Source: a cyanobacterium endosymbiont of Epithemia turgida isolate EtSB Lake Yunoko (GTDB lineage: Bacteria > Cyanobacteriota > Cyanobacteriia > Cyanobacteriales > Microcystaceae). Taken from it: a stretch of DNA of 32,000 nucleotides. Positions 1 through 32,000 of this stretch are shown here, one piece after another. A program made the position numbers and the translations under genes. The stretch lies in contig NZ_AP012549.1 of the NCBI RefSeq assembly GCF_000829235.1, forward strand, positions 1 through 32,000, read 5' to 3'. A model generated the notes under the pieces. That model ran no database searches and was not told the origin of the DNA. It was given only the letters and a program-made list of their open reading frames with translations. The first letter of the stretch is position 1. Every line of letters starts with the position of its first letter.

Positions 1-530
1 TTTTTTAAAAAACCCCTCATATATTATTGTTAGAGTCTGAGACTAAAACTTAGAAAATGCGCGTTTATTCAACAAGAAATATTGACTTTTAAAAGTTGAT
101 ATTTATAAAAAAGATATCCACAAGTCGAAGCATATATATGCTTGTTTAATGGAAATAGAGTAAGATTAAAGTTAGTCATAATACAAGATTGAAGTATCAT
201 GTAAGGAAGAGCAACTGTTATGGTAAGCTGAAGCTACAAATGGTCATATATATATAAATTTGTCAACCTACTAATTAACCCCAAATTATATAATTTTATT
301 TTAAATATGCCTGAAATATTGAGTAATTAGTTCAAGAAGACATCTTTTTGTATTGGGAACAGTATTGAGATAACAAAGAGATAATTTGATGAGAACAAGG
401 AAAAATACATTTCTAGATTGTCTTTATATGCGTTGTGACCATAACCTATCCATGACAACTCGATCATCCAAAATTCCCTGCAAAGACGATTCATTAATCA
501 ACTTATATTCATGAATCTATAAGCATTTAA

Positions 531-1003
531 ATGGAGAATATGATGCATTTTGAGATGTTCACCTCGACATTAAATCTGGTGGTATGAGAAGAAGAATTTC
601 ATTTTTATTAAACCATTATGGAGAGAGTTATTGCTAAACAGAATATTCCTGGAGTAACAATAGAGGTCTAGAAACATTTGGACATTATTCCTTGGGGTTT
701 TCAGTAGTGCATATGGATGCCACCGTAACCTGTTAGTTCTATCATTCAATTATAATTTTGTTTTATTTAGAACCAATTTTACTAGGTTGCGGTGTATGCC
801 CTTTCTGAATATACCTAGTCTTCAAACTGGTGAGTGAACGACGAGGGCAAATTCTTGATTATGAAGCAGGTTTTGACTGCAAAGGATAAAACTAGGTAAA
901 GGCCTATTTACCCTAAGAAGAAATGCATAATTCTACTATATAATCATCTATTGCTTACCCTGTGAAGTTGGCTAGGCAACTCTCTTCTTACCTGTCTCTG
1001 ATA
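531..1003 (+). pseudogene. Relic of a beta-lactamase-family (PF00144-like) serine hydrolase; only the 5' portion survives
   Basis: One reading frame from ATG 531 gives ...MERVIAKQNIPGVTIEV*KHLDIIPWGFQ*..PVSSIIQL*FCFI*NQFY*..VNDEGKFLIMKQV..CIILLYNHLLLTL*SWLG. These follow the order and spacing of family motifs: IPG..V.kdG....GfG; pvt.dT.F.igS.SK.ft; veeGkl.Ldd.v; irhLLtHtSGl. About a dozen in-frame stops. The relic is cut short by the next gene at 1170. Motif match is by eye only. Confidence 0.45.
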
Positions 1004-1169
1004 ACATAATATTGAGTTTGCAGTCATAGACTTAAAATTAAAAGGTCTAAATGACTAAGAGAACTTTTGGAAAGTTGTTTAGTGCATCAGTCTGTCTTAA
1101 CTACTTATATTATATACTAACTCACAGTGAACCTAAAAATCTATAAGATCAAGTAAATCTCAAAATCCC

Positions 1170-2018
1170 TTGATGGAGGTCCCAACATTGGATGAACTGC
1201 GAGCAGTACTAGAATTAGCGACAGAAGAAGATCTACGTCATTTAACCCAAATACTTTTTTGTCGTAAATTTAATCCCCTCGATTATTTGCAAACCCCTGA
1301 CCCCATTGAAGTAGAAAGTCAAGACTGGGGAAGTTGGATAGATGCGGTGGAAAAACGGTTTCGTTACCTGGGAGCTGATGGCATCACGGTCCTACGAAAA
1401 AAGAGTAATCAAGTTAGCTACCGTCAAATTCTTATTCGTGTTTGTCAGTATTTAAAAATTTCTTATTCTAACCAGATGCCTACCACCGATATTGAAGCAG
1501 ACATTTTTCTTTATTTGGTCAGTAAAGCTTGGAAAAAACTTCCTCTTTGTGAACAAAAGACCCTGATGAAAGGAATAGAACTATCATTAGCTAACTCTAA
1601 CCGGGGTGAAACCCACCCTGCTAACTTTCAGAACAATCGCCTTAGTCTTTTGTTGAAGGGTAGCAGCGTGATCACGATAAACTCTTTCGTGAAACCCTGG
1701 CTACTTAAACATATTGCTCAACAATTTGTCCTCCATTTTGCTCGCTATCAAGTTGCAAAACAAGCTGTAGTTGGGGCTGGGACAGTGGCAGCTAATCAAA
1801 TTGTACTTAACACCGCTAGACTAAGAATGGTGACGACAGCAGCCCGTTATGGGACGTTTCGTGGAGTTTTTGCTTTTGTTGGTCCGATGTTATGGGGTTG
1901 GTTGTTGGCTGATTTAGGATGGCGAGCGATTGCTACTAATTACGGTCGCATTATTCCAGTCATTTTTGCCTTAGCTCAAATTCGTCTTACTCGCACCGAA
2001 TGTTGGGAAACCACTTAG
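1170..2018 (+). CDS. Conserved cyanobacterial protein with a YaaW/UPF0174-like domain and a hydrophobic C-terminal half
   Basis: Intact 282-codon ORF in a background where neutral sequence is dense with stops. The segment YLGADGITVLRKKSNQVSYRQILIRVCQYLKISYSNQMPTTDIEADIFLYLVSKAW resembles the YaaW signature. Start is TTG 1170 or the adjacent ATG 1173. Confidence 0.7.
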   Translation: MMEVPTLDELRAVLELATEEDLRHLTQILFCRKFNPLDYLQTPDPIEVESQDWGSWIDAVEKRFRYLGADGITVLRKKSNQVSYRQILIRVCQYLKISYSNQMPTTDIEADIFLYLVSKAWKKLPLCEQKTLMKGIELSLANSNRGETHPANFQNNRLSLLLKGSSVITINSFVKPWLLKHIAQQFVLHFARYQVAKQAVVGAGTVAANQIVLNTARLRMVTTAARYGTFRGVFAFVGPMLWGWLLADLGWRAIATNYGRIIPVIFALAQIRLTRTECWETT

Positions 2019-2083
2019 ATAAGTGAAAATAGTCAATATTTATCGTTTATATTCTAAATATTGTCAACTATTTAATTGATATT

Positions 2084-3373
2084 GTGAAGTCTTTGTTGTC
2101 GAGTTTCCAGTCAAGATCTAATGATCTTCAATGGGTAGAGAATTTCCTCAAGTTTGGGGTCTTTTTATTCCCCTTTTCTGCCACTATTGGGGGTGTAGGT
2201 TTAGTGATTGCCTTGTTTAGCCTGTGGCAGCAACGTTTTCACCAAATTATTTCTAAGCGTTTTACCTGGATATTAGGAGTATTCAGTCTTTGGCTGGTTA
2301 TTACATCATTTTTTGCTTTTCAACCTATTCTTGCCTTACAAGGATTGCCAAATTTTCTACCAGGAATTCTTCTATTAGCTGCTTTCCCCATTTTTTTTGT
2401 TAATTTATATCGATTGTATCAGTTTGCTTGGTGGGTGGTTTTAACGTCTATTCTCCTGACTGGATTAGGGTTTATGCAACTAGGATGGGGTTGGGAAAGT
2501 CCACTTTTTTTTAGGAGTATTGGGATTAAATTACTGGCTTATGGTAACCCTGATGGACGAATGTCTTCTTTTTTGATGTATGCTAATATTTTAGCTATTT
2601 ATCTTCTGGTTTCTTTTTTGTTAGCCATAGGGTTATGGATTTATATCTATCGTCACCGGCAAGCAAAACACAAACGAGAGATAATTGGGAAACTAACTAT
2701 TCTCAGTCTTGCGGTAGTAGGAGATGGACTGGGACTAATTTTTACCAATTCTCGTAGTGTCTGGGGATTAGCCTTGTTAGGGATGGTGTCCTTTGCCATT
2801 TATTTACGTTGGTATTGGGCCATTTACCTAGCGGTTATCGCGGTTGGAATGGTTGTTTGGGCTGCCTGGGTTCCTTGGGGACAGGAAACTATACGTGAAC
2901 TGGTTCCTGCTTATTTTTGGACAAGGTTGACGGATGAATTATATGATGATCGCTACGTCACTGCTTTACGGACTACCCAATGGAAAGTCGCTAGAGCGAT
3001 GATATTACAACAGCCTTGGTTAGGATGGGGACTCCGGAATTTTACCCCAGTCTACCAAGCTGAAATGAATGTGTGGATGGGACATCCCCATAACTTATTT
3101 TTAATGTTGTTTGCTGAAATTGGCATCCCTGGAACTTTACTTTTTTGTGGCATTGTGGGAAATGTGATATTTCGAGGGGTAAGAAATTTAGTTCAATGGT
3201 CTAATAAGCAAGAAAAACGTCAAGAACATTTACTACTGTTTACTTATTTAATAAGTTTTTGCAGTTGTATTTTATTCAATCTATTTGATGTCACTCTTTT
3301 TGATATTCGGGTCAATCTGTTGGGGTGGTTTTTGTTGTCAGCGATCACTGGTATCACAGAAGTTAAACGTTAG
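2084..3373 (+). CDS. O-antigen ligase / O-antigen polymerase family (Wzy_C-type) integral membrane protein
   Basis: 429-aa polytopic membrane ORF with a GTG start. Carries the family loop and motif ...RTTQWKVARAMILQQPWLGWGLRNF...GHPHNLFLMLFAEIGIPGTLLF. Confidence 0.8.
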   Translation: MKSLLSSFQSRSNDLQWVENFLKFGVFLFPFSATIGGVGLVIALFSLWQQRFHQIISKRFTWILGVFSLWLVITSFFAFQPILALQGLPNFLPGILLLAAFPIFFVNLYRLYQFAWWVVLTSILLTGLGFMQLGWGWESPLFFRSIGIKLLAYGNPDGRMSSFLMYANILAIYLLVSFLLAIGLWIYIYRHRQAKHKREIIGKLTILSLAVVGDGLGLIFTNSRSVWGLALLGMVSFAIYLRWYWAIYLAVIAVGMVVWAAWVPWGQETIRELVPAYFWTRLTDELYDDRYVTALRTTQWKVARAMILQQPWLGWGLRNFTPVYQAEMNVWMGHPHNLFLMLFAEIGIPGTLLFCGIVGNVIFRGVRNLVQWSNKQEKRQEHLLLFTYLISFCSCILFNLFDVTLFDIRVNLLGWFLLSAITGITEVKR

Positions 3374-3439
3374 TTTGTAAAGATATCTTAATTGAGACTT
3401 AAACTACTATAAAATATAATTATACATGTGAGTTATAAG

Positions 3440-4175
3440 AAGTATAAAACACAGTTATTCTTTCCGATACATAAGCTAAACCACAACGATATTAATGAGG
3501 TTTACTAACTTTTAGTTTATATTCTGTTGATGGTGAGTGATTGTTTTCAATTCTTGTTAATAGAGCTTTTAAAAAAGTTATATCAACAAGGTATTTTCGG
3601 TTTCTAAATAATTTATTTTCTGGAATAAATACACCGTCATTGTTGCTTGAAGTCAACTCAAAATCAATAATTGACCGCAGTCGTTTATGATTAGATGTAG
3701 TTCAACTAAAAAAATGTACTACAAATTTTAATCCCGTCCAACTAAGCTTTCAAAAACTCAAAATATTCTACTACAAGATTGATGAAAAACTTTGATTGGA
3801 GTAGAGTTTGTGAAACTAATTCATATTATTTTTCCTTTGCAAGTCGGTAAAAAACCGTACAGTCAAATAATTACCTAGAGCATAAGATCCACAAAGCGAT
3901 GATAGTTTACCGGATTAGGAAATGTTTTTTTGCAATGGAGAAAAATATTTGATGTATAAAATCATCTGAAGGTCCAATATTCATGAATTATGAAAAGTAA
4001 TTATAATGTTGGTAACTTGACCTCTACCCAAACGAGAACAGCATATTTTTCTCAAATAAATTCCGTTAATTTTGGAACGGTGTTACAGTGCTGTTTGAAT
4101 CTTTTTTCGATTAATTGCACAATTTTTTCTATGTTAAAATCAAGTTTTTGCAAAAAATATCTTGATATTCTAAGG
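3440..4175 (-). mobile_element. Degenerate IS982-family transposase gene (pseudogene, 3'-truncated or internally deleted)
   Basis: Minus-strand translation gives LLFIIHEYWTFR*FYTSNIFLHCKKTFPNPVNYHRFVDLM ... ISFTNSTPIKVFHQS..VFESLVGRD*NL*YIFLVELHLIINDCGQLL. This is colinear with IS982 transposase blocks (tILiLFHqSGYrtFKhFY...fPnLVSYnRFVeLM; ISfiDSTPi.VCHn; GKSSmGWFYGFKLHLiINdkGEll). Multiple stops. The 69-aa plus-strand ORF 3990..4199 is antisense to it. Ends are approximate. Confidence 0.6.
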
Positions 4176-4306
4176 ATTATTACGATTGATTTAAGATAAA
4201 TATTGAAATTAATTTTTTTGTTTTTAAGAGTTTTAAGTTAAATAACTGAGGATAAATTTTTATGAGGCCTGTAACTTATTGATTATTGTGGTTATATTTC
4301 CCAGTT

Positions 4307-4350
4307 AATGAACTTTAAACGAATGAACTTTAAACGAATGAACTTTAAAC
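4307..4350. repeat. Tandem repeat, 15-bp unit aatgaactttaaacg x ~3
   Basis: Direct reading: aatgaactttaaacg / aatgaactttaaacg / aatgaactttaaac. Confidence 0.95.
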
Positions 4351-5547
4351 TTAAATGGTTATCCCTAACTGACCAACAGTGCCGAGAATCTTATTACATT
4401 TAATTTATTTAGTCAGCAACGAATAATGAACTTGATTAATCGTTAGAGGAACATTATCTGTTTACTAAGAAATCATAATCAAAAACAATTGCATTAGCGG
4501 CTACGGCGGACTCAAAAGTATTCTAGAATTTTTCTCTCTGTCGTCAGAACCATAACTCCAAAACGAACTATCACCCCAAGCCTAAGCACTAATCCCTAAA
4601 GTGTAAAAATTGATATTTCTAACCAATAGTTGATGATCTTCTATAAGTTTTATCGTGATGGGCTTTACCAAATTGTTTTACAATAAAACACCTTTTCTGG
4701 TTTAGGCTGAACATGCTCTGAATTTTTTCTTTATAATTGCTGCTTTAGCGAATCTAAGTGAGTATTTACTCGATAATAAATAATATCCAATGTTTAAAAC
4801 AATGTAATATCTACTATTGTCAATTTAATTTGTACTAAGTCTTAATGAGCTGCCTAGTTGACAACTTTCCTTAGAAAAATTATTATAGTCTTTCAGGGGC
4901 ATAGCAAGTAAGCTTTGTTAAACCAGGTAAGCACGTCCTACTGAAACCTAACTTTTAAAAAGCAAGTTACTCCACTAAGTAGGGAATATATTACCTACCC
5001 TGAAATGGGTCACTATATGGTTGAGTTGGTAAAAGATGTGGGAGATGTGGGAGGAAAGTCTTGATGTAGTCATTAATCTTCCGAAAGTTAAATTCTATTT
5101 TTAATTTACCCTAACCTTGGGATGTAAAAATTTCTTTGGATCTATGCTAGGAAAAATAAAAGCTTGGTGGTATATGAAGGCAAGGAAAAACATTAAGGGC
5201 TTTTGGGAAAAGTTAGTAGAAAAGGCACGAACAATCAACTCTGATTCAACCATTGTTGAAAGTTTTAATTGGCAATAAAGGTAATGAACTGGTTGATGGC
5301 AAACCTCGTTTGTTAGAGATTTTGGGTGAATCTGCAGATGTTTTTGTTTTAGATTAAAATTATGGTCAATATTTTAGGGTTTGAATTCTCATTTGTGTTT
5401 ACTGTTACTGCACAAACATACCTTGGCTTCTGTTGAGATATGACCTCGTTCTCGTTCACCTCCTCCTGTTTTTTCCAGAGCGCTTAAAAGTCACTGATTG
5501 GAAGTTGCCAGAAGTGTTGATGCTTATTGATGTTGGTTAACCTATAG

Positions 5548-5600
5548 TTCTCCGTTCTACTTTAAAATATTTCTCCGTTCTACTTTAAAATATTTCTCTA
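5548..5600. repeat. Tandem repeat, 23-bp unit ttctccgttctactttaaaatat x 2 perfect copies plus a degenerate partial third
   Basis: Units 5548-5570 and 5571-5593 are identical. 5594 onward (ttctctattcg...) is a decayed partial copy. Confidence 0.95.
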
Positions 5601-6004
5601 TTCGTTTTCTTCGAGAACCCCTTAAAGTCTATTCAAGAAAATAATTAGGACTATTGCATATTATAAAATTAACTATCAAATTAGTTACATACACATTACA
5701 AGTATTATTACTTATTAAATAATAATACATAAAGTCAATTATTAGCCTTCGATTGCTTAGGATGACTACTCACTCTTTAGTGGTATTTTTTCATGTATTT
5801 CACCGAAGTTTAATTAAGAATTAACAATACTAACACTTGTCAAGAAAAAATTATTACAATGAAAATAACGAGGTTATCATTGAAACCTCATTGATGACAA
5901 TTTATTGAGTTCAGGTCAATCAGCCATTTTTATGGAATATAGTACTCCGTCAGGGAAGGTTGTAGAGCCTCCGGCTCACAGGTGGGCTTATATTATAGGA
6001 ACCA

Positions 6005-6997
<993 letters not shown>

Positions 6998-7922
6998 TTA
7001 TATTGATACTTCATTACCTGAAAGTTACTATTTGAGAAGCAATCTTATATCACTAAACCATAGATCTTTATTCTGGGGTTATTGTTGGGACAAATGTTTA
7101 TCAACTTAATATAAGTGTATTTATTTAGTGGTTGAAGAGATGCTAAAAGCAAACTATTTGCTCGTAACTTGAGTATATTTAGGAGTTATAAGATGGCAAA
7201 AGGCTAAAAAACTGTCTTTCAGGACAGCTTATTTTAATAATTAAATTGCAATACCTTAGTAGTTGGACATAAATAATACTATATTGAAAAGTATTAAAAA
7301 ATTAAATACACTATTAATTAATACCCAAGATTAGTCAAAAAAAATCGAATAAAGCTCAAAATTAATATCTGTATTAGTTCGCTTTAATTTAGCATAAAAC
7401 TTTAACCTAGTTAGATAAAATCTATACTTTTTTATTTTAAATAAAAAATATTGCCACTTTTAAACTATTTTTTTCTCAAAATAATTAGACAACTTCCATA
7501 ACTGCTATTGCTAATATATATTCATGGTCTTTTTTTTTCCATTTGTTCTTAATGCCATCGAATTCTAGAGAATAAGAATAAAAGCATCACTTTGAACGCT
7601 CTTTAAAGCTTATCCATATTCAAACCTTTTTTTCTATCTTTAAGTCGAGGAAGTACATTTGAAATAAATGGCAATTTCCCTCAGTTTTCACTCTATTGCC
7701 GAGAATATAATGACACTAACTCTATCTTTTGTTCTTTAAGCAACTTATTTAAGCTTGACTTAACCCCAATAAAGTCTTTTCTTGCTCCGACTTGAAAAAC
7801 AATCTTAAGCGAATAGATGATACTAGTTGCTCATAATTATTGTCGCTAACTCTATTTATACACTTTTATATTTGTTTTTCATTATCACTTTTCAATATAA
7901 AACCTACATTAATATAGTACTA

Positions 7923-7985
7923 TTTATATGTATCTAACTACTTATTTTTTAATTTTTAAAAAATAAGTAGTTAGATACATATAAA
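7923..7985. repeat. Perfect 30-bp-stem palindrome (hairpin) with a 3-nt loop
   Basis: Bases 7923-7952 (tttatatgtatctaactacttattttttaa) are the exact reverse complement of 7956-7985. Loop is ttt. Checked base by base. Confidence 0.95.
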
Positions 7986-8075
7986 GCATTACATGGTAAT
8001 ACCTTTATCTTTTATTTATTAAACAATTGTTACAGCTAATCTATAAGAGTTGCTTGTTATACAATTTTAACTTAA

Positions 8076-8120
8076 TCACTAAGAGTATGGTCTAATTATA
8101 TTAGACTATGCTCTTAGTGA
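8076..8120. repeat. 21-bp inverted repeat with a 3-nt loop and two transition mismatches
   Basis: tcactaagagtatggtctaat / tat / attagactatgctcttagtga. That is 19 Watson-Crick pairs plus two T:G pairs. Confidence 0.9.
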
Positions 8121-8254
8121 TGCGATAGTAAATTACTTTTATCTATCTTAGGTTTTCTATTTTTAATAATGGAACAACGGCAATTAAAAATTAAGCTTAT
8201 ATTTACCGATAAAAAAATGATTTTATCATAAAAAAATAATATTTATAATTATTG

Positions 8255-8294
8255 TAATAATTAGTATTCTTTTAAAGAAAAATACTAATTATTA
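8255..8294. repeat. 14-bp perfect inverted repeat with a 12-nt spacer
   Basis: taataattagtatt (8255-8268) and aatactaattatta (8281-8294). Confidence 0.85.
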
Positions 8295-9160
8295 ACTTAT
8301 ATTAACGATTAATATTGATTATTATTTAATAATACAGGTTTTGTTCTAAATATCTAAATTCAAATTTGCAAACTTTAACGATTATATAATTTAGTACTTA
8401 TAAAACAATACTACGATAACTATTTCAAAAAAGTAAGACGTAAAGCTAAATTACCTTCTCAACATAAATTAAGAGAAAGTTTATTAAGTAAATATAGATA
8501 AGCAATCAGTAGAGTAAAAAAAGTCAATAAAACAGTTACAAAAATTTATATATTTTGAATATTCGATATTATACATGTTTTAAATTTAGTCATTAATAGT
8601 TTGAATTAAAGAATATTTAAGAGATAAAAGTTGATTAATTAAGTTTACTGATTATTTTATAGTAAGTAATTATTTTAAATTTTCGTTGATTTAATCTCTC
8701 AAAGAGTTCTTGGGCAATAAATCCTCAGTATTTCAAGAGTTTTAAACTCAAGTATTACCTTAATTCAGGAACAGATTTACGGTCATCTATGTTGCCATAA
8801 GTTAATTTAAAAGCCAATAATTGACTGTCAACTTATTTCTATAATTTCTCTTTTATGAGTCTCTAAAAAACAGCACACTAAAATCATTATCCATGGCATA
8901 TTTTTCCCTACTATTAAATGAAACTATTATCTTTTTTTGATAAAGGTTTTCAATTAAGGAACAGAATAACAATGCCATTTTAATCTTTGATAGAAACAAT
9001 CTAGATAACAAAATACTTGGGTCAATATCGAGATATAATTTTATATTCATAGCATCTTACCTTAATAAATGCCGCTTCTGAAATAGATTCGCTACTTGTC
9101 TATCTCTCCCAAAATTTTTATAAAATTTACCTTGATTAATGTTGCCCCTGATGGATGACC

Positions 9161-9190
9161 AATAAGAAGGCGGACATTACCCGCCCTATT
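9161..9190 (-). terminator. Candidate intrinsic terminator downstream of acnB
   Basis: On the minus strand: GGCGG-gtaatgt-CCGCC followed by ttcttatt, about 60 nt after the acnB stop. It is the only GC-rich stem in this AT-rich tail. The stem is short (5-6 bp). Confidence 0.4.
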
Positions 9191-9244
9191 ATTCTAACTT
9201 AAGACTTCTTTTGGAATACCCAAAATATCTTCAATCTTTGTTAT

Positions 9245-11824
9245 TTATTCTAACGGAATAATCCGTCCTTCGTCTTGAAAACCTTCAATTTGATTGAAAT
9301 TTAAATAACAATATAATTGACTAGAAAAGGGTTTAATTTTTTCTGTGATAATGGACATGTATTCCTCAACTGTTGGAATTTTTCCTAATAAGGCACACAC
9401 CGCAGCCAATTCTGCAGAACCAAGGTAAACTTGAGCCCCTTTACCCATACGGTTATTAAAGTTGCGGGTAGAAGTGGAAAACACTATCGTATTATCTTCT
9501 ACACGTGCTTGATTACCCATACATAGAGAACATCCAGGTATTTCTATCCGCGCATCAACAGCTTTAAAAATATCATAAATACCTTCTTCCCGTAGCTTTT
9601 TTTCATCCATTCGAGTTGGGGGACAAATCCATAAACGTACCGGTAAACCGCTATATACTCCTATTTTTTGTCCTTCTAAAATACTAGCAGCAGCGCGATA
9701 ATGTCCAATATTTGTCATACAAGAACCGATGAATACTTCATCAATTTTTTCTCCTGAACATTCGGACATTAGTTTAACATTATCTGGGTTATTTGGTGCA
9801 GCAACAATAGGTTCTCTAATCTCACTTAAATTAACTTCAATAGTATCTGCATATTCAGCATTTTTATCTGCTTCCAGCAATACAGGATTTTTCAACCATT
9901 GTTCCATTTTTTCTGTACGACGTACCAAAGTTTTAGAGTCTTGATAACCTCGCGCCACCATATTTTTAATTAGGACAACATTGGACTGTAAATATTCAGC
10001 AATAGTCCCTTTTTCCAACTTAATAGTAGCTCCTGAACAAGACCTTTCTGCCGTAGCATCTGTTAATTCAAATGCTTGTTCAACCTTTAAATTCGGTAAA
10101 CCTTCTATCTCCATGATACGTCCATTGAAAATATTAATTTTTTTCTCTTTAGCAACGGTTAATTTACCTTCTTGTATGGCTACCCAAGGAATAGCATTAA
10201 CAATGTCCCGTAAAGTTACCCCAGGTTGTAATTCCCCAGTAAACTTAACCAACACTGATTCTGGCATATCCAAAGGCATTACTCCGAATGCTGCTGCAAA
10301 TGCAACTAACCCTGAACCTGCCGGGAAAGATATACCCAAGGGGAAGCGAGTATGGGAGTCCCCCCCAGTCCCGACAGTATCGGGTAATAACATTCGGTTT
10401 AACCAAGAGTGGATGATACCATCCCCAGGATGCAACGCGACCCCCCCACGGGTTGAGAAGAAATCCGGCAACTCTTTATGAATTTTGACATCGACAGGTT
10501 TGGGATAAGCGGCAGTGTGACAAAAACTTTGTAGAGTTAAGTCTGCATTGAACCCTAGACAGGCTAACTCTTTTAATTCATCACGGGTCATAGGCCCTGT
10601 GGTATCTTGAGAACCTACAGTCGTCATTATGGGTTCGCAAGAATCTCCTGGACGAACCCCAGGTAAACCGCAAGCTTTACCAACTATTTTTTGTGCTAAG
10701 GTAAACCCAGGTATTTGTTCGTCCTCGATAGAGGAGATAGGACGAACAAAAATAGTGCTAGGTTCAAGTCCCAATGCCTGGCGAGTTTTATCAGTTAAGG
10801 CGCGTCCAATAAGTAAAGGAATACGTCCCCCTGCGCGTACTTCGTCTAAGATGGTTTCAGGTTTAGGGATGAAGGTTGCAATAATTTTTTCTGCTTCGTT
10901 AGTAATTTCTCCTTTGTAGGGATGGATAATGATAACGTCTCCGGTTTCCATTTTGCTGACATCGCATTCAATGGGAAATGAACCGGAATCTTCAGCCGTA
11001 TTGAAAAAAATAGGGGAAATTTTTCCGCCAATAATGTATCCTCCTGAACGTTTGTTGGGGACAAAAGGGATATCATTCCCAATATGCCATAAAATAGAAT
11101 TGATGGCAGACTTACGGGAAGACCCCGTTCCAACAAGATCCCCTACGTAAGCAATGGGATGGCCTTTATCTTTGAGTCTAGCAATAGTTTCTATTCCTTC
11201 TGGAACAAGAGATTCTAGCATAGTTAAGGCGTGTAAAGGAATGTCCGATCTTGTGGTTGCATGGAGGGCGGGGGACAGGTCATCGGTGTTGGTTTCTCCA
11301 CAAACTTTGAAGACAGTGACGATAATGGCTTCGGGGACTTTAAGTTTATTGGTAAACCAGGAAGCATTAGACCAAGCATCGATGACCTGTCTGGCATAGG
11401 GGTTAGTTTCCGATAATTCTAAGACTTCATTAAACGCATTGAAGACTAAGATAGTTCTACTTAATGCGGTGACTGCTGCTGATGCTAAGTTGCTGTCGGT
11501 AGATTTAAGCAGTCCGACCAGTGATTGTACATTATAGCCACCTATCATGGTTCCTAATAAGTTCACTGCTTCTTGAGGGGAGATTGTAGTACAGATTATC
11601 TCACCTTTAGCTACCCCTGTTAAAAATCCTGCTTTGACATAAGCCGCTTCATCTACACCAGGGGGAATTCTATCTCGTAGTAACATTAAAAGTTCTTTTT
11701 TTAGTTCTTCAGGAGGATTTTTAAGAAGTTTACATAGTTGCGAAGTTTGTTCTGCCGTTAAGGCTAAAGGAGGAATTCCCAACTTTGCGCGTTCCTCTTT
11801 GTGTTTACGATAACTTTTTAACAT
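9245..11824 (-). CDS. acnB: Aconitate hydratase B (bifunctional aconitase 2 / 2-methylisocitrate dehydratase)
   Basis: 859-aa ORF with the typical AcnB N-terminus [30 protein letters not shown]. Fe-S ligand regions are present ([17 protein letters not shown]). AGGAG Shine-Dalgarno sits 8 nt upstream of the ATG. TAA stop. Confidence 0.96.
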
Positions 11825-11861
11825 TCAGTTGTTCTCCTGTGATTTTATTCTTTATGTTTTG

Positions 11862-11900
11862 ATTTATAGCCTTAAAGGTGATACCTTTAAGGCTATAAAT
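11862..11900. promoter_or_regulatory. 18-bp perfect hairpin in the acnB 5' leader / promoter region
   Basis: atttatagccttaaaggt / gat / acctttaaggctataaat, located 38-76 nt upstream of the acnB ATG. Confidence 0.5.
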
Positions 11901-12914
11901 TTTATTCTGTTACAATATAGATAGTGTTATTGAAAATCTTATAAAGCTAAGCTATATTTTTTTGCAATTTGATAAAATTGAGATGTTTAATTATACTTTT
12001 TTTAGTAACCTCTTATAGTTTTATACAATATTTTTTTATTTATTAGATAATGGTAAGTTTAATTATTTATAGTTAACTAAGCTATATTTTTTATGTTAAA
12101 TATTAATTAATCTACTCTTGGATAGAGTATTAATATACGTTTAAATAAAAAATATATCTTTGTTTTAAACAACATCAAACTTTTAAAAATCTATTTTTTT
12201 TTCAATTTTACTATTTCTGTAGTTAAATTACTCTTAATATAAATCTTATACTAAGTAATTCTAAATAAATATTTATAATACTGGATATCTAATTATATTA
12301 AAAAGTAAAAGTCATATTAATTAAGCATTCATAGTAATTTAATAATCAAAATATTAACAATTTACTTATTTTTTTAGATTTTTTTATAAAAATAATTTAT
12401 TTAAATTTAACTTTTTTAATATACTTATCAAGTAAATTTTTTATAGTATTCTGGTGTAACAGATAAATATTAATCATGTCTAATTGTTGTAAAGATTAAC
12501 TCAAAATAGACTTGACTTGTCTTGAGTAAAAACTGTTAAATTCAAACATAAAATTGTACCTATAAATTTTATAAAAGTAGAAATAAGAACAAATAACAAT
12601 ATAACTATTTAAAGAAGAAATAAGCCTACGAGTTATATGTTATAAATAACTAGGGATAGACTAGAGAAAAATGACTCAATAATGTAAAACAAAAACTTGG
12701 TCTATAAAATAACTGAGGAATTTAGTAAAGCTTTCTGTGAAGAGTCAAAACACTGCACTAGTCACAACTATAAGCTAGTTAATAAAAACATTAAGTTGCT
12801 GCAGTATTTCACTTACTGATTACCTTTTGGGAGGTATTTATATATAATTGACTCGATTCGTTTTTTATGTGCGCTCCCGATTATTATGGCGTAGATTATC
12901 TTATTTATCTATAG

Positions 12915-13437
12915 ATGGAAGAAAATATTCATAAATTAAACCGTAATCGTGCTGTGGAACAGTGACAGAACTTCTATCAAATCATAAAATATTTGGCAAT
13001 CGTCAATCTGATGACTCCCGAAAAAGGTCAGACAGATATACTATTTACCGCTAATTTAGGGTTGTTTTTAGGGGACAATGTTATTCCAAGTCGATTTTAC
13101 CACAAAGAACACCAAGGAGAAGACCTCTACTTCAAAAAATAGTTCGAGGAAAATGGTTTCACCGTCTACGGAATATCCGAGCATTTTCCCTTTGAAGGGA
13201 CATGGGTTTCGATATGAACTCGACTTATACTCTATGGTTGAAGACAGAAGTCCTCTCCCTACACTTGATCGACGAGTGATTCTCCCATCTGGACACTTGT
13301 TTTTGTCCTCTCAGTGGTGGTTAGTTGATATATTATCCCCTTCCTCCTTACTCGAATCGCCTCCTTTGTCTTTAACAAAATTTCTTAAAGCGGGGGCGGC
13401 TAAATGTTTGACCCTAAGAGTGTCAGAATTGTACTAG
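12915..13437 (+). pseudogene. Amidinotransferase / DDAH-like (pentein superfamily) pseudogene with internal deletion
   Basis: Reading across three frames:
- MEENIHKLNRNRAVEQ*QNFYQIIKYL..MTPEKGQTDILFTANLGLFLGDNVIPSRFYHKEHQGEDLYFKK*FEENGFTVYGISEHFPFEG
- GHGFRYELD
- FSHLDTCFCPLSGG*LIYYP (13280-13333)
- C-terminal TKFLKAGAAKCLTLRV, containing the catalytic-Cys motif
Trp codons have become TGA/TAG. There are at least 2 frameshifts. Only ~520 bp remain of a gene expected at ~800-900 bp. Confidence 0.78.
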
Positions 13438-13443
13438 ACTACG

Positions 13444-13473
13444 TTTACGCTAACTGCCTTTACGCTAACTACC
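13444..13473. repeat. 15-bp tandem duplication (tttacgctaactgcc / tttacgctaactacc)
   Basis: Direct reading. One mismatch between the copies. Confidence 0.9.
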
Positions 13474-14010
13474 TTATTGACAACCGTATTATCCAACTGC
13501 AAAACTATTTTTTCGATGCAGGGGTGATTAATAACGCCATCGACCAAATTGTGTCAAATTGGGGCAGCTTCAAGATTTTTAACTTTAATTTAGGAATATA
13601 ACGCTGAATTGTAAAGGCATTAAATACGGGTTAAAAGTAGTAAAGTGACAGTAAACTTAGGTGCTGCGGTAATTTGTAATTTTTTAAAATCAATACATCT
13701 TTTTTTAGCAAATAAAGGCTATATTTGCACTTTTTTGTCGTAAATACGATAGCTGTTCATGATATTAAATAAGCTGGTAACTCCTTTAGGGGTTGATATA
13801 AAACGGGTAGTTTCTGTAAGTGAAGGACATCGATGTTACACTCCACTGGAGTTAGTACAATGGCTCCAGCGGGAGTCAAAAAAGTTCGTGTGGAGGTTAA
13901 TCCTGCTATAGTGACTTAATTGTGTGATAGCGGTTCCGTAGCACCAGTAGATATTCTCAGTAAGGATAAAGAGTCGATTTATATTTTAATTAACATCTAT
14001 TAGTGTAATT

Positions 14011-14046
14011 ATTTTTTAGAATTAAAATAATTTAATTCTAAAAAAT
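14011..14046. repeat. 16-bp perfect inverted repeat with a 4-nt loop
   Basis: attttttagaattaaa / ataa / tttaattctaaaaaat. Confidence 0.9.
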
Positions 14047-14259
14047 AGAACTTTAAGCTTAGTCTATTTTTATTTATTAGAGTATTTAGTTATCTGCTGA
14101 GTATATTTTTGTGGGTAAATTCTAGTTGAATTAGTATAGTAGAATTATTCTATCTATTTTTAAGGCAGTATTGATTTTAAAACTTGGTTTAAAAATATTA
14201 AATTTTAAGAAAAAAATCTAATATAATAGAACTAAAATCTAATATAAAATCAAGAAAAA

Positions 14260-14303
14260 TTTTATATATAAATATTATTATTCAATGATATTTATATATA
14301 AAA
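14260..14303. repeat. 16-bp perfect inverted repeat with a 12-nt spacer (low-complexity TA-rich)
   Basis: ttttatatataaatat (14260-14275) and atatttatatataaaa (14288-14303). Confidence 0.8.
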
Positions 14304-14773
14304 AAAAAATAAGATTAGCACATAAATTTATTTTACTGCAGAATAAATTTCAATAAAAATGAGAAATCAACTTTTTTTTAAGGAACTAAAAATTATAGAT
14401 ATATATTATATCTATATCAAGGTCAATAAACTCATCTATTTTAATCATGCCTATTTAATTATCTTTAACCTCAAAAAGTTCAATTCAAATATAATCAATA
14501 CCATGTAATCTCAATGGTATAAATCAGAGATGAATAGATATTGATAGACAAATATATTGGTTTAGAGTTTTGTTAAAAACAGCAATTTTAATCATATTAC
14601 TTTATAAAAAATATTCCAAATTAGCTTTTTTAAAAAACATCAATAACAATAAATTATATTAGGTATTTCAAAATTATTAGAATCAGTATATCTTAAATAT
14701 TTAATAAAAAAATAAATAATGAATTAATCTTAATATTTAGCTTCAAAAACTACAATATTATTTATTAAAACAA

Positions 14774-14832
14774 AAATATAAATAAAATTCTAAGTTTAGA
14801 GTGTATCTAAACTTAGAATTTTATTTATATTT
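14774..14832. repeat. Perfect 27-bp-stem palindrome with a 5-nt loop
   Basis: aaatataaataaaattctaagtttaga / gtgta / tctaaacttagaattttatttatattt. Checked base by base. Confidence 0.95.
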
Positions 14833-14980
14833 ATAATACAAGAAACCTGATGATAACTATAGTATTTTTTATGAAGTAAAAACTAGAATAAACTTGTATA
14901 GCCTATTAGTAAACTTTGAGGATTATCCATCCATGAACCAAAACAGCGTTAAACTGACAAAGCGTTTGTCTAGTTCAATG

Positions 14981-15033
14981 AAAAAATTTTTAATTGTACC
15001 AAAAATTAAAATTGGTACAATTAAAAATTTTTT
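14981..15033. repeat. Perfect 22-bp inverted repeat with a 9-nt spacer
   Basis: aaaaaatttttaattgtaccaa / aaattaaaa / ttggtacaattaaaaatttttt. Confidence 0.95.
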
Positions 15034-15237
15034 TGAGATTAAATAAAGATTGTTGGGATCTTGTGGTGTCAACTACCTTAGTTAATTTTGACCACTGTAT
15101 CACCGTGTCACTGCATGACTTCATCAGTCTGTTACCCTCTGGCCCTTTCCAAGTCAATCCTAAAATGCGATAAAGTTAGCAGGATGAAACGTTTATTTTA
15201 AAACTGGAGTCCATTTTAATCAGGAGATTAAAATAAG

Positions 15238-15354
15238 ATGCTAATCCTAAAAATTGCAGTTTATATAGTCGTTGCTTTATTCATTTCTCTGTTTGTCTTC
15301 AGTTTTCTATCGAGTGACTAAACTCGTAACCCTAGACGGAAAGATTTTGAGTAA
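15238..15354 (+). pseudogene. psbI: Photosystem II reaction-centre protein I (PsbI) gene with an in-frame TAA replacing codon 28
   Basis: An AGGAG sits about 11 nt upstream of ATG 15238. Translation is [37 protein letters not shown]. From memory, cyanobacterial PsbI reads [38 protein letters not shown]. The TAA at 15319-15321 sits where the conserved Pro codon should be. Confidence 0.88.
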
Positions 15355-15466
15355 GCATAATTTGACTGTGTTAACTTAGGTGATTAAGACGACAGGGGCG
15401 AGGTACGGCTCGTCCCGAGCGTTCTTCTGCTGAGTCACGCTGCAGGTAGCAATTGACCCCTTAAGC

Positions 15467-18019
15467 TTGATTTTTATCGAAAAGATGCCCCCATTCGTTC
15501 CGCCACCTAATCCGCCCGCACTAATCCAACCTATAGCCCTTGACCCTCAAGGCAATTGCCTGGAGATTCTGAATAAAGGATTGTCCACTCACACCATCCT
15601 TGGAAAACGTCCCCCCCTTATTTCTCAGATCCCAATTTTGATGCTCGAACCTCCATCATTAGAGTCGTCTGAAAAAATCCCAGCGACAAAACCCCCTGGA
15701 GTTATTGAATTTTATCTGTCTGACCCCAAAGAAATTACCACTAAGTCTTTACCCCCTAATTCTTCATCTGAAGACAATAGTGCTAGGACATTAGGGAATC
15801 CGATTTCTGTCGGTCAACCGTCTTCAACAAAAAGCACATCAACAATGATTAATCCAGTTCCTAACCTGGTCTTTGGGCTCAATCAACGTCATGACAGCTT
15901 CTCAAATACAGTCCATCGTCTCGTTACTCGTAAACGAAGAGGGCCAATACAAGAATTTAAGCTCCTAACCTCTTCTACACCTAAAGGACAAGAAACCTCT
16001 ATAAGTCAACAAACATTGGAAATTATTCCTGAATCCTCACCGGAACTAGATACCGCTTCAATCCCAGAAGAAGCCATAGGGGTAGTGGAATTGATTGCTG
16101 ATCGTCAAGAATATGATTCTAAACAAGAGGTAGTCTACGCCGAAGGCAATGTGGTCATGCGCTTTGCTAATGGAGTTCTATTAGCAAAGCGCATGCGCGT
16201 TAATCTCCCCGATCAATTTGTTGTTGCCGAGGGAGAAGTAGTACTAGAACGAGGAGAACAAACCCTACGCGGAGAAAAGTTTGAGTATTATTTTGTGCAA
16301 GATCAAGGGGTGGTCTTCAACGCTAATGGGGAGATTTATCAACCTACAACAGGAAAAGACTTTTCGCCAAGATTACCCAACGATTCTACTAACGATCTTA
16401 TTCCCAACCAAACTTTAAATGAACGCTTAGCGGTAAATCAGCCTCTACAACGAATCACTACTACTGAAGGGTTTCGTTTCGGAACTTCCTTTGATTTTGG
16501 AAAGGAAGCCTTAGGACTGGGAAGTGATGTTCCTAATCTACCAGCGACCCAAGTGCCGCCTAAAGGAGGACAAATCAATCGTATCCGCTTCCAGTCTGAA
16601 CGAATGGAATTTGATGGAGATGGATGGAGTGCCACGAATGCTCGTTTAACTAATGATCCCTTCTCCCCCCCTGAGTTAGAAATTCGAGCAGAAACAGCAA
16701 CATTTCGCAATATTGCTCCCTTGGTAGATGAGGTAAAATTGACTAATTCGCGAGTGGTGCTTGATCAAACAAATTCCTTTCCCACCCAAGATCGGTTGAT
16801 TTTAGATCGGCGTGATCGCCAACCTGGGGTAATTTCTTTTGGTTATGATGACCGAGATCGCGGAGGATTGTATGTGGAACGAGGCTTTAATATAGTTGAT
16901 GATGATATGGTTAGTTGGGAACTTAAGCCCCAATATTACATCCAAAAAGGATTATTTCCTGACAGTATTACTACAGACAATCCCAATACTGATCTCTTTG
17001 ATGCAGACACAGACGACATTGATGCTATTAGTCCCCCAACATTCGGACTTATCAACAGAGTTGAGGCTAACTTTAGTAAGAACACTAAATTATTTTCCCG
17101 AACCTCACTGACGAGTCTAGATTTTAATAACCGCACTGAAGAACATATCCGAACAAAAACCTATTTTGAACAGAAGGTTCCCTTGTTCAGTATGGATAAT
17201 GATTTGCGATTTGAATATAATTATCGTGAACGTCTTTTTAATGGCTCCTTGGGTTTCCAAACTGTCCGGGATAGTTTGGGGTTGCTTTTCGTGTCTCCTC
17301 AAATTCCTCTTGATCAGAAAGGGTTACTGCGGCTGAGTTATCAGGCATCTCTGCAAAATGTTAATGCCGACACGGATCAACCAGAGTTACTCGCCCCAAT
17401 TCGAGAAAATAATCGTGTTACCCTCTTTCGTACCCAAGGAGCCGCATCGGTAAGCCGACCCTTTATGTTATGGGTAGGGAAAGCCTTACCCCCAACTTCT
17501 AAAGAAGGGCTGCGTTACACTTCTACTCCTGTACTACCTTTTGTTCAACTTTCCACCAGTGTGACAGGAGTGGCCAGCCTCTATGGTAATGGTGATTCTC
17601 AACCTTCGATTTCAGGTAGTATTGGAGTCTCAGGACAATTGGGCAATTTTTCCCGCCCCTTTTTCGATTATACAGGGTTTAATCTTTCTTTTAGTCAGGC
17701 ATTGCGCGGAGATCCTTCTCCATTTTTATTCGATCGTTTTGCCGATCTCAAAACCATCTCTTGGGCATTAACCCAACAGCTATATGGACCTGTACGCTTT
17801 GGGGTTCAAAGCGCCTTAAATATCGATACTGATGATGAAATTAACACGGATTTATTCCTTGAATATAGTCGCCGTACCTACAATATTCTCCTACGTTATA
17901 ATAGCCGTCTTCAAGTAGGTTCTATCAGTTTACGAATCAGCGACTTTAATTGGAGTGGTGATCCAGGTCCATTTGACGGGACGGGAATTCGTCCAGTTAT
18001 TCAAGGAGTTCCCCGCTAA
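15467..18019 (+). CDS. lptD: LptD/OstA-like LPS-assembly outer-membrane protein (cyanobacterial long form); start codon uncertain
   Basis: 850-codon ORF. Contains an OstA-N-type repeat block VELIADRQEYDSKQEVVYAEGNVVMRFANGVLLAKRMRVNLPDQFVVAEGEVVLERGEQTLRGEKFEYYF. This follows a Pro/Ser-rich N-terminal region and precedes a long beta-rich C-terminal domain. Candidate starts are TTG 15467 or ATG 15485; neither has a clear RBS. No signal peptide is visible (see findings). Confidence 0.65.
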   Translation: MIFIEKMPPFVPPPNPPALIQPIALDPQGNCLEILNKGLSTHTILGKRPPLISQIPILMLEPPSLESSEKIPATKPPGVIEFYLSDPKEITTKSLPPNSSSEDNSARTLGNPISVGQPSSTKSTSTMINPVPNLVFGLNQRHDSFSNTVHRLVTRKRRGPIQEFKLLTSSTPKGQETSISQQTLEIIPESSPELDTASIPEEAIGVVELIADRQEYDSKQEVVYAEGNVVMRFANGVLLAKRMRVNLPDQFVVAEGEVVLERGEQTLRGEKFEYYFVQDQGVVFNANGEIYQPTTGKDFSPRLPNDSTNDLIPNQTLNERLAVNQPLQRITTTEGFRFGTSFDFGKEALGLGSDVPNLPATQVPPKGGQINRIRFQSERMEFDGDGWSATNARLTNDPFSPPELEIRAETATFRNIAPLVDEVKLTNSRVVLDQTNSFPTQDRLILDRRDRQPGVISFGYDDRDRGGLYVERGFNIVDDDMVSWELKPQYYIQKGLFPDSITTDNPNTDLFDADTDDIDAISPPTFGLINRVEANFSKNTKLFSRTSLTSLDFNNRTEEHIRTKTYFEQKVPLFSMDNDLRFEYNYRERLFNGSLGFQTVRDSLGLLFVSPQIPLDQKGLLRLSYQASLQNVNADTDQPELLAPIRENNRVTLFRTQGAASVSRPFMLWVGKALPPTSKEGLRYTSTPVLPFVQLSTSVTGVASLYGNGDSQPSISGSIGVSGQLGNFSRPFFDYTGFNLSFSQALRGDPSPFLFDRFADLKTISWALTQQLYGPVRFGVQSALNIDTDDEINTDLFLEYSRRTYNILLRYNSRLQVGSISLRISDFNWSGDPGPFDGTGIRPVIQGVPR

Positions 18020-18336
18020 TACTTTCCACCTTCAGTGTATTTATGATGATCAAAAAGTTTTGTCCTGACATTTTTCTAAAGGTGCTGTGTCTAAATCAAA
18101 TTATGTCAAGCTCAGCATCTCAACTTAATTTATAGCTATAGCATCAAATGCTCAACTAAGTTTAATCAATGTAATCAATGAAATTCTAACTTGAGAAGGA
18201 CTCAACATTACCGATTATCAGATTTAAAATGAGATAGGATCGGAATTAGTATCAATATTTATGTGAGTTAAGGTCTACACGATCTAAGATGAGATACCCG
18301 GGTGGACATTGCCCACTACCCTACTATGTATGCTAT

Positions 18337-19221
18337 TTATCTTGTTAATTCTTGAAAAGGAACAGCTTTCCGTTTCAAAGTCCTCATGGCTCGATTGTTT
18401 AATTGTCGTACTCTTTTATAGCTTAACCCGCATTGTTGTCCAATTTCTTTATAACTCATTCGTCTTCCATTTTGTAAACCATAGCGTAAAGTAATAATTT
18501 CTCTTTGACTAGGAGGTAAATTGTTTAATAATTCACCAATTTTTGATTCTAGTTCTTGTTGATATACAAAATCATTTGGTGATCTTGTTTCATCGGGTAG
18601 AATATCTTCTAACTCTGTATTATGTTCGTCTAGAACAATGTTTAAGCTATGAGAGTTCGTTTTATAAACAGCTTGGCTGATAGTTCGTAGTTTCTCTAGA
18701 GTAATTTTTAGCTTTTGAGCCATTTCTTCTTCGGTAGGTTTCCGTCCTAATTCTACGGAAAGTTCCCGTAGTATTTTTTTGATTTTATTAAAACTATCGG
18801 TTACATGAATGGGAAGACGAATGGTTCGTGCTTGTTGAGCAATCGCTCGTGTAATAGCTTGACGAATCCACCAATAAGCATAGGTAGAAAACTTATAACC
18901 GCGATCAGGATCAAATTTCCCAACCCCTTGTATTAACCCAATACTTCCTTCTTGAACTAAATCTAATAAAGATAATCCACGGTTTTGATACTTTTTAGCG
19001 ATAGAAACTACTAAACGCAAATTGGCTTTAAGCATTTTTTGCTTAGCTTGTTCTCCTCGCTTGACTATTTTTTGTTCTTCCGTAGTTAATTTTTCTTTAT
19101 CTAAAAAAGAAACCATTTCTTTTACCTGAGAAGCAAGGTTAAATTCCTCTTCAGGACTTAGCAAAGGAGTTCGTCCAATTTCTTGCAAATAAGTACGGGT
19201 GCTGTCAATTGATTTAGGCAT
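18337..19221 (-). CDS. RNA polymerase sigma-70 family factor, group-2-like
   Basis: 294 aa. Regions 2-4 are present: [57 protein letters not shown]-terminal HTH: [29 protein letters not shown]. Confidence 0.9.
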
Positions 19222-19634
19222 TTTATGGTTAATTTATTTAGGATATGTCATAAAATATCAAGTCTGATACCCGAGGAGTAAATTTTATTTTAGAGATTAA
19301 AGTAATTCCTATTTTATTAGCTAAATAATTGATGATAATATATATTTTCTTGAGTCACTTTAAATCGTTTTTGTCTTCCCAACTTATTATTGAGTAATGT
19401 TTATCTCGAAGATTAAATTTTAAAATTTAAATCAAGCCTTTGGGGTAACTGCTCGGCCTTACGTTAACTTAATTCTTGTATTAATTTAACTATATACATA
19501 TAAATTAGCAATTTTTTAATGTTTTGTCCATTTGTACAGTAGTCAAAGAGAATATCCTTAATTTTTGTCCAAATATTATCCTTTTTTATTTACTCTCCAA
19601 CAATAACAAAGTAGAGGTTGGATTATATTTTCTC

Positions 19635-20414
19635 TTATTGAAATCGGATTAGTTGAATCCGATAACGTTGTTTTTTAGTAAAAGTAACTTCCCCGACTTC
19701 TAAACGTCCTTTACCTCGGACGGCAATTAAATCCCCAGATTCAACAGTATGACTTGTCTGAGTAATGTCTTTCCAATTAACTCGTACATCTCCCGAATTA
19801 ATTGCATTAGCCATTTTACTACGAGACATCCCAAAACCTGCTGAGGCGATCGCATCTAAGCGCATAGATGCTTCTACAGTAGTCATTTTCTTGGTTTTAG
19901 GAGAATGGATTTTTAATTCATTTAATGTTATTAATTGGGTTTTCACCGGAACTGAACGCACCTGAACAAGGGAAATTTCAAGAAATTTCCCTTGTTCAGG
20001 AACTACTATTACCTGCGCTCCCCGTTCTTCTAGCACTATGATATCTCCAACCTTTTCGTGGACGATTCCTGTTCCTAAAATTGCCCCTAAGAAGTCTCGA
20101 TGGTTAGCAGGATCAAATAGAAAGTTTCCAGCAATACACAAAGCAGCTAGTGGAATTTCGGAAACATCCAGAGAAATTTCAGAACGAGCTATACTCACTC
20201 GTTGCCGTTCTGCTTGAGGATAGCCTCCCCATGCCACAATTTCAACTTCAGCTAATCTTTGAAATAGTCCTTGAACTTCAACGATGGCAGGAGGACAAAG
20301 AAAGTCACTGACTACGATTTCCCAAGTTTTTAAGGCTATTTCCGCTTGATCAAGAATACGGGCAATCGCTTCTCGATTTTTAATTCCTTTTAACAATTTT
20401 TCTTTAGGTAACAT
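19635..20414 (-). CDS. YlmH-like RNA-binding S4-domain protein (the family annotated as 'photosystem II S4 domain protein' in cyanobacteria)
   Basis: 259 aa. N-terminus resembles YlmH (ILDQAEIALKTWEIVVSDFLCPP...AWGGYPQAERQRV). C-terminal S4 domain: MRLDAIASAGFGMSRSKMANAINSGDVRVNWKDIT..ESGDLIAVRGKGRLEV. Confidence 0.8.
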   Translation of the reverse strand: MLPKEKLLKGIKNREAIARILDQAEIALKTWEIVVSDFLCPPAIVEVQGLFQRLAEVEIVAWGGYPQAERQRVSIARSEISLDVSEIPLAALCIAGNFLFDPANHRDFLGAILGTGIVHEKVGDIIVLEERGAQVIVVPEQGKFLEISLVQVRSVPVKTQLITLNELKIHSPKTKKMTTVEASMRLDAIASAGFGMSRSKMANAINSGDVRVNWKDITQTSHTVESGDLIAVRGKGRLEVGEVTFTKKQRYRIQLIRFQ

Positions 20415-20907
20415 GAACTATTAACTATTCACTATAGTAGCTATATCCTTAGGTATTTTTACGGTTACATTTTTCTATAATTTCAGTGGAATTATTTCTA
20501 AGTAATTAAAGACTTTTGAATCAAAATAATATACCTACCCCAATTTAATCTATTACGATACTGTAAAGCATCTCCGTTGACAATGGATAAGAGTGTCAAC
20601 CCCCCCTCCCCAAAATGCTACCGCCTGCCTTATTTGTTGCATCAGCAAATCCTCCCAAACATGGAATTAGCTGGTCTTCTTATCCATCCAAAGATATCCA
20701 CTTGAATAATAGTCCTAAATATATTTACCCTAAAAAAACCGAAGAGAACTAAGCAACATGCTATCATAATCGCTTTCTCTATAGCTGTATAGGTTTCTTC
20801 GGCTTTAAGCTGACCCGAGACAACAGCACTAGAATAGTTCACGGTTAATGTAAAATCTAGTCAAAAATAAAGAAAAATAAAGTTTAAAAATATAGAAAAA
20901 ATATAAA

Positions 20908-21888
20908 TTATGAAAAAATAATTTGAGATCCTGGGACATTTATTTTGACTGAAAGTACCTCATGGTGAGTAAAAGTTTGCTTTAGGTTTTCATGTGATTC
21001 TGGAGGTGCAAAAAACAACATAAACCCTCCTGCCCCTGCACCTAGTAGTTTACCACCCCAAGCCCCTGATTCTCGACCTAATTTATAAAGATTATCAATT
21101 TCTGGGTTAGAAATTATGGTATCTAAACTGCGTTTGGCTATCCATGCCTGATGTAATAATTCTCCAAAAGCTGATAAGGGTTGATTAGTGGTTAAAATAT
21201 CCCATCCTTGGTCAACCATTTTCCGCATTTTTTTAAGAGTATCGGTATTATCAGCGACCCGTTTTAACTGCTTAGCCACCACTTGAGATGCTTTGCGTTT
21301 GATTCCAGTAAAAACAATAAAAATATGAGATTCAAACTCCGCTAATCTTTGGGAAGATAGGGGAATTCTAGTGACAATTATATCTTCTTCAGTCCTAAAC
21401 TCTACTAAGTTAAATCCCCCCATCGCTGCCATTAATTGATCTTGACATCCTACACAATCTTTAACTAAATAGCGTTCTACATAAATGGCTTCATAAGCTA
21501 AATCTAATGGCTTCACAAATTCCCCTTTAAAACTATGCAGTGCTTGGAGTAAAGATACGGTAAAAGCAGAAGAAGAGCCCAACCCTGTAAACGCCGGTAA
21601 GTCAGCTACATTATGCAACTCAATATCTTTTTCTAAACCACAGAATTTTAAACATTGTTGATAAACATTATGCTCTAATTCATCAACAGTTTTAACCAAT
21701 TCTACTTTTCGGTAAGACACCCGAATTAAATAATCGAACAAATGACTAGGAAAGGGAGTTGCTGTAACATAAGAGTACTTATCAATTGAAGTTGCTAATA
21801 TTGCACCTCCATGCTGGAGAAAATACTCAGGATAATCGGTTCCTCCGCCAAAAAAACTAATTCTAACTGGTGCGCGTGAAATTAGCAT
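20908..21888 (-). CDS. GHMP-family sugar kinase, HddA-like (D-glycero-D-manno-heptose 7-phosphate kinase type)
   Basis: 326 aa. N-terminus MLISRAPVRISFFGGGTDYPEYFLQHGGAILATSIDKYSYV and GHMP motif PAFTGLGSSSAF. The start overlaps the upstream gene's stop by 7 nt (ATGCTAA). Confidence 0.8.
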   Translation of the reverse strand: MLISRAPVRISFFGGGTDYPEYFLQHGGAILATSIDKYSYVTATPFPSHLFDYLIRVSYRKVELVKTVDELEHNVYQQCLKFCGLEKDIELHNVADLPAFTGLGSSSAFTVSLLQALHSFKGEFVKPLDLAYEAIYVERYLVKDCVGCQDQLMAAMGGFNLVEFRTEEDIIVTRIPLSSQRLAEFESHIFIVFTGIKRKASQVVAKQLKRVADNTDTLKKMRKMVDQGWDILTTNQPLSAFGELLHQAWIAKRSLDTIISNPEIDNLYKLGRESGAWGGKLLGAGAGGFMLFFAPPESHENLKQTFTHHEVLSVKINVPGSQIIFS

Positions 21889-22616
21889 GGGTTAAGTAAT
21901 TGGCTAAAGTTTTCTAGGATAAAAGCTTCTGCTTTGGGTAAAGTTTCAGGAGTTCCAATATCTAAAAATGGAGCTTTAATTTGATGAACTTTAATTAATT
22001 GTTTTTTATTGAGTAGTGCCGGAAAAACATCATATTCAAAACTTAGTGGAAATCTTGATGGAAACTTCTCTAAAACCTGATGACGAAATAAATAGACTCC
22101 GCCGTTAATAATTCCTGCACCTTGGCGTTTTTCAGCAAAACTAATAAGATTTCCCGATTTATCAACCACTAAGGAACCATAACGAGAAGTGTCTTCTACA
22201 GATACTCCTAAAATTACTACATCAACTTCATAATTATCTAAATAACTTATCATTTTGTTGAATTGTGCAACGATTAAAGAATCTCCATTCATCACTAACC
22301 AAGAATTAGAAGAAATGTTAGTCTGCTCAACTACATTAAGAAAACCGCCTGCAGTTCCTAACGGTTGCTTTTCCTGGCAACAATAAACCTCTATGTCTGG
22401 GACAGGTTGGTTTTGAAAATGCTCCTCAATTACTTCTGATAAATAACCCGTTGAGAGAATATTTTGGGTTATTCCTTGAGATTTAAGATATCTTAAAATC
22501 CACTCTAAAAAAGGTTTGTCAGCGACAGAAGCCATAGGTTTAGGAACGTTTGGAAGCAAGTGTTTAACTCGCGTTCCATACCCCCCTGCTAAAATAACTG
22601 ATGTAATCTTTCTCAT
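21882..22616 (-). CDS. Sugar-phosphate nucleotidyltransferase, HddC-like (heptose 1-phosphate guanylyltransferase type)
   Basis: 244 aa. N-terminal nucleotide-binding signature VILAGGYGTRVKHLLPNVPKPMASVADKPFLEWIL. Paired with and translationally coupled to the GHMP kinase. Confidence 0.8.
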   Translation of the reverse strand: MRKITSVILAGGYGTRVKHLLPNVPKPMASVADKPFLEWILRYLKSQGITQNILSTGYLSEVIEEHFQNQPVPDIEVYCCQEKQPLGTAGGFLNVVEQTNISSNSWLVMNGDSLIVAQFNKMISYLDNYEVDVVILGVSVEDTSRYGSLVVDKSGNLISFAEKRQGAGIINGGVYLFRHQVLEKFPSRFPLSFEYDVFPALLNKKQLIKVHQIKAPFLDIGTPETLPKAEAFILENFSQLLNPC

Positions 22617-22630
22617 ACTTCAACTACCAA

Positions 22631-23719
22631 CTAAATCACTCCACATTGTCCCTGTTGACGCAAGAGATGATCACATAAGACTAGAGCGACCATTGATTCT
22701 ACCATCGGAACAGCGCGAGGTAATACACAAGGATCATGTCTTCCTTTTGCGGACAATGTGACTTTTTGTCCTATTTTGCTCACTGTTTTTTGCTCTTTTC
22801 CAATAGTTGCTGTGGGTTTAAAAGCTACTCTAATAATGATATTTTCTCCATTACTAATTCCCCCTTGAATTCCGCCAGAACGGTTAGTCGTAGTGCGAAT
22901 TCCTCCACTTCTATCGATGTAAAATTCATCATTATGTTCACTTCCGGTCAATAAGGTCCCGGAAAACCCTGAGCCGATCTCAAACCCTTTACTCGCTGGA
23001 AGAGACATCACTCCTTTTGCCAAATCTGCTTCTAACTTATCAAAAACCGGCTGTCCGAGTCCTTTAGGAACCTGACGCGCCACACACTCAACTACCCCAC
23101 CGATAGAATTCTTGTCTCGTTGAGTTTGATTGATCAAATCAATCATTTTTTTTGCGGTTTCTTCATCAGGACAACGTACAATGTTGTTTTCTACTTCTTC
23201 TAGTGTAACTGTTGACGGATCAATGATTCCTTCAAGGTTTTTTATCCGCTTAACATAACCGACAATTTCCACATTGGCTACTTGTTTGATAATTTTTTTG
23301 GCGATTGCACCGGCGGCTACTCGCCCAATAGTTTCTCTTGCTGAAGCTCTTCCTCCTCCTTGCCAGTTACGAATTCCATACTTCGCTTCGTAGGTGGCAT
23401 CCGCATGGGAGGGACGAAACTTCATGTTCATTTCATCATAATCTTGCGATCGCGCATCCTTGTTTCTAACTAGAATAGTGATAGAAGTCCCTAGAGTTTT
23501 TCCTTCAAAAACTCCTGATATAATCTCACAGGTATCAGTTTCGTTCCGAGGGGTAGTAATTTTACTTTGGCCAGGACGGCGACGATCCAAGTCAGCCTGA
23601 ACGTCAGCTTCGGATATTTCTAAGCGTGGAGGACAACCATCAATAACGACTCCAACCCCTCCACCGTGGGACTCGCCAAAGGTGGTGATGCGAAATAAGT
23701 GTCCGAAAATATTGCCCAT
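22631..23719 (-). CDS. aroC: Chorismate synthase
   Basis: 362 aa: [62 protein letters not shown]..., plus [16 protein letters not shown]. Only 14 nt separate it from the downstream nucleotidyltransferase gene. Confidence 0.96.
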
Positions 23720-23722
23720 AAA

Positions 23723-23769
23723 TGTCCGTTAATTAATATCTGTTAATTAATGTCTGTTAATATTAATGG
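23723..23769. repeat. Three imperfect tandem copies of a ~14-16-bp unit abutting the aroC start codon
   Basis: Plus strand: tgtccgttaattaata / tctgttaattaatg / tctgttaatattaatgg, beginning 4 nt from the aroC ATG (23719). Confidence 0.8.
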
Positions 23770-24105
23770 CTCTATTTTCTAGTTTAAAGTAGTCGATAGT
23801 CAATAAGCAAGGTAAAACGAGGTAAAAGTCACAAAACAGAAGTTAATACATAACAAATATACAGATAATAAAGAATATAAAAAATTTTTGATTTAAAAAT
23901 TTGGACACTTCTCTATAACAAAAATTCCCCTAATTTTTTAAGAAAAATTATATAAGTAATTCAAAACACTGTTCACAGACAACCGTCACATTTCTTAAAG
24001 AATTAGTATGGCTTAATAACGTTAAAATATTAGAATATAAACCAAAGTATAACTTAGGTTAAGGGCGAGAAGATCCAAATTTATTCCTCGTTTAATTTCA
24101 TAGAA

Positions 24106-26010
24106 ATGGTAAATACTTCAGTTTCACTCACCAGGAAAATATCCAAGCTAGAAGCAATTAAGGAGAAGAGTAACTTTCTAAGAGAACCTCTAGCTACAGA
24201 ACTTTTAGAAGAGACAACTCATTTTACAGAAAATGCTGTTCAAATTCTTAAATTTCATGGATCTTATCAACAGGATAACCGAGATAATCGAGTTAAAGGA
24301 CAAGAAAAAGATTATCAAATGATGTTGCGGACTCGCAATCCTGGAGGGTTTATCTCACCTGAACTTTATCTGACTCTTGATCGCCTTAGTGATGAATATG
24401 GAAACCATACCTTACGGGTGACAACACGCCAGGGATTTCAAGTTCATGGTATCTTAAAGAAGAATCTCAAAGCAGCAGTGTCAGCAATTATCAAAAACAT
24501 GGGGTCAACTCTTGGAGCTTGTGGGGACCTAAACCGCAACGTTCTAGCTCCTCCTGCACCGTTTAAAAATCGTCCTGAGTACCAATACACCTGGGAATAT
24601 GCTGATAAAATCGCTGATTTGTTCAGACCTCAAACTGAAGCCTATTATGAGATTTGGCTTGATGGAGAAAAATTTCTCAGTGCGGAAGAGTCTCCTGAAG
24701 TAGTCGCTGCCCGTCAATACAATAGTAATAAAACCATTTTTGCTGGTAAAGAAGAACCTATTTATGGGGAACATTATATGCCCCGTAAATTTAAATGTAG
24801 CGTAACTGTTCCAGGGGATAATTCCATTGATGTTTACACCCATGATGTTAGTTTAGTGGTGATGACCGACAGTCAGGGAATCCTGCAAGGATTTAACATC
24901 CTGGTAGGAGGTGGAATGGGACGCACCCATAACAAAGAAGAAACCTTTGCAAGGATAGCTGAACCCATCGGTTATGTAGCTAAAGAAGATGTTTATGATA
25001 TATTAAAAGCCATTGTTGCCACTCAACGGGATTACGGCGATCGAGTTCAACGTCGTCACGCTCGCATGAAATATCTGATTAATGACTGGGGAATAGATAA
25101 ATTTCGCGCTAAGGTTGAAGAATACTTTGGTAAATCTCTATATCCTTTCAAAACACTTCCTAAATGGAAATATCAAGACTTTTTAGGCTGGAATGAACAG
25201 GGAGATGGTCATTTATTTTTGGGAATTTCGATTGAAAATGGTCGAGTAAAAGACGAAGTAAACTTACGACTCAAAACCGCCCTACGCCGGATTACCGAAC
25301 AATTCAGGTTACCTATGCGGTTAACAGCTAACCACAACGTTATTCTCTATGAGATTGACCCTAGTCATCAAGAGGCGATTGAAGAGATTCTGCAAGATTG
25401 TGGCGTAATTACTAATCCTCAAGAAATTGATGCTTTAACCCGTTATTCGATAGCCTGTCCAGCTTTACCAACTTGCGGGTTAGCCATTACCGAATCGGAA
25501 CGCGTCCTACCTGGGATTATTGAGCGGATTAAAACAGTTTTATCTAAATTAAACATGGCATCAGAGAAAATTGTCATTCGGATGACTGGATGTCCAAACG
25601 GTTGTGCCCGTCCCTACATGGCTGAATTAGGATTTGTAGGAAGTGCACCAAACACTTACCAAATTTGGTTAGGGGGAAGTCCTAATCAAACTAACTTGGC
25701 TGAACCTTACCTCCAGAAACTACTTGACAAAAATATAGAGAAATTTTTAGAGCCTCTATTTGTCTATTTTAAGCAAGAGAAGACAGAACAAGAAAGTTTT
25801 GGTAAATTTTGTCGTCGAGTCGGCTTTAAGTCTCTAAGATCGTTTAGTGAAACTTATAAGCCTATAAAACCGCGTCGTATTCGCAAAAATCAACATCGGG
25901 TAAGTATTTCTGATAAGATGTTTGTTCAACTTAAAGCTGTATCACAGATAAACAAACAACCAATGAATAGAATTGTTCATGAAGCGTTAAAGACTTATTT
26001 TAGTCAATAA
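24106..26010 (+). CDS. sir: Assimilatory ferredoxin-sulfite reductase
   Basis: 634 aa. N-terminus [48 protein letters not shown]. Siroheme/4Fe-4S cysteine clusters are present: [11 protein letters not shown] and [10 protein letters not shown]. Confidence 0.95.
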
Positions 26011-28254
26011 AAATCGGGGTCAATAGAGACAGAAGATTAAATAACAAGACTTACGCTACAATTGTACTATTAGAATCAATTTGCCAATAGATACAGCCAT
26101 ACTTCATAATCACTCAAAATGCTATAAATAGACAATCTAGCTTACAACTTTACGAGGTTGGTTTTGGTCTAGGTTTAATAACTATGAGATATGCTCCTCA
26201 AGATAATACTAACTAACAAGTTCTCTCTCAAAGATGAAGGGCGAGTTAATAGTAGATGATTCTGAGCTATGACAATTAGGTTTATTTGAAATAAAAGAAG
26301 AAGGTGAGGAAGATTTTTTTACAAATTAAAGATAATTGATGAGAAAAGTTTTTACGAGATTTTGCTTCTAACCCAGATAAATTTTTCTTATGACTCAATT
26401 AGGGAAATACATTGCCAACTTTAGTTTTAATTGAATCAGTTAAAAAGTGAATGGTATTTAAATGAAGCCGATTAGATAATTAATTTTTGCTACTAAATCC
26501 CTAATTTATAGTTTTTTAAACATATAATGCATGATCAATGATTTATTATTCACTAAATTAGCCGTTATCGGTTGACAATCAACTTTGTGATATTATTCGA
26601 TTATGATATATTTTAGTTGAGTAGTTTTATGTTCTCCTAGAATAAAGACCTTATACATTAATGCCTCTATTATTGATCAACGGTTGGTATTAGTTGCAAA
26701 TCTATTCAAGAACAGACTATTGAAGAACTAGCAATTAAAAGTAACAGTTAGCTTGAATCTTATTTATAGGCTAAAGTGATTTGAGATTTAGAATAGAAAG
26801 ATAGTTTTAATTATTTAACAGAAGAAGTAGGAAATTTTTGTCTAAATGCTGTCCATATTTCTTAAAAATCTAACGGAGAATTGACTATTAGTTTATCTCA
26901 AGGAGAGTATAAGAATAATTTTTTTTAAAATAGTAGTTTGCTTAAAAAGCATACCATTATCTTAACAAATACTATTAGTCAATTATTTATTCGCTTCGAC
27001 TGTACAATCAGAATATATTAATCAATGTCTTCTTGCTAAGATAAAACAAGTTCATAGCTTAATTTGGGACGGATGGATTTCCAAATTATGGACGTTAGCC
27101 TATAACGATAGGAGAAAATCGAACTAGCTAGCTAAGTGTATCACAAAACCATAAAAACAGCTTAATTTGGTAACTAAGTTACCTGAAAACAGGTTAAATA
27201 AATTTTGCAACTAAGTGACACAGCAATTGTTGAAGATATGAATTTTAATTAGGCAGTGCTAGGATAAATTGCCGTTACCAAAATTACATATCTTATGAAA
27301 CGACATGGTGGATATTTATTAGAACTTAATATCCGCCACTATTTAAAATCACAAGGCAACATTGTTAATTTATCTCTCCGCGATACGTTAGTAAACGATG
27401 ATAAATACAATTTTTTTTAAAAAACCCATGGAACTAATAATTAAAGTCCTGCAGATCTTGCTGACTTACGTGCTCATAGTGAACGTCAGCAAAGTTTATA
27501 AAGGGATATTAAAGAATTAGGGTTTAATTATCGCTGTAAACGTTCTAATACTAGCACAAAATCTACAGATATTACGTCATGTGTTGCTGGTCAAGCTATG
27601 TTAGCAGTCTAGCAACAAAAACTCTATCAGGCTAGGTTATTCACTCGCCAAATAAAAATTTATTAGTCTCCCTGTCATGTGCTTTTAAGCTATTATAAAA
27701 ATAAACGTTATTCTCTGGTTGAGTAATATAAAAGACTTTTTTAGTTAAAATTCTAATTTACTAAGGTATTAAAATAATCTCTAAAAATATTATCATCAAA
27801 ACTGTTTTTCATCAGCTTACTATAGTAAATAGTATTAAACGTACTATTTTATCTATAAAAATACAAGGTATAAAAACCTTTTAGCAAGTCTAAGTCAATT
27901 AGAGATTAAGTATTGTAGATTTTACTTAAATAAATAAAAAATATAATACAGAAGATTATTAGTTAGACAACTCAATATTAATGAACACCTATGCAGAACA
28001 GAATGTCAATATTAATTGGACTAATAAATAAGAATACTATTGCTAGTAAATCAATCTAAGAATAGACACTGATATAAATTACACTTTAGATTTAGCCAAC
28101 CAAAACATAGTTCTATTTTCTGAAGTAAAAATACTTAGAGGGTAATAACCGTATTTATCTCTATTAAGATGGAAGTATAAAAACTGGATACAGAACTATT
28201 GAAAATAGAAAAAATAGCTAAAAATATTTAAGTAATGATTAAATAATCATAATT

Positions 28255-29034
28255 TTATCCTAAAAAATTGTTCTTCATAGCTCTGATTTTGCCAAAAACT
28301 TGTTCCGGTTCTTTTACCCCTACTATTGATTGTAAACTAACACTATCCCATCGCAAAAAAGGATTAGTTTTTTTTTCTTCTCCTAATAAAAAAGGAACGG
28401 TTGCTTGTTGTTCTTGACGCATTTTTTTTACTTGATCGAATCTCTTTTTTAAGACTTCATTATCAGGATCAACTTTTACTGCAAATTGAAGATTTTTTAA
28501 GGTATATTCGTGAGCGCACCACACACGAGTTTTATCGGGTAAATTTCGTAACTTATCTAATGAACTAACCATTTGTGCTGGATTCCCTTCAAATAACCGT
28601 CCACATCCTCCTGAGAATAAAGTATCTCCACAGAACAATTCTCCGGTATTTTCAGCTGATTCTGGGCAAAAATAGTAAGCAATATGAGCGCGAGTATGTC
28701 CAGGGACAAAGATGATTTCTCCCACCCGGTTAGCAAATTTAACGCGATCACCTTCTTTCAAGAAAACCTGTTGGTGAGGAATTCTACCCCGATCTTCTAT
28801 CCCTCCATAGACACAAAGGTTAGGAAACTTTTTAACTAAAATATTATTCGCCCCAATATGATCGCAATGATGATGGGTATTAAAAATAGCTACTAGTCGG
28901 GCTTCTAGCTCATCTAAACATCGTAAAACGGGAGTCGCTTCAGCTGGATCAACTACAGCTGCAGTATGATCAGTAGGATTATGAAGCACAAAAATATAGT
29001 TATTAGATAGGGCAGAAAGTCGTTTAATATCCAT
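28255..29034 (-). CDS. gloB: Hydroxyacylglutathione hydrolase (glyoxalase II)
   Basis: Metallo-beta-lactamase motif THHHCDHIG. Also VPGHTRAHIAYYF, CGDTLFSGGCGRLFEG and the C-terminal NPFLR motif. I place the start at ATG 29034 (MDIKRLSALSNNYIF..., the usual GloB N-terminus). The ORF is open back to ATG 29067. Confidence 0.92.
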   Translation of the reverse strand: MDIKRLSALSNNYIFVLHNPTDHTAAVVDPAEATPVLRCLDELEARLVAIFNTHHHCDHIGANNILVKKFPNLCVYGGIEDRGRIPHQQVFLKEGDRVKFANRVGEIIFVPGHTRAHIAYYFCPESAENTGELFCGDTLFSGGCGRLFEGNPAQMVSSLDKLRNLPDKTRVWCAHEYTLKNLQFAVKVDPDNEVLKKRFDQVKKMRQEQQATVPFLLGEEKKTNPFLRWDSVSLQSIVGVKEPEQVFGKIRAMKNNFLG

Positions 29035-29596
29035 AAATGATGGGTGAATTCGGCTGACATGAGTCATATTTCTTGGTCTAAAACAGATTTGTCCAACATG
29101 ATGAAAATTGTAAGAAATTTAGTTTCACAAACATGGACAATAATTGATTTAGAAATCCTTGCATTTGCATTATTTTATAAAAGACTTATCCATATTGGCA
29201 ATATTGTATTGTTCAGTATCTTAAAGGTCGATGCAATTCTTTAACGTAAAACTATTATTCACTGAAAAATCATGGATGTTATATTACTTATTTTCAATCT
29301 AACCGTACTCGTTAGATTATAGGTTAAATAAACCTAAGCTGTTGTGTTTGTAAGTACTTGTATATTACATGCTGTTCTTTGTATCATTTTTACCAAACAA
29401 ATATTTAGAATATTTTAACTATTAATAAACTAATTTTAATCATTCTTTTAGTGATTCTTATTATTCTCAACACATAGTATAAGTTTTGTAGGGTGAACAA
29501 AAATATATTAATGTACTCTTATTCAAGACACCTATTGTAATTTACTCATCTTATAGTCTTAAAGTTTCATTTGTAAAAAGTCTCCGAGAAAAATTT

Positions 29597-32000
29597 ATGA
29601 CGATTACTGAAATACTTGATAAACTCCGTAAATTAACGCAGATTAATATCCAATCTTCTTGGCTTAGTATTTCTGAGCAAATCTCTTTTGATTCTATCGA
29701 TATAGATATTTGGAAACCTGTTATTCTGAATCAGAAAGGTTACATTGTTTGTCCAGCAGGAAAACAGGTTAAATGGTTAGCTCAAAAGCTTATAATTCCT
29801 CAAGAAATTAGGGGGTATCCTCTGTCAGGATTAACCGTCAAATTAGCTTTAACTTGGTGGGCAGAAAAAGCAGAAATTTTTATTGACAAAAAATTAGTAC
29901 AAGAGGGAGACTTATTTGATTCTTCAGCTAGGATTTTAGTAAGTAAATCTGCTAAACCAAGAGAGGAATTTTTGATTTTATTACGTTTAGTTAGTCCTAG
30001 TCATGATATTGGTGGGCTAATGAGTTCTCAACTCATTTATGAAACAGATATAGGTTTAATAGACCCTGGTTTTGTTGCTGATGAGCTAACTATATTATAC
30101 AATTATTTGTCTGCTTTTGAACCTCAAAATATAAATTTATTTCAAAAAATAATTAATCGAATAAACTGGAATATTGTCGAGAACAAAAAAAAATTTAATT
30201 GCCATTTATTGGAATTACGTAAAAGTCTTAAACCTTTGGCTAAAAATATTAAAAACTACTCTTTATATTTATTAGGACATGCTCATTTAGATATGGCTTG
30301 GTTATGGCTAGTTGATGAAACTTGGGATGTAGGAGAGAGGACATTTGATTCTGTCATAAACCTACAGAAAGAGTTTCCAGAGCTTATTTTTGGTCATACA
30401 ACTCCTGTTCTTTATGAATGGATAGAAAAACATCGCCCTCAGCTTTTTAAAGAAATTATAAAAGCATATAAACAAGGAAAATGGGAAATATTAGGAGGAA
30501 TGTGGGTTGAACCAGAAGTAAATTTAGCATCTGGAGAATCAATGGTTAGACAACTGTTGTATGGACAACGTTTTTTTAAAGAAAAATTTGGAAAAATAAC
30601 CCAGATTGCTTGGCTTCCTGATAGTTTTGGTTTTACTTGGCAATTGCCACAGATTTTCCACCAGAGTGGAATTAAATATTTTGTAACTGGAAAACTTCAC
30701 TGGAATACTAATGTAAAATTCCCTTATGGGTTTTTTTATTGGAAATCTCCCGATGGAACTCAATTATTAACTCTTATTTCTCCTCCAAACGTCGCTGGAG
30801 TTATGAACACTAATCCTCTGAGAATGACTAATTATTCTATTTCATGGAAGCAACAAACAGGCTTGCAAGATGCTTTGTGGTTGCCTGGAGTGGGAGATCA
30901 TGGAGGAGGTCCAACTCGTGATATGTTAACTGTTCAAAATCGTTGGAGACAGTCTCCTTTTTTTCCTGAAATTAATTTTACTAAAGCTATTGATTATTTA
31001 GATAAATTGAGAGAAATTTCTGATTATATTCCGGTTTGGGATGATGAACTTTATCTAGATTTACATCGGGGTTGCTATACAACTCATGCTGATCAAAAAT
31101 TTTATAATCGTCGCTGTGAAGATTTGCTATATCAAGCTGAATTATGGTTTTCTATCGCAACAATTATTCAAAAAATAAATGTTAATGTTGATAGCAAAAT
31201 ATTGTTAGAAAAAGCCTGGAAAAAAGTTTTATTCAATCAGTTTCATGATATTTTACCGGGAACTTCTATTCCTGAAGTTTTTAATCAAGCTAATAAAGAT
31301 TGGCAGAAAGCTTTAAAAATTAGTAAATCTTTATTAAACGATTCTTTCCAAACGATTATTTCTCAAATTTCCTTGCCAAAATCACCTAAAACTAAGGCTA
31401 TTCCTTTGATAATTTTTAATTCTCTAAATTGGCAAAGATCAGAAGTTATCGAATTTTCAGCAACAGAAAATAACTGTAAAATTTACGATTCAGAAGGAAA
31501 TCAATTAACCTCTCAACTATCAACCGATAATAAACTTTTATTCTTCGCAGAAAATATTCCATCAATTGGATACCGCATTTTCTGGTTATGTCCTACCGAC
31601 AAAACTTCAGAAAACACTGATATAGTCAATAATAATGATTGTAGTCTTGAGAATCAATACTTAAAAGTTACTATTAATTCTGAAACAGGAAATATAAACA
31701 GTATTTTTGATAAAGTCGCTAAAAAAGAAATTGTTAGGGGAGAATGTAATCAATTGCAAGGATTTCAAGATCAAGGACAATATTGGGATGCTTGGAATAT
31801 TGATCCCAATTATAATGATTATCCCTTGCCAGAAACTGAATTAAAGACCATTGAATATTTAGAAATGGGTCCTATACAATGGACAATAAGAGTAATTCGA
31901 CAACTAGGAAACTCAGAATTTTGTCAAGATTATAGTTTACGAATTAACTCAAAAGTTATTATAATTAAAACAAAAGTTGACTGGCAAGAAACTCATGTAT
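29597..32000 (+). CDS. Glycoside hydrolase family 38 alpha-mannosidase; 3' end runs off the window
   Basis: Open frame from ATG 29597 to the window edge (about 801 codons). It is absent from the ORF track, probably because it has no stop in the window. GH38 motifs: LLGHAHLDMAWLW, GGMWVEPE, AWLPDSFGF, GVGDHGGGPT, DLHRGCYTTHADQK, NQFHDILPGTSI. Confidence 0.92.
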   Translation, partial: MTITEILDKLRKLTQINIQSSWLSISEQISFDSIDIDIWKPVILNQKGYIVCPAGKQVKWLAQKLIIPQEIRGYPLSGLTVKLALTWWAEKAEIFIDKKLVQEGDLFDSSARILVSKSAKPREEFLILLRLVSPSHDIGGLMSSQLIYETDIGLIDPGFVADELTILYNYLSAFEPQNINLFQKIINRINWNIVENKKKFNCHLLELRKSLKPLAKNIKNYSLYLLGHAHLDMAWLWLVDETWDVGERTFDSVINLQKEFPELIFGHTTPVLYEWIEKHRPQLFKEIIKAYKQGKWEILGGMWVEPEVNLASGESMVRQLLYGQRFFKEKFGKITQIAWLPDSFGFTWQLPQIFHQSGIKYFVTGKLHWNTNVKFPYGFFYWKSPDGTQLLTLISPPNVAGVMNTNPLRMTNYSISWKQQTGLQDALWLPGVGDHGGGPTRDMLTVQNRWRQSPFFPEINFTKAIDYLDKLREISDYIPVWDDELYLDLHRGCYTTHADQKFYNRRCEDLLYQAELWFSIATIIQKINVNVDSKILLEKAWKKVLFNQFHDILPGTSIPEVFNQANKDWQKALKISKSLLNDSFQTIISQISLPKSPKTKAIPLIIFNSLNWQRSEVIEFSATENNCKIYDSEGNQLTSQLSTDNKLLFFAENIPSIGYRIFWLCPTDKTSENTDIVNNNDCSLENQYLKVTINSETGNINSIFDKVAKKEIVRGECNQLQGFQDQGQYWDAWNIDPNYNDYPLPETELKTIEYLEMGPIQWTIRVIRQLGNSEFCQDYSLRINSKVIIIKTKVDWQETHV

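Follow-up and report, generated by a model that had tools for sequence, protein, structure and literature searches.

The 63-nt palindrome at positions 7923–7985 of the window, the 32,000-nt stretch of endosymbiont DNA analysed here, is very likely a scar left by replication template switching (quasi-palindrome mutagenesis) in intergenic DNA that is decaying and effectively neutral. It is young and probably non-functional, and its presence can be explained without selection for a folded structure. The mechanism itself is established, and the modest novelty lies in its apparently high activity in a nascent organelle lineage.

Regarding its structure, the palindrome consists of a left arm at 7923–7952 (TTTATATGTATCTAACTACTTATTTTTTAA), a TTT loop at 7953–7955, and a right arm at 7956–7985 that is complementary to the left one at 30 of 30 positions; the perfect 30-bp stem with a 3-nt loop reported in the preliminary description is therefore confirmed. 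The GC content of the stem is 13%. Folded as single-stranded DNA, the region reaches -26.8 kcal/mol, against -6.3 ± 2.0 kcal/mol for dinucleotide shuffles (z = -10.2; none of 200 was as good), and across 60 dinucleotide shuffles of the window, made block by block, no perfect stem with a loop of at most 10 nt exceeded 14 bp, the longest per shuffle being 10–14 bp. The palindrome is far beyond chance, as the preliminary description has it; it is also not isolated, the window having seven perfect hairpins with stems of at least 16 bp. Stems of 30 bp are tolerated in SbcCD-proficient bacteria, and inviability or cleavage in E. coli needs arms longer than ∼100–150 bp; the earlier idea that SbcCD-type nucleases have been lost is unnecessary because the stem is well below the SbcCD-sensitive size, and the literature searched makes no mention of SbcCD or RecBCD genes.

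The host type of the window is a diatom spheroid-body (diazoplast) cyanobacterium, and its flanking genes are cyanobacterial; they include AcnB (9245–11824, minus strand), 91–92% identical to the proteins of the Epithemia clementina and Rhopalodia gibba endosymbionts, a Wzy-type ligase, DUF3769, a sigma factor, and others. The palindrome lies inside a 5.9-kb desert free of ORFs (3400–9245), which had been called the most AT-rich of the window; this does not hold, as the GC content per kilobase is 25.9% and 21.8% over 7001–9000 and 18.6% over 14001–15000. GC skew in the window tracks gene orientation, and it is uninformative on an origin or terminus. A six-frame Pfam scan of 6801–9240 returned nothing beyond a decayed DDE_Tnp_1_3 (IS5-like) transposase remnant at 8653–8826 (minus strand, E = 3.6e-7), ∼670 bp from the palindrome; a short paralogous fragment of this remnant occurs 5 kb away at 3814–3884, and both are insertion-sequence relics. 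A tblastx search of 3380–9240 against ∼150 free-living cyanobacterial loci detected zero pseudogene remnants.

As for the relatives, the comparison set comprised eight distinct endosymbiont loci, found via the members of the AcnB 90% protein cluster. L161 and L162 are one sequence, represented by CP076462.1 and by the Logan read assembly of SRR25945676; their AcnB is 99% identical to that of the window, and the DNA of L161 is ∼97% identical overall, with substitutions alone amounting to 0.67% in coding and 3.07% in non-coding positions. L163 is a JGI metagenome contig (AcnB 96% identical); L002, identical to L167, is the spheroid body of R. gibba, a lineage with just 72–78% identity to the window in the desert; L171 is that of R. 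gibberula (AP018341); L172 is identical to L173 (CP192514); L001 is that of E. clementina (EcSB), and L003 is uoEpiScrs1. Metagenome scans for close relatives gave no match to a conserved flanking 24-mer, and a best AcnB match of 83%; an exact look-up of the AcnB of the window returned no record.

Large, lineage-specific deletions affect the desert: 755 bp (window 6826–7581) are absent from L161, ∼1.36 kb (7537–8895) from L163, and ∼0.9–2 kb (∼7324–8378) from L001, L003, L171, and L172. The DNA around the palindrome is kept in three lineages only, the site being lost by deletion in five of the eight relatives (L001, L003, L163, L171, and L172). The desert is not all junk, because it retains in syntenic position the nitrogen-stress sRNA NsiR4 (RF02677; 5724–5789, plus strand, Rfam score above the gathering threshold). 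At least four other spheroid-body genomes have NsiR4 at the syntenic place (L161 15223–15288, L002 15998–16063, L001 15449–15514, L172 14750–14815). Elsewhere in the window, psbI has an in-frame stop at codon 28 (15238–15351, plus strand), as in L161 (6515–6628), whereas an intact psbI of 38 codons is found in CP192514 and in the endosymbionts of R. gibba, R. gibberula, and E. clementina, although spheroid bodies are reported to be non-photosynthetic.

Comparison of the orthologous loci in sister strains, the check proposed in the preliminary description, dates the palindrome and shows that its right arm is derived. The R. gibba site reads TTTATATGTGTCAAATTACTTATTCTGTA-TTTTTTT-AAAAATTAC TTTTTTAAAAATTAAAA CCATTA, and it shares with the window the left arm (24 of 30 positions; L002 13900–13871, reverse strand, with collinear upstream flanks), the loop, the T-run/A-run core, and the downstream flank (CCATTA vs GCATTA), so that the left arm is ancestral in place. 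What is absent is the outer 21 nt of the right arm (7965–7985, AAGTAGTTAGATACATATAAA), where the R. gibba endosymbiont has unrelated A/T sequence, TACTTTTTTAAAAATTAAAA, followed by the shared flank CCATTA; identity to the window is near-random over the right-arm region, against 80% for the left arm. The segment 7965–7985 is the exact reverse complement of 7923–7943 (21 of 21 positions), an event with a probability of ∼1e-11 for that 21-mer under the local composition; the putative switch template, 7923–7943 (TTTATATGTATCTAACTACTT), is found in L002 with 4 substitutions.

Between these two segments lies the seed quasi-palindrome (7944–7964), ATTTTTTAA-TTT-TTAAAAAAT in the window and ATTTGTAAA-TTT-TTTAAAAAT in L161, where 8 of 9 positions pair. 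Its core, ...TGTA(T)TTTTTTAAAAAT, is at the same place in L002; hence, the seed was not made by the copying event. The return point is AAA|GCATTA, with AAA as the return microhomology by direct sequence reading. The TTT loop, which is not self-complementary, is unchanged in all three taxa, and the absence of a loop inversion fits a nascent-strand snap-back that left the loop uncopied.

An ancestral left arm and a right arm that is its inverted copy together give the four-point pattern of a replication template switch, and the site combines an exact inverted copy, an outgroup with the source and without the copy, a mutation cluster, and a seed with return microhomology. The proposal that a template-switch or snap-back error perfected a quasi-palindrome is thus borne out by the ancestral left arm, the seed, and the derived inverted copy. 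It should be noted that the ancestral state of the right arm is given by one outgroup lineage (L002 = L167), which has a 15-nt tandem duplication of its own, TTTTTTAAAAATTA(C/A), at L002 13842–13871 (reverse strand), where the window gained the inverted copy; this suggests that the A/T-run seed may be a slippage hot spot in both lineages.

The orthologous half-site also bears on a mobile origin, in which a palindromic element of the MITE, REP, or RPE-like type, or a solo remnant of one, would have inserted here. Mobility is frequent among long AT-rich palindromes of reduced genomes, the decayed DDE transposase is close by, and the Microcystis loci of the control set bear a repeated element with a 16-bp stem. 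The palindrome is instead single copy: no second copy of the arms was found in the 32-kb window at up to three mismatches, and none in 173 related loci save the orthologous site, while the other hairpins of the window differ from it in sequence. The flanks, ...GTACTA and GCATTA..., have no common repeat and no target-site duplication; moreover, left arm, loop, and seed are orthologous in the outgroup, which has a half-site in place and not an empty one. Hence, a mobile origin is extremely improbable, and the earlier statements on the lack of flanking direct repeats, the lack of similarity to other palindromes of the window, and the exclusion of a MITE family copy stand.

Regarding the age of the palindrome, the L161/L162 version, ...CTTATTTGTAAA-TTT-TTTAAAAATAAG..., pairs at 29 of 30 positions, with a G.A mismatch in the old seed. 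Sequencing of endosymbionts after amplification can yield inverted chimeras; the palindrome, with three substitutions, recurs in the independent CP076462.1 and in the Logan assembly of SRR25945676, so that an artefact of assembly or of whole-genome amplification (an inverted chimera, for example) has a negligible probability. The template switch would then have occurred after the R. gibba lineage had split off and before the window and CP076462 separated (∼3% non-coding divergence since). It follows that the suggestion of a very young palindrome holds in part: it postdates the split of the R. gibba endosymbiont, but it predates the split from a strain that is ∼3% diverged in non-coding DNA. 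As judged from these genomes, the palindrome is young but not strain-specific, and the 30/30 state is confined to the window lineage.

Three substitutions within 11 nt are specific to the window when compared with L161/L162, namely 7948 G>T, 7950 A>T, and 7958 T>A, and the L161 state is taken as the original switch product because TGTA is common to L161 and L002. The change at 7948 mends the mismatch, and those at 7950 and 7958 flip pair 28 from A:T to T:A; the 29/30 palindrome is thereby turned into a 30/30 one, with pairing restored or kept by every change. If three substitutions were placed at random on the L161 sequence, a perfect palindrome would result with P = 3e-4, and at least 29 pairs would remain with P = 0.005. 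At 3% divergence, the arms should receive ∼0.9 substitutions per lineage (P of none = 0.40), so that the survival of complementarity is unsurprising, and the non-random aspect is the direction of the changes. The three substitutions are not expressible as one simple inverted copy or switch.

At the level of the polymerase, the following course may be inferred. The ancestor would have had the weak A/T-run fold-back that L161 still displays around the TTT loop, and the nascent 3' end, ...AAAAAT, would have snapped back onto ATTT(G)T during synthesis. The polymerase would then have copied 21 nt of upstream sequence in reverse complement, from 7943 back to 7923, and rejoined its proper template at the AAA microhomology, with a few ancestral bases overwritten; this single event would have produced the 29/30 palindrome. 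One or two more corrections templated by the hairpin, involving the three bases within 11 nt, would later have led to the 30/30 state in the window lineage.

Other hairpins of the window have comparable histories. The one with a perfect 27-bp stem at 14774–14832 has the loop GTGTA in the window and TACAC in L161 (∼7039–7098): AAATTCTAAGTTTAGA-GTGTA of the window exactly reverse-complements TACAC-TCTAAACTTAGAATTT of L161, and AAATTCTAAGTTTAGAGTGTA is likewise the exact reverse complement of TACACTCTAAACTTAGAATTT in L161. A single template switch in the window lineage appears to have overwritten an imperfect arm and inverted the loop, a textbook case, and this event (14790–14805) was the sole result of a strict automated scan for template switches between the window and L161.

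Multi-base perfecting like that of the palindrome is seen at three further hairpins. The perfect 22-bp stem at 14981–15033 is imperfect in six of six aligned relatives, and the window has four specific changes there (G>T, +G, C>T, A>T; one is a 1-nt insertion), all pair-creating. At 14010–14047, a perfect 17-bp stem has an ancestral right arm and a left arm rewritten in the ancestor of the window and L161; in L161, a loop change lengthens the stem to 20 bp. The third, with a perfect 19-bp stem at 19961–20000, lies in an apparently intact YlmH-like CDS (19635–20414, minus strand); its right arm is CCCTTGTTCAGG in the window, CGCCATTTCTGG in EcSB, CTGCAATTTCAGG in the R. gibba spheroid body, and CCGCTATTTCGGG in uoEpiScrs1. 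The hairpin arose by a clustered rewriting of one arm; RgSB and CP192514 also have this derived arm, but with a compensatory swap of one pair from G:C to C:G. The encoded peptide changes from PE(I/M)A(E/K) to PEQGK, the replaced residues being ∼141–143.

A 16-bp stem in the DUF3769 CDS (16156–16195) consists of an old 13-bp stem plus one C>A of the window and L161 lineage. The 22-nt arms at 8075–8121, 90 bp downstream of the palindrome, have two mismatches, both of the G.T type; the sequence is the same in L161 and does not form a hairpin in L002, and it is interpreted as an older, once-perfect palindrome that would be eroding by C>T. Finally, an 18-bp stem at 11862–11900, 38 nt upstream of the acnB start, is conserved across the endosymbionts, among which it has a compensatory T:A to G:C pair; unlike the other hairpins, it is a candidate for a real regulatory element.

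Lineage-specific, multi-base perfecting of hairpins is also found in L172, L163, L001, and L002. At L163 7815–7859, six substitutions in 7 nt (TCAAGCT to GAAACCC) complete an 18-bp perfect stem inside a conserved ORF of 281 residues (window ORF 1170–2018); the site is imperfect in all seven other genomes. In L172 (CP192514), a 19-bp perfect hairpin containing G+C (12627–12669) starts just before the acnB end and passes the stop codon; it was perfected from the weaker GGGCGG...CCGCC stem of the other genomes, and AcnB has 876 vs 859 residues.

When the window is compared with L161, substitutions amount to 6.2% in the seven hairpins (9.1% with gap columns counted), but to 3.1% in non-coding and 0.67% in coding DNA; the hairpins are mutational hot spots, not conserved elements. 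The same process appears to operate throughout this genome and those of its sisters, in coding as well as non-coding DNA, and would account for the excess of long perfect hairpins.

RecA-type conversion usually needs substrates longer than 30-bp arms with a 3-nt spacer. Recombination between the arms (gene conversion), or mismatch repair on an extruded cruciform, would have the same outcome, namely arms that are kept identical by concerted evolution; large inverted repeats of plastids and sex chromosomes are homogenised by arm conversion (PMC5941160). Such processes could not make a right arm de novo from unrelated sequence, and the loop inversion at 14774–14832 is a hallmark of template switching and not of conversion, so that this explanation is very unlikely.

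The last explanation to consider is a functional RNA or DNA structure with its pairing under selection, for instance an sRNA of this lineage, a cruciform bound by a protein, or an element serving replication where dnaA is lacking, as it is in all spheroid bodies. Pair-preserving changes are also expected under selection for structure, and a compensatory A:T to T:A flip together with a repaired mismatch, between strains only ∼3% apart, has this appearance; the predicted fold is very stable, and NsiR4, a real and conserved sRNA, is located 2 kb away in the same desert. However, by contrast with NsiR4, the hairpin is confined to the window and L161/L162: L002 lacks it, and the five genomes with deletions have lost the site altogether. 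The divergence inside the palindrome (3 of 63 positions) is not below the non-coding background. In addition, perfecting occurs in hairpins of coding genes and of other deserts as well, which argues for a mutational cause and not for many separate functions, and template switching yields compensatory-looking changes without selection (PMC8794818).

Searches for functional signals were consistent with this. Terminator-like sites in 7300–8700 numbered 0, and the palindrome has no T-tract on either strand and no intact gene end nearby; promoter-like matches were near the shuffle level (16 vs 11.4 ± 3.0); and only generic miRNA-precursor models of Rfam matched, with 21–35 bits against thresholds of 65–171 (best 35 vs 90). 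The view that complementarity is maintained because the palindrome acts as a structure is thus not supported, and a function of this type is improbable; a neutral template-switch footprint suffices.

As for the frequency of such hairpins, the eight endosymbiont loci have 11.3 perfect stems of at least 16 bp per 100 kb; the closest free-living relatives have 0 in 129 kb, and other cyanobacterial loci, totalling 2.1 Mb, have 1.4 per 100 kb. These counts are indicative only, since the elevated rate is drawn from ∼180 kb of orthologous and partly non-independent sequence. Five Microcoleus pairs with 6–7% divergence had zero such stems. A looser 12-nt scan of 17 genome pairs, noisy and underpowered in AT-rich DNA, gave 10 reverse-complement matches for the endosymbionts vs 6 for the reverse-only controls, and 1 vs 4 for the free-living pairs; no conclusion is drawn from it. 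Between two strains, the apparent density of ∼3–5 events per ∼420 substitutions looks high, though it is uncalibrated. There is a hint of unusually active template switching in this nascent organelle lineage.

Two recent surveys report the replication and repair genes of spheroid bodies as largely intact, with the exception of dnaA (bioRxiv 10.64898/2026.03.19.712447) and of RNase HII and one photolyase (PMC12903740); in yeast, loss of RNase H2 specifically raises the mutations that perfect quasi-palindromes (PMC3820800). It is conceivable, though rather doubtful at present, that spheroid bodies have an unusually active template-switch regime that continuously makes, re-perfects, and flips long hairpins, in deserts and within protein-coding genes too, maybe via the loss of RNase HII and of DnaA-dependent initiation, and that this is an organelle-like signature arising early in organelle formation. 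If true, it would provide a ready source of new structured RNAs and of multi-residue protein changes, and a mutational signature resembling the hairpin inversions of plastid spacers. The losses of dnaA and RNase HII, both reported for all spheroid bodies, can be linked in a testable way to a specific mutational signature also shown by plastids.

Taken alone, the palindrome amounts to a neutral scar left by a textbook mutation process; nevertheless, it is an unusually clean natural example, with the seed, the 21-nt copied tract, the 29/30 intermediate, and the 30/30 end state kept in different genomes. The palindrome and the other hairpins jointly suggest that a visible part of the sequence change in a young nitrogen-fixing endosymbiont comes from template switching, including replacements of 2–3 residues within intact genes. 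For the annotation and phylogenetics of spheroid-body genomes, each such cluster should be scored as one event, and a long hairpin should not be taken as evidence of function.

When compared with known systems, the palindrome resembles Rho-independent terminators only in being an intergenic stem-loop; it differs from them in the 13% GC of its stem, the lack of a T-tract, the far longer stem, and the lack of an intact gene end nearby. With MITEs, REP/BIME, and the palindromic elements of Rickettsia, it has in common the AT-rich hairpin DNA, intergenic and sometimes coding, of reduced genomes; unlike them, it is single copy, without target-site duplication, and half ancestral, and the hairpins of the window are each different.

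Small inversions associated with hairpins were reportedly described in plastid non-coding DNA by Kelchner and Wendel in 1996. The flip of the loop at 14774–14832 (GTGTA vs TACAC) between close relatives is of the same kind as these plastid inversions, which occur in AT-rich spacers (an example is given in PMC6824564). Plastid cases are usually loop inversions between pre-existing stems and not the creation of 20–30-bp stems, and the TTT loop of the palindrome itself, unlike theirs, is not inverted.

Footprints of template switching have been documented as arm homogenisation, de novo perfect stems, spacer inversion, and multi-base compensatory changes (PMC8794818, PMC5453318, PMC5941160, PMC8604942, PMC7202029). 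Those switches that create or maintain hairpins were described by Löytynoja and Goldman in 2017 (PMC5453318), Monttinen and Löytynoja in 2022 (PMC8794818), Lavi et al. in 2018 (PMC5941160), and in yeast (PMC8604942); the hairpins analysed here share with them the perfect stems made in one step, the later multi-base "compensatory" fixes, the spacer inversion, and the excess of perfect repeats over expectation. Their subjects were rRNA and miRNA genes, Proteobacteria, yeast, and primates, whereas the present one is a cyanobacterial endosymbiont; in the literature searched, no template-switch hairpins were described for cyanobacterial endosymbionts or nascent organelles.

A close parallel to the origin proposed for the palindrome is given by quasi-palindrome mutations, known from the model of Ripley in 1982 and from the QP hot spots of thyA and lacZ in E. 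coli (PMC7202029, PMC6357072). In both, an imperfect repeat is perfected by a multi-base change templated by the other arm, with a short seed stem and a return at microhomology. The reporter cases were observed directly, whereas the event at the palindrome is deduced from comparative genomics, and it differs from them in its long copied tract of 21 nt, in the final stem of 30 bp, and in its setting, the neutral junk DNA of an endosymbiont.

What the first reader, a model, noticed from the sequence alone, without database searches (positions are those of the whole stretch)
15238..15354. psbI relic: complete 38-codon PSII gene with RBS, killed by a stop at codon 28
The translation [37 protein letters not shown] closely matches cyanobacterial PsbI as I recall it, apart from a TAA in place of the conserved Pro and a few conservative changes. 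An AGGAG and the ATG are still there. A Pro codon (CCN) needs at least two substitutions to become TAA, so this is not a sequencing-type single error. One stop in 39 codons is in line with the stop density in the por relic, so both may have been released from selection at about the same time. A 27-aa peptide holding the whole transmembrane helix could still be made.
Basis: partly seen in the sequence, partly recalled or inferred. Interest (0 to 1): 0.75.

Follow-up and report, generated by a model that had tools for sequence, protein, structure and literature searches.

The report
Dead psbI gene in diatom endosymbiont
This is a real but already annotated dead copy of the small photosystem II gene psbI in the non-photosynthetic, nitrogen-fixing cyanobacterial endosymbiont of the diatom Epithemia turgida; it is ordinary in itself, although sister endosymbionts oddly still keep this one photosystem gene intact and conserved.

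Summary
Window 15238-15354 (+) is an orthologous psbI with its Shine-Dalgarno sequence and ATG, closed by TAA at codon 28. The window is the Epithemia turgida spheroid-body genome (EtSB): the neighbouring protein is identical to BAP16919.1. The locus is already annotated as pseudogene ETSB_0011 and is tabulated in a 2026 paper, which shows that every other PSI/PSII gene is absent or broken in six such genomes.

New here:
- The stop is shared with the E. adnata endosymbiont. A sister lineage keeps the intermediate, so the path was CCA(Pro) -> CAA(Gln) -> TAA, after G22S at an invariant glycine.
- On this lineage psbI evolves at about the neutral rate.
- psbI was disabled at least three times independently. 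It remains an open, slowly evolving ORF in R. gibberula-type, R. gibba-type and E. clementina endosymbionts (2 changes against 24.4 expected in the R. gibberula-type clade). This is unexplained.
- The 130-nt spacer downstream is an ultra-conserved leader of the essential ostA/lptD-like gene. Its constraint is separate from that on psbI.

Verdict: a genuine, fairly young, already known pseudogene.

The parts
15238..15354 (+). psbI pseudogene (ETSB_0011): 38 codons plus the terminal stop, interrupted at codon 28
   Evidence: Translation. Pfam PF02532 at 76.2 bits with the stop masked. Synteny with the ostA-like gene. Listed as pseudogene (ETSB-0011) in PMC12903740 Table S2.
15238..15321 (+). Residual ORF: 27 codons (the transmembrane helix) plus the premature TAA
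   Evidence: the ORF listing. The same 27-aa ORF is called in the E. adnata endosymbiont.
15319..15321 (+). Codon 28 TAA, ancestrally CCA (Pro), reached via CAA (Gln)
   Evidence: CCA in Rg, Ra, Ec, Ep, L088 and L089; CAA in L087; TAA in the window and Ea.
15301..15303 (+). Codon 22 AGT (Ser), replacing a Gly that is invariant in all functional PsbI retrieved; shared with Ea and L087
15334..15336 (+). Codon 33 AGA (Arg, in place of Gly); a variable position, changed in parallel in several endosymbionts
15222..15226 (+). Shine-Dalgarno AGGAG, 11 nt before the ATG, with the same spacing as in functional Rippkaea psbI
   Evidence: Mutated to AGAAG in L087.
15170..15237 (+). psbI 5' region. It starts at a conserved GATAAAGT (TAAAGT at 15171-15176, a possible -10 box; inferred). 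The boundary between decayed DNA and conserved DNA lies here.
   Evidence: 0.28 steps/site against 0.70 (15100-15169) and 0.93-1.25 further upstream. Conserved in Rippkaea and L081. Promoter role is inferred, not shown.
15355..15484 (+). Ultra-conserved non-coding leader/promoter region of the ostA/lptD-like gene. Blocks: 15367-15391, hairpin 15395-15416, 15434-15450, 15460-15478. It is not part of psbI.
   Evidence: 0 of 130 differences among four genomes. 16 changes observed against 131 expected crown-wide. Present in Rippkaea and Crocosphaera, and partly in UCYN-A, which lacks psbI. The frame is closed by stops.
15485..18019 (+). Intact ostA/lptD-like outer-membrane protein gene (DUF3769), identical to EtSB BAP16919.1
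   Evidence: Pfam PF12600 at 598 bits. Homologues are named OstA family and many carry PF03968; the gene is retained in UCYN-A. 0 of 844 differences to P0125. Codon positions 1+2 differ by 0.03 against 0.18 at fourfold sites.

Best explanation
Window 15238-15354 is the orthologous psbI of the Epithemia turgida spheroid body (diazoplast). It is now a true pseudogene drifting at about the neutral rate.

The endosymbiont lineage lost photosystem II, so PsbI has no D1 partner. On the stem of the E. turgida / E. adnata / L087 clade, selection on psbI lapsed. Two residues that are invariant in functional PsbI were then replaced: Gly22 -> Ser and Pro28 -> Gln (CCA -> CAA). After L087 split off, CAA mutated to TAA.

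The relic still looks almost perfect for two reasons. It is only 114 nt long, and it went neutral recently compared with the other photosynthesis relics. It probably also escapes deletion because it sits directly against the promoter/leader of an essential ostA/lptD-like gene.

Shown: orthology, the order of the lesions, the shared stop, the neutral-like rate on this lineage, the absence of PSII, and the separate constraint on the leader. Inferred: lack of function of any 27-aa product, and protection from deletion.
For: - Identity and orthology.
- The window is EtSB: the ostA-like protein is identical to BAP16919.1.
- The TAA and G22S are shared with the independently assembled E. adnata endosymbiont.
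- L087 carries CAA at codon 28 together with G22S and G33R in an open frame.
- Branch mapping: 4 changes on the ((Et,Ea),L087) stem (3 nonsynonymous, 1 synonymous), then CAA -> TAA on the (Et,Ea) stem.
- Rate in dead-psbI lineages: 29 observed against 33.7 expected from fourfold sites, ratio 0.86, dN/dS about 0.84.
- The neutral proxy is validated by the adjacent argZ relic: 0.40 against 0.36 steps/site.
- No functional PSI/PSII genes in EtSB or RgSB (PMC5638926). Every other psa/psb gene is absent or broken in six endosymbiont genomes, and psbI is listed as (ETSB-0011), meaning pseudogene (PMC12903740 Table S2).
- Faster pseudogenisation in EtSB than in RgSB is published.
Against: - On the path to the window alone, 5 changes are observed against 9.3 expected (P=0.10). 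Mild residual constraint cannot be excluded with 117 sites.
- There are no indels in psbI in the ingroup, and SD and ATG are intact.
- All three independent disabling events lie at codon 28 or later, just after the transmembrane helix (P about 0.024). A truncated peptide could therefore be tolerated or even used.
- No expression data could be accessed.
- Neutral expectations rest on 278 fourfold sites of one gene, parsimony, and a one-gene NJ tree.
Confidence: 0.85

Rival explanations
1. The locus still makes a useful product. The 27-codon ORF (SD, ATG, whole transmembrane helix) is translated into a membrane micropeptide that keeps a PSII-independent role, and loss of the C-terminal tail is tolerated.
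For: - SD and ATG are intact.
- The stub alone still scores 45.7 bits against PsbI.
- Three independent lesions (Et/Ea nonsense, Ep frameshift, L080/L090 indel plus stop) all fall at codon 28 or later (P about 0.024).
- Intact sister copies evolve under constraint.
Against: - In this clade the helix itself carries G22S at an invariant glycine.
- The rate in dead-psbI lineages is neutral-like, with dN/dS about 0.84.
- The sister L087 has mutated its SD, and L090 has accumulated L2I, T3N, K5Q, V20I, G22S and S25L within the helix.
- The clustering test rests on three events and was done post hoc.
Confidence: 0.08
2. The psbI sequence is kept at the nucleotide level because it is part of the transcript or upstream regulatory region of the essential ostA/lptD-like gene (read-through from the strong psbI promoter). 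On this view it is a recycled leader rather than a drifting relic.
For: - The gene pair is adjacent on the same strand in 61 of 78 cyanobacterial loci.
- Conservation begins abruptly at about 15170 and runs to the ostA-like ATG.
- The psbI TSS is among the strongest in S. elongatus (PMC6091082).
- Synonymous sites are also slow on conserved branches: 9 observed against 19.3 expected.
- No indels in psbI, against heavy indel load in the neighbouring argZ relic.
Against: - The constraint is not universal. In the Et/Ea/L087 and L080/L090 clades psbI runs at 0.86 of neutral and its 5' region at 0.62, while the spacer stays at 0.08.
- UCYN-A keeps the leader blocks without any psbI.
- Block 1 contains its own extended -10-like motif, so the ostA-like gene probably has its own promoter (inference).
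- At most this explains why the relic has not been deleted.
Confidence: 0.06
3. The gene is functional and the stop is either an assembly or sequencing artefact or is read through by recoding.
For: Only the near-perfect preservation of the remaining 37 codons.
Against: - The same TAA is present in a second, independent genome.
- The CAA intermediate is present in L087.
- G22S is also present.
- No PSII partners are encoded.
- The locus is annotated as a pseudogene in two genomes.
Confidence: 0.01

Closest known systems
Functional cyanobacterial PsbI (Pfam PF02532; e.g. Synechocystis PsbI in PDB 6wj6 chain I; Rippkaea orientalis PCC 8801 psbI)
   Same: Same length (38 codons), same position upstream of the ostA-like gene, same SD spacing. 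32 of 38 residues match Synechocystis PsbI when the stop is ignored.
   Different: Stop at invariant Pro28, Ser at invariant Gly22, Ile at the otherwise invariant Thr3. No D1, D2, CP47 or CP43 partners are encoded in the genome.
Annotated psbI pseudogenes of spheroid bodies: ETSB_0011 (E. turgida), KPI85_04275 (E. adnata), OXU93_07505 (E. pelagica), as tabulated in PMC12903740 Table S2
   Same: The window locus is ETSB_0011 itself. KPI85_04275 carries the identical TAA and G22S.
   Different: E. pelagica (L002) is broken independently by a +1 frameshift at codon 31. The published table records only 'broken' or 'intact'. It does not give the order of lesions, the rates or the timing.
Intact psbI ORFs in other PSII-less spheroid bodies: RGRSB_1056 (R. 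gibberula), JJP05_04535 (R. gibba), P3F56_09970 (E. clementina), plus L088 and L089
   Same: Same locus, and the same non-photosynthetic background in which every other photosystem gene is dead.
   Different: These are open 38-codon frames. The R. gibberula-type clade shows 2 changes against 24.4 expected (P=8e-9), and dN/dS on slow branches is about 0.2-0.3. The window's lineage evolves neutrally.
Older photosynthesis relics in the same window: lpor (ETSB_0006; 6113-6997, minus strand). The argZ relic (about 12600-14110) is a non-photosynthetic comparison.
   Same: They are products of the same reductive evolution after the shift to an intracellular, non-photosynthetic life.
   Different: They are far more decayed: about 18 stops in 300 codons, many indels, and neutral divergence already between sister genomes. 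psbI died much later.
UCYN-A (nitroplast), the independently reduced relative that also lost PSII
   Same: It lacks PSII and keeps the ostA-like gene with parts of the conserved leader.
   Different: psbI has been removed entirely, with no relic.

Membership tests
PsbI (PF02532), functional photosystem II subunit | Full-length sequence match to the family profile above the curated threshold | tested here: met
   76.2 bits against a cut-off of 27, profile positions 1-36 of 36, with the stop replaced by Pro. phmmer against PDB PsbI chains reaches E=2.9e-16.
PsbI (PF02532), functional photosystem II subunit | Uninterrupted ORF of about 36-38 codons | tested here: not met
   TAA at codon 28, positions 15319-15321. 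The same stop is present in the E. adnata endosymbiont.
PsbI (PF02532), functional photosystem II subunit | Residues invariant in functional orthologues (Thr3, Leu4, Gly22, Pro28) | tested here: not met
   All 57 free-living orthologues have T3, L4, G22 and P28. The window has I3, S22 and a stop at 28.
PsbI (PF02532), functional photosystem II subunit | Conserved genomic position (directly upstream of the DUF3769/ostA-like gene, same strand) | tested here: met
   Found in 61 of 78 loci and in the window. Aligned with Rippkaea and Crocosphaera.
PsbI (PF02532), functional photosystem II subunit | Partner PSII core subunits encoded in the same genome | not testable with these tools
   Only 32 kb of the genome is in hand. 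The literature reports all other psb genes absent or broken in EtSB (PMC12903740 Table S2; PMC5638926).
Unitary pseudogene (relic of a vertically inherited gene) | Orthology to a functional gene, plus a disabling lesion confirmed independently | tested here: met
   Synteny. The lesion is present in a second assembly and the intermediate codon in a third lineage.
Unitary pseudogene (relic of a vertically inherited gene) | Neutral substitution rate and dN/dS near 1 on its own lineage | tested here: met
   Dead-psbI lineages: 29 observed against 33.7 expected, dN/dS about 0.84. Path to the window: 5 against 9.3, not significantly below neutral. Power is limited by the 117 sites.
Unitary pseudogene (relic of a vertically inherited gene) | No functional product | not testable with these tools
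   No RNA-seq, Ribo-seq or proteome data for this locus could be accessed.
Known RNA families (for the adjacent conserved leader) | Match to an Rfam covariance model | tested here: not met
   No hit at the gathering threshold in the window except NsiR4 elsewhere. Nothing credible at E<=1 in 14800-15700.

The most novel reading that the evidence does not exclude
psbI is the last photosystem gene standing in diazoplasts because it, or its translated transcript, kept a PSII-independent function. On this reading it stayed under purifying selection well into the spheroid-body radiation, and it still is in the R. gibberula-type and R. gibba-type endosymbionts. It has since been lost independently at least three times, and the E. 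turgida copy in this window is one of those recent losses.
Probability: 0.3. Interest if true: 0.6.

Novelty: already known. Interest (0 to 1): 0.3.

Why it matters
As a pseudogene, this locus only confirms what is published: Epithemia/Rhopalodia endosymbionts have abandoned photosynthesis, and EtSB decays faster than its relatives.

Its value is as a dated example of gene death. Three related genomes preserve successive steps:
- the intact gene;
- missense changes at invariant residues, with the frame still open;
- the nonsense mutation.

The comparison also raises two questions that can be tested:
- Why has psbI alone among about 35 photosystem genes stayed open and conserved in several PSII-less lineages? 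[quoted passage not shown]
- What does the ultra-conserved leader in front of the ostA/lptD-like outer-membrane gene do?

If PsbI has a role outside PSII, that would matter for PSII assembly biology and for understanding which genes endosymbionts keep.

Tried and rejected
- Exact-match scan of JGI metagenomes with the 34-nt invariant part of the spacer: no hits.
The neighbouring ostA-like protein was used as the anchor instead.
- Rfam at the gathering threshold and at E<=1: no family for psbI, its flanks or the spacer.
- Single-sequence fold of the spacer: not more stable than shuffles, z=-0.74.
- The RNAalifold structure (block 1 pairs with block 3 around a hairpin) is 97% paired, but covariation is not significant: 184-194 of 500 shuffles reach the observed values. 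I do not claim a structure.
- The idea that the spacer is an N-terminal coding extension of the ostA-like gene, prompted by the UCYN-A annotation, is rejected. In-frame stops occur in all genomes but UCYN-A, and an indel in EcSB breaks the frame.
- The idea that psbI's slow evolution is a by-product of the leader is rejected as the main cause, because the constraint disappears in dead-psbI lineages while the leader stays frozen.
- I looked for an intact lpor between aconitase and psbI in L002 and found none. It lies beyond aconitase.
I replaced them with X-masked translations and stop-free segments.
- Transcriptome and proteome papers: no accessible data for this locus.
- Names for assemblies L080 and L081 could not be obtained.

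Full report
**1. The observation**

Window 15238-15354 (+) translates as [37 protein letters not shown]. AGGAG lies at 15222-15226, 11 nt before the ATG. With the stop masked, the sequence matches Pfam PsbI (PF02532) end to end at 76.2 bits against a cut-off of 27. The 27-residue stub alone scores 45.7 bits. The nearest solved structure is Synechocystis PsbI, 6wj6 chain I, E=2.9e-16. The match is therefore real and not a chance resemblance.

**2. Where the window comes from**

- The intact genes are cyanobacterial: a DUF3769 protein, aconitase B, a sigma-70 factor, chorismate synthase and a ferredoxin-type sulfite/nitrite reductase. The NsiR4 sRNA is also present.
- Long stretches have no ORFs, and their G+C falls to 19-22%.
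- Using the DUF3769 gene just downstream of psbI as an anchor retrieved the spheroid bodies (diazoplasts) of rhopalodiacean diatoms at 89-95% identity.
- The window's DUF3769 protein is identical, 0 of 844 residues different, to BAP16919.1 of the Epithemia turgida spheroid body, EtSB.
- In PMC12903740 Table S2 this psbI is entered as '(ETSB-0011)', and the brackets mark a pseudogene. It is also a pseudogene in the E. adnata and E. pelagica endosymbionts, and intact in those of E. clementina, R. gibberula and R. gibba.
- In the same table every other psa and psb gene is absent or broken in all six genomes.
- PMC5638926 reports no functional PSI or PSII genes in EtSB or RgSB, and faster pseudogenisation in EtSB.

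**3. How the gene died**

- psbI lies directly upstream of the DUF3769 gene, on the same strand, in 61 of 78 cyanobacterial loci. Orthology is therefore secure.
- All 57 free-living copies have Thr3, Leu4, Gly22 and Pro28.
- I assembled eleven endosymbiont genomes or contigs plus three outgroups.
- Codon 28 is CCA in every intact copy and TAA in the window and the E. adnata endosymbiont. It is CAA (Gln) in L087, a metagenomic contig that is sister to those two.
- L087 is still an open 38-codon frame. It already carries G22S and G33R, and its SD has mutated to AGAAG.
- On the fourfold-site tree the changes map as follows. G22S, one synonymous change, P28Q and G33R fall on the ((Et,Ea),L087) stem, and CAA -> TAA falls on the (Et,Ea) stem.
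- The 'two substitutions' puzzle is therefore solved: CCA -> CAA -> TAA, with missense damage at invariant residues before the nonsense mutation.
- The stop is older than the Et/Ea split (fourfold p=0.017) and younger than the split from the R. gibba-type lineage (p=0.136).

**4. Is it drifting neutrally?**

- I took fourfold-degenerate sites of the adjacent ostA-like gene as the neutral proxy.
- I checked this proxy against the dead ArgZ-like gene directly upstream (about 12600-14110). It gives 0.40 steps/site against 0.36 for fourfold sites, and it is riddled with indels.
- In the lineages where psbI is visibly dead (the Et/Ea/L087 clade and the L080/L090 clade), psbI shows 29 changes against 33.7 expected, with dN/dS about 0.84. 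That is neutral.
- On the path to the window alone there are 5 changes against 9.3 expected (P=0.10). This is compatible with neutrality, but the power is low.

**5. Comparison with the por relic**

- The lpor relic lies at 6113-6997 on the minus strand.
- It has about 45% amino-acid identity to the intact copy in L002 (the 2.48-Mb assembly uoEpiScrs1, most probably the E. pelagica endosymbiont), about 18 in-frame stops and several indels.
- It differs between sister genomes at about 20-22%, against about 18% at fourfold sites.
- lpor was therefore already dead when these genomes diverged, and psbI was not.

**6. The unexpected part**

- Across the whole endosymbiont crown, psbI has 55 changes against 118 expected (ratio 0.47). 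The deficit is concentrated in particular lineages:

| Lineage | psbI changes observed | Expected | P |
|---|---|---|---|
| R. gibberula-type clade (Rg, L088, stem) | 2 | 24.4 | 8e-9 |
| R. gibba-type clade | 4 | 10.5 | 0.02 |
| E. pelagica | 7 | 22.3 | 1.6e-4 |
| Deep internal crown branches | 9 | 21.5 | 0.002 |

- On these slow branches nonsynonymous to synonymous changes run 5-8 to 9, giving dN/dS of about 0.2-0.3 (binomial P=0.002-0.013). This is similar to the mean of 0.17 reported for core endosymbiont genes.
- Synonymous sites on these branches are also slow: 9 observed against 19.3 expected.
- The E. clementina copy is open but evolves at a neutral-like rate (4 against 5.9, mostly nonsynonymous). 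It may be a cryptic pseudogene.
- psbI was disabled at least three times independently:
  - the Et/Ea nonsense mutation;
  - a +1 frameshift at codon 31 in E. pelagica;
  - P28L plus an indel and a stop at codon 30 in L080/L090.
- All three lesions lie at or after codon 28, just past the transmembrane helix (P about 0.024, post hoc).
- I chose the branch partition after seeing the rates. The contrast in N:S between the two sets is only borderline (Fisher P=0.02-0.12). The rate deficit in the R. gibberula-type clade survives any reasonable correction for multiple tests.

**7. Is the conservation a side effect of the neighbouring gene?**

- The 130-nt spacer (15355-15484) is identical in four genomes whose coding sequences differ by 5-7%. 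Crown-wide it shows 16 changes against 131 expected.
- Its sequence blocks are present in Rippkaea PCC 8801, Crocosphaera ATCC 51142 and the unnamed relative L081. Three of the four blocks are present in UCYN-A, which has no psbI at all.
- The frame upstream of the ATG at 15485 is closed by stops in every genome except UCYN-A, so the spacer is non-coding.
- It contains an extended -10-like TGnTAACTT (15369-15377) and a hairpin (15395-15416).
- It has no Rfam match. A fold pairing block 1 with block 3 is plausible but lacks significant covariation.
- The spacer stays frozen in the dead-psbI lineages (3 against 37.3), where psbI runs at 0.86 of neutral and its 5' region at 0.62.
- The spacer is therefore the promoter/leader of the ostA/lptD-like gene, and its constraint is separate from that on psbI. 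This gene is essential-looking: it is retained even in UCYN-A, and many homologues carry the OstA N-terminal domain.
- Proximity to this element may protect the relic from deletion. It does not explain the slow evolution of psbI in sister lineages.

**8. Verdict**

- The finding is a genuine, comparatively young and already annotated pseudogene. It sits in a genome long known to be non-photosynthetic.
- Its near-perfect look reflects small size and late death.
- The more interesting results lie just outside the claim:
  - the preserved intermediate of the two-step stop;
  - the unexplained, lineage-specific conservation of psbI as the only surviving photosystem ORF in several diazoplasts;
  - the uncharacterised, ultra-conserved leader next door.

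**9. Caveats**

- Neutral expectations come from 278 fourfold sites of one gene, parsimony counts and a one-gene NJ tree.
- psbI offers only 117 sites.
- The identities of L080, L081, L087, L089 and L090 rest on synteny and similarity alone.
- No expression data were available.

Noticed in passing
window 15355-15484 (+): Ultra-conserved non-coding region between psbI and the ostA/lptD-like gene.
- 0 of 130 differences among four endosymbiont genomes, and 16 changes against 131 expected across eleven.
- Its blocks are shared with Rippkaea and Crocosphaera, and partly with UCYN-A.
- It contains an extended -10-like TGnTAACTT (15369-15377) and a hairpin (15395-15416).
- No Rfam family matches it. 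A predicted structure pairing block 1 with block 3 lacks significant covariation.
- It is probably the promoter plus 5' leader of the ostA-like gene.
   Followed up: partly
L001, L003, L004, L088, L089 (psbI position, about 130 nt upstream of the DUF3769 start): psbI is an open 38-codon ORF in five PSII-less endosymbiont genomes. In the R. gibberula-type clade it has 2 changes against 24.4 expected (P=8e-9). It is the only PSI/PSII structural gene not broken or deleted in these genomes, whereas papers state that diazoplasts lost all photosystem genes.
   Followed up: partly
61 of loci L001-L078: psbI lies directly upstream of the DUF3769/ostA-like gene, on the same strand, across Chroococcales, Oscillatoriales and Nostocales. 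This is a phylum-wide gene pair, and I am not aware of a published explanation for it.
   Followed up: no
L084 and L085, around position 3001 (UCYN-A): The annotated start of the UCYN-A ostA-like gene falls inside conserved leader block 1. The ATG homologous to all other genomes is 35 codons downstream (MLSFVPPPN...). The annotation is probably over-extended.
   Followed up: partly
window 6113-6997 (-): Heavily decayed relic of light-dependent protochlorophyllide reductase (lpor, ETSB_0006): about 45% identity to the intact L002 (uoEpiScrs1, most probably E. pelagica) copy, about 18 in-frame stops, and indels.
   Followed up: yes
window about 12600-14110 (+): Relic of an ArgZ-like arginine dihydrolase gene (fragments of ArgZ-like_C_2nd and Saccharop_dh_N). 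It is also fragmented in L080, L088 and L090. I used it as the neutral-rate control.
   Followed up: yes
window 5724-5789 (+): NsiR4 (nitrogen stress-induced sRNA 4, RF02677) at 42.9 bits against a gathering score of 40. It is retained in an obligate N2-fixing endosymbiont, in the middle of decayed DNA.
   Followed up: no
L087 3612-4346 and L089 6259-6608, against window 18337-19221 (-): The sigma-70 factor gene downstream of the ostA-like gene is intact (294 aa) in the window. It is called as two fragments in L087 and L089, which suggests lineage-specific pseudogenisation of a sigma factor, or assembly errors in those contigs.
   Followed up: no
window about 29600-32000 (+): A long open frame with GH38 alpha-mannosidase-like motifs runs off the end of the window. 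It is missing from the ORF list only because it is truncated by the window edge. I identified it by eye from the translation and did not test it.
   Followed up: no
window 8000-9000, 12000-13000, 14000-15000: Stretches with 19-22% G+C and no recognisable coding remnants. Divergence between sister genomes is at or above the fourfold-site rate. This is presumably fully eroded former genes.
   Followed up: partly
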